Positions 1 through 64,000 of a stretch of 64,000 nt of DNA are shown here, piece after piece (within the stretch, counting starts at the first letter, position 1; each line of letters begins with the position of its first letter). Made by a program: the position numbers and the translations under genes. Below the pieces are notes generated by a model. It did not search any database. It was not told the DNA's origin and worked only from the letters and a program-made list of their open reading frames with translations. This DNA is from Eledone cirrhosa (lineage: Eukaryota), in NCBI GenBank assembly GCA_964016885.1, contig OZ024743.1, positions 339,450,001-339,514,000 on the forward strand, read 5' to 3'.

Positions 1-267
1 TAGCAGCTTGCTTCACACACTGCTTTCCTCGGTGCAGTATTGGCAACATTTGATTTAAGATTTTCACAGCTGTTAGAATCAAAAATATTTTTTTAATATA
101 TTAAAAAAGCATTCAACTTCAATATTTGTATTGTATAACAAAGACAATGTCTGGTTATCACAACAAAAAATGTCTAGCTATAAAGACACACACACAGGTG
201 TATGTATATGTATGTATATATATATATATATATATAGAAGTGGTTACTCAACAGTTAGTTCACCATA

Positions 268-307
268 CCGAGAACAATTGTTTCACCTTCGCGGATCTTC
301 AGCTCGG
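268..307 (-). ncRNA. Minimal type I hammerhead ribozyme, minus-strand copy
   Basis: The reverse complement reads CCGAG-CUGAAGA-UCCGCGAAGGU-GAAA-CAAUUG-UU-CUCGG, identical to 395-434. Confidence 0.75.
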
Positions 308-394
308 GATGTGTATGGTTATAGGAACAAGAAGGACAACCATACGATGCGCGTTCGTACGGTTGTCCTTCCTGTTCCTATAAACATACACATC

Positions 395-434
395 CCGAGC
401 TGAAGATCCGCGAAGGTGAAACAATTGTTCTCGG
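395..434 (+). ncRNA. Minimal type I hammerhead ribozyme, plus-strand copy
   Basis: Stem I CCGAG/CUCGG, core CUGAAGA (400-406), short stem II CC/GG with a U.U base, GAAA (418-421), palindromic stem III ACAAUUGU, GUU triplet with predicted cleavage after 429. Confidence 0.75.
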
Positions 435-531
435 TATGGTGAACTAACTGTTGTGTAACCACTTCTACCCAACTCGTCCCTTGGACTGAGTGCTCTGCCA
501 CTACGGATATTACCTTCCAGTGTTCCACCAC

Positions 532-546
<15 letters not shown>

Positions 547-563
<17 letters not shown>

Positions 564-3462
564 AATGAAATTATTGTGTAAAGTGCTCAGGTGCACTACA
601 ATTCGTCAATATAGTACATAGAATAATACACAAATGTCAGGGAAGTACATGTGTGTATGTGTTAGCTGTAGTGTTGGCGGATCTCGGAAAGCATGGAGGC
701 CTTAAAGGATGCAGTGTCTCGACAGCTAACAACTGATGCAGGTAGTTTGTTCCATGCTTCAGCAACTCTGAGCGTGAAAAAATGTTTCCGAAAGTCATGG
801 GAACTGTGCTGTTTTCTTACTTTGTGGGCATGTCCACGTGTGTTAGACACATGGAAATCGAAAAGGTACTCAGGGTTGTTGTTGGCAACATGGTTAACAA
901 TTTTGTGGGTGTTTACCAAGTCAGTTGCCAGGCGTCGGAGCTTCAATGAATCCATGCCCAGGGAAGCAAGGCGCTCAGAGTATGGTAGATGCCTGATGGA
1001 GGGTATTCGCTTGGTTGCACGTCTCTGAACAGTTTCCAGGCGGTCAATGTCCTGAGCAAGATAGGGGTTCCAGACTGGTGATGCAAATTCTAAGTGTGGT
1101 CGCACCATAGCTGTATACAGCCTTAAATAGATATCTGGAGAGCGGCTGACAAAGGTCTTGCTGAGTGATGCTAAGACACCCTCGGCCCTCTTGACAATTT
1201 TAGAGACGTGCCTCGTCCAACGCAAATCGCTGCTGACCGTAATGCCCAGGTCACGTTCACAGGAAGACTTCTTGATATTAGTGCTGTGGAGGGAGTATGT
1301 GGACGCTGGGTTTTTACTCCCAAAATGCATGGTGGTGCACTTGTCTACAGCTAGCTTGAGTTGCCAGTCTGAGATCCACTGTTGCATTGTGTCCAGGTCA
1401 GACTGCAAACAAGATCTATAGTGTTCAGGATCTGTCCTTTTTATTTCAAGGTACAGCTTGATGTCGTCTGCATACTTTAGTACTGTGGCATTCCTTAAGT
1501 TGGCATCTATGTCATTAATATATGCCACAAACAAAAGGGGGCCAAGAAGAGATCCCTGTGGTACACCAGATGACATCTCATATGGTGAGGAATGCTGTCC
1601 CAGAATCGTGACTACCTCTCTTCGACTGAGAATGAAGGACTTCAACCAGTTAAAAAGATCATCCTTCACACCCATTGCAGAGAGTTTTGCCATAAGCCTT
1701 TTGTGTGGCACAGAATTGAAGGCCTTCGCAAAGTCAAGGTAAACAACATCCACCCATGAGCCGCCATCAGTGATCCGGGTGATGTCCTCAAGGAACTCTA
1801 TAAGTTGATCACAGCAGCTGGAGTTGGAGATAAATCCAAATTGCGAGGGCCGGATAAGACTGTGAGAGCTCCAGAAGTTCCAAAGTGTTTCTCTGACACA
1901 GGATTCCATCAGTTTGGCGATGCAACTAGTAAGACTGACTGGACGATAGTTCACAGGTGATGTGCGGTCACCCTTTTTGAACAGAGGAATGACACTGGCA
2001 GTTTTCCACTGTTCTGGAGTAGCACTGTTGTTCAGACAGAATTGGAAGAAGCGTGATAACTGGTGTAGAAGGAAGTACCCACCACGTTTAAGAAGCAGGT
2101 ACGTAACACCATCAAGACCAGGACAGGCATGGTTGCGTTTATTTTTTAGGTGACGTCGCAGCATTGCAGGTGTAAATTCCATGGTTGTAATAGAGTCCGG
2201 TGTCATAGGTGGTGGAGATGGTACACTCTGGTCTTCAATAGTGAAAATGCCTGCATAGCATTCAGCAATGAGCTCTGCGCATTCCTTGGGGTCGTCAGTA
2301 ACCTGGCTTGTGTGGGGATTGCGAAGAGGACCAACTGGAGAGTGAGGCCTCTGCTTTGAGTGAACATACTTCCAGAACACCTTACTGTCAGGGCTGGTTG
2401 CTATGCGCTGCTCAAATTGAAGCACTGCCTTTTTTGTCACCTGTTTGAGGTGGTTGGACGATCTATTTCGCCTCTTCCTATTAATGTCTGATTTGTGAAG
2501 TGTGTACTCACGTTCAGCATTGTGCCGTTCTTTTCTGACAAGACGGACTGCTGCAGTCACCCAAATTGCGCTTTTGGGATGTTTTTTCCGCTTACATGGC
2601 ACCGATGCTGCACATGCTGTCCACATTGAGCTCAGGATGTTCTGGAGTACAGTGTTGACATCTCCAGAGTCGTAGAACTCAAGCCAGTTTGGCCGTTGCA
2701 ACTCGGTGCAGTAACAGTTCCAGTCTGCTTTATTCCAGTCAAAGTGAGCAGTTTGGAGATGGTTGTGGTTCTTGTTACTGCCCATGAGGGATAGATTGGC
2801 AATGATCATAGCATGATCAGAGTCACCTAAAGGTTCCTCAGCAGTAACACTAATGACCGTTTCAGGAGTAGTGGTGAAGAGTAGGTCCAAAGTGTTGTCA
2901 CCTCTCATTGGGGAGGTGACCACCTGGGACCAACTTGAGTCCAGCACAAGCTCAAGGAAGTCATTTGCACTTGGCGGCCAACGAAAGGTCTCCCAGTCAA
3001 TCTCAGGGTGATTGAAGTCACCTGCAATGAAAACATAAGTGGCTGTCTTCCTGGCAGCAGCTCTGAGGATATCACAAAGTTGAGTGTCCTGATGGTAATT
3101 TGGGGGACGGTAAACAACTCCAAGTAGCAGTGTTGACATGGTCATACGTATATCGCAGAAAAAAACTTCCTGCTGTGATTGGTTCAAATCAGCACAAGGA
3201 ATTGCCGACAGATTTGACCGAACGTAGACCATTACACCACCACCACCACAATTAATTCGGTCTTTACGAAACAGGTTGTAGCCAGTCATGCTGAAAACCC
3301 CATCACAGAGTAAGGGATGTGCCCAAGTTTCCGTGACTGTAATGAAGTCCGGGTTGATACTTTTGACGTAGGAGTCAAAAAGATGAATCTTATTGCATAG
3401 ACTACGTGCATTCAGGGACAACAATTTGTACTTTGATTCCAGTCTATGATTATGTGCAGATA
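547..3462 (-). mobile_element. CR1-clade non-LTR retrotransposon, 5'-truncated just upstream of the endonuclease (no ORF1), with a short 3' UTR and (ATT)n tail
   Basis: APE-RT ORF; (AAT)n at ~548-566 on the + strand; (TA)n tracts on both sides. Confidence 0.9.
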
Positions 3463-3496
3463 CATATATATATATATATATAAAAGTAAGAGACAC
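662..3496 (-). CDS. CR1 ORF2: AP endonuclease + reverse transcriptase, uninterrupted (the first ~12 codons of the called ORF are flanking microsatellite)
   Basis: Motifs NARSL, VTETW, GDFNHP, LDLLF, SDH; NYRPVSLTS, YLDFAKAF, GVPQGSLLGP, YADD; CR1-type C-terminus RKHFFTLRVAEAWNKLP. Confidence 0.92.
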   Translation of the reverse strand: MSLTFIYIYIYVSAHNHRLESKYKLLSLNARSLCNKIHLFDSYVKSINPDFITVTETWAHPLLCDGVFSMTGYNLFRKDRINCGGGGVMVYVRSNLSAIPCADLNQSQQEVFFCDIRMTMSTLLLGVVYRPPNYHQDTQLCDILRAAARKTATYVFIAGDFNHPEIDWETFRWPPSANDFLELVLDSSWSQVVTSPMRGDNTLDLLFTTTPETVISVTAEEPLGDSDHAMIIANLSLMGSNKNHNHLQTAHFDWNKADWNCYCTELQRPNWLEFYDSGDVNTVLQNILSSMWTACAASVPCKRKKHPKSAIWVTAAVRLVRKERHNAEREYTLHKSDINRKRRNRSSNHLKQVTKKAVLQFEQRIATSPDSKVFWKYVHSKQRPHSPVGPLRNPHTSQVTDDPKECAELIAECYAGIFTIEDQSVPSPPPMTPDSITTMEFTPAMLRRHLKNKRNHACPGLDGVTYLLLKRGGYFLLHQLSRFFQFCLNNSATPEQWKTASVIPLFKKGDRTSPVNYRPVSLTSCIAKLMESCVRETLWNFWSSHSLIRPSQFGFISNSSCCDQLIEFLEDITRITDGGSWVDVVYLDFAKAFNSVPHKRLMAKLSAMGVKDDLFNWLKSFILSRREVVTILGQHSSPYEMSSGVPQGSLLGPLLFVAYINDIDANLRNATVLKYADDIKLYLEIKRTDPEHYRSCLQSDLDTMQQWISDWQLKLAVDKCTTMHFGSKNPASTYSLHSTNIKKSSCERDLGITVSSDLRWTRHVSKIVKRAEGVLASLSKTFVSRSPDIYLRLYTAMVRPHLEFASPVWNPYLAQDIDRLETVQRRATKRIPSIRHLPYSERLASLGMDSLKLRRLATDLVNTHKIVNHVANNNPEYLFDFHVSNTRGHAHKVRKQHSSHDFRKHFFTLRVAEAWNKLPASVVSCRDTASFKASMLSEIRQHYS

Positions 3497-3806
3497 ATAT
3501 GATAAGAATAGAGGAGAAAGAACTATGATATAGAACTATGATAGTATATTAGATGCCTATAGCCGAAGCAAAGTGTGCTTGATACTTACAGATGCAATGT
3601 TAAATATTATAATGGAGTTAATATTTAAAGAAAGTTAAATGCAGAAGGTAAGCAGAACGGGTATAATCAAAAATATATGGAGTAGAAAGCAAGACATTTA
3701 AAAACATTTATTCTTGAAGAATAAACGTATCATGAATGTATAGCTTCATTTTGCTGTTGTACGAATTGGTCTTTCCCTCCAGCAGCATCGTTAAAGACAA
3801 TAATTT

Positions 3807-3913
3807 TTCTCTGATGAGTCTTATAAGTGCATCTCTACTGTAGTATATATACACACATATATGTCTACCTGTTGTATCATAAATGTACTTGAAGATGAAA
3901 CACTGTGTAAGAA
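3807..3913 (+). ncRNA. Type I hammerhead ribozyme with canonical core and elongated stem II
   Basis: Stem I UUCU/AGAA; CUGAUGA (3811-3817); stem II GUCUU/AAGAU continued by AAGUGCAU/AUGUACUU; GAAA (3897-3900); stem III ACAC-U-GUGU; GUA triplet; followed by ATTAAA. Confidence 0.7.
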
Positions 3914-3947
3914 TTAAATCTTGTTTTTAAATTTCTTGCTTTATCCT

Positions 3948-3985
<38 letters not shown>

Positions 3986-4421
3986 TTTCATTTCATTTCG
4001 TTCCAGCCACCCATCCATACAAATTTTTCGAAGGTATCTTAGTTTTTATGACGTTATTATTGTTAATATTACTGCTGTTTTTCTGCTGTATTAACTTCGG
4101 ATATTTACCATGCGGTATTCTAATTCTATCGTATCTCTCTCGGATATTTACCATGCGACCCTCAGTGCCTACCTCACAATTTCCCTCCCACCCACCCCCT
4201 CACACCACCATAGCCTATTCGACCAATCAAACCTCAGCATGCCATTTCCATGGCTGCTGCTACTACTACTACTACCTAACTAACTCTCTCCTCCCCTGTC
4301 GCAGCCCAACACACCCTGCCATTATCCCACCACCACTGTTCTTCTAGCCCTCAATTTTTCCACCGTTATGGATGGATGAGCTGAGAATAAACTTGAGCAA
4401 CTCTGAATCAATAGATGAAAT

Positions 4422-7385
4422 ATGAATCTGCGAGCTACCAAGCACCCACGTGAAGCGCCAATCCAGAGACCCTTCCCTACGAGTGTCGACAAATGCCCAA
4501 AACTCCGAGTTGGTACCATCAATATAGGCTCAATGAAAGGAAGAGCAGGAGAAATCGTAGAAATGCTAGAGCGAAAGGAAATTGATGTATGCTGTGTGCA
4601 AGAGACTAGATGGAGAGGAGAGTCTGCCAGAGTCCTCGTAGGAAAAAGTCGGTGCTACAAATTTTTCTGGGTGGGAAATGACGATGGGATGGGTGGTGTA
4701 GGTATACTACTAGCTGACAAGTGGGTAGATAAAGTAATCTCAGTGTACAGGGTAAATGCAAGAATCATTAAACTCAGACTAGTCCTGAATAAAACAATTA
4801 CCACAATAATATAAGCTTACGCACCCCAATCGGGGCTGTCAGACGAACTTACGGATAGGTTTTACGAGTCCCTAATGCACACTACTGCTCTAACAGACGA
4901 CAATGACTTCCTAATCATCGCAGGAGATTTTAACGGACACATAGGTAAACACTGCGACGGCTTCAATAGAGTACATGGAGGCCATGGGGTTGGCACAAGG
5001 AATGAGGAAGGATTCAGACTTCTAGAATTCTGCGACGCCAATGACATGTCGATATGTAACAAACTTTAAAAAACCCGACAACCACCTGATCACCTATAGA
5101 TTAGGGGAGCACTCTAGTCAGTTAGATTTTATCCTCATCAGAGGACGTGACAGATGGACGGTCGTAAACACAAAAGCCTTCCCTAGTGAGGAATGTACAT
5201 CCCAACATAGCTTAGTTGTCAGCGACCTCACGGTCAGAACTAGACGAACCCGGAAACAGAGGCCAACCTGGAGAAGAAAGATCTGGAAGCTGAAAGTCCC
5301 CTCAACCAGTAACAGATTTAAAGATATTTTACTCAACGCCTACGACAGTAAAGAAGAACAGATAGAGACATTTAATGTAGAAGAGAACTGGGAGTTCCTA
5401 AAAAATAATTTACTAGAGGCGACGGATGAGGTCTGTGGCTGGAGTAAGACCTCAAGCAGGAGGAGAGTGACTTGGTGGTGGAACAATAAGGTAGATGAAG
5501 CAGTTAAGGCCAAGAGACAGGCATAGAAAGAATGGAAGAACGGGGGGAGCAGGGTACATTACATAGAGACCAAGAGGGAAGCTAGGCGACAAGTATACTT
5601 AGCTAGGAGGGAAGAAGAGGATAGAAAATTCAAGCATGTTTTGCAACGTGAGGACCAGAAACAGGAGGTATTCAAGATTGCGAGGCAATGTGTCAGAGAT
5701 AGTTGTGATGTCATTGGAGAGAAGTGTATCCGGAATGATAAAGGTGAGCTTGCCCTCACAAGTGCTGAGAAGAAAGATGCATGGAAGAGTCATTATGATA
5801 GATTACTAAATGAGGAGAATGCATGGGAAGAAGAGACCCTACCCCAAGTAGACCCTATAGAGGGACCAGCAGTACAAGTCAGCAGCAGCGTAGTAAGTAA
5901 GGCAATCAAAGATATGAAGATGGGGAAGGCAACCGGTCCATCGGGTATAGCTGCCGAGATGCTGAAGGCATCTGGGTCTGTAGGTCACACTATAACCACA
6001 CGTATCGTTAACCAGGTAATACTAGAAGGTGCCATACCAAAAGATTGGTGCAGTAGCATCATTGTCAACTGCTACAAAGGTAAAGGCGATGCACTAGATA
6101 GAGGAAACTATAGAGGTATAAAGTTGATGGACCAGGTCATGAAAGTAACAGAAAGAGTTATAGCACAGCTGATTAGGGACCGGGTGAAAATAGACGAGAT
6201 GCAATTTGGGTTTGTACCAGGAAGAGGCACCACTGATGCCCTCTTCCTTGTGAGGCAATTACAGGAAAAGTACCTAGCTAAAAGTAAGCCACTCTACTTG
6301 GCATTTGTCGACCTTGAGAAAGCCTTTGACAGAGTTCCACGTGCTGTAATCTGGTGGGCTCTTAGAAAACTAGGAGTAGATGAATGGCTTGTGAAAGCGG
6401 TACAAGCCATGTATAGGGGAGCAGTCAGCAAAGTTAGGATTAGCAATGAGTATAGCGAGGAATTTAGCGTACAGGTTGGGGTCCACCAGGGCTCTGTTCT
6501 TAGCCCTCTCCTGTTCATCATAGTCCTGCAGGCAATAACGGAGGAGTTTAAGACCGGATGCCCATGGGAACTCCTGTATGCTGATGACCTCGCACTCATA
6601 GCTGAATCTATGGTAGAACTAGAGAATAAATTCAAACTTGGAAGCAGGGACTAGAAAGAAAGGGTCTCAAAGTCAACACGACAAAGACTAAGGTCCTTGT
6701 AAGTAGACGAGAAAACAGAACCCAGATCCCCTCAGGGAAATGGCCTTGCTCAGTATGTAGGAAAGGTGTAGGTAGGAACTCCATTCTCTGCCCCAAATGC
6801 AAACAATGGGTACACAAGAGATGTAGCGGGATCTCAGGAAGCTTAATTAAGAATGTAGGATTCACATGCAGCAAACAGCCACAGGAAACAAGTACGACCA
6901 ATCTCTGGGAGGGCCCTGTAGAAACAGTAGACAGCTTCTGCTACCTAGGTGACCGAATTAGCAGCGGAGGTGGGTGTTCAGAAAGTACAATAACTAGGGT
7001 AAGAACGGGATGGAAAAAGTTTAGGGAATTACTACCACTGCTAGCTGCAAAAGGCTTCTCCCTCAGAATGAAAGGCAGACTGTATGATGCGTGTATCCGA
7101 ACAGCGATGTTGCATGGTAGATTAGAGAGAAACGAAGCCTGCATGCTCCGATGGATGTGTAACACTAATATACGTGAACGACAAAGCATAAATGAATTGA
7201 GAGAGAGACTGAGCATAAGAGGAATCAAATGCTGTGTGCAGGAGAGGCGGTTGCGCTGGTATGGACATGTGATGCGTATGAAGGATGACAGCTGCAAAAA
7301 AAGGTACAGAGCACTAGAAGTTGATGGAAACTGCGGAGTGGGGAGACCCAAGATGGCCTGGGATGAGGTGATAAAAGCAGACCTT
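4422..7385 (+). pseudogene. RTE-clade LINE ORF (APE-RT plus PHD-like Cys/His finger), near full length, with stops and frameshifts
   Basis: GTINIGSM, CVQETRW, GDFNGH, LDFIL, NYRGIKLM, FVDLEKAFD, GVHQGSVLSP, YADD, WPCSVC..C..C..WVH..C, RRLRWYGHVMR, spread over ORFs 4422-7427. Confidence 0.92.
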
Positions 7386-7489
7386 ACCCAATTACACACG
7401 ACCGTGACTTCTGGCGTAACGCAGTAATACAGAGTACCCGACCTCCCATGGGTACAAGCTGAAGCATATAGACAATATGCCCCCACACC

Positions 7490-7764
7490 CCCCACCGCAA
7501 GGTGGTCGTGGAGGTGCCACGGCAAAAAAGCACCCAGCCCACACTGTAAAGTGGACGTGTAGGCGCCACGAAAAAGCACCCAGCACTCACTGTAAATGAG
7601 GTTGGTGTTAGGAAGGGCATCCAGCTGTAGAAATCAAGCCAGATCAGTTCCTGTATGAGCAAGGCATGGTCAGCTGACCAGACACTGCCCACAACAGGAC
7701 AACCCATCTAACCCATGCTAGCGTGGAAGAACGGATGTAAAACGGTGATGATGATGATGATGAT
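7490..7764 (+). mobile_element. RTE-tailed SINE-like segment / 3' end of the LINE, with terminal stem-loop and (GAT)n tail
   Basis: GTTAGGAAGGGCATCCAGCTGTAGAAA motif, CCCATGCTAGCGTGG hairpin, GATGATGAT tail; homologous to the minus-strand copies at 10711-11650. Confidence 0.7.
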
Positions 7765-7785
7765 ATGTGTGTGTGTGTGTATACA

Positions 7786-7863
7786 CAGGATGTCCTCCAA
7801 AAATGTATACACACTTTTATTAGAATGTTGTTGAAGTGTGTATACATTTTCTGGGACACCCTG
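7786..7863. mobile_element. Tc1/mariner-type MITE (78 bp)
   Basis: ~30-bp imperfect TIRs CAGG(A/G)TGTCC..AAAATGTATACACACTT in a TA/CA-rich context. Confidence 0.7.
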
Positions 7864-8278
7864 TATATATTCTGGTACATAGGGTTTGGTTATGTGTATA
7901 CGGGAGGTTTTGCGTCTGTGTGATTATGTAGGTCCGTACGTATGGTGGGTGTGTATATGTGTACTTCTTGTTTTAGTTGACTTACGTCTCCGAACATTCG
8001 TGTATTTATATGTAGGTATGTGTGTGCGCTTGTTATATACGTATTTATTTATTTATATACGTTTATATAATTATTTATTTATTTGTATACACGCATACAC
8101 ACACACATATTTATATGTGCGTGGTTTTGTATACCTATGGTAAGGTTTTGTGTATGCTTGTGTATGTACGTTTTTGTTTGCGTGTATGTATTTATTTATT
8201 TCTATTACTTCTGTATTGTATTTATTTACTTTGTTCTTAACTCTGTAGCGGAGATTCATTTGGTCTCCTAGTTAGAAT

Positions 8279-8547
8279 TTTAGTCTACGACTTCTGCTAT
8301 ACCATTTACGTGGTTTTGTCTTTGTGTGCTATTGTTCTCCACGCTCCACATATGACGTATTATCTTCGTTTTTTCGTTCATTGCTAGAGAACGTCTCTAT
8401 GCACCACCTAAGAGAACATTAGTCTACGACCTCTTTTATACCATAAACGTGTTTCTGTCTTTGCGCGTAAATGTTTTTCACCGCTCCTATTAATGACGTA
8501 TTATTCGTTTTTTCCCGTTCTTAGCCAGCAAACGTTTCCACGAACCA
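8279..8547. repeat. Diverged ~140-bp tandem duplication
   Basis: TTAGTCTACGAC...TATACCAT...ATGACGTATTAT...AACGT occurs at ~8280 and ~8419. Confidence 0.75.
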
Positions 8548-8625
8548 AAGTATCGTCTTCCTGTCTTCCTCCGGTTGCAACGTTTTTTGAAATATCCAGT
8601 TCTGCGTTTACAGATTGACTTTGTT

Positions 8626-8676
8626 AGTTTCAGAAGATCCCGTTAAGGGTGAAAGCAGCGATTCTTTGCTTAAACT
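8626..8676 (+). ncRNA. Degenerate type I hammerhead (Penelope pLTR-like), followed by AATAAA
   Basis: AGUUU-CAGAAGA(U4>A)-UCCC GUUAA GGGU-GAAA-GCA..UGC-UU-AAACU; all three stems pair; AATAAA at 8692. Confidence 0.55.
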
Positions 8677-8716
8677 TTAACCTGTTATTTTAATAAATAT
8701 ATATATATATATATTG

Positions 8717-9777
8717 ATACAGTAGGAGTACATCAGGTTCGATCCTCAGCCCGCTCTTGTTCATTATAGTCCTCCAAGCCATAACAGAGGAGTTTAAGAT
8801 TAGCTGCCCATGGGAACTTCTCTATGAATCAGTAGAGGAGCTAGAGAATAAATTCTGGCTATGGAAACAGCAGTTGAAATCAAGAGAACTGAGAGTGAAC
8901 CTAGCTAAGACAAAAGTGTTGATAAGTAGAAAAGAGGACAAAACTCTGATTCCATCAGGGAAATGGCCATGTTTGATATGTAGAAAAGGAGCTGGCATAA
9001 ATTCTATAAAATGTACACAATGCAGATCTTGGGTACACAAGAGATGTAGTGGGATAGCAGGCAAAACTACATATGCACTAGATGTACAGGGAAATTTGAC
9101 AGTAGAAGTCGCAGTGATAGACACATTTTTCAAATACAGATAGGTTCTATAGAAGTGGTTGATAGCTTCTGGTACCTAGATGATCAGATTAGCAAGGGAG
9201 CGGGGTGTTCCAAGGCCATAGTATCTAGAATAAGGATGGGTTGGAAGAAGTTTAGGGAACTGCTTCCTCTGCTGACAAAGAAAGGTTTCTCCCTGTGTAC
9301 GAAAGGCCGGTTATATGATGCCTGTGTGAGATGCACGATGCTGCATGGTAGTGAGACATGGGCAGCAACTGCAAAGGATATGTGATGGCTGGAGAGAAAT
9401 GAAGCAAGAATGCTTTGTTGGATGTGCAATGTCAATGTGCATGAACGACCAAGCATAGATGAGTTGAGAGAGAAACTGTGTATAAGAAGGATAAGTTGTA
9501 GTGTGCAGGAGAGAAAACTGCGATAGTATGGACATGTGATGCACATAGAGGATGACCGCTGGGTAAAGTGCCAAGAAATCCCAGTAGAAGGAAGATGCAG
9601 TAGAGGAAGACCATGAAAAAATGGGTGGAGGTGATAGAGAGCAGACTTCAGATCGCTAAAGCTCACGGAGGAGATGACGAAGGACCGTGACAAGTGGAGA
9701 GATGCTGTGCTGAATAGGACCTGTCCCAACCTTGCAAGCAGGGAAAAGCGGACATAAAATGAGGATGATGATGATGG
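8717..9777 (+). mobile_element. 5'-truncated, decayed RTE LINE (RT C-half, Cys/His finger, (GAT)n tail)
   Basis: LFIIVLQAITEEFK, WPCLICRKG..CTQC..WVHKRC, KGRLYDACVR; tail CCTTGCAAGCAGG..GATGATGAT; homologous to 6470-7385. Confidence 0.9.
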
Positions 9778-9959
9778 GTTGGTCAAAAAGTATGTTTGGT
9801 TTTTGTTGACACTAAACTCCAAGCACTCTAATAAGTAGCTAACCTCAGTCTGTTCTTTGTATATGTGCACTCATTAGATACTTGACACTTCAATGTAGCT
9901 TGAAGTGAACATGTGACAAGACAAGACAGGTTATGTTTTTTTTTATTTTAAGAGAGACA

Positions 9960-10100
9960 AGAAGTAGCAGAAAACTGTAGGGAGATAAGTGCTGTGTACA
10001 GAGAGGATGCTGTTATGCAACATGTTCCCCAGAAGTGGCTTTCAAGATTTCGATTGGGAAATTTTACAGTTCAAGATGCACCTTGCTCTGGTCAAACAAA
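9960..10100 (+). pseudogene. Mariner transposase N-terminal HTH relic
   Basis: Translates as ..EISAVYREDAV..QKWLSRFRLGNFTVQDAPCSG, resembling the mariner WFxRFxxG..D.PRSGRP motif. Confidence 0.6.
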
Positions 10101-10710
10101 ATTTTAGCTCACTCTACACACACAGATATATATATATAACTTTTATAGGTTTCGGCCAGTGTTGACCAAGACCATGTCTAACTTAATAACACCACACACA
10201 CTAATATATATATTGTTATACTTTGGGAGAGTCATGATGGCAATAAAACACACACATCTATTGAGTTTCACTTTAGTTTATTATTATTTGTTCAGTAACT
10301 AATTCATTTCTTGGTAAGTTTAGTAACCGCGTGATTGTTCAATTATCAAAGCTGTTTCATCACAGATCTTGTCACCTTCTCAATGACTATTCTTGCTCCC
10401 CTGTGTCTCCTCTTTATTCTGATCTTGTATTTACCTCATCTTGTCTTTTTTTTACTGAACCCAGAACCAACAGGTTGTGAAGCAATCACCTTAACCACTC
10501 AACCAAGTCTGCACCTATATTCTAAGAGAAGTCTACATTAACAAGTTTATTTTGTAGTTTAATTCAGCAGATAGTTGCTGGCTGAGGTAGACTGTAATAT
10601 CTACTGAGGAACATATAAATAAATGCTGTGTGTTGGCTTGACTGAAAAATTATTAGAGGGAGACTCCTTGTTGTGGTGTCTGGGATTTTACCTCTCTCTC
10701 TCTATATATA

Positions 10711-11040
10711 TATCATCATCATCGTTTAACGTCCATGTTCCACGCTTGCATGGGTTTGGACGGGAGTTTTCCCACTTGAGGCAAGAGTGGTTGTCTTGCT
10801 CGCATAGGACTGTCTGGCGGGTTTTCTACGGTTGGATGCCCTTCCTAACACCAACCACATTTACAGTGTGGGGCTGGGAGGTTTTTACCGTGTTGCCTAC
10901 ATGGCCACATTACAGCATGGACTGTCTGGCGGGTTTTCTACAGCTGGATGCCCTTCCTAACACCAACCACATTTACAGTGTGGGGCTGGGAGGTTTTTAC
11001 CGTGTTGCCTACATGGCCACATTACAGCGTGGACTGTGTG
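10711..11040 (-). mobile_element. RTE-tailed SINE-like element with an internal 112-bp tandem repeat
   Basis: (CAT)n at the left end; units start at 10807, 10919 and 11031; GGATGCCCTTCCTAAC motif. Confidence 0.75.
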
Positions 11041-11067
11041 TTTTTTTATTTATATATATATATATAT

Positions 11068-11116
11068 ATCATCATCACCGTTTTACGTCCGTTCTTCCAT
11101 GCTAGCATGGGTTAGA
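11068..11116 (-). mobile_element. Short RTE 3'-tail fragment
   Basis: Near reverse complement of the 7708-7755 tail. Confidence 0.7.
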
Positions 11117-11197
11117 ATAAATCAGAATGGATGCAGTAAAAACCAGTTACACCATTACTCACCAGAGTACTCGATACGTGGGGTAGTAAAGTGGGTA

Positions 11198-11318
11198 ATA
11201 TGAAGGTTTTGGGACTCCGATGACTGAACTCCTGCCATTTCAACAGCTAGATGCGAACTAGTTTAGATCTAACTGTTGAAATGGCAGCTCAGTCGTCGGG
11301 GTCTCAAATCCTTCATAT
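11198..11318. repeat. Imperfect 121-bp inverted repeat (hairpin)
   Basis: ATATGAAGG..GGGACTCCGATGACTGA..CTGCCATTTCAACAG pairs with CTGTTGAAATGGCAG..TCAGTCGTCGGGGTCTC..CCTTCATAT; centre AACTAGTT. Confidence 0.85.
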
Positions 11319-11319
11319 A

Positions 11320-11650
11320 TCATCATCATCATCATCATCATCAGGTTTAGCGTCCGTGTTCCACGCTTGCATGGGTTTGGACGGGGGTTTTCCCACTTGA
11401 GGCAAGAGTGGTTGTCTTGCTCGCATAGGACTGTCTGGCGGGTTTTCTACAGTTGGGGGCTGGGAGGTTTTTACCGTGTTGCCTACACGGCCACATTACA
11501 GCGTGGACTGTCTGGCGGGTTTTCTACAGCTGGATGCCCTTCCTAACACCAACCACATTTACAGTGTGGGGCTGGGAGGTTTTTACCGTGTTGCCTACAC
11601 GGCCACATTTACAGCGTGGACTGTGTGTTTTTTGTCGTGACACCTACACG
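11320..11650 (-). mobile_element. Second copy of the RTE-tailed SINE-like element
   Basis: Near-identical to 10711-11040, with a deletion in the first 112-bp unit. Confidence 0.75.
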
Positions 11651-11813
11651 ATCTCATTTGTTTCGGCCTGGATGTTGTGGGACCAACATAACTGTACATT
11701 GAAAGGGGCGGTGTGGATGGGGTGGAGGTGGTGGGACGGGGGGGTGTTTTGATAGAGATGCCTACTGACTGTAGTAGGTTTTTACTTTGTATTTAGGTAA
11801 GGCGGGTCTTCTC

Positions 11814-11864
<51 letters not shown>

Positions 11865-11866
<2 letters not shown>

Positions 11867-11918
11867 CCCACCCTTGCAAGCAGGGAAAAGTGGACGTAAA
11901 ATGATGATGATGATGATG
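11865..11918 (+). mobile_element. Very short RTE 3'-tail insertion
   Basis: CCTTGCAAGCAGGGAAAAGTGGACGTAAAATGATGATG matches the tail at 9730-9777. Confidence 0.75.
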
Positions 11919-12489
11919 AGAGAGATGATTGTAGCAGCAGACAAGCAATCCTAGCAAAAGGAGTGCAGTAACTCCAACAGACCAGAGACCATACATAGAT
12001 GTGATAGAGACTGTCATTCACACATAACCGCAGGAGATGCTGCTCCTGCAAGAGCAGACAGCAACTGGGAAACCACCTATAGTCAGCCTTGACCGAAGAA
12101 GGTCCTCTATATATGAGAGAGAAAGGACCAATCAACTACTGGGGTCAATATAATCAAATTCCCTCTTCCCACAAATTGTTGACCTTGAGCCTAAATAAGA
12201 CATTATATATGAATTATTGTGACCTCCCCCAAAATAACTTAAGGTAGTCGGCAGAGTAAGAGATTTAGGGTGCTATCCCCCCCCCCCCCCAACACACACA
12301 CATGAAAGGCGAAACATGTAAAGGTTATGGTGGAGGGGTTGGAGTTATTGAAAAGTAAGATTGTCCCAATTATTTCCCACCCAGTCTTTTTAAGGATATC
12401 CAACGTGTCCTTCCTTTTTTAAGATGCTGGGTAACTCTGGAGTAACGTTACTCGATATATTGTGTAGTTCGGAGATCAGGGTGTTGCTC

Positions 12490-12703
12490 CAGGTTAGAGC
12501 CATTAATTCTCCGCATCGAGAGAGCAGGCAGTTGCTCCAGGTAGAGCCGCTACTTCTCCGCATCGAGGTACCAGGTGGAGCCGCTACTTCTCCGCATCGA
12601 GGTACCAGGTGGAGCCGCTACTTCTCCGCATCGAGGTACCAGGTGGAGCCGCTACTTCTCCGCATCGAGGTACCAGGTAGAGCCGCTACTTCTCCGCATC
12701 GAG
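12490..12703. repeat. 34-bp GC-rich minisatellite (~5 copies plus a degenerate upstream copy)
   Basis: CAGGT(G/A)GAGCCGCTACTTCTCCGCATCGAGGTAC starts at 12538, 12572, 12606, 12640 and 12674. Confidence 0.95.
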
Positions 12704-12709
12704 AGATAA

Positions 12710-12900
12710 TAGCTTCGTTACTACGCACACATGGTTAGAATGTCTAAGGAAAGAATTACTGGACTGATTTTACGGGCAAAGTCAACCAGCAGGAGACACA
12801 GAGGTAGACCACGAACATGCTGGTTGGATAACAATCATAAGCTCAGTTGATGTCACTTGGAGACCAACTTCAGGCGGATCATTTGGAGACGGTTGCTTGC
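12710..12900 (+). pseudogene. Decayed LINE (RTE-like) C-terminal fragment
   Basis: LRYYAHMVRM and RRHRGRPRTCWLD-like translations. Confidence 0.5.
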
Positions 12901-13744
12901 TTCTGATAAGATGTGGAGATTTGGCTGTTATTTCTAGTATCTCTAGTGAGACGAATTAATTCGTGGAAAATAGTAGAGAGTAATATGAAGCACAAAATAG
13001 CCAAAATAAAAATAGAAGTTTTGAAACATGTTCTTTGCAGAATTGTAAATCTCCTTGTTCAAAACATAGAATTCAGAAGAAAAAAAAGTTACGGACATTT
13101 ACATGTGGGTATTTATATCGAAACTTGCGTTATCCTTTATTTAATTTAAATAACTAACAAGATTCATTGTTGAAAAACAAAACAAAAAAAAATAAACCAA
13201 CTGATTAATAATTATTTCTCAAAAATGACTTGACCTTACCTCAAAGGACAGCATTGTATTACACCGGCGGTGTAACAGCAATAAACACATTCATCGTTAT
13301 CATTCCGGCTGAGTTGCCGGTGAGAAGCGTTAAACCGTAAAACCATATGAAAGTGAGTCGAGGTAAGAGGTAATGTATAGAAGTTTATTCAACAAATTTC
13401 AGTTAAATTATGTGCTATGTTAGCAATAAAATTCTCTAAATTAAATAATAAAAGTAGGGTGAAGTAGGAGGGGGTTGTAGTCTCTGCACGCCAATATAAA
13501 CGATATATTTCAGCTGTTAGTGTATTGGTGGTCTTATGGGTAGTTTAGGTTGTATTTATACATTCTGAATGTACAGATGGAATTAGGATTTCATCCTATG
13601 TTAGACATTAAGTAGTTTTTATTTTCAATTATTTAAAATCAATTAGCGAGTCTTCTTCTCCTTTCCACGTATTGGATGTTGCAGTAAAGGTGAGGGTTAC
13701 TGCACCGGTAGCTTAATGGAATAAAATTCTAAAATATCAGGAAT

Positions 13745-14303
13745 TATCGGCGCCAGCATCAGGGCCACTCTCAATATGAGGGGCTCCATCCTCTGTGTGT
13801 CCTGAATACAGCAACTGTTCTCCGGATGAAAGTATCAGCTGTCCTATCTCTAACCACCTTGTCTCACTCAATCTTAGTACTCCTATCTTGTAGTTCTTCA
13901 TCTCCCTCGCTACTTGAACGGTCTTTCCTGTTTCATGTAGAAATTTTTGTTGTCTTGGGTGTGAGAAGGGTGGGAGTCGCCTGGCAGTTTCCTCTCGGCT
14001 TTCATTGCGCTGCGTCGTATCTCTCCAAGATGGAGACCCTTCCTCTTCAATACCTGTCTGAGGCGCATGCACAACATCAAATGGCTGAAGATCAATAGAT
14101 GATCTGTGGGAGCGAGCGGGACAGGGACAGTGGCAAAGCAGATTCTGCGGAGGAAGTGGAACTGGATTGGACATACCCTCAGGAAACCAGCATGTGGAAT
14201 CCAACTGGAGTGGAGTAGTGAGAGCAGCCCAGGATCGTGTATGATAGCTAAGGGTTGTCAATGACCGATGCTTCACAGAAAGCGACTGGGCTGAATGAAT
14301 GAA
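13745..14303. mobile_element. Rearranged RTE LINE: endonuclease fragment on the - strand joined to a 3' end on the + strand with a (TGAA)n tail
   Basis: Minus: ETGKTVQVAREMKNYKIGVLRLSETRW..LLYSGH. Plus: FNTCLRR..LRRKWNWIGHTLRKP, then TGAATGAATGAA. Confidence 0.75.
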
Positions 14304-14304
14304 A

Positions 14305-14516
14305 GGCAACAAAGTGGCAGAGTCGTTGGAGCCTTGGATAGAATGCTTTGTGGTATTCTCTCCGGGTCTCGGCTCTCGGTGTTCAAATCCCGCCGAGGTC
14401 AACTTAGCCAAATCACGTACGAATAGCTTATTAATACGCCAAGCAAGTAGCTTGGCTACACCTTTCATCCTTTCGATGTCGATGAAAAAAAGTATCAGTC
14501 TAGTACTGGAGTCAAT
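14305..14516 (+). mobile_element. tRNA-derived SINE
   Basis: A-box-like TGGCAGAGTCG, B-box GTTCAAATCC, body CCGAGGTCAAC..CCTTTCATCCTTTCG; related copy at 23190-23310. Confidence 0.65.
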
Positions 14517-14782
14517 TCTTCTTCCATATCTCTTCTTCACTTCCACACTCTCTATCCTTCTCTGGAAGAAATCTTCTGTGTTCAGACTTGGAGAGAGATG
14601 GGCGCCACCAGGCTTAAAATGCTCAAGAAACGCCGTGTGCAACTACGGCGCCCATGTAACTCCATCAGGAGTTTACGTGACCATACCATATATTTAAGGG
14701 GGGTAATGATAAATATTAGTTTAATAATGTGGTGGTTTGCTTGGTTTATTGTGATGGTTTAGTAAGGGTGCGAAGATGAGTC

Positions 14783-15785
14783 TTTAGGAGATTAGTATCG
14801 GTGTACATATATGCATTATCAGAAATGACAATAAATGCCGGTGTGTGTTGTGACAAGGTTTTTACTTCACAGAAGTCAAAGGGATTAATATAAATAAATC
14901 ATTACCCGTGGGTCACAACTCCTAGGCTGAAGTGTGTGGAGAAGAACAGAGATCTTGTAGCAGAATGGGAGTTGTGGTCGCCAGTGTGGTAAAATGATGG
15001 TATCCTCGTTGGATTGTCTTGTCGACATAGACGTGAGGGAAGGTGCCTCGTCTATTTACCATCTTTGTATTTACAATATTCCTTTCGTCAGGTCGCCAAT
15101 TCCAGCAGCATGGATTATATATTTCATTGAGACACGAGTAACATAATAATGATGTCAACAGCAGAAATTAGAGATGAAATGTATGTTTATTTTTGATCTA
15201 GCACAAACAATGTTTGTTAACTTATATGGTTGAAGTTACACATAAAAATGAGGTTACAAAAGGGAATGTGCCATTGCGCCGGAAAGCGGCAGGCTAAGGT
15301 GGGTAATCTCACCGTCACATTGTACGTGTTGCTGGTTCGAAGTTCCTGGTGCGAGAGAGTGATTCTTCAAATCTTTTCGGGTAATTTCTCCCTCAGGGCG
15401 CGTAGGGATACATCCTCTTCTACTGGCGCTGATTGGCTGAACTGAGCCAAATCACGCACAGAGAATGTATGTGAGCCCGCGGAATGTAGGTCACTACAAT
15501 CTTCTCTTGGACGTTTTAACATCTTCTTAGGCTGCCGGTGGCATTCTTCTTTAGTGGCGAAGGATTATGAGATAGGAATCATCTCATGACAAGGTCGCAG
15601 GTGTTGTTAACACTTTGGGATTCAGGAGGCGAGAGAGAGAGATCGCCCTGACCTGTCCCTTTTATAGGGTCCGGCCGGAAGTGACAAAAAGGGTTCTATC
15701 ATCCCAACGGGAAGTAACTCCAGCTACTTCCTGTCTAGAGAGCGGTGATGTGATTGTCATGACAAGGGAGGCAACTCTTGCTACA
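14783..15785 (-). repeat. 3' LTR of Gypsy-1 (456 bp, interrupted by a solo LTR); PPT-like GGCAGGAGATAA at 15786-15797
   Basis: Matches 21133-21586 apart from the insert. Confidence 0.95.
14956..15498. mobile_element. Nested solo LTR (543 bp), TSD ATCT
   Basis: TGTAG...CTACA termini; ATCT at 14952-14955 and 15499-15502; absent from the other LTR. Confidence 0.9.
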
Positions 15786-16728
15786 TTATCTCCTGCCAGA
15801 TTTTTAAAACTTAAAAATCGAATGAAACATGTATGGAGTAAAATGGCGTGCATGTAAGAGGCATGAAAATTATGAGAAAAAATAATGTTTGCAATAAAAG
15901 GAAAACAGCAAAATATATGCATGCAAAAATCAATGATAAATATCAAGGTAGCCAACCGCTCTTGGCCAGAGAACTATCTATCCATCACTCAAAGATACAA
16001 TGTAATCAAAGTAAGAGAAGAGATCAAAGTTCAAATGTTCAAAATACAGTTCACATGTGTGCAATCACATGACAGCAGGAAAGAATGTGTTCCAGAGAAT
16101 GAATGCAGGTGGTTTCTGGTCTGTGGTATAACGTGAAATTTCCAACTTCCGAAGGGAATTTCTCACAGGAAGAGTACTGCAGAAATAAATTCTCTAGCTT
16201 GTTCTGCTGGTTTTGGTTGTTGATGAAGCTGTGTTGCTGTTGTTGATGTTGTTGTCTCGCGGAGTGAGCGTATTCGATGTTTAAAATCACAGTAAAATTT
16301 TTCACAGAAAAATTGAGTTGCGCAAAGTGCTAGAAATAACAGCCAAAGTTGATATTCGATGTTGAGAATGCATTGACCTGGAAGGGTCAAGAGGCCAGCG
16401 ACCAGAGAAATAAGCATTCTGAATAAATGCGCAGTTTTCAACGGCAAATTTACGTGGTAAATTTTTAAACCGGCAAATAGAAGAATATAGCTTGGTGGAA
16501 AGAATAAGCAATAGTTGAGATTCAGCGAAAATAAGTGTTCATGTTGAAATGTGTAAAAAAAAATCAAATTTCTTTTTTTTTTTCCTTTTAAAATGTTCGT
16601 TGTAAGAAGAAACGAAAAACATATATATACATCCAGTGAAATGGTAATGAGAGGTACATAGTCATACAATAAATAAATAAATAAATAAAAAGAACAACAA
16701 AAAAAATAATAAGGCTCCAGTGGCCAGT

Positions 16729-19700
16729 TCACATAAAAATAGTTTGGCAGAACTTTTTGGGCCAGTGGACTCTCCGACCGGAACGGGTCGTCGTCTTGTA
16801 TGTAGGTGAAGGTGGGGCAGAAGGAGCAGGTGTATGCACAAGAGAGAAAGATTGGGGTATTTGTGGCTCGGGTGTATGAGCGTCATTGTGTGCCTTTTTT
16901 AGTCTATCCACCGAAATTGTCTCTCTGGACTCCTTAACGTCTACAGTGAAATGTTTGTCAGTACGTGCTAACACACGGTAGGGTCCAGAGTATGGTTGTG
17001 AGGGGTGGTCTCACAGCATCGTTCCTTATGAACACATGGGTCCACGAGGCAATATCCCTTGGGACCGCAGGTTGTACAGTTTGTTTCCTCGTATCCATCG
17101 GCGGCAGGTCCTGAAAATAAGACCGCAGACGGGATACGTAGGAAAGCGGATCTTGGAAAGCAAGATCAACAGGAGCAAGCATTTTGCCCAGGCAACGCTA
17201 GAGGTGCACCGTAAAGTAATTCGACCGGGGAGAACCCCAGGTCCTCCTTTATTGATGACCGAATTCCTAACAACACAATAGGAAGGTACTCGCTCCAACG
17301 TTGAGAGTCTGGAAAGGCGCGAAGAGCGGCCTTTAATTGGCGGTGGAATCGTTCCACCATTCTGTTTGAAGAAGGATGATAGGCTGTGGTCCGAATCCGT
17401 TGAGCTCCAATTATCTTTGTGAGCTCAGAGAAGAGATGGGACTCGAATTGTCTACCACGGTCTGTGGTGACTGTAGTTGGTACCCCAAAGCGGGTAATCC
17501 ACCCTGATACCAGGGCACGTGATACAGTTTCAGCAGTCATATCTTGTAAGGGGATGGCTTCAGGCCATCGCGAAAAACGATCGACACAGGTCAATATGTA
17601 TGAATATCCACTGCTGAATGGCCAAGGTCCAACGAGGTCAATGTGTATGTGCTGAAACCGAGCATCAGAAGTACTGAAAGTACCAAGTGGAGTCCGGATG
17701 TGTCTATGGATTTTCGATTTCTGGCAAGCGATGCAGGAACGGTACCAAGCAGCAATGTCGCGCCTCATATTTGGCCAGAAGAATCTGGCTGTTATGAGCT
17801 TTACTGTGGCAGCAGATCCTGGGTGAGAAATGTTGTACAAAGCCAGGAACACAATTCAACGGTGAGGCTCAGGAACAAGTGGTCGTGGTGAATCCGTAGA
17901 TACATCACATAGAATCTGCCTGTTGGTGGTGGACAAGGGCAGATATTTGAAAATGCAAGTCGCAAATTCAGCAGAAAGAGTGTCCAACGATTGGAGTGCA
18001 GGTTGGTCTGCAGCTAAACGACCTAAGTCGATCTCCTGGGATGACGAGATGGAGCTGATTGGCAAACGTGACAATGCGTCTGCCGCTATGTTGTGCGAGC
18101 CGGCAATGTGCTGGATATCGTTTGTAAATTGTGAAACGTAGTCCAGGTGTCTTGTCTCTCTGGGCGAATATCTGTCGGCTTTGGCCCTCAAAGCGAAGGT
18201 CAACGGTTTGTGGTCGGTAAAAACTGTAAAATTTCTCCCCTCAAGAATATGAGAGAAATGTTTCACCGACAGATATATGGCTAATAATTCCCGCCCAAAC
18301 GTGCTATAACGCGTTTCTGCTGGTTTCAGCTTCCCCGAGAAAAATGCCAAAGGTTGTTGCTTTTCAGCGTAGGACTGCTGTAAAACTGCTCCCACAGCGG
18401 TATCAGATGCATCAACACAAAGCGAAAGCTTGGCCTCTGGTACCGGGTGGGTACCAGCTTGGCAGTCTGGGAGTCTTGAAGCTGTTCTTGTGTCAAGGAA
18501 ATATCCTCATTCTTCTTTCGACGATTTTTAAAAATGTCAGTAAGGGAAGACAGCAAATTAGCACAATGAGGAACGAAACGCCTATAGAAATTGATTAGGC
18601 CTAAGAAGTGACGCAACTGGTGAAGTGAAGTAGGCGGAGGTAACTCCTGTATGGCTTGAACTCGCTGAGGGAGCGGCCTAATACCTTCGGCGTCGATGAG
18701 GTGGCCTAAAAAATTTAGGGAAGTGGAACCGAAAACACACTTTGCTGGATTCACACGAACGCGGTAATCCTGAAGTCGCCGAAATAAGAGATGCATGTGG
18801 CGCATATGCTCTTCAGGAGAGAAACTAGCGACGAGAATATCGTCTATGTAAGCATAAACGAAGTCCAGACCACGAGTGACCTCGTCTATGAACCGCTGAA
18901 AAGTGGTAGCGGCGTTCCTGAGTCCGAAAGGCATGGTAAAAAATTCGAAGGATCCGAAAGGGGTTGTAATCGCCGTTTTCGGAATATCCTCCTTCCTGAC
19001 CGGAATTTGGTGGTAGGCTCGCACTAGATCTAGCTTTGAAAAAATCTTACACCCCTGCAGTGAAGATGCAAAATCCTGGAGATGGGGAATGGGATACCTA
19101 TCCGGGACGGTCATGGCATTTAACCTCCTATAATCCCCAGTGGGTCTCCAGTCGCCGGAAGTCTTGGGCACCATGTGTAACGGTGAAGCCCAAGGACTCG
19201 TAGATGGGCGAATAATGCCCAGCTGCAGCATATGGTCGAACTCGGACCGTGCTGCCTTTAATTTTTCCGTCGGTAAGCGGCGTGGACGCGAAAACACTGG
19301 AGCACCGGTGGTGGAAACGAAATGTTCGGTTGAGTGTGTTGGCTCAGTGACTCGAAAATTTCCATCCGTGAGCTCCGGGAAAGAACCCAGCAACGAATGG
19401 TAGGTGTCTCCAGCGGCAGCGATAAAGAATATGGGGCTGACTATTGGAGCATTGGCTTCCTGACCACGAATTGAAAAGCCGGAGATGTTGTCCACCAGGC
19501 GTTGGCCACGGACGTCCACAGTTAAAGAGAAGTTGTGTAGGAAATCCGCTCCTAAGATGGGGTATGGCAAATCGGCAACCGTAAAAATCCACTTAAAATC
19601 CCTACGAAGATTTAGGAATTTGAGAGGAAGCGAGATTTGCCCGTACGTCTTTATCGACGAGTGGTTAACTGCCTGCAGCGTAACAGATGACTCTATGGGG

Positions 19701-19850
19701 GTATCTTTCAGGCAATGGACCGACCAAATACTACAGGAGGCTCCTGTATCCACGAGGAAACCTCTTCCCGACATTAGGTCCTTAATGAAGAAATGGCGGT
19801 TTGGTGGCTTTATGTTGAGGTCAACTGTCCCCATCAGCGGACCTCTTAGA
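16729..19850 (-). pseudogene. pol: Gypsy-1 pol (protease, RT, RNase H, integrase with GPY/F module), frameshifted
   Basis: FLVDTGAS; [34 protein letters not shown]; TDHKPL, ADALSR; SHPG..CIAC, HIDLVGP, TDRGRQF, VERFHR; TRSGRRV. Confidence 0.95.
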
Positions 19851-20636
19851 CGTTTCCCGCCTTATGAAAGGAGCAAGGTTGCACGCAGTGATTCGCGCTC
19901 TCAGCAAATCGCTCGTGGTACCAGCATAAAGACGAAGCTGGTGATTTTGAACGACGTCTAAAACTTTGCGATCTCCCGCGACTGCGGGGGCGCGGACGGG
20001 CACCACACAAGGCCTTCATCTTGTAGAGCTCTATGGTGAGTTCCTGAATGGACCTTTGCATCGCCATAATGGTTGAGCTGTCTATTGGCGCTGCCGCGTA
20101 GATGGCATGGCCGAGTGTGGCCCGAGCTGGGTGGTGAACAGCGGCAAGGGGTTCGCTGCCTCCGGCACTCGTCACCTCGAAAACTTTGTCCGCATAGGCG
20201 GCAAGCTGATCCACCGTGCTTGTATCTCTCATGAGGGCCAAAATTGCCTGTACGTTGGTCGGCAGGCGCGAGAAGAACAACTGCTTCAGCAGGGCAGTTT
20301 CCGCTACCGACCCCTCCGTTAGGTCCTTCATTCGCCTTAGGAGATTCGATGGGGTGCCATTCCCTATATGCTCCAGATGGATCAAAGCCATAAACCTTTT
20401 TTCTGCAGACTGTTCTGTTCGGCTGAGTGTTTCAGCCTTCAGAGACGTGTACGCCGAGTCTGTGGGTGTCTCTAACACCAGGTCCTTAATTGCTGGGAGA
20501 ATTGCGGAATTGCACTAAGGACCAGAGGACGTTGTAGTTCCTCGTCAACTCTGTTCGCCTTGAAAAATGCTTCGAGTTGGGCAAACCATAGCCTTACGTC
20601 GCCCGTGTACGTTGGCAGAACACAGTGAGAAGCCAT
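19846..20636 (-). pseudogene. gag: Gypsy-1 gag (interrupted near its 5' end)
   Basis: MASHCVLPTYTGDVRLWFAQLEAFF.., PSNLLRRM, FFSRLP, Arg/Ser-rich tract, CWYH..C..PC knuckle. Confidence 0.85.
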
Positions 20637-21111
20637 TGGTATACCGTAGGTAATTTACCAAGAACAAAAAATAAAATAATAATCGTCTCCGTTTGGAAAA
20701 ATGTCTCCAACACAACAGAAAAGGAAAACAAAATCGCTTATTTTTCTCTGTCAAACCACTGGACCGGAAAAATAATGCATCCGGGACAATATGCAAAGAA
20801 GCGACTAACTGAATGATGTTATTACTAAGGTAAGGGCAAGGAACTTAAAACAAAATCCAACATGGCGGACTATTTCGCGCCAAAAACACTAATGATGGAG
20901 AAGAGAGCCCCCATCTTGTCATCCTCAAAATTTTTAGCCAGAGAAGAGCAGAAAAGGAGGTGAGAAAAAAAGGCAAAAACATTCATACAATTGCTCTTTG
21001 TTTGTGTGTCAATAACTGTAGGTGTTCGTTTTGTATTAAATTTTTTTCTTTTTACTTTTTTCTTCTTTTTTTTTTATATACACCTACTATTTCCCATTTT
21101 ATTTTTTTTTA

Positions 21112-21131
21112 AATCACGTCGGGGGTCACCA
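21112..21131 (-). promoter_or_regulatory. Primer-binding site, tRNA-Trp
   Basis: The + strand AATCACGTCGGGGGTCACCA matches the metazoan tRNA-Trp 3' end (one extra G), 1 nt from the LTR. Confidence 0.9.
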
Positions 21132-21132
21132 C

Positions 21133-21586
21133 TTTAGGAGATTAGTATCGGTGTACATATATGCATTATCAGAAATGACAATAAATGCCGGTGTGTGTTG
21201 TGACAAGGTTTTTACTTCACAGAAGTCAAAGGGATTAATATAAATAAATCATTACCCGTGGGTCACAACTCCTAGGCTGAAGTGTGTGGAGAAGAACAGA
21301 GATCTTCTCTTGGAGGTGTTAACATCTTCTTAGGCTGCCAGTGGCATTCTTCTTGAGTGGCAAAGGATTATGAGAGAGGAATCATCTCATGACAAGGTCG
21401 CAGGTGTTGTTAACACTTTGGGATTCAGGAGGCGAGAGAGAGATCGCCCTGATCTGTCCCTTTTATAGGGTCCGGCCGGAAGTGACAAAAAGGGTTCTAT
21501 CACCCCAACGGGAAGTAACTCCAGCTACTTCCTGTCTAGAGAACGGTGATGTGATTGTCATGACAAGGGAGGCAACTCTTGCTACA
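21133..21586 (-). repeat. 5' LTR of Gypsy-1 (454 bp)
   Basis: TGTAG...CTAAA on the - strand, adjacent to the PBS. Confidence 0.95.
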
Positions 21587-22005
21587 AGTCAGTAGCTTGT
21601 TGATCAAGCAATGTCAAGTGATGTTTGTCTCAATGAGTTAAGAGAAGTTTTGCCATGTTCAAAGAAACAAGTAGTTGTATTCGTTTGTGTGTAGTGTTAT
21701 TACCCCGAGGAAGATGTTTTTTTTTTGTTTTTTTTTTTCAAATCACATGGATAGGAATTAACAAATGAACAAACATCGCTAATTTTAATGTTTTTATTTG
21801 TAACAGGATTTACTTTGAAATTATGTACAGCAATGAACAACGGGAAAAAAAGATGCACGCATATATGTAGTGTATTATTTGTGCAACTGTAGATTGCAAA
21901 GTAGTAGATTTTACTAACTTGGTAGCAAACTCAGTTAGTGTCGATCCCAGCAGGGTTGGCTAGCGAGTGTGTTTGAGGTTACATCGCAAGGCTGGCAAAG
22001 CAAGT

Positions 22006-22254
22006 TGTAGCAGAAAAGTCGACTATCTTTTGGGGTTGAATACCTCTTGTGTATATAAAAGGGTTAGGTTGCCAAGATACATTAAATAGATCGCCTTTTC
22101 AACTGTCCTTTTTTTTCAGACACTCCGGTACTGTGAGTCTCCTACAAGAGAATATCTAAGTTTGTTTCTCTGAGTTCACAAGTCAGTCTTTTGGTGGTCG
22201 TGAGTGACAGGCTAAGAAAACTATCGTGCGGAAATATGTCGAGGTTTCGCTACA
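22006..22254 (+). mobile_element. Candidate solo LTR (left boundary uncertain, alternative 21866)
   Basis: TGTAGCAGAAA...TTTCGCTACA terminal inverted repeat, internal TATATAAAAG and ATTAAA; no clean TSD. Confidence 0.4.
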
Positions 22255-22359
22255 TGTATCTGCATAATCTTATACAATTATAGTGTTAGATCAATATCTT
22301 CTGCACACCAGCCAGCTTGTTCATTCATTTCTACCAGACGATTTTTCTCCAGTTTGTTC

Positions 22360-22910
22360 TATGAGTGTGTGTATGTCTATATGTTTAGATTTGTGTGTGT
22401 ATGTCTATATGTTTAGATCTGTGTCTGTGTGCGTGTATGTCTATATGTTTATATCTCCGTGTGTATATCTATATCTGTGTGTGTGTATGTCTACATGTTT
22501 ATATCTGTATGTATGTCTATATATTTATATCTCTGTGTGTATGTTTATATATTTATATCACTGTGTGTGTGTATGTCTATACGTTTATATCTGTGTGTAT
22601 GTCTATATATTTATATCTGTGTGTGCATGTCTATATGTTTATATCTGTGTGTTTGTGCATGTCTATATGTTTATATCTATGTGTGTGTCTAAATGTTTAC
22701 AGCTGTGTGTATGCTCATTAATTTACATCTGTATGTGTGTGATAGTTTCTCTCACTGTCTCTCTCTCGTATGTCTATCTATGCGTGTCTACGTGTATTTA
22801 TGTGTGAATATGTGCCTACGTGTATGCTTGTGCAGCAATTAGTGTATGAATGTGTGTGTATGTATGTGTTTTTATCTATATCTATGTGAGTGTATGTGTC
22901 TATATGTGTC
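22360..22910. repeat. Degenerate TG/TA minisatellite (~26-28-bp unit TGTGTGTATGTCTATATGTTTATATC)
   Basis: Direct inspection. Confidence 0.85.
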
Positions 22911-23189
22911 TGTTGTTAAAGGCTGTTCCAGCCGTGGTCAAAGAAGATGGCCGAGTTAATGAAATTTGAGGGAATATTTGGCTGCGATTTCTAGCCAGTT
23001 GAAAGTCGACCTTGCTGGGAGCGTGTTTTATACAAGGGAGACAACTCTCACACATTTTTTTTCTCTTGTCTCTTTTGTGTCAAATTCTATAACAGATTTC
23101 TTTATTTTTATTGAAATCTTGTTTTCGTTGTTGTTGGTGCTGTTGTTATTCTTATTTTGGTTGTTGTCGGTGATAATTGTTTCTACTTT

Positions 23190-23310
23190 AGGCACAAGGC
23201 CAGCAATTATCTCAGTGTATTACCGGGACTTTATTTTATCAACCCCGTAAGGGTGAAAGGCAAAGTTAACCTCGGCGGGATTTGAACTCAAACCATAAAG
23301 GGCCGTAACT
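23190..23310 (-). mobile_element. tRNA-derived SINE fragment
   Basis: The reverse complement contains GTTCAAATCCCGCCGAGGTTAACTTTGCCTTTCACCC, as at 14380-14470. Confidence 0.65.
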
Positions 23311-23339
23311 CTCGGTGATAATTATGTTTCATTGTTACT

Positions 23340-26300
23340 GGGGCTGTTGTTGGTGGTGGTGGTGTTATTAGTGGTGGTGCTGCTGTTGTTAGTGGTGGTG
23401 CTGCTTTGTTAGTGGTGGTGGTGGTATTATTAGTGGTGGTGGTGTTATTAGTGGTGGTGCTGCTGTTGTTAGTGGTGGTGCTGCTGTTGTTAGTGGTGGT
23501 GGTGGTGGTGTTATTAGTGGTGGTGGTGGTGGTCTTATTAGTGGTGGTGGTGGTGTTATTAGTGGTGGTGGTGGTGGTGTTATTAGTGGTGCTGCTGTGT
23601 TGTTAGTGGTGGTGCTGCTGTTGTTTAGTGGTGGTGGTGGTGGTGTTATTAGTGTGGTGGTGTTATTAGTGGTGGTGCTGCTGTTGTTAGTGGTGGTGCT
23701 GCTGTTGTTAGTGGTGGTGGTGGTGTTATTAGTGGTGGTGGTGTTGTTGTTAGTGGTGGTGGTGGTGTTATTAGTGGTGGTGGTGGTGTTATTAGTGGTG
23801 GTGCTGCTGTTATTAGTGGTGGTGGTGGTGGTGTTAGTGGTGGTGGTGGTGTTATTAGTGGTGGTGCTGCTGTTATTAGTGGTGGTGGTGGTGGTGTTAG
23901 TGGTGGTGGTGGTGTTATTAGTGGTGGTGGTGGTGTTATTAGTGGTGGTGCTGCTGTTATTAGTGGTGGTGGTGTTGTTGTTAGTGGTGGTGGTGGTGTT
24001 ATTAGTGGTGGTGCTGCTGTTATTAGTGGTGGTGGTGTTGTTGTTAGTGGTGGTGGTGGTGTTATTAGTGGTGGTGCTGCTGTTATTAGTGGTGGTGGTG
24101 TTGTTGTTAGTGGTGGTGGTGGTGTTATTAGTGGTGGTGCTGCTGTTATTAGTGGTGGTGGTGGTGGTGTTAGTGGTGGTGGTGGTGTTATTAGTGGTGG
24201 TGGTGCTGTTATTAGTGGTGGTGGTGTTGTTGTTAGTGGTGGTGCTGCTGTTATTAGTGGTGGTGCTGCTGTTGTTAGTGGTGGTGGTGGTGGTGTTATT
24301 AGTGGTGGTGGTGTTATTGTTAGTGGTGGTGGTGGTGTTATTAGTGGTGGTGCTGCTGTTATTAGTGGTGGTGCTGCTGTTGTTAGTGGTGGTGCTGCTG
24401 TTGTTAGTGGTGGTGGTGGTGTTATTAGTGGTGGTGGTGGTGGTGTTAGTGGTGGTGGTGCTGCTGTTATTAGTGGTGCTGCTGCTGTTGTTAGTGGTGG
24501 TGGTGGTGTTGTTAGTGGTGGTGGTGTTGTTGTTAGTGGTGGTGGTGGTGTTATTAGTGGTGGCGCTGCTGTTATTAGTGGTGGTGGTGTTGTTGTTAGT
24601 GGTGGTGGTGGTGGTGTTATTAGTGGTGGTGCTGCTGTTATTAGTGGTGGTGGTGGTGGTGTTAGTGGTGGTGGTGGTGTTATTAGTGGTGGTGGTGCTG
24701 TTATTAGTGGTGGTGGTGTTGTTGTTAGTGGTGGTGCTGCTGTTGTTAGTGGTGGCGCTGCTGTTGTTTAGTGGTGGTGCTGCTGTTGTTAGTGGTGGTG
24801 GTGGTGTTATTAGTTGTGGTGGTGTTATTAGTGGTGGTGCTGCTGTTATTAGTGGTGCTGCTGCTGTTGTTAGTGGTGGTGCTGCTGTTGTTTAGTGGTG
24901 GTGCTGCTGTTGTTAGTGGTGGTGGTGGTGTTATTAGTGGTGGTGTTGTTGTTGTTAGTGGTGGTGGTGGTGGTGTTATTAGTGGTGGTGCTGCTGTTGT
25001 TAGTGGTGGTGCTGCTGTTGTTAGTGGTGGTGGTGCTGTTGTTAGTGGTGGTGCTGCTGTTGTTAGTGGTGGTGCTGTTGTTGTTAGTGGTGGTGGTGGT
25101 GTTGTTAGTGGTGGTGCTGCTGTTGTTAGTGGTGGTGCTGTTGTTGTTAGTGGTGGTGCTGCTGTTGTTAGTGGTGGTGCTGCTGTTGTTAGTGGTGGTG
25201 GTGGTGTTATTAGTGGTGGTGCTGCTGTTGTTAGTGGTGGTGGTGTTGTTAGTGGTGGTGGTGTTGTTGTTAGTGGTAGTGGTGGTGTTGTTAGTGGTGG
25301 TGCTGCTGTTGTTATTGGTGGTGGTGTTGTTAGTGGTGGTGCTGCTGTTGTTAGTGGTGGTGGTGGTGTTGTTAGTGGTGGTGCTGCTGTGGTTCGTGAT
25401 GGTGGTGGTGTTATTAGTGGTGGTGGTGTTATTAGTGGTGGTGCTGCTGTTGTTAGTGGTGGTGGTGTTGTTAGTGGTGGTGGTGTTGTTGTTATTGGTG
25501 GTGGTGCTGTTGTTAGTGGTGGTGCTGCTGTTGTTAGTGGTGGTGCTGCTGTTGTTAGTGGTGGTGCTGCTGTTGTTAGTGGTGGTGGTGTTGTTGTTAG
25601 TGGTGGTGCTGCTGTTGTTAGTGGTGGTGCTGCTGTTGTTAGTGGTGGTGGTGGTGTTATTAGTGGTGGTGGTGGTGTTAGTGGTGGTGCTGCTGTTGTT
25701 AGTGGTGGTGGTGGTGTTGTTAGTGGTGGTGCTGCTGTTGTTAGTGGTGGTGGTGGTGTTGTTAGTGGTGGTGCTGCTGTTGTTAGTGGTGGTGGTGCTG
25801 TTGTTAGTGGTGGTGCTGCTGTTGTTAGTGGTGCTGCTGCTGTTGTTAGTGGTGGTGCTGCTGTTGTTAGTGGTGGTGGTGCTGTTGTTAGTGGTGGTGC
25901 TGCTGTTGTTAGTGGTGGTGGTGGTGGTGTTAGTGGTGGTGCTGCTGTTGTTAGTGGTGCTGCTGCTGTTGTTAGTGGTGGTGCTGCTGTTGTTAGTGGT
26001 GGTGGTGGTGTTGTTAGTGGTGGTGCTGTTATTAGTGGTGGTGCTGCTGTTGTTAGTGGTGGTGCTGCTGTTGTTAGTGGTGGTGGTGGTGTTGTTAGTG
26101 GTGGTGCTGCTGTTGTTAGTGGTGGTGCTGCTGTTGTTAGTGGTGGTGCTGCTGTTGTTAGTGGTGGTGGTGGTGTTATTAGTGGTGGTGGTGGTGTTAG
26201 TGGTGGTGCTGCTGTTGTTAGTGGTGGTGCTGCTGTTGTTAGTGGTGGTGCTGCTGTTGTTAGTGGTGGTGGTGGTGGTGTTAGTGGTGGTGCTGCTGTT

Positions 26301-26550
26301 GTTAGTGGTGGTGCTGCTGTTGTTAGTGGTGGTGGTGGTGTTATTAGTGGTGGTGGTGGTGTTAGTGGTGGTGCTGCTGTTGTTAGTGGTGGTGTTGCTG
26401 TTGTTAGTGGTGGTGTTGGAATTGGTGATAGAGTTATTGATGGTAGTGATGATGGTGGTGTTGGTATTGGTGATAATGGTGGTGGTATTGATGATAGAGT
26501 AATTGATGGTATTGATGTTGGCATTGGTGGTGGTGGTGGTGGTGGTGTTT
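23340..26550. repeat. 3.2-kb trinucleotide-built minisatellite (GGT/GCT/GTT/ATT/AGT; modal 21-mer GTTAGTGGTGGTGCTGCTGTT)
   Basis: Direct inspection; its long ORFs are artefacts. Confidence 0.95.
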
Positions 26551-26772
26551 GTAATAATGACAATATTAAAAGCTATTAGCCTAATACAATAGTCTCACCA
26601 TGTTTCTTATATTTAAATGTCATTGAATCATATCAAACTAATGTGTGTGTGTGTATGTGTGTGAGTGTGTGTGTGTGTGTATGTGTGTGAGTGTGTGTGT
26701 GTGTGGGTGTGTGGGTGTGTTTATATATAGATACACACACACACACACACACACATACATATATAATTAGAT

Positions 26773-26930
26773 GCATGGCTGTGTAGTTACGGAGTTTGCT
26801 TTGTAATCACGTGGTTTCTGGTTCAGTCGCACTGTCTGACACTTTGGACAAGTATCTTCTACTAGAGCCTCAAGTGGACCAATGCTTTCTGAGTAAAATC
26901 TGGTAGACAGAAACTGTTTAGAAGCCCATC
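26773..26930 (+). mobile_element. tRNA-derived SINE (second family)
   Basis: TGGCTGTGTAGTTA A-box-like, GGTTCAGTCG B-box-like, body TTGGACAAGTATCTTCTACTA..GGTAGACAGAAACTG. Confidence 0.6.
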
Positions 26931-27222
26931 AAGTACATAGATATATACATACATACGTACATTTATATTTACATACATACATACAGAGGTGAGGAACAAC
27001 GATACGCGGGTTGACTGCCAAATGTCGACTGGCGAAAGTGTTTGGAACCACTCTATTTATACAGAAACAATCGTTTGATGTTTAGTCGCTGCGTAGGCGT
27101 TTATTCTGGTGAATTCTAAGGGTTGTTTGTTTCACGGTGAGGTAGCTAGCTACCAGATAGATGTAGCTGTGTATTTCACAGATGTTATTTTCGGTGGCTG
27201 TACATTAGCCCCCTGCCAGATC

Positions 27223-27518
27223 TATAACAAAATACTGGGTTGTATAAGTATAACAAGGAGACGTAGTTTGTGTGTATAATATTTAATCAACAATTTGTGG
27301 ATATATAGAACAGTATAGTTGACATGTCAATGAATAGATGAAAGAATGAAGCAAAGTTATTAGTTACCGTTTTGGTTGCCAGGCGAATGCGCCTGGCCGA
27401 AGACGATTGGCCGAAGGCCAGGAGCCGAAAAGGCAAATGAGAGAAAGGGAGCTGAAGATTATTCGTTTTATTTATTGGTGATGTGAGTGTCACAACAAGG
27501 GAGGCAACTCCTGCTACA
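27223..27518 (-). mobile_element. Nested solo LTR related to the Gypsy-1 LTR, TSD GATC
   Basis: The right end GTGATGTGA.TGTCA..ACAAGGGAGGCAACTC.TGCTACA matches the Gypsy-1 LTR end; GATC at 27219-27222 and 27519-27522; the left terminus TATAAC is degenerate. Confidence 0.7.
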
Positions 27519-30500
27519 GATCTTTTGTACAACAAAAGAGCGAAATATCGTATAGTAATGAGCCAGTGGTGCATTTGTCATGACAATAGCCCAAGGAGTG
27601 TCCGGCACGTTGTGAAGTTTGGCTATCATCGAGTATAGGACAGAGTCGATGTAGAAATGATATTGCAAGCTGTGTGTGTCAGGAAGAGAAAAAAGAAATA
27701 AACTATAAAATGACTTTGACCAGTTTTATGCAGGCGTGATGAATGAGCCTGTTGCAATTTGGGTTGAGCTGCCTGTGAATTGCATGACAAAAAGTCTAAC
27801 TGGGTAGTGAAGATAACCGTAATGTGTGAACTGAATGGCCGTAAGCATGCTGCCTAAAAGTAACAGTTTGCTCCACAGCATATGACTTGAGCGAATGCAT
27901 GTGGTAAAAAAATAGCGAGGCATTCTCGAGCTATTGAGTGAATGTGTACGTGAAAAAAGAAGGCCAGTGTTTTGAGGATGCGATTTGTGAAATGCGTGAT
28001 CAAAGAGAAAACGTTTTGTAGTGTAAGAGTTAGAGAGACACAAATATCTATTGCTCAGTGTATGAATTAAAAGGTGAAACAAACGTGGTTTTGTATGTGC
28101 ATGAAAAACAGAATATGTACACGCATTGTATGTATATAAAAATGATGGCAATTACACAATCAATGCTACCGAACAAGAAAAATACAAATTTTTGCAAAAC
28201 AAGAGAGTGAAGAAAAAAAAAAATGATATACACAATGTTTGTTCTTAAATAGAGTTTGTAATAAATAATGTTCATTATAAATAATGTTCTTCGTGACATG
28301 AGCACATGGTCACTAAAAATTGCAATTGTTCAAGCAGAAAGTTCATTGTATTTGAAACTGGAAATAGTAAACACAAGAAAAATGGAAATGTTTTTCACGA
28401 AGAATGATTAAGAAACTCACTTGAGGTTAACGGTAATTCATATATTGTGCCAACTTGGCGGGCCAATGGACGCGTCGTCCGCTTCACGTGACTGGAGATG
28501 AAACAGGTGGCTTGCTGGGACAGCAATCTGTTGGAGTTTCTGGTGTAGAGACTGTAACAGTATCCATGATGGCTTTTTTAATCTGTCCACGCTGACAGAA
28601 TTCTGTTTACCATCTAGATCGAGAATAAAATATTTCGGATATTTTCTTAGAACACGGTAAGGGCCAGAATATGGAGGTCGAAGATGAGCTGAGATGGTGT
28701 CGTTTCGAACGAAAACGTGTCCAATCTTTAATGTCTGAAGGTACGTGTGTGGCCGTGTTCTCCTGACGGGTGCTTGCAGGAGCAAGGTGAGACATATATT
28801 GTCGAAGTAGGTGTACGTATGATCCTGGGTCTGGAACATCCTGAGGAGAGATGGGAGCAACCATCTGACCAGGTAGAACCAGGGTGGTGCCGTACACTAA
28901 TTCTGCAGGTGTGTGTCCGAATTCCTCCTTAACGGTGGATCGAATGCCCAGAAGGATGAGTGGCAGGTATTCAAACCAGTGGGTCTTGTCTGGATATGCT
29001 TTTATTGCAGCTTTCAATTGGCGATGGAATCTTTCCACGAGACCATTAGCTTGCGGGTGATAAGCTGTCGTGCGGATGTGTTTACATCCTAACAGGCGAG
29101 TCAGTTCCCTGAAGAGGTGGGAGTCAAATTGGCGTCCTCTGTCCATTGTTATCTTCGCTGGGGCGCCATAACGTGATACCCAGTGTAAAACCAAAGTTTT
29201 AGCGACTGTTTCCGCTGAGGTATCATTTATGGGAAAAGCCTCAGGCCAACGGGAAAATCAATCTATGCAGGTGAGCAAGTGTGTGTAGTTCTGTGATGGT
29301 GGTAGAGTTCCGACGATGTCGATATGCACATGATGAAAACGTGCATCAGGTTGCGCGAATGTGCCGAGTGGAGTTTTGATGTGTCTGTGGACTTTGGCTT
29401 TCTGGCAGGTAATGCAGCTCCTCGACCTGTCGCGCACGTCCTTGTTAATGTTAGTCCACACAAAACGAGCAGAGCTGAGTTTCTGTGTAGCCCGGATTCC
29501 CGGGTGAGACAAGCAGTGTAAAGCAGAAAAAACTTGTCGACGATTCATCTGTGGTACGTACGGTCGTTCATGACCGGTAGAAAGGTCGCACCAAATTTGT
29601 CCCGAAGAAGGAATGGGAACTTGCTAAAACTTGAGGGATGGCGAATCTCGGAGCTTGATAAACTCTTCGTCAGTCTCTTGGTCAGCTGCGATCTGTTGAA
29701 GGTCGATGCCCGAATGCACATGTATTGCGTTCAGCTGGATTCGGGACAGGGCGTCGGCTGCTACGTTGTCTGATCCCTTGATATGCCGAATATCAGTTGA
29801 ATATTGGGAGACAAAATTCAGGTGTCGGAGTTCTCTCGGTGAATGTCGATCAGGTTTGGTACAGAACGCATAAACTAGTGGTTTATAGTCCATGTAGATC
29901 ACGAAATTCGACCCTTCGAGCATATGCCGAAAATGCTTAACCGAAAGGTAGGTTGACAAGAGTTCGCGGCTAAACGTACTGTATTTCGTTTCTGCAGGTT
30001 GCAACCGCTTAGAAAAGAAGGATAAGGGTTGCCACACGCCGTCGACATGTTGTAAAACGCCTCCAATCCCCGTGTCTGATGCGTCCACTAGCAGCGAAAG
30101 AGGAGCGCCAGACCTGGGGAAAACGAGCATGGAAGCGTTTGCCAACATTTCCTTCAGGCGGTTAAAAGATATTAATTCTTCCTCGTTTAGAGTGATCTCT
30201 TCGTTTTGGCGAGTCCGGTTACGAAGAAAGTCCGTGAGGAGTCTGGCTGCGTCGTAACAATGAGGGATGAAACGCCTATACAAATTCACCAGACCGAGGA
30301 GTTCACGCAGTTTCCGAAGTGATGTAGGTGCAGGAAAACTGCGGATAGCTTCTACTTTCTCGGGAAGTGGACGAATGCCGTCTTTATCAATGATGTGCCC
30401 GAGAAAGGACAGTGAAGGAACGCCGAGAAGGCACTTGCTGGGTTTGATGATGATACCGTACTCAGCCAAACGTTGGAAAAGGAGATCTAAGTGCTTCTCG

Positions 30501-32403
30501 TGTTCTTGCTCGGAAGTACTTGCTACCAGAATACGAAGGGTAGATCACGTAACTCGGTGTCAATAAACCGCTGAAAAGTTTGTGCAGCGTTGCGCAGACC
30601 GAACGGCATTCGCAGGAATTCAAATAAACCGAACGGTGTTGTGATTGCGGTCTTCGGAATATTTTCAGGCTCCATAGGTATCTGGTTATATGCACGCACC
30701 AAATCTATCTTGGAAAAGATGCGTGCGCCTTGCAAAGAGGCAGAAAAGTCGTGCAGGTGAGGTACAGGGTAATTATCGGGTACTGTAGAATTGTTAAGTG
30801 CACGATAATCCCCACATGGTCGCCAATCATTCTCGTTTTTTTAGGAACAAGGTGTAGGGGTGCAGACCAGTTGCTGGAGGAAGGGCGAATGATTCCGAGG
30901 TCCAGGATGTGTTGGAACTCCTGTTTGGCGATTCTCAATCGGTCTGGAGGTAGTCTCCTTGGTCGGGCAGATGTGGGTGGTCCTCTTGTCTCGATGTGGT
31001 GTGTGACACTATGCTTAATAGGACCATCCTTAAATACCGGGCGAGTGATGTCTGGATATTTCTGGAGAATGCCGTTGTACCGCGAAGATTCTGACTGGCA
31101 AATTACAGGGCTCACTGTGGATTGCGTGGTAAATATACCTCTCACAGTGAGGTTTGTGGTGGTGTCAATAAGCCTCCGGTTCTTCATATCCACCAGAAGG
31201 TTGAAGTGGTGGAGAAAATCGGCTCCTAGGATAGGGGTCGGCAGGTCTGCCACGACGAACACCCATTGAAAACGCCGCCTCAGGCCTAAATTGAGGGTCA
31301 GTGATTTTTCCCCGAAAGTCGGAATTGAAGATCGATTCACTGCCTGCAGAAAGGACGGTGTTGGGTGTCTTTTGCCCGAGATTAGTGAAACAGGAATAAC
31401 ACTAACCTGGGCTCCTATATCCACGAGGTAACGGATGCCTGTCGCTTGGTCGTTAATAAAAAATAGACGACTTTTCTTCTCAGTACCAGGGGTGAACGTC
31501 GTCGCTAGGCCCTGGTCTGCCCGTTTCCCTGGGTGATATTCGGGAAAGAACATGGGGCCCTACACTTAGATGCCTGTGCGCCGAATTCTTCGTGATACCA
31601 GCAGAGGTTGCCAGACACACGATTTTGACTGGGACTTCTCGATCTTCGACGGTGAAAGGGCCTGGATCGACTGTTGCTGCGCCGCCGGTGTGTTTGAAAG
31701 GTCAGGTTCTCTAATTGGTTTGAGAGGGCTTTAATTTGACCAGCCTGCTCTCTGATCATAGCCCGCACCTCTGAAATCTCGGAGGTGGAGTCCGAGGACG
31801 CTACGTAAGGATTCGTTCGACGATCTACCTGTGCTACTGAGGCAAAAGGGTTTGACACCTCAGCGATCTTATCTGCGACACTCGCCAGTTCTTCTGGGGT
31901 TGCTGACTCGTTAGTCGACGCCAGAATGCCCTGCATCGATAAGGGCAAGCGCTGTATAAATAGCCGTTTCAGCAGATCTTCTGAAAGCGGCTGGTCCTCC
32001 ATCAGCTGTCTCATCTTTCGCAATAGTTGGGACGGTTTTCTGTCCCCCAATTCTTCTGCAGACACGAGTTGGTTGAGTCGTTCTCTGCTATGACGCGGTC
32101 GTCCGCTTGATCAATTCCTTGCGGAATGATTCATATGACACCGTACCCGGCGGTACCATGACGAGGTCCCTCACCTCAGCCAAGACTTCTAGCGGGACAG
32201 ACCCAATGATGTAGGTGAGCCTTGCGGAATCGCTCTTAATTCTGTTAGCGGCGAATTGCGCTTCTATGTGAGCGAACCACAGAGTCGGGTCGTTGGACCA
32301 AAAAGCGGGGACTTTCAATGTTAAAGCCGCTTGTGTGGTTGGTATCTCGGCCTCTATCGTTGTTTGTGACATGTCCATGTCGGTATCTTCTTAGGTGCTG
32401 TCT

Positions 32404-32435
32404 GGTTGCGCGTTCGATTCACGTCGAGGTCACCA
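32404..32435 (-). promoter_or_regulatory. Extended tRNA-Trp primer-binding site
   Basis: The + strand reads GGTTGCGCGTTCGATTCACGTCGAGGTCACCA, 2 nt from the TGTAG LTR end. Confidence 0.85.
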
Positions 32436-32466
32436 ATTGTAGCGACGTGGTTAGTCAGTCTGGTCA

Positions 32467-32633
<167 letters not shown>

Positions 32634-32821
32634 TTAAGGATACTATTATGGTTATGTATATACTAAAACTTTATATATTTTAAACCCTAAACAGTGAAAG
32701 ACAGTAATTTATTACTACATTATTACCAGTAAGATAAATAGCTCAATGTAATAACATCAGTTGTTCTACAGAGCAGTTATATAGAATTCACAGGAATCAA
32801 AGCTATGTTCAAAGCATTTAT

Positions 32822-32870
32822 TAGTTTACAATTGTTTCATCCAAACCGAGGCTTGGAGTCTTCGGAGCAT
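32822..32870 (-). ncRNA. Degenerate minimal hammerhead (Penelope pLTR-like), followed by AATAAA
   Basis: The reverse complement reads CCGAAGA-C-UCCAAGCC UC GGUUUGGA-U-GAAA-CAAUUG-UA-AACU-AAUAAA; stem I is decayed. Confidence 0.55.
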
Positions 32871-35386
32871 TTTTCAATGTTTGTATACATACATGACCTC
32901 CTTTCCAACGCAAGAGACATACAGATACATATGTATATATTGATGTACAGTGGGGTGACATATATTATATTATTTCTGAATGGCAATTTAAATTCAAAAA
33001 TTAAAACTAAAATACAACATCAATGCAAATTTAAAATACAATCGGCAGTTAACGTAGATAATGCTAGAGGATAGTTTGTTAGTCAGTTGTAGTAGATATT
33101 GTATGCATTAGTTACACGTGGGGCATGCGCGTGTGTCTTATTTATATATAATTATTGTGCGGCAGGGTGTTATATGTAATACAAGCACTTTAAACGAGTA
33201 ATCAAGAATATTATGGAGGTTGTAGTGGTAAGGTATTTTTTGTATATGATAAAGAAGCATGTGTGCAGAGAAATAGTATAAATGAGAAGCAAAATAATGT
33301 TATGGTTTTTGTATACACCACCATTTTCACATTCAGGAAACGTAATATATAGTTTATATGTCCTTCACATAATTAACGATGATTCCGTATTGGATGTTTG
33401 ATGTATTAAGTTAAATTATTATAGCTTGTTGCGGCTCAGTGTTCTTTCATCCAATTTTATAGAGCAGGTTGTTTCTGTTGCGAGAATTTACATCGTTTTA
33501 TTATCCGGAAGTATGTGTGTGATTAAGGGGAGTTAATGCGTGAGGGGAGGTAACTAGCTGATTTCTATAACTAAATTTATTATTCCAACATACATTAAAA
33601 GGTGTCTCAATTGAGTCCCTTATATATACGGTTATATTTTAAACATTTGACATGTATATGAAGAAATATAAGGCAATAAATGAAGAAAACAGAAAATAAA
33701 TAAATAATATAATAAAATAATTAATATAATTTGTATAATTTGAAAATAAATAAATAAATAGAGAATAAAGAATAAAGAATAAAGAATAAATGAAAAATTG
33801 GTGAAAAAGTAATGAAAGTAATGAAAATGAATATGGAGAATTGAGAAATAATGTAGGATAAAGTGTGTGTGTGTGCTATAACCAATCTCAAGGTCAGAAT
33901 ATGTTGGATAGATTGGTATGAGACAAGATGTTAAGATGAGATATTCAAACTAAATGTGTTTGTGTTATAATCAATCTCAACTTAAAAATAAATATAAGGT
34001 GATACAGTGAAGAGGGCAGAAAACAAATAACAAATTAATAAAGAGAAATCAAGATTTAAGATTGGAACTTGAAAATCAGAAATCTAGTAAATTAAAAGTG
34101 TTTGTGTTATAGATGTTGGCCAAATTATTATGGCTGTGTCCGATTCTATCTCGAGGGTCTCGTTCAGGCATAGTTTGCATATGCAAGATCCCCCTTTATC
34201 GGTTGGTACTTTCCTGATTATATACCAGGCCAGAGAGTATGGGGTCCTGTCCAGCTTAAGCTTCCAGATCAGGTCGGAGAGAGCTGTGCTTTTCCTTTTG
34301 GCCTCCTTCTTGAATGAATTGCGATGGTTGTACCAGCGGTACTTAAAGCTCGTTGATGTGGCTCCTATGTAGAGGTGTTCGGAGTTGGGGGTTTTAACTC
34401 TATAACCGTACACTAGGTTCTTCTTGAGGCATTCATTACCAAGGGGGCATGATTCGGGGTTTCTGCAGTTGCAGAGGGTGGTCGGCCTCTGCGTGCCTAG
34501 ATTAGGGTTCCCGTTATGTGTTACATGCTGGTCTTCCCCCAGACTCGGTGGGGGGGGGGGGGTCCTCGGGTCTGTTTGGGTTTCTTGGGTGGGCTCTGGG
34601 TCCCCCCTTCCCTCCTTTCACATGGTTCTGCTGAGTGTTTGTATTGCCATCTTCTGGTTGTGTGTGGTTTTTAAGCCTACTTCTGTTGATGCTAGCTATG
34701 TGTTGGGCCAAATTTCTCGTGGTGGAATACGAAAGCTTCACAGTGTGTCTGTTGAAGATCCTGTGGTATCTGTGGTCCCTCGGGAAGCATTTGTCAAGTG
34801 CTCCAAAGAATAATCGGGCCAAGCTTTTCTTTAGGGCCGCTGAGTAGAGTGGGTTGTACCACGTGATTTGTCGGTGTCTCCTCCTATATGTGTAGGTCGG
34901 GGGGTTCGTGATTTGTTGGAGATTTGTTGGGTTGCTGGTGGTTTCCGCACTGTTGCTTCCCCTTTGGGCTCTATGCTTTTTGTTATCTTCGCGGCCCGAA
35001 TTTGTGGGGTGGTCGTTGTCCGCCCCGGGAGATCCATCGTAGGGTGGTCGCCCGTTTCCTCCCCTCTCCCACGTGTCCTTCGGTTGGGGTCGTCCGTCCT
35101 GGGGTGGTTAGCGTCACGCCTGAGACTGCTACTCATATTGTGCTCCATCTCGTGGTCAAGCGCACTAGTCCCCACCGCCCGTGTGGTGGTGTCGGGTACA
35201 TGATGCCTATTTGATTCTGCTCTGCCTGTATTGTTAGGGTTCGCCCTCCCCCCTCGGGCAACGCGGGTGTGGGTGTCTGTTGGGCTATCCACCTCCCGGC
35301 TTTTCGGACTATATGTTATATTTTGTCCATGTGCCGCCTTCTTTAGAGCTGCGTTGTAATATTCCGCGTGGTTATTGAATATTTCC

Positions 35387-36718
35387 TTACTTGCGGACAG
35401 GATCTCCTGCCTTGGTTATGGATCTAGGGTGGTTTGATTTGGCGTTAACATATACGAGTTTCTCGTTGGGCTTGTGGTAGGGGTAGTATTGCTCGGTGTT
35501 CAGGTTTAGGGTGGTGTCTAGGAAGTTAACTACCTTCCTATTTGGGTCTATTTCTATGCTGAGCCCTTGGTTCTTAAAGAAATGGCGAATACGCCTCCTC
35601 ATACCCTCCAACATATTGGTGTTGTGGTCATATACTGTGAATAGAGCATCGTCACGATATAATCCGCCGCCCAGGCAGGGGATTTCATCTTTTATCTGGT
35701 TCAGCAGGTAGAGCCCAACCAGGTCAGTTACCTGCGCTGAGTCGCTGGAGCCCATCGTGATGTCAACGTTATTTGGCCAATCACTCCTGGTCCAAAGGTC
35801 TCCATCGAAGCGGATTAAGGTCTTTCTTGCGGCGTGGATGATGCTCACCTCCTCTCGGGTTAGGTCCGTATTGGACATCGCTAAAAATAGGGCCTTATTA
35901 AGTACTATGGGTGAGATTGAGGAGTAGTAGCTTGCGATGTCCAGTTGTATAAAGCTGGTCCTACTTATCTCATGCAGTATTTTGAACCATTCTATTACTT
36001 CTCTCGTGCATGACCATTGCTGTAATTTGGTTTTCTTCCGAAGCTTGGGCAAAATCCTATCCAGTATTCTTTTACTGACGATCCCTAGGTCAGATCTGGA
36101 GGGGGCTATTAGTCTGACAGGGAGGTCGGACTCAAAGTTTGGCTTGTGGTCTTTAAGGGTAATCCGCGGCTCCCTTCGTTGGTATGGGGCCGTCCTGTCC
36201 TCTATGCCGATTCTGGATATAATCCTGTAAGCTGTGGCATTGATCTCATCCAGGGTAAATCCAGGTGTTTTTTTGTAGCACTTCCTCAGTTCCCTGAGGA
36301 TTAGCTTATTGTACAGTTCAGTGTTCATGTTGTAGAGGTTGTTTGTTTTGTCAGCATGGACAAGTATTCCAGTTGTCCCTTTAAGTACTGTAATCCGGTT
36401 TCTCAGGTGTCTGAGGTACTCCTGACTTCTGGTTGGTTTTCCGGAGAATTTGAGGTTGGATATGATGTTAATCATCTCGTTTTCAAACTCCTCCATTAGT
36501 CTGTTGTGGGGGGGGGGGGGGGGATTCCTCCTTGATCGAAAAAGGTACTCCATGTTTTGTGTGTTGGTAATTTTCTGCGTTCCTCTTTCGAAGTGGAACG
36601 CCTTCCATCTCATCCTAAAGATGAGGGAGTCTGTGCTCTTGATGAGATCACTGGTGTAATCTCGTTTATCAGGTAGGGGGATGGCCTTCAGTGACGCTAA
36701 GGTTGCCAGTTTATCCAT
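35387..36718 (-). CDS. Penelope-like reverse transcriptase (open through the thumb, then frameshifted)
   Basis: 443-aa ORF with the PLE RT motifs listed above. Confidence 0.85.
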   Translation of the reverse strand: MDKLATLASLKAIPLPDKRDYTSDLIKSTDSLIFRMRWKAFHFERGTQKITNTQNMEYLFRSRRNPPPPPHNRLMEEFENEMINIISNLKFSGKPTRSQEYLRHLRNRITVLKGTTGILVHADKTNNLYNMNTELYNKLILRELRKCYKKTPGFTLDEINATAYRIISRIGIEDRTAPYQRREPRITLKDHKPNFESDLPVRLIAPSRSDLGIVSKRILDRILPKLRKKTKLQQWSCTREVIEWFKILHEISRTSFIQLDIASYYSSISPIVLNKALFLAMSNTDLTREEVSIIHAARKTLIRFDGDLWTRSDWPNNVDITMGSSDSAQVTDLVGLYLLNQIKDEIPCLGGGLYRDDALFTVYDHNTNMLEGMRRRIRHFFKNQGLSIEIDPNRKVVNFLDTTLNLNTEQYYPYHKPNEKLVYVNAKSNHPRSITKAGDPVRK

Positions 36719-36918
36719 AGTGACTTAGGTCCGCTACTGTTTGGAGCGCTCAACCCGTGTGGGAGCTAGATAGATTTTGAGTTTATGTTGGTTGTATACC
36801 AACACCTCAGTATGCAGGCTGGGGCACTCGACGAAGTGCGCAGGTTGATTTGGTTACTCCGGAGTAGTGTAAAATAAAGTTAAATAAAAGTCAAATGATT
36901 AAAATTAGCTTCGTTTAT

Positions 36919-36974
36919 TACTGCTTTATATATTTCAGTGACAGCCATCTTTGGCAATGACCTCTTCAGGCAGT
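36919..36974 (-). ncRNA. Hammerhead motif in the Penelope pLTR, cleavage triplet apparently mutated
   Basis: The reverse complement reads ACUGC-CUGAAGA-GGU..GCCA AAGA UGGC..ACU-GAAA-UAUAUAAA-GCAGU-AAUAAA. Confidence 0.65.
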
Positions 36975-37206
36975 TTGAATTAGTATGGTATAGACAAGTA
37001 CATATATTGTTTAGGTGTATAATATTGTCAATACTCTGATATGCCCAGTTCCTTGTTGGGTTGTTGATTCACTGAGGAACTGGAGTCATATGAATTCAAA
37101 CAAACGAATTTCAGTGTCAAAGGTCCTCTTCTCCTCTCATTGGTCAATTATTAGAACATTCCTCATTCTAAGTGTTGTTATTGTTGGTGTTAGCTTAAAA
37201 ATTGAT

Positions 37207-40200
37207 AATCTAAGCTAAATATCAATCTAAATCTAAGCTAAATATTAGCTAAATATACGCTAAATATCAACCTAAATCTAAGCTAAATATTAGCTAAATC
37301 TCACCTAAATCTAAGCTAAATATGAGCTAAATCTCACATAAATCTAAGCTAAATATAAACTAAATCTCACCTAAATCTAAGCTAAATATAAGTTAAATCT
37401 CACCTAAATCTAAGCTAAATGTAAGCTAAATCTCACCTGAATCTAAGATAAATCTAAGCTAAATCTCAGCTAAATCTCAGCTAAATCAAAGTTAAATCTC
37501 ATCTAAATCTATGCTAAATATAAGCTAACTCTCACCTAAATTTAAGCTAAATCTAAGCTAAATCACACCTAAATCTAAACTAGATCTAAGCTAAATCTCA
37601 CATAAATCTAAGCTAAATATAAGCTAAATCTCACCTAAATCTAAGCTAAATCTCAGCTAAATCTCACCTAAATATAAGCTAAATCTAAGCTAAATCTCAC
37701 CTAAATCTAAGCTAAATATACGCCAAATCTCACCTAAATCTAAGCTAAATCTAAGCTATATCTAAGTTAAATATAAGCTAAATCTCACCTAAATATAAGC
37801 TCAATATAAGCTAAATCTCACCTAAATCTAAGTTAAATATAAGCTAAATCTCATCTAAATCTCATCTAAATCTAAGCTAAATCTCACCTAAATCAACGCT
37901 AAATATCAGCTAAATATAAGCTAAATATAAGCTAAATCTCACGTAAATCTAAGCTAAATATAAGCTAAATCTCACCAAAACCCAGGCTAAATCTAGGCTA
38001 AATCTAAGCTAAATTTCACCTAAATCTAAGCAAAATCTAAGCTAAATCTCACCTAAATCTAAGCTAAATCTTAGCTAAATCTCACCTAAATCTAAGCTAA
38101 ATCTCAACCTCTATCTAAGCTAAATCTAAGCTAAATCTCACCTAAATCTAAGCTAAATATAAGCTAAATATAAACTAAATCTCACCTAAATCTAAGATAA
38201 ATATAAGCTAAATATCACCTAAATCTAAGCTAAATATAAGCTAAATCTAATGTAAATCTAAGCTAAATCTTAGCTAAATCTCACTTAAATCTAAGCTAAA
38301 TATAAACTAAATCTCACCTAAATATAAGCTAAATATGAGTTAAATCTCACCTAAATCTAAGCTAAATCTAAGTTAAATATAAGCTAAATCTCACCTAAAT
38401 CTAAGCTAAATATCAGATAAATCTAACCTAAAGATATGCTAAATATAAGGTAAATCTCACCTAAATCTAAGCTAAATCTCACCTAAATCTAAGCTAAATA
38501 TAAGGTAAATCTCAAGTAAATCTAAGCTAAATCTAAGCTAAATCTAAGCTAAATCTCAGCTAAATCTAAGCTAAACATAAGCTAAATCTCACCTGAATTT
38601 AAGCTAAATCTCACCTAAATCTAAGCTAATCTCAGATTAAATCTAAGCTAAATCTAAGCTAAATGACACCTAAATCTAAGCTAAATATAAGCTAAATCTC
38701 ACCTAAATCTTGGCTAAATCTAGGCTAAATCTAAGCTAAGTTTCAGCTAAATCTAAGCTAAATATAAGCTAAATCTCATCTAAATCTCAGCTAAATCTAA
38801 GCTAAATCTCACGTAAATCAAAGCTAAATATAAGCTAAATATAAGCTAAACCGCACGTAAATCTAAGCAAAATATAAGCTAAATCTCACCTAAATCATGG
38901 CTAAATCTAGGCTAAATCTAAGCTAAATTTCACCTAAATCTAAGCTAAATCTAAGCTAAATCTCACGTAAATCTAAGCTAAATCTCAACATATATCTAAT
39001 CAAAATCTTAGCTAAATTACACCTAAATCTAAGCTAAATATACGCCAAATCTCACCTAAATCTAAGCTAAATCTAAGCTATATCTAAGTTAAATATAAGC
39101 TAAATCTGACTTAAATATAAGCTCAATATAAGCTAAATCTCACCAAAATCTAAGTTAAATATAAGCTAAATCTCATCTAAATCTCATCTAAATATAAGCT
39201 AAATCTCACCTAAATCAACGCTAAATATAAGCTAAATATAAGCTAAATTTCACCTAAATCTAAGCAAAATCGAAGCTAAATCTCACCTAAATCTAAGCTA
39301 AATCTTAGCTAAATCTCACCTAAATCTAAGCTAAATCTCAACCTATATCTATGCTAAATCTAAGCTAAATCTCACCTAAATCTAAGCTAAAAATAAGCTA
39401 AACCTCACCTAAATCTAAGCTAAATATAAGCTAAATATAAGCTAAATATAAGCTAAATCTCACCTAAATCTAAGCTAAATATAAGCTAAATCTCATCTAA
39501 ATCTAAGCTAAATCTTAGCTAAATCTCACTAAATCTAAGCTAAATATAAACTGAATCTCACCTAAATATAAGCTAAATATGAGCTAAATCTCACCTAAAT
39601 CTAAGCCAAATCTAAGTTAAATATAAGCTAAATCTCACCTAAATCTAAGCTAAATATAAGATAAATCTAATTTAAAGATATGCTAAATATAAGCTAAATC
39701 TCACCTAAATCTAAGCTAAATCTCACCTAAATCTAAGCTAAATATAAGGTAAATCTCAAGTAAATCTAAGCTAAATCTAAGCTAAATCTCAGCTAAATCT
39801 AAGCTAAACATAAACTAAATCTCACCTGAATTTAAGCTAAATCTCACCTAAATCTAAGCTAATCTTAGATTAAATCTAAGCTAAATCTAAGCTAAATGAC
39901 ACCTAAATCTAAGCTAAATATAAGCTAAATCTCATCTAAATCTAAGCTAAATCTAAGCTAAGTCTCACCTAAATCAAATCTAAATCTAAGCTAAATATAA
40001 GCTAAACCTCACGTAAATCTAAGCTAAATATAAGCTAAATCTCACCTAAATCTTGGCTAAATGTAGGCTAAATCTAATCTAAGTTTCAGCTACATCTAAG
40101 CTAAATATAAGCTAAATCTCCCCTAAATCTAAGCAAAATATAAGCTAAATCTCACCTAAATCTTGGCTAAATATAGGCTAAATCTAAGCTAAATTACACC

Positions 40201-43200
40201 TAAATCTAAGCTAAATAAAAGCTAAATCTCACCTAAATCTAAGCTAAATATAAGCTAAATCTAAGCTAAATATAAGCTAAATCTCACCTAAATCTAAGCT
40301 AAATATAAGCGAAATCTCACCGAAATCTAAGCTAAATATAAGCTAAATCTCCTCTAAATCTAAGCTAAATCTAAGCTAAATCTCACCCAAATCTAAGCTA
40401 AAGCTCAACATATATCTAATCAAAATCTTAGCTAAATTACACCTAAATCTAAGCTAAATATAAGCTAAATATCACCTAAATCTAAGCTAAATATAAGTTA
40501 TATCTAAGCTAAATATAAGCTAAATCTCACATAAATATAAGCTAAATATAAGCTAAATCTCACCTAAATCTAAGCTAAATCTAAGCTAAATCTAAGCTAA
40601 ATTTAAGCTAAATCTCACCTAAATCTAAGCTAAATATAAGATAAATCTAACCTAAAGCTAAGCTAAATATAGGCTAAATCTAGGCTAAATCTAAGCTAAA
40701 TCTAAGCTAAATTTCACCTAAATCTAAGCTAAATCTAAGCTAAATCTCACTTATTGATATAAGATAAATCGAAACTAAATCTCACTTAAATATAAACAAA
40801 ATCTAACCTAAATATCAGCTAAATCTCACGTAAATCTAAGTTAATCTAAACTAAATCTCACCTAAATCTAAGCTAAATCTAAACTAAATCTCAAATAAAT
40901 CTAAGCTAAATCTAAGCTAAATCTCACTTAAATCGAAGCTTAATCTCACCGAAATCTAAGCTAAATCTAAGCTAAATATAAGCTAAATCTCACCTAAATC
41001 TAATCGAAATATAAGGTAAATCTCACCTAAATCTAAGCTAAATATAAGCTAAATCTCACCTAAATCTAAGCAAAATCTCACCTAAATATAAGCTAAATCT
41101 AGCCTAAATCTCACCTAAATATAAGCTAAATCTAAGTTAGATCTCACCTAAATCTAAGCTGAATATGAGCTAAATCTCACCTAAATCTTGGCTAAATATA
41201 ACCTAAATCTCACATAAATCTGAGCTAAATCTAAGCTAAATCTCACCTAAATCTAAGCTAAATCTAAGCTAAATCTAAGCTAAATCTAAGCTAAATATAG
41301 GATAAATCTCATCGAAATCTAAGCTAAATCTAAGCGAAATCTCACCTAAATCAAAGCTAAATATCAGCTAAACATAAGCTAAATCTCACCTGAATTTAAG
41401 CTACATCTCAACAAAATCTAAGCTAAATCTCAAACTAAATCTAAGTTAAATCGAAGCTAAATGACACATAAATCTAAGCTTAATCTCACCTAAATCTAAG
41501 GTAAATATACGCTAAATCTTACCTAAATCTAAGCTAAATCTAAGCTAAATCTAAGCTAAATATGAGCTAAATCTCACCTAAATCTAAGCTAAATATAAGC
41601 TAAATCTCATCAAAATCTAAGCTAAATCTAAGCTAAATCTCACCTAAATCAAAGCTAAGTATAAGCTAAATATAAGATAAATCTCACCTAAATCAAAGCT
41701 AAATATAAGCTAAATCGCATCTAAATCTAAGCTAAATATAAGCTAAATCTCACCTAAATCTAAGCTAAATATAAGCTAAATCTCACCTGAATTTAAGTTA
41801 ATCTCACCTAAATCTAAGCTAAATCTCAAACTAAATCTAAGATAAATCTAAGCTAAATGACACCTAAATCTAAGCTAAATATAAATTAAATCTCACCTAA
41901 ATGTAAGTTAAATCAAAGCTTAATATGAGCTAAGTCTCAACTAAATCTAAGCTAAATATAAGCTAAATCTCATTTAAATCTAAGCTAAATCTAAGATAAA
42001 TCTCACCTAAATCTAAGCTAACTATAAGCTAAATATAAGTTAAATCTCACCTAAATCTAAGCTAAATACAGGCTTAATCTCATCGAAATCTAAGCTAAAT
42101 CTAAGATAAATCTCACTTAAATCAAAGCTAAATATAAGCTAAACATAAGCTAAATCTCACCTGAATTTAAGCTAAATCTCACCAAAATCTAAGCTAAATC
42201 TAAAACTAAATCTAAGTTAAATTGAAGCTAAATGACACTTAAATCAAAGCTAAATATAAGCTAAATCTCAACTAAATCTGAGCTAAATCTAAACTAAATC
42301 TCACCTAAATCTAAATTAAATCTAAACTAAATCTCAACTAAATCTAAGCTAAATCTAAACTAAATCTCACTTAAATCGAAGCTATATCCCACCTAAATCT
42401 AAGCTAAATATAAGCTAAATCTCACCTAAATCTAAGCTAAATATGAGCTAAATCTCACATAAATCTAAGCAAAATCTCACCTAGATATAAGCTAGATCTC
42501 ACATAAATCTCACCTAAATCTAAGCTAAATATAAGCTAAATCTCATTTAAATCTAAGCTAAATCTAAGATAAATCTCACCTAAATCTAAACTAACTATAA
42601 GCTAAATATGAGTTAAATCTCACCTAAATCTAAGATAAATACAGGCTTAATCTCATCGAAATCTAAGCTAAATCTAAGCTAAATCTCACTTAAATCAAAG
42701 CTAAATATAAGCTAAACATAAGCTAAATCTCACCTGAATTTAAGCTAAATCTCACCAAAATCTAAGCTAAATCTCAAACTAAATCTAAGTTAAATTGAAG
42801 CTACATGACACTTAAATCAAAGCTAAATATAAGCTAAATCTCAACTAAATCTGAGCTAAATCTAAGCTAAATCTCACCTAAATCTAAATTAAATCTAAAC
42901 TAAATCTCAACTAAATCTAAGCTAAATCTAAACTAAATCTCACTTAAATCGAAGCTATATCCCACCTAAATCTAAGCTAAATATAAGCTAAATCTCACCT
43001 AAATCTAAGCTAAATATGAGCTAAATCTCACATAAATCTAAGCAAAATCTCACCTAGATATAAGCTAGATCTAACATAAATCTCACCTAAATCTAAGCTG
43101 AATATAAGCTAAATCTCACCTAAATCCTGGCTAAATATAAGCTGAATCTAATTTAAATTTAAGCTAAATATAAGCTAAATCTTACCTAAATCTAAGCTAA

Positions 43201-46200
43201 ATCTCAACCTAAATCTAAGCTAAATCTAAGCTAAATCTCACCTAAATCTAAGCTAAATATGAGCTAAATCTCACTTAAATCTAAGCTAAATATAAGCTAA
43301 ATCTAAGCTAAATATAAGCTAAATCTCACATAAATATAAGCTAAATATAAGCTAAATCTCACCTAAATCTAAGCTAAATCTAAGCTAAAACTAAGCTAAA
43401 TCTAAGCTAAATCTCACCTAAATCTAAGCTAAATATAAGATAAATCTAACCTAAAGCTAAGCTAAATATAGGCTAAATCTAGGCTAAATCTAGGCTAAAT
43501 CTAAGCTAAATTTCACCTAAATCTAAGCTAAATCTAAACTAAATCTCACTTATTGATATAAGCTAAATCGAAACTAAATCTCACTTAAATATAAACAAAA
43601 TCTAAGCTAAATCTCACCTAAATCTAACCTAAATATCAGCTAAATCTCACGTAAATCTAAGCTAAATCTAAACTAAATCTCACCTAAATCTAAGCTAAAT
43701 CTAAACTAAATCTCAACTAAATCTAAGCTAAATCTAAGCTAAATCTCACTTAAATCGGAGCTTAATCTCACCGAAATCTAAGCTAAATCTAAGCTAAATA
43801 TAAGCTAAATCTCACCTAAATCTAATCGAAACATAAGGTAAATCTCACCTAAATCTAAGCTAAATATAAGCTAAATCTAAGCTAAATATAAGCTAAATCT
43901 CACCTAAATCTAAGCTAAATATAAGCGAAATCTCACCTAAATCTAAGCTAAATATAAGCTAAATCTCCTCTAAATCTAAGCTAAATCTAAGCTAAATCTC
44001 AACTAAATCTAAGCTAAAGCTCAACATATATCTAATCAAAATATTAGCTAAATTACACCTAAATCTAAGCTAAATATAAGCTAAATCTCACATAAATCTA
44101 AGCTAAATATAAGCTAAATCTAAGCTAAATATAAGCTAAATCTCACATAAATATAAGCTAAATATAAGCTAAATCTCACCTAAATCTAAGCTAAATCTAA
44201 GCTAAATCTAAGCTAAATCTAAGCTAAATCTCACCTAAATCTAAGCTAAATATAAGATAAATCTAACCTAAAGCTAAGCTAAATATAGGCTAAATCTAGG
44301 CTAAATCTAGGCTAATCTAAGCTAAATTTCACCTAAATCTAAGCTAAATCTAAGCTAAATCTCACTTATTGATATAAGCTAAATCGAAACTAAATCTCAC
44401 TTAAATATAAACAAAATCTAAGCTAAATCTCACCTAAATCTAACCTAAATATCAGCTAAATCTCACGTAAATCTAAGCTAAATCTAAACTAAATCTCACC
44501 TAAATCTAAGCTAAATCTAAACTAAATCTCAACTAAATCTAAGCTAAATCTAAGCTAAATCTCACTTAAATCGGAGCTTAATCTCACCGAAATCTAAGCT
44601 AAATCTCAACTAAATCTAAGCTAAAGCTCAACATATATCTAATCAAAATATTAGCTAAATTACACCTAAATCTAAGCTAAATATAAGCTAAATCTCACCT
44701 AAATATAAGCTAAATCTCACCTAAATCTAATCGAAATATAAGGTAAATCTCACCTAAATCTAAGCTAAATATAAGCTAAATCTCACCTAAATCTAAGCAA
44801 AATCTCACCTAAATATAAGCTAAATCTAGCCTAAATCTCACCTAAATATAAGCTAAATCTAAGTTAGATCTCACCTAAATCTAAGCTGAATATAAGCTAA
44901 ATCTCACCTAAATCTTGGCTAAATATAACCTAAATCTCACATAAATCTGAGCTAAATCTAAGCTAAATCTCACCTAAATCTAAGCTAAATCTAAGCTAAA
45001 TCTAAGCTAAATCTAAGCTAAATATAGGATAAATCTCATCGAAATCTAAGCAAAATCTAAGCGAAATCTCACCTAAATCAAAGCTAAATATCAGCTAAAC
45101 ATAAGCTAAATCTCACCTGAATTTAAGCTACATCTCAACAAAATCTAAGCTAAATCTCAAACTAAATCTAAGTTAAATCGAAGCTAAATGACACATAAAT
45201 CTAAGCTTAATCTCACCTAAATCTAAGGTAAATATACGCTAAATCTTACCTAAATCTAAGCTAAATCTAAGCTAAATCTAAGCTAAATATGAGCTAAATC
45301 TCACCTAAATCTAAGCTAAATATAAGCTAAATCTCATCAAAATCTAAGCTAAATCTAAGCTAAATCTCACCTAAATCAAAGCTAAGTATAAGCTAAATAT
45401 AAGATAAATCTCACCTAAATCAAAGCTAAATATAAGCTAAATCGCATCTAAATCTAAGCTAAATATAAGCTAAATCTCACCTAAATCTAAGCTAAATATA
45501 AGCTAAATCTCACCTGAATTTAAGTTAATCTCACCTAAATCTAAGCTAAATCTCAAACTAAATCTAAGATAAATCTAAGCTAAATGACACCTAAATCTAA
45601 GCTAAATATGAATTAAATCTCACCTAAATGTAAGTTAAATCAAAGCTTAATATGAGCTAAGTCTCAACTAAATCTAAGCTAAATATAAGCTAAATCTCAT
45701 TTAAATCTAAGCTAAATCTAAGATAAATCTCACCTAAATCTAAGCTAACTATAAGCTAAATATAAGTTAAATCTCACCTAAATCTAAGCTAAATACAGGC
45801 TTAATCTCATCGAAATCTAAGCTAAATCTAAGATAAATCTCACTTAAATCAAAGCTAAATATAAGCTAAACATAAGCTAAATCTCACCTGAATTTAAGCT
45901 AAATCTCACCAAAATCTAAGCTAAATCTAAAACTAAATCTAAGTTAAATTGAAGCTAAATGACACTTAAATCAAAGCTAAATATAAGCTAAATCTCAACT
46001 AAATCTGAGCTAAATCTAAACTAAATCTCACCTAAATCTAAATTAAATCTAAACTAAATCTCAACTAAATCTAAGCTAAATCTAAACTAAATCTCACTTA
46101 AATCGAAGCTATATCCCACCTAAATCTAAGCTAAATATAAGCTAAATCTCACCTAAATCTAAGCTAAATATGAGCTAAATCTCACATAAATCTAAGCAAA

Positions 46201-49200
46201 ATCTCACCTAGATATAAGCTAGATCTCACATAAATCTCACCTAAATCTAAGCTAAATATAAGCTAAATCTCATTTAAATCTAAGCTAAATCTAAGATAAA
46301 TCTCACCTAAATCTAAACTAACTATAAGCTAAATATGAGTTAAATCTCACCTAAATCTAAGATAAATACAGGCTTAATCTCATCGAAATCTAAGCTAAAT
46401 CTAAGCTAAATCTCACTTAAATCAAAGCTAAATATAAGCTAAACATAAGCTAAATCTCACCTGAATTTAAGCTAAATCTCACCAAAATCTAAGCTAAATC
46501 TCAAACTAAATCTAAGTTAAATTGAAGCTACATGACACTTAAATCAAAGCTAAATATAAGCTAAATCTCAACTAAATCTGAGCTAAATCTAAGCTAAATC
46601 TCACCTAAATCTAAATTAAATCTAAACTAAATCTCAACTAAATCTAAGCTAAATCTAAACTAAATCTCACTTAATCGAAGCTATATCCCACCTAAATCTA
46701 AGCTAAATATAAGCTAAATCTCACCTAAATCTAAGCTAAATATGAGCTAAATCTCACATAAATCTAAGCAAAATCTCACCTAGATATAAGCTAGATCTAA
46801 CATAAATCTCACCTAAATCTAAGCTGAATATAAGCTAAATCTCACCTAAATCCTGGCTAAATATAAGCTGAATCTAATTTAAATTTAAGCTAAATATAAG
46901 CTAAATCTTACCTAAATCTAAGCTAAATCTCAACCTAAATCTAAGCTAAATCTAAGCTAAATCTCACCTAAATCTAAGCTAAATATGAGCTAAATCTCAC
47001 TTAAATCTAAGCTAAATATAAGCTAAATCTAAGCTAAATATAAGCTAAATCTCACATAAATATAAGCTAAATATAAGCTAAATCTCACCTAAATCTAAGC
47101 TAAATCTAAGCTAAAACTAAGCTAAATCTAAGCTAAATCTCACCTAAATCTAAGCTAAATATAAGATAAATCTAACCTAAAGCTAAGCTAAATATAGGCT
47201 AAATCTAGGCTAAATCTAGGCTAAATCTAAGCTAAATTTCACCTAAATCTAAGCTAAATCTAAACTAAATCTCACTTATTGATATAAGCTAAATCGAAAC
47301 TAAATCTCACTTAAATATAAACAAAATCTAAGCTAAATCTCACCTAAATCTAACCTAAATATCAGCTAAATCTCACGTAAATCTAAGCTAAATCTAAACT
47401 AAATCTCACCTAAATCTAAGCTAAATCTAAACTAAATCTCAACTAAATCTAAGCTAAATCTAAGCTAAATCTCACTTAAATCGGAGCTTAATCTCACCGA
47501 AATCTAAGCTAAATCTAAGCTAAATATAAGCTAAATCTCACCTAAATCTAATCGAAACATAAGGTAAATCTCACCTAAATCTAAGCTAAATATAAGCTAA
47601 ATCTAAGCTAAATATAAGCTAAATCTCACCTAAATCTAAGCTAAATATAAGCGAAATCTCACCTAAATCTAAGCTAAATATAAGCTAAATCTCCTCTAAA
47701 TCTAAGCTAAATCTAAGCTAAATCTCAACTAAATCTAAGCTAAAGCTCAACATATATCTAATCAAAATATTAGCTAAATTACACCTAAATCTAAGCTAAA
47801 TATAAGCTAAATCTCACCTAAATCTAAGCTAAATATAAGCTAAATCTAAGCTAAATATAAGCTAAATCTCACATAAATATAAGCTAAATATAAGCTAAAT
47901 CTCACCTAAATCTAAGCTAAATCTAAGCTAAATCTAAGCTAAATCTAAGCTAAATCTCACCTAAATCTAAGCTGAATATAAGATAAATCTAACCTAAAGC
48001 TAAGCTAAATATAGGCTAAATCTAGGCTAAATCTAGGCTAAATCTAAGCTAAATTTCACCTAAATCTAAGCTAAATCTAAGCTAAATCTCACTTATTGAT
48101 ATAAGCTAAATCGAAACTAAATCTCACTTAAATATAAACAAAATCTAAGCTAAATCTCACCTAAATCTAACCTAAATATCAGCTAAATCTCACGTAAATC
48201 TAAGCTAAATCTAAACTAAATCTCACCTAAATCTAAGCTAAATCTAAACTAAATCTCAACTAAATCTAAGCTAAATCTAAGCTAAATCTCACTTAAATCG
48301 GAGCTTAATCTCACCGAAATCTAAGCTAAATCTCAACTAAATCTAAGCTAAAGCTCAACATATATCTAATCAAAATATTAGCTAAATTACACCTAAATCT
48401 AAGCTAAATATAAGCTAAATCTCACCTAAATATAAGCTAAATCTCACCTAAATCTAATCGAAATATAAGGTAAATCTCACCTAAATCTAAGCTAAATATA
48501 AGCTAAATCTCACCTAAATCTAAGCAAAATCTCACCTAAATATAAGCTAAATCTAGCCTAAATCTCACCTAAATATAAGCTAAATCTAAGTTAGATCTCA
48601 CCTAAATCTAAGCTGAATATAAGCTAAATCTCACCTAAATCTTGGCTAAATATAACCTAAATCTCACATAAATCTGAGCTAAATCTAAGCTAAATCTCAC
48701 CTAAATCTAAGCTAAATCTAAGCTAAATCTAAGCTAAATCTAAGCTAAATATAGGATAAATCTCATCGAAATCTAAGCAAAATCTAAGCGAAATCTCACC
48801 TAAATCAAAGCTAAATATCAGCTAAACATAAGCTAAATCTCACCTGAATTTAAGCTACATCTCAACAAAATCTAAGCTAAATCTCAAACTAAATCTAAGT
48901 TAAATCGAAGCTAAATGACACATAAATCTAAGCTTAATCTCACCTAAATCTAAGGTAAATATACGCTAAATCTTACCTAAATCTAAGCTAAATCTAAGCT
49001 AAATCTAAGCTAAATATGAGCTAAATCTCACCTAAATCTAAGCTAAATATAAGCTAAATCTCATCAAAATCTAAGCTAAATCTAAGCTAAATCTCACCTA
49101 AATCAAAGCTAAGTATAAGCTAAATATAAGATAAATCTCACCTAAATCAAAGCTAAATATAAGCTAAATCGCATCTAAATCTAAGCTAAATATAAGCTAA

Positions 49201-52200
49201 ATCTCACCTAAATCTAAGCTAAATATAAGCTAAATCTCACCTGAATTTAAGTTAATCTCACCTAAATCTAAGCTAAATCTCAAACTAAATCTAAGATAAA
49301 TCTAAGCTAAATGACACCTAAATCTAAGCTAAATATGAATTAAATCTCACCTAAATGTAAGTTAAATCAAAGCTTAATATGAGCTAAGTCTCAACTAAAT
49401 CTAAGCTAAATATAAGCTAAATCTCATTTAAATCTAAGCTAAATCTAAGATAAATCTCACCTAAATCTAAGCTAACTATAAGCTAAATATAAGTTAAATC
49501 TCACCTAAATCTAAGCTAAATACAGGCTTAATCTCATCGAAATCTAAGCTAAATCTAAGATAAATCTCACTTAAATCAAAGCTAAATATAAGCTAAACAT
49601 AAGCTAAATCTCACCTGAATTTAAGCTAAATCTCACCAAAATCTAAGCTAAATCTAAAACTAAATCTAAGTTAAATTGAAGCTAAATGACACTTAAATCA
49701 AAGCTAAATATAAGCTAAATCTCAACTAAATCTGAGCTAAATCTAAGCTAAATCTCACCTAAATCTAAATTAAATCTAAACTAAATCTCAACTAAATCTA
49801 AGCTAAATCTAAACTAAATCTCACTTAAATCGAAGCTATATCCTACCTAAATCTAAGCTAAATATAAGCTAAATCTCACCTAAATCTAAGCTAAATATGA
49901 GCTAAATCTCACATAAATCTAAGCAAAATCTCACCTAGATATAAGCTAGATCTCACATAAATCTCACCTAAATCTAAGCTAAATATAAGCTAAATCTCAT
50001 TTAAATCTAAGCTAAATCTAAGATAAATCTCACCTAAATCTAAACTAACTATAAGCTAAATATGAGTTAAATCTCACCTAAATCTAAGCTAAATACAGGC
50101 TTAATCTCATCGAAATCTAAGCTAAATCTAAGCTAAATCTCACTTAAATCAAAGCTAAATATAAGCTAAACATAAGCTAAATCTCACCTGAATTTAAGCT
50201 AAATCTCACCAAAATCTAAGCTAAATCTCAAACTAAATCTAAGTTAAATTGAAGCTACATGACACTTAAATCAAAGCTAAATATAAGCTAAATCTCAACT
50301 AAATCTGAGCTAAATCTAAGCTAAATCTCACCTAAATCTAAATTAAATCTAAACTAAATCTCAACTAAATCTAAGCTAAATCTAAACTAAATCTCACTTA
50401 AATCGAAGCTATATCCCACCTAAATCTAAGCTAAATATAAGCTAAATCTCACCTAAATCTAAGCTAAATATGAGCTAAATCTCACATAAATCTAAGCAAA
50501 ATCTCACCTAGATATAAGCTAGATCTAACATAAATCTCACCTAAATCTAAGCTGAATATAAGCTAAATCTCACCTAAATCCTGGCTAAATATAAGCTGAA
50601 TCTAATTTAAATTTAAGCTAAATATAAGCTAAATCTTACCTAAATCTAAGCTAAATCTCAACCTAAATCTAAGCTAAATCTAAGCTAAATCTCACCTAAA
50701 TCTAAGCTAAATATGAGCTAAATCTCACTTAAATCTAAGCTAAATATAAGCTAAATCTAAGCTAAATATAAGCTAAATCTCACATAAATATAAGCTAAAT
50801 ATAAGCTAAATCTCACCTAAATCTAAGCTAAATCTAAGCTAAATATAAGATAAATCTAACCTAAAGCTAAGCTAAATATAGGCTAAATCTAGGCTAAATC
50901 TAGGCTAAATCTAAGCTAAATTTCACCTAAATCTAAGCTAAATCTAAACTAAATCTCACTTATTGATATAAGCTAAATCGAAACTAAATCTCACTTAAAT
51001 ATAAACAAAATCTAAGCTAAATCTCACCTAAATCTAACCTAAATATCAGCTAAATCTCACGTAAATCTAAGCTAAATCTAAACTAAATCTCACCTAAATC
51101 TAAGCTAAATCTAAACTAAATCTCAACTAAATCTAAGCTAAATCTAAGCTAAATCTCACTTAAATCGGAGCTTAATCTCACCGAAATCTAAGCTAAATCT
51201 AAGCTAAATATAAGCTAAATCTCACCTAAATCTAATCGAAATATAAGGTAAATCTCACCTAAATCTAAGCTAAATATAAGCTAAATCTAAGCTAAATATA
51301 AGCTAAATCTCACCTAAATCTAAGCTAAATATAAGCGAAATCTCACCTAAATCTAAGCTAAATATAAGCTAAATCTCCTCTAAATCTAAGCTAAATCTAA
51401 GCTAAATCTCAACTAAATCTAAGCTAAAGCTCAACATATATCTAATCAAAATATTAGCTAAATTACACCTAAATCTAAGCTAAATATAAGCTAAATCTCA
51501 CCTAAATCTAAGCTAAATATAAGCTAAATCTAAGCTAAATATAAGCTAAATCTCACATAAATATAAGCTAAATATAAGCTAAATCTCACCTAAATCTAAG
51601 CTAAATCTAAGCTAAATCTAAGCTAAATCTAAGCTAAATCTCACCTAAATCTAAGCTAAATATAAGATAAATCTAACCTAAAGCTAAGCTAAATATAGGC
51701 TAAATCTAGGCTAAATCTAGGCTAAATCTAAGCTAAATTTCACCTAAATCTAAGCTAAATCTAAGCTAAATCTCACTTATTGATATAAGCTAAATCGAAA
51801 CTAAATCTCACTTAAATATAAACAAAATCTAAGCTAAATCTCACCTAAATCTAACCTAAATATCAGCTAAATCTCACGTAAATCTAAGCTAAATCTAAAC
51901 TAAATCTCACCTAAATCTAAGCTAAATCTAAACTAAATCTCAACTAAATCTAAGCTAAATCTAAGCTAAATCTCACTTAAATCGGAGCTTAATCTCACCG
52001 AAATCTAAGCTAAATCTAAGCTAAATATAAGCTAAATCTCACCTAAATCTAATCGAAATATAAGGTAAATCTCACCTAAATCTAAGCTAAATATAAGCTA
52101 AATCTCACATAAATCTAAGCAAAATCTCACCTAAATATAAGCTAAATCTAGCCTAAATCTCACCTAAATATAAGCTAAATCTAAGTTAGATCTCACCTAA

Positions 52201-55200
52201 ATCTAAGCTGAATATAAGCTAAATCTCACCTAAATCCTGGCTAAATATAACCTAAATCTCACATAAATCTGAGCTAAATCTAAGCTAAATCTCACCTAAA
52301 TCTAAGCTAAATCTAAGCTAAATCTAAGTTAAATCGAAGCTAAATGACACATAAATCTAAGCTTAATCTCACCTAAATCTAAGGTAAATATACGCTAAAT
52401 CTTACCTAAATCTAAGCTAAATCTAAGCTAAATCTAAGCTAAATATGAGCTAAATCTCACCTAAATCTAAGCTAAATATAAGCTAAATCTCATCAAAATC
52501 TAAGCTAAATCTAAGCTAAATCTCACCTAAATCAAAGCTAAGTATAAGCTAAATATAAGATAAATCTCACCTAAATCAAAGCTAAATATAAGCTAAATCG
52601 CATCTAAATCTAAGCTAAATATAAGCTAAATCTCACCTAAATCTAAGCTAAATATAAGCTAAATCTCACCTGAATTTAAGTTAATCTCACCTAAATCTAA
52701 GCTAAATCTCAAACTAAATCTAAGATAAATCTAAGCTAAATGACACCTAAATCTAAGCTAAATATAAATTAAATCTCACCTAAATGTAAGTTAAATCAAA
52801 GCTTAATATGAGCTAAGTCTCAACTAAATCTAAGCTAAATATAAGCTAAATCTCATTTAAATCTAAGCTAAATCTAAGATAAATCTCACCTAAATCTAAG
52901 CTAACTATAAGCTAAATATAAGTTAAATCTCACCTAAATCTAAGCTAAATACAGGCTTAATCTCATCGAAATCTAAGCTAAATCTAAGATAAATCTCACT
53001 TAAATCAAAGCTAAATATAAGCTAAACATAAGCTAAATCTCACCTGAATTTAAGCTAAATCTCACCAAAATCTAAGCTAAATCTAAAACTAAATCTAAGT
53101 TAAATTGAAGCTAAATGACACTTAAATCAAAGCTAAATATAAGCTAAATCTCAACTAAATCTGAGCTAAATCTAAGCTAAATCTCACCTAAATCTAAATT
53201 AAATCTAAACTAAATCTCAACTAAATCTAAGCTAAATCTAAACTAAATCTCACTTAAATCGAAGCTATATCCCACCTAAATCTAAGCTAAATATAAGCTA
53301 AATCTCACCTAAATCTAAGCTAAATATGAGCTAAATCTCACATAAATCTAAGCAAAATCTCACCTAGATATAAGCTAGATCTCACATAAATCTCACCTAA
53401 ATCTAAGCTAAATATAAGCTAAATCTCATTTAAATCTAAGCTAAATCTAAGATAAATCTCACCTAAATCTAAACTAACTATAAGCTAAATATGAGTTAAA
53501 TCTCACCTAAATCTAAGCTAAATACAGGCTTAATCTCATCGAAATCTAAGCTAAATCTAAGCTAAATCTCACTTAAATCAAAGCTAAATATAAGCTAAAC
53601 ATAAGCTAAATCTCACCTGAATTTAAGCTAAATCTCACCAAAATCTAAGCTAAATCTCAAACTAAATCTAAGTTAAATTGAAGCTACATGACACTTAAAT
53701 CAAAGCTAAATATAAGCTAAATCTCAACTAAATCTGAGCTAAATCTAAGCTAAATCTCACCTAAATCTAAATTAAATCTAAACTAAATCTCAACTAAATC
53801 TAAGCTAAATCTAAACTAAATCTCACTTAAATCGAAGCTATATCCCACCTAAATCTAAGCTAAATATAAGCTAAATCTCACCTAAATCTAAGCTAAATAT
53901 GAGCTAAATCTCACATAAATCTAAGCAAAATCTCACCTAGATATAAGCTAGATCTAACAAAATCTCACCTAAATCTAAGCTGAATATAAGCTAAATCTCA
54001 CCTAAAACCTGGCTAAATATAAGCTGAATCTAATTTAAATTTAAGCTAAATATAAGCTAAATCTTACCTAAATCTAAGCTAAATCTCAACCTAAATCTAA
54101 GCTAAATCTAAGCTAAATCTCACCTAAATCTAAGCTAAATATGAGCTAAATCTCACTTAAATCTAAGCTAAATATAAGCTAAATCTAAGCTAAATATAAG
54201 CTAAATCTCACATAAATATAAGCTAAATATAAGCTAAATCTCACCTAAATCTAAGCTAAATCTAAGCTAAAACTAAGCTAAATCTAAGCTAAATCTCACC
54301 TAAATCTAAGCTAAATATAAGATAAATCTAACCTAAAGCTAAGCTAAATATAGGCTAAATCTAGGCTAAATCTAGGCTAAATCTAAGCTAAATTTCACCT
54401 AAATCTAAGCTAAATCTAAACTAAATCTCACTTATTGATATAAGCTAAATCGAAACTAAATCTCACTTAAATATAAACAAAATCTAAGCTAAATCTCACC
54501 TAAATCTAACCTAAATATCAGCTAAATCTCACGTAAATCTAAGCTAAATCTAAACTAAATCTCACCTAAATCTAAGCTAAATCTAAACTAAATCTCAACT
54601 AAATCTAAGCTAAATCTAAGCTAAATCTCACTTAAATCGGAGCTTAATCTCACCGAAATCTAAGCTAAATCTAAGCTAAATATAAGCTAAATCTCACCTA
54701 AATCTAATCGAAATATAAGGTAAATCTCACCTAAATCTAAGCTAAATATAAGCTAAATCTAAGCTAAATATAAGCTAAATCTCACCTAAATCTAAGCTAA
54801 ATATAAGCGAAATCTCACCTAAATCTAAGCTAAATATAAGCTAAATCTCCTCTAAATCTAAGCTAAATCTAAGCTAAATCTCAACTAAATCTAAGCTAAA
54901 GCTCAACATATATCTAATCAAAATATTAGCTAAATTACACCTAAATCTAAGCTAAATATAAGCTAAATCTCACCTAAATCTAAGCTAAATATAAGCTAAA
55001 TCTAAGCTAAATATAAGCTAAATCTCACATAAATATAAGCTAAATATAAGCTAAATCTCACCTAAATCTAAGCTAAATCTAAGCTAAATCTAAGCTAAAT
55101 CTAAGCTAAATCTCACCTAAATCTAAGCTAAATATAAGATAAATCTAACCTAAAGCTAAGCTAAATATAGGCTAAATCTAGGCTAAATCTAGGCTAAATC

Positions 55201-58200
55201 TAAGCTAAATTTCACCTAAATCTAAGCTAAATCTAAGCTAAATCTCACTTATTGATATAAGATAAATCGAAACTAAATCTCACTTAAATATAAACAAAAT
55301 CTAAGCTAAATCTCACCTAAATCTAACCTAAATATCAGCTAAATCTCACGTAAATCTAAGCTAAATCTAAACTAAATCTCACCTAAATCTAAGCTAAATC
55401 TAAACTAAATCTCAACTAAATCTAAGCTAAATCTAAGCTAAATCTCACTTAAATCGGAGCTTAATCTCACCGAAATCTAAGCTAAATCTAAGCTAAATAT
55501 AAGCTAAATCTCACCTAAATCTAATCGAAATATAAGGTAAATCTCACCTAAATCTAAGCTAAATATAAGCTAAATCTCACCTAAATCTCACCTAAATCTT
55601 GACTAAATATAAGCTAAATCTAGCCTAAATCTCACCTAAATATAAGCTAAATCTAAGTTAGATCTCACCTAAATCTAAGCTGAATATAAGCTAAATCTCA
55701 CCTAAATCTTGGCTAAATATAACCTAAATCTCACATAAATCTGAGCTAAATCTAAGCTAAATCTCACCTAAATCTAAGCTAAATCTAAGCTAAATCTAAG
55801 CTAAATCTAAGCTAAATATAGGATAAATCTCATCGAAATCTAAGCAAAATCTAAGCGAAATCTCACCTAAATCAAAGCTAAATATCAGCTAAACATAAGC
55901 TAAATCTCACCTGAATTTAAGCTACATCTCAACAAAATCTAAGCTAAATCTCAAACTAAATCTAAGTTAAATCGAAGCTAAATAACACATAAATCTAAGC
56001 TTAATCTCACCTAAATCTAAGGTAAATATACGCTAAATCTTACCTAAATCTAAGCTAAATCTAAGCTAAATCTAAGCTAAATATGAGCTAAATCTCACCT
56101 AAATCTAAGCTAAATATAAGCTAAATCTCATCAAAATCTAAGCTAAATCTGAGCTAAATCTCACCTAAATCAAAGCTAAGTATAAGCTAAATATAAGATA
56201 AATCTCNNNNNNNNNNNNNNNNNNNNNNNNNNNNNNNNNNNNNNNNNNNNNNNNNNNNNNNNNNNNNNNNNNNNNNNNNNNNNNNNNNNNNNNNNNNNNN
56301 NNNNNNNNNNNNNNNNNNNNNNNNNNNNNNNNNNNNNNNNNNNNNNNNNNNNNNNNNNNNNNNNNNNNNNNNNNNNNNNNNNNNNNNNNNNNNNNNNNNN
56401 NNNNNNTCTAAGCTAAATCTCACGTAAACATAAGCTAAATATAAGCTAAATCTCACCTAAATCTAAGCTAAATCTAAGCTAAATCTCACCTAAATCTAAG
56501 CTAAATCTCAACCTAAATCTAAGCTAAATCTAAGCTAAATCTCACCTAAATCTAAGGTAAATATACGTAAATCTCACCTAAATCTAAGCTAAATCTAAGT
56601 TAAATCTAAGCTAAATATAAACTAAATATCACCTAAATCTAAACTGAATATAAGCTAAATCTCATCGAAATCTAAGCTAATTCTAGGCTAAATCTCCCCT
56701 AAATCTAAGCTAAATCTAAGCTAAATATAAGCTAAATCTCATCGAAATCTAAGCCAAATCTAAAATAAATCTCACCTAAATCAAAGCTAAATATAAGCTA
56801 AATCTCACCTGAATCTAAGCTAAATCTAAGATAAATCGCACCTAAATCTAAGCTAAATCTAAGCTAAATCTCACCTATATCTAAGCTAAACATTAGCTAA
56901 ATCTCACCTGAATTTAAGTTAATCTCACCTAAATCTAAGCTAAATCTAAAACTAAATCTAAGATAAATCTAAGCAAAATGACACCTAAATCTAAGCTAAA
57001 TATACGCTAAATCTCACCTAAATGTAAGCTAAATCTAAGCTAAATATATGCTAAATCTCACCTAAATCTAAGCTAAATATAAGATAAATCTCATTTAAAT
57101 CTAAGCTAAATCTAAGATAAATCTCACCTAATTCTAAGCTAAATATAAGCTAAATATAAGCCAAATCTCACCTAAATCTAAGCTAAATCTAAGCTAAATC
57201 TTACCTAAACCTAAGATAAATATAAGCTAAATCTCACCTAAATCTCCGCTAAATCTTAGCTAATTCTCACCTGAATATAAGCTAAATATAAGCTAAATCT
57301 CACATAAATCTAAGCTAAATCTAAGCTAGATCTCACCTAAATCTAAGCTAACTCTAAGCTAAATCTCAGCTAAATCTAAGCTAATATATGCAAGATCCCA
57401 CCTAAATCTAAGCTAAATCTAAGATACATGACACCTAAATCTCACCTAAATCTAAGCTAAATCTCAAACTAAATCTAAGCAAAATCTAAGCTAAATCGAA
57501 GCTATATCTCACCTAAATCTAAGCTAATTCTAAGCTCAATCTCAATAAGCTATATCTCACCTAAATGTAAGCTAAATCTACGATAAATCTCACCTAAATC
57601 TAAGCTAATTCTAAGCTCAATCTCACCTAAATCTAAGCTAAATATAAGCTAAATCTCACCTAAATCTAAGCTAAATCTAAGCTAAATATAACTAAATCTC
57701 ACTTAAATCGAAGTTAAATCTCACCTAAATCTCAGCTAAATCTAAGCTAAATATAACTAAATCTCACCTAAATCTCCGCTAAATCTTAGCTAATTCTCAC
57801 CTGAATCTAAGCTAAATATAAGCTAAATCTCATATAAATCTAAGCTAAATGTAAGATAAATCTCATGTAAATCTAAGATAAATATAAGCTAAATCTCACC
57901 TAAATCTCCGCTAAATCTTAGCTAATTCTCACCTGAATATAAGCTAAATATAAGCTAAATCTCACATAAATCTAAGCTAAACCTAAGCTAGATCTCACCT
58001 AAATCTAAGCTAAATCTAAGCTAAATCTCAGCTAAACCTAAGCTAATATATGCAGAATCTCACCTAAATCTAAGCTAAATCTCAAACTAAATCTAAGCTA
58101 AATCTAAGCTAAATCGAAGCTAAATATAAGCTATATCTCACCTAAATGTAAGCTAAATCTCAACCTAAATCTAAGCTAAATCTAAGCTAAATCTCACCTA

Positions 58201-61200
58201 AATCTAAGGTAAATATACGTAAATCTCACCTAAATCTAAGCTAAATCTAAGTTAAATCTAAGCTAAATATAAACTAAATATCACCTAAATCTAAACTGAA
58301 TATAAGCTAAATCTCATCGAAATCTAAGCTAGATCTAGGCTAAATCTCCCCTAAATCTAAGCTAAATCTAAGCTAAATATAAGCTAAATCTCATCGAAAT
58401 CTAAGCCAAATCTAAAATAAATCTCACCTAAATCAAAGCTAAATATAAGCTAAATCTCACCTGAATCTAAGCTCAATCTAAGATAAATCGCACCTAAATC
58501 TAAGCTAAATCTAAGCTAAATCTCACCTATATCTAAGCTAAACATTAGCTAAATCTCACCTGAATTTAAGTTAATCTCACCTAAATCTAAGCTAAATCTA
58601 AGCTAAATCTCAGCTAAACCTAAGCTAATATATGCAGAATCTCACCTAAATCTAAGCTAAATCTAAGATACATGACACCTAAATCTCACCTAAATCTAAG
58701 CTAAATCTAAGCTAGATCTAAAACTAAATCTAAGATAAATCTAAGCAAAATGACACCTAAATCTAAGCTAAATATACGCTAAATCTCACCTAAATGTAAG
58801 CTAAATCTAAGCTAAATATATGCTAAATCTCACCTAAATCTAGCTAAATATAAGATAAATCTCATTTAAATCTAAGCTAAATCTAAGATAAATCTCACCT
58901 AATTCTAAGCTAAATATAAGCTAAATATAAGCCAAATCTCACCTAAATCTAAGCTAAATCTAAGCTAAATCTTACCTAAACCTAAGATAAATATAAGCTA
59001 AATCTCACCTAAATCTCCGCTAAATCTTAGCTAATTCTCACCTGAATATAAGCTAAATATAAGCTAAATCTCACATAAATCTAAGCTAAATCTAAGCTAG
59101 ATCTCACCTAAATCTAAGCTAACTCTAAGCTAAATCTCAGCTAAATCTAAGCTAATATATGCAAGATCTCACCTAAATCTAAGCTAAATCTAAGATACAT
59201 GACACCTAAATCTCACCTAAATCTAAGCTAAATCTCAAACTAAATCTAAGCTAAATCTAAGCTAAATCGAAGCTATATCTCACCTAAATCTAAGCTAATT
59301 CTAAGCTCAATCTCAATAAGCTATATCTCACCTAAATGTAAGCTAAATCTACGATAAATCTCACCTAAATCTAAGCTAATTCTAAGCTCAATCTCACCTA
59401 AATCTAAGCTAAATATAAGCTAAATCTCACCTAAATCTAAGCTAAATCTAAGCTAAATATAACTAAATCTCACTTAAATCGAAGTTAAATCTCACCTAAA
59501 TCTCAGCTAAATCTAAGCTAAATATAACTAAATCTCACCTAAATCTCCGCTAAATCTTAGCTAATTCTCACCTGAATCTAAGCTAAATATAAGCTAAATC
59601 TCATATAAATCTAAGCTAAATGTAAGATAAATCTCATGTAAATCTAAGATAAATATAAGCTAAATCTCACCTAAATCTCCGCTAAATCTTAGCTAATTCT
59701 CACCTGAATATAAGCTAAATATAAGCTAAATCTCACATAAATCTAAGCTAAACCTAAGCTAGATCTCACCTAAATCTAAGCTAAATCTAAGCTAAATCTC
59801 AGCTAAACCTAAGCTAATATATGCAGAATCTCACCTAAATCTAAGCTAAATCTCAAACTAAATCTAAGCTAAATCTAAGCTAAATCGAAGCTAAATATAA
59901 GCTATATCTCACCTAAATGTAAGCTAAATCTACGATAAATCTCACCTAAATCTAAGCTAAATCTAAGCTCAATCTCACCTAAATCTAAGCTAAATATAAG
60001 CTAAATCTCACCTAAATCTAATCTAAATCTAAACTAAATCTCAACTAAATCTAAGCTAAATCTAAGATAAATCTCACTTAAATCGAAGTTAAATCTCACC
60101 TAAATCTCAGCTAAATCTAAGCTAAATATAACTAAATCTCACCTAAATCTTAACTAAATCTAAGCTAAATCCCCCTAAATCTAAGCTACATATAAGCTAA
60201 ATATAAGCTAAATCTCACCTAAATCTAAGCTAAATATCAGGTAAATCTCACCTAAATCTCAGCTGAATCTAAGATAAATCTCACCTAAATCTAAGCTAAA
60301 TATAAGCTAAATCTCACCTAAATGTAAGATAAACATTCGCTAAATCTAAGCTAAATCTAAACTAAATCTCGCCTAAATCTAAGCTAATTCTAAGTTAAAT
60401 CTCACTTAAATCGAAGCTAAATCTAAGCTAAATCTAAACTAAATTTACGCTAAATCTCACCTAAATCTAAGCTAAATCTCACGTAAATATAAGCTAAATA
60501 TTAGCTAAATCTCACCTAAATCTAAGCTAAATCTAAGATAAATCTCACCTAAATCTAAGATAAATCTCAAGCTAAATCTAAGCTAAATCTAAGCTAAATC
60601 TCACCTAAATCAAAGGTAAATATACGTAAATCTCACCTAAATCTCAGCTAAATCTAAGTTAAATCTAAGCTAAATATAAACTAAATATAACCTAAATCTA
60701 AGCTGCATATAAGCTAAATCTCATCGAAATCTAAGCTAGATCTAAGCTAAATCTCCCCTAAATCTAAGCTAAATCTAAGCTAAATATAAGCTAAATCTCA
60801 CCTAAATCTAAGATAAATATAAACTAAAACTCACCTAAATGTAAGATAAACATACGCTAAATCTAAACTAAATCTAAACTAAATCTCAAATAAATCTAAG
60901 CTTAATCTCACCTAAATTTAAGCAAAATATAAGCTAAATCTCACCTAAATCAAAGCTAAATCTAAGCTAAATCTCACGTAAACATAAGCTAAATATAAGC
61001 TAAATCTCACCTAAATCTAAGCTAAATCTAAGCTAAATCTCACCTAAATCTAAGCTAAGTCTCAACCTAAATCTAAGCTAAATCTAAGCTAAATCTCACC
61101 TAAATCTAAGGTAAATATACGTAAATCTCACCTAAATCTAAGCTAAATCTCACATAAATCTAAGCTAAATATAAGCTAAATCTCACCTAAATGTAAGATA

Positions 61201-64000
61201 AACATACGCTAAATCTAAGCTAAATCTAAACTAAATCTCGCCTAAATCTAAGCTAAATCTAAGCTTAATCTCACCTAAATTTAAGCAAAATATAAGCTAA
61301 ATCTCACCTAAATCAAAGCTAAATCTAAGCTAAATCTCACGTAAACATAAGCTAAATATAAGCTAAATCTCACCTAAATCTAAGCTAAATCTAAGCTAAA
61401 TCTCACCTAAATCTAAGCTAAGTCTCAACCTAAATCTAAGCTAAATCTAAGCTAAATCTCACCTAAATCTAAGGTAAATATACGTAAATCTCACCTAAAT
61501 CTAAACTAAATCTCACATAAATCTAAGCTAAATATAAGCTAAATCTCACCTAAATGTAAGATAAACATACGCTAAATCTAAGCTAAATCTAAACTAAATC
61601 TCGCCTAAATCTAAGCTAAATCTAAGCTTAATCTCACCTAAATTTAAGCAAAATATAAGCTAAATCTCACCTAAATCAAAGCTAAATCTAAGCTAAATCT
61701 CACGTAAACATAAGCTAAATATAAGCTAAATCTCACCTAAATCTAAGCTAAATATAAGCTAAATCTCACCTAAATCTAAGGTAAATATACGTAAATCTCA
61801 CCTAAATCTAAGCTAAATCTAAGTTAAATCTAAGCTAAATATAAACTAAATATCACCTAAATCTAAACTAAATATAGCTAAATCTCACCTAAATCTAAGC
61901 TGAATATAAGCTAAATCTCATCGAAATCTAAGCTAGATCTAAGCTAAATCTCCCCTAAATCTAAGCTAAATCTAAGCTAAATATAAGCTAAATCTCACCT
62001 AAATCTAAGATAAATATAAGCTAAATCTCACCTAAATCTCCGCTAAATCTTAGCTAATTCTCACCTGAATCTAAGCTAAATATAAGCTAAATCTCACATA
62101 AATCTAAGCTAAATCTAAGCTAAATCTCACCTAAATCTAAGATAAATATAAGCTAAATCTCACCTAAATCTCCGCTAAATCTTAGCTAATTCTCACCTGA
62201 ATATAAGCTAAATATAAGCTAAATCTCACCTAAATCTAAGCTAAATCTAAACTAAATCTCAACTAAGTCTAAGCTAAATCTAAGATAAATCTCACTTAAA
62301 TCGAAGTTAAATCTCACCTATATCTAAGCTAAATATAATCTAAATATAACTAAATCTCACCTAAATCTTAGCTAAATCTAAGCTAAATCTCACCTAAATC
62401 TAAGCTAAATATAAGCTAATTCTCACCTAAATCTATGCTAAATCTAAGCTAAATCTCACGTAAATATAAGCTCAATATAATCTAAATCTCACCTAAGTCT
62501 ACACTAAATCTAAGCTAAATCTCACCTAAATCAAAGCTAAATATAAGCTAAATATAAGCTAAATCTCACGTAAATCTAAGCTAAATATAAACTAAATCTC
62601 ACCAAAATCTAGGCTAAATCTAGGCTAAATCTAAGCTAAATCTCGCCTAAATCTCAGCTAAATCTAAGTTAAATCTCACTTATTCTTATAAGCTAAATCT
62701 AAACTAAATCTCACTTAAATATAAGCAAAATCTAAGCTTAATCTAAGCTAAATCTCACCTAAATCTTAGCTAAATATCAGCTAAATCTCAGCTAAATCTA
62801 GACTAAATCTAAGCTAAATCTCACCTAAATCTAAGCTAAATCTCAACCTATATCTAAACTAATCTAAGCTAAATTACACCTAAATCTAAGCTAAATATAA
62901 GCTAAATCTCACCTAAGTCTAAGCTAAATATGAGCTAAATCTAAGCTAAATATAAGCTAAATCTCACCTAAATCTAAGCTAAATATGAGCTAAATCTCAC
63001 CTAAATCTAAGCTAAATCTCACCTAAGTCTAAGCTAAATGTAAGCTAAATCTAAGCTAAATATATGCTAAATCTCACCTAAATCTAAGCTAAATATAAGA
63101 TAAATCTCATTTAAATCTAAGCTAAATCTAAGATAAATCTGAGCTAAATCTCACCTAAATCTAAGATAAATATAAGCTAAATCTCACCTAAATCTCCGCT
63201 AAATCTTAGCTAATTCTCACCTGAATATAAGCTAAATCTCACATAAATCTAAGCTAATCTGAGCTAAATTTAAACTAAATTTAAGCTAAATCTCACCTAA
63301 ATCTAAGCTAAATCTCACGTAAATATAAGCTAAATATAAGCTAAATCTCACCTAAATCTTTGCTAAATCTAAGCTAAATCTCACCTAAATCTAAGATAAA
63401 TCTCAAGCTAAATCTAAGCTAAATCTAAGCTAAATCTCACCTAAATCAAAGGTAAATATACGTAAATCTCACCTAAATCTCAGCTAAATCTAAGTTAAAT
63501 CTAAACTAAATATAAACTAAATATAACCTAAATCTAAGCTGAATATAAGCTAAATCTCATCGAAATCTAAGCTAGAACTAAGCTAAATCTCCCCTAAATC
63601 TAAGCTAAATCTAAGCTAAATATAAGCTAAATCTCACCTAAATCTAAGATAAATATAAGTTAAAACTCACCTAAATCTCCGCTAAATCTTAGCTAATTCT
63701 CACCTGAATCTAAGCTAAATATAAGCTAAATCTCAAATAAATCTAAGCTAAATATAAGCTAAATCTCACCTAAATGTAAGATAAACATACGCTAAATCTA
63801 AGCTAAATCTAAACTAAATCTCGCCTAAATCTAAGCTAAATCTAAGCTTAATCTCACCTAAATTGAAGCAAAATATAAGCTAATTCTCACCTAAATCAAG
63901 CTAAATCTAAGCTAAATCTCACGTAAACATAAGCTAAATATAAGCTAAATCTCACCTAAATCTAAGCTAAATCTAAGCTAAATCTCACCTAAATCTAAGC
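37207..64000. repeat. Satellite array of 11-bp monomers (CTAAATCTAAG, CTAAATATAAG, CTAAATCTCAC) with higher-order repeats; continues past the window end
   Basis: Direct inspection; rare variants recur at fixed spacings. Confidence 0.98.
56207..56406. other. Assembly gap (200 N)
   Basis: Run of N. Confidence 1.

Follow-up and report, generated by a model that had tools for sequence, protein, structure and literature searches.

Two head-to-head 3' ends of a Penelope-like element form a hairpin in (TA)n repeats, probably through priming by both target strands at insertion

Two truncated 3' ends of a Penelope-like element (PLE), assignable by its motifs to the Hydra clade, lie head to head within (TA)n at positions 235–531 of the window, by which we mean the whole 64-kb stretch of DNA (64,000 nucleotides) analyzed here. 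This arrangement was probably made once, at insertion, by both target strands priming on the RNA of a single donor, and its hammerhead ribozymes are predicted to be locked. Its parent family and target were identified, its outer ends are fixed, its junction is single-copy, its layout is frequent in the family and both of its arms belong to one subfamily.

The insertion is 297 bp long (235–531) and consists of a tail-less 3' end inverted against a tail-bearing one. The left target flank, a (TA)n-type microsatellite at 201–236, overlaps the terminal TA of the element and is followed by the inverted, tail-less 3' end on the minus strand (235–347, reference 2401–2513, located by the inverted repeat and by mapping onto the element reference). 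The forward 3' end, placed by the same mapping, occupies 347–467 on the plus strand (reference 2393–2513; in the right arm the reference position equals the window position + 2046) and continues into the 64-nt PLE tail (468–531, plus strand, reference 2514–2577), which is present on this arm only and borders the (TA)n microsatellite of the right target flank (532–549). On the reference, the locus reads 2513 to 2401, inverted, joined to 2393–2577. An inverted repeat was recovered at 235–347 and 355–467 with the dimensions first reported for it, namely arms of 113 nt, four mismatches and a spacer of 7 nt. The arms are 96% complementary, and the mismatches lie at 360/342, 372/330, 384/318 and 454/248. 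Folding of 230–540 gave -215.3 kcal/mol (z -28.65), an energy equalled by 0 of 100 shuffles. The junction (347–354, plus strand) has an overlap of 1 nt (A347), and the 7 nt of the loop belong to the normal sequence of the element (reference 2394–2400), where they make up half of the native GCGCATGCGC palindrome. The locus copy contains no ORF and carries about six private changes in 290 nt, spread over both arms; the window contains no further piece of the PLE family besides the hairpin. An open 957-aa ORF encoding an APE endonuclease and reverse transcriptase (RT) of the LINE type lies nearby (665–3535, minus strand) with its 3' end towards the hairpin, and read-through from it would transcribe the hairpin.

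The preliminary description had proposed the copy number of the loop junction as a test of whether the hairpin is a multicopy unit, and the exact junction was found once in the genome. Ten loci have a loop near the same position; their junctions all differ, and no hotspot of perfect palindromes at GCGCATGCGC was seen among them. A chimeric origin of the foldback, in the assembly or in a long read, is exceedingly improbable. In runs X1 and X2, the contigs contain the left flank (1–193) without a difference and lack both the junction and the private alleles of the left arm, as would be expected of a chimera, and none of the short-read contigs of runs X1, X2, X3 and X5, which drop rare variants of deep repeats, covers 332–343 at 99% likeness. 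However, the X1 and X2 contigs do include other inter-arm joints of the family, the left arm ends exactly at the family tail-less end, without tail, the two flanks differ, and the arms differ from each other at four sites. Ends that are asymmetric and typical of the family speak against a chimeric read.

We searched the genome for relatives of the forward arm and found that the preliminary reading of the hairpin as a Penelope derivative was correct. The segment 355–531 has a full-length match of at least 98% in all 40 scored copies (2124 candidates in the 3.0-Gb genome), and in all 30 fetched copies the position equivalent to 531 is the last one before (TA)n, with many extending upstream into an ORF for RT and endonuclease. 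A near-complete natural copy (L175:2879–5455) represents a 2577-nt monomer and was used as the reference. The parent has a single ORF, with RT followed by a C-terminal GIY-YIG endonuclease, in less than 3 kb, as in the Hydra clade. This ORF contains the motifs RWR (RWK in relatives), DKT, YRDDG, CxCx5C (CSCRKPEAC), CxxC (CGLC) and CxH (CPH) together with a GIY-YIG-like stretch and a YVG..R..H motif; the Hydra-clade criteria given in section 11 of PMC8557442 are RWK, DKT, a CxCx5C linker, and CxxC and CxH around conserved E and N. The family also has the (TA)n target and the canonical hammerhead in the pLTR that characterize this clade. Database proteins matching the parent protein at E 1e-20 or better numbered 1080, the best 120 being 37–50% identical to it. 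Relatives carry PF26215 and PF28514; in Pfam the parent ORF itself had no RT or GIY-YIG match, and there was no fully intact copy among the loci fetched. By the motif criteria of the clade, the parent is classified as a young Hydra-clade PLE with a 2.6-kb monomer and thousands of 3' ends. It shares the monomer of <3 kb, the motif set and the (TA)n target with the C-terminal EN+ PLEs of the Hydra clade described by Craig et al. (2021, PMC8557442), such as Hydra-1_Obim, whose protein resembles that of the parent as judged by eye, and Penelope-13_HM; it differs from them in its thousands of ends and in its tail, which is 64 nt here and 30–40 nt in that account. Copies of the family are repeated within segmental duplications at G000:C1 143.3–143.8 Mb (spaced by ~55–60 kb) and 206–213 Mb (L125–L127). 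A second, distant Hydra-type PLE ORF (RWK, DKT), 33% identical to the parent, lies at 35390–36724 of the window on the minus strand and extends downstream to ~34300, interrupted by a low-complexity stretch near 34900–35300.

Each strand of the hairpin carries the same hammerhead, free of mismatches, as originally stated: the 40-nt motifs at 395–434 (plus strand) and 268–307 (minus strand) are identical, and the mismatches between the arms all fall outside them. The motif comprises stem I, CUGAAGA, a stem II of the form U-CC-loop-GG-U (U.U and 2 bp), GAAA, a palindromic stem III and GUU. Everything required of a type I hammerhead (CUGANGA, GAAA, NUH and stems I–III) is present, and the earlier identification of a type I hammerhead with palindromic stem III in an inverted pLTR stands, the inverted part being the tail-less 3' end. 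From the GUU triplet the cut is predicted after 429, in agreement with the first prediction, and after 273 on the minus strand. In 184 fetched copies, the common variants within the motif affected N7, loop II and the outer edge of stem I. The Rfam hammerhead search suggested at the outset gave no match at the gathering score in the 64-kb window, and the 19 matches up to E 10 at 150–650 included no hammerhead family, only sub-threshold microRNA models of hairpin shape. Most of the 3' hammerheads of Hydra-clade PLEs in File S2 of PMC8557442 share the ctga-n-ga-t ... t-gaa core of the one described here, yet the hammerhead sequence of this family is unlike every one in that file, Hydra-1_oBim included.

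The active hammerhead fold was not favoured in any of the folded RNAs. Forcing it in the full hairpin costs 81.6 kcal/mol, the probability of stem I is 0 in either hairpin transcript and 0.004 in one arm with its tail, and the 49-nt hammerhead piece has a folding z of 0.19. Whichever strand is read, the antisense arm is the first part to be transcribed. Folding predicts that both ribozymes are locked inactive in the full hairpin, and with one cut site per strand no monomer or circle would be released. PLE hammerheads are described as cutting weakly, as dimers or with protein help. An analogy drawn earlier with viroid-type RNAs is probably superficial, given this order of transcription and the energy needed to form the hammerhead. 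A host role as a source of hairpin RNA (for siRNA or as an A-to-I substrate), perhaps through LINE read-through, is very unlikely; the 113-bp duplex and the open 957-aa APE-RT ORF directed at the hairpin are compatible with it, but the locus is not distinguishable from hundreds of siblings and its private changes lie on both arms.

To place the locus within its family, we analyzed the exact element ends that adjoin TATA, which occur at 1470 genomic sites for the tail-less end and 2203 for the tailed end. A sample of tail-less ends (90 of the first 100 sites listed, all on contig C1, with flanks of 1.5 kb for 30 sites and 5.5 kb for 60) was reduced to 87 by dropping three segmental duplicates. 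A tailed arm stands opposite 47 of these ends; a further 26 were classed as solo or unresolved, and 14 as complex. The head-to-head span is ≤320 nt in 33 of the 47 facing pairs, that is, in 33 of the 87 sampled insertions, and the strict ribozyme pattern is found on both strands in 5 of these short hairpins, on one strand in 10 and on none in 18. Head-to-head is the commonest layout of the family, and short hairpins such as this one are not a rare oddity. Genome-wide, a pattern testing hammerhead 5' halves only retrieved 275 loci with two such halves pointing outward, 4–34 nt apart, a count that leaves out the studied locus with its longer spacer. The first 50 of these tight hairpins have 47 distinct junction strings, indicating that the head-to-head layout is rebuilt at each insertion, and 45 of the 50 have one tailed arm. 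With hundreds of like hairpins that have different joints, the studied locus probably arose as an ordinary by-product of insertion.

This variety of junctions bears on the possibility, raised in the preliminary description, that the hairpin is an undescribed non-autonomous mobile unit; such a unit would be transcribed and re-inserted whole in the manner of a MITE or retrozyme. The hairpin does retain the tail and the two start sites of reverse transcription, one junction string is seen three times among the 50 tight hairpins, and a CAGCTG-centred junction was found at 37 loci genome-wide. Against this, the junction of the studied locus is single-copy and the ten loci with a nearby loop all differ, as do most of the tight hairpins (47 distinct junctions in 50). 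The 37 CAGCTG junctions span both core variants, which fits a microhomology hotspot. The three repeated junctions (L298, L309 and L344) are in the same orientation at unrelated loci, where each of the two arms stops at reference 2438 and carries an extra G and one further base, and private alleles common to the three were not seen by eye. A mobile hairpin or MITE would be expected to have the same internal structure in many copies at unrelated sites; this was not found, and we regard this explanation as highly improbable. An inversion at insertion, the last option of the preliminary description, fits best.

Further evidence on how the arms arose came from 106 head-to-head pairs retrieved by end-anchored searches, a few of which are neighbours and not one insertion. 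One tailed and one tail-less end are combined in 95 of the 106, and other combinations account for 11. At the outer ends of both arm types the next bases of the element are TA. In 54 informative pairs, after 15 complex or duplicate loci had been left out, the two arms have the same base at 279 of 288 subfamily sites, compared with a disagreement of 47% in shuffles. Separate donor RNAs for each arm were rejected on this agreement in subfamily. As exceptions to the one-tail rule, three near-full-length insertions (L160, L166 and L170, the same as L184, L183 and L182) have the tail on the inverted partner, and their forward copy starts within the tail. Two other loci (L036 and L041) have, at the inner end, several repeats of short pieces of the 3' region, as if re-primed repeatedly; in L036 the repeated pieces alternate with (TA)n.

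Arkhipova et al. read PLE head-to-head palindromes as the result of self-priming on an antisense template (PMC3846280), and in such a process the inverted arm of the same element, at the same insertion, would come from snap-back of one cDNA or antisense RNA, after which the endonuclease would trim one end and leave a tail on one side. Besides this published proposal for PLEs, it is consistent with 19 cases of rare alleles common to paired arms and with the recurrence of junctions at native palindromes, such as the 37 CAGCTG-centred ones and that of the locus itself, in the GCGCATGCGC palindrome. Nevertheless, we consider self-priming unlikely. In the 47 facing pairs the tail-less arm reaches further 5' in 13, the tailed arm in 12, and the two are similar in 22; either arm can extend further, and a single snap-back cannot produce such pairs. 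The extra G on both arms at the same coordinate in L298, L309 and L344 also suggests independent run-offs.

Twin priming is what we infer for the locus from its structure. In this mechanism the GIY-YIG endonuclease would cut both strands of (TA)n, and the two target 3' ends would prime at TA dinucleotides of the template, one at the end of the tail and the other 64 nt further upstream. The resulting cDNAs would both stop early and be end-joined with zero to a few nucleotides of microhomology. Work on a purified PLE protein reported that it cuts and extends both strands, with two internal start sites, one at each boundary of the tail, and that its activity is independent of ribozyme cleavage (PMC11167929).

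In order to shed light on where the cDNAs stop, we compared the 87 tail-less ends with a sample of tailed ends (90 of the first 100 tail sites listed, 89 after one duplicate had been dropped; one more likely pair was kept). Inner ends cluster at reference 2411–2450 both among the tail-less arms (37 of 87) and among the tailed arms (30 of 89). The end rate in this zone, which was picked post hoc, is ~0.016 per nt at risk, compared with 0.001–0.004 on either side, and the median inner-end coordinate is 2438 in both arm types despite lengths of 76 and 130 nt. The commonest stop of the family, just 5' of the ribozyme, probably represents the capped 5' end of the RNA. Arms ending at the ribozyme cut (reference 2474–2478) are rare, with 2 of 87 tail-less and 1 of 89 tailed arms, and ribozyme-cut RNA was rejected as the main template on these counts. 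The base preceding A2438 is the template C in 3022 cases and G in 262 of the 573 non-C cases. At a control C located six bases further upstream, a manual count gave G in 24 of the first 100 (Fisher p 2.6e-5 for the comparison). Inspection of 30 loci with this G identified 29 true ends and one substitution, and in 3–4 of them the G could come from the partner arm. Of the 14 ends that tight hairpins have at 2438, 10 show the G; in the end-anchored samples an extra G at 2438 was not enriched (2/7 compared with 17/54). PLE start sites have been located in the pLTR, and in L1 studies an extra untemplated G is taken as a mark of the mRNA cap (PMC11702581, PMC9341517).

From these data we infer a capped start site at A2438. 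We lean, by a narrow balance of probability, towards a model in which the template is a capped transcript, uncut by its ribozyme, with its start 4 nt before stem I; two RTs would prime on both target strands, at +76 and +140 of this transcript, and run off its 5' end with addition of an untemplated G before the products are joined; the mini-hairpins would then record the PLE mechanism. If so, the hammerhead would sit at the 5' end of the transcript, and the model would account for the abundance of hammerheads, solo and paired, in animal genomes. No description of cap-marked run-off in PLEs was found in searches of the open-licence literature. The equivalent of A2438 at the studied locus (392, plus strand) was read through: the locus reads 37–45 nt past the peak, indicating that the template reached further upstream, and the cDNA would have been joined within the native palindrome. 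The junction of the locus is not accounted for by run-off to the cap, as it is located beyond the main stop zone. A TGCGCATGCGCG palindrome is located ~45 nt upstream of A2438, and it presumably resembles an NRF1 site.

The joints of the family point to twin priming on capped, uncut RNA, with an exact predicted start site. L1 twin priming yields two pieces copied from different regions of the RNA, whereas here one and the same region is copied twice, starting at two fixed internal sites. The proposed extension of both target ends and their joining by microhomology, and an untemplated G at the RNA 5' end, are features in common with L1 (PMC11702581, PMC9341517). Inverted PLE copies and hammerheads on both strands have already been published (PMC8557442, PMC4209133). 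Truncated inverted copies and a tail on one side are usual in PLEs, and the PLE insertions in fig. 2 of PMC8557442 and in PMC3846280 have head-to-head arms, a tail at one end and palindromic or microhomology junctions, as here. The locus likewise has an inverted 5'-truncated copy beside a forward copy, with a tail at one end; compared with these published insertions, its arms are the last 113–185 nt only, which accounts for the 7-nt loop and the lack of an ORF. In the Hydra element Penelope-13_HM, the same hammerhead is listed on both strands as a result of an attached inverted copy (File S2 of PMC8557442). A short-range pair on opposite strands is also shared with the dual minimal hammerheads of Schistosoma, which lie 100–700 bp apart and were taken as truncated PLEs (Cervera and de la Pena, 2014, PMC4209133), although here stem III has a 6-nt palindromic insert, stem II has 2 bp, and a U.U replaces G10.1-C11.1. 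Animal non-LTR retrozymes resemble the hairpin in being non-coding, PLE-related and a few hundred nucleotides long, with a type I hammerhead, but they are described as head-to-tail tandems with two cut sites on one strand and a circular RNA (PMC7229834; bioRxiv 10.64898/2026.07.22.740005). By contrast, the locus is inverted and single-copy with one site per strand, and neither tandem units nor two hammerheads on one strand were found there. The locus itself is ordinary, one among hundreds of dead stubs, and the junction evidence at the family level matters more, since the junction statistics bear on the origin of the inverted ends and tails of PLEs and on hammerhead cutting of the template. 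Hundreds of perfect hairpins, if transcribed, would be a ready source of dsRNA against a young element.

Elsewhere in the window, two LTR-retrotransposon-like pol regions (RT, RNase H and integrase) with several open frames are present at 17169–20514 and 29627–31559, both on the minus strand, and a 301-aa open frame at 13740–14642 (minus strand) had no Pfam match. A 21-nt minisatellite of ~147 copies at 23343–26415 has extreme GC and AT skew and long open frames on both strands. A strand-asymmetric satellite array with an 11-nt period, ~2430 units and 27% GC occupies 37207–64000 and runs off the end of the window.
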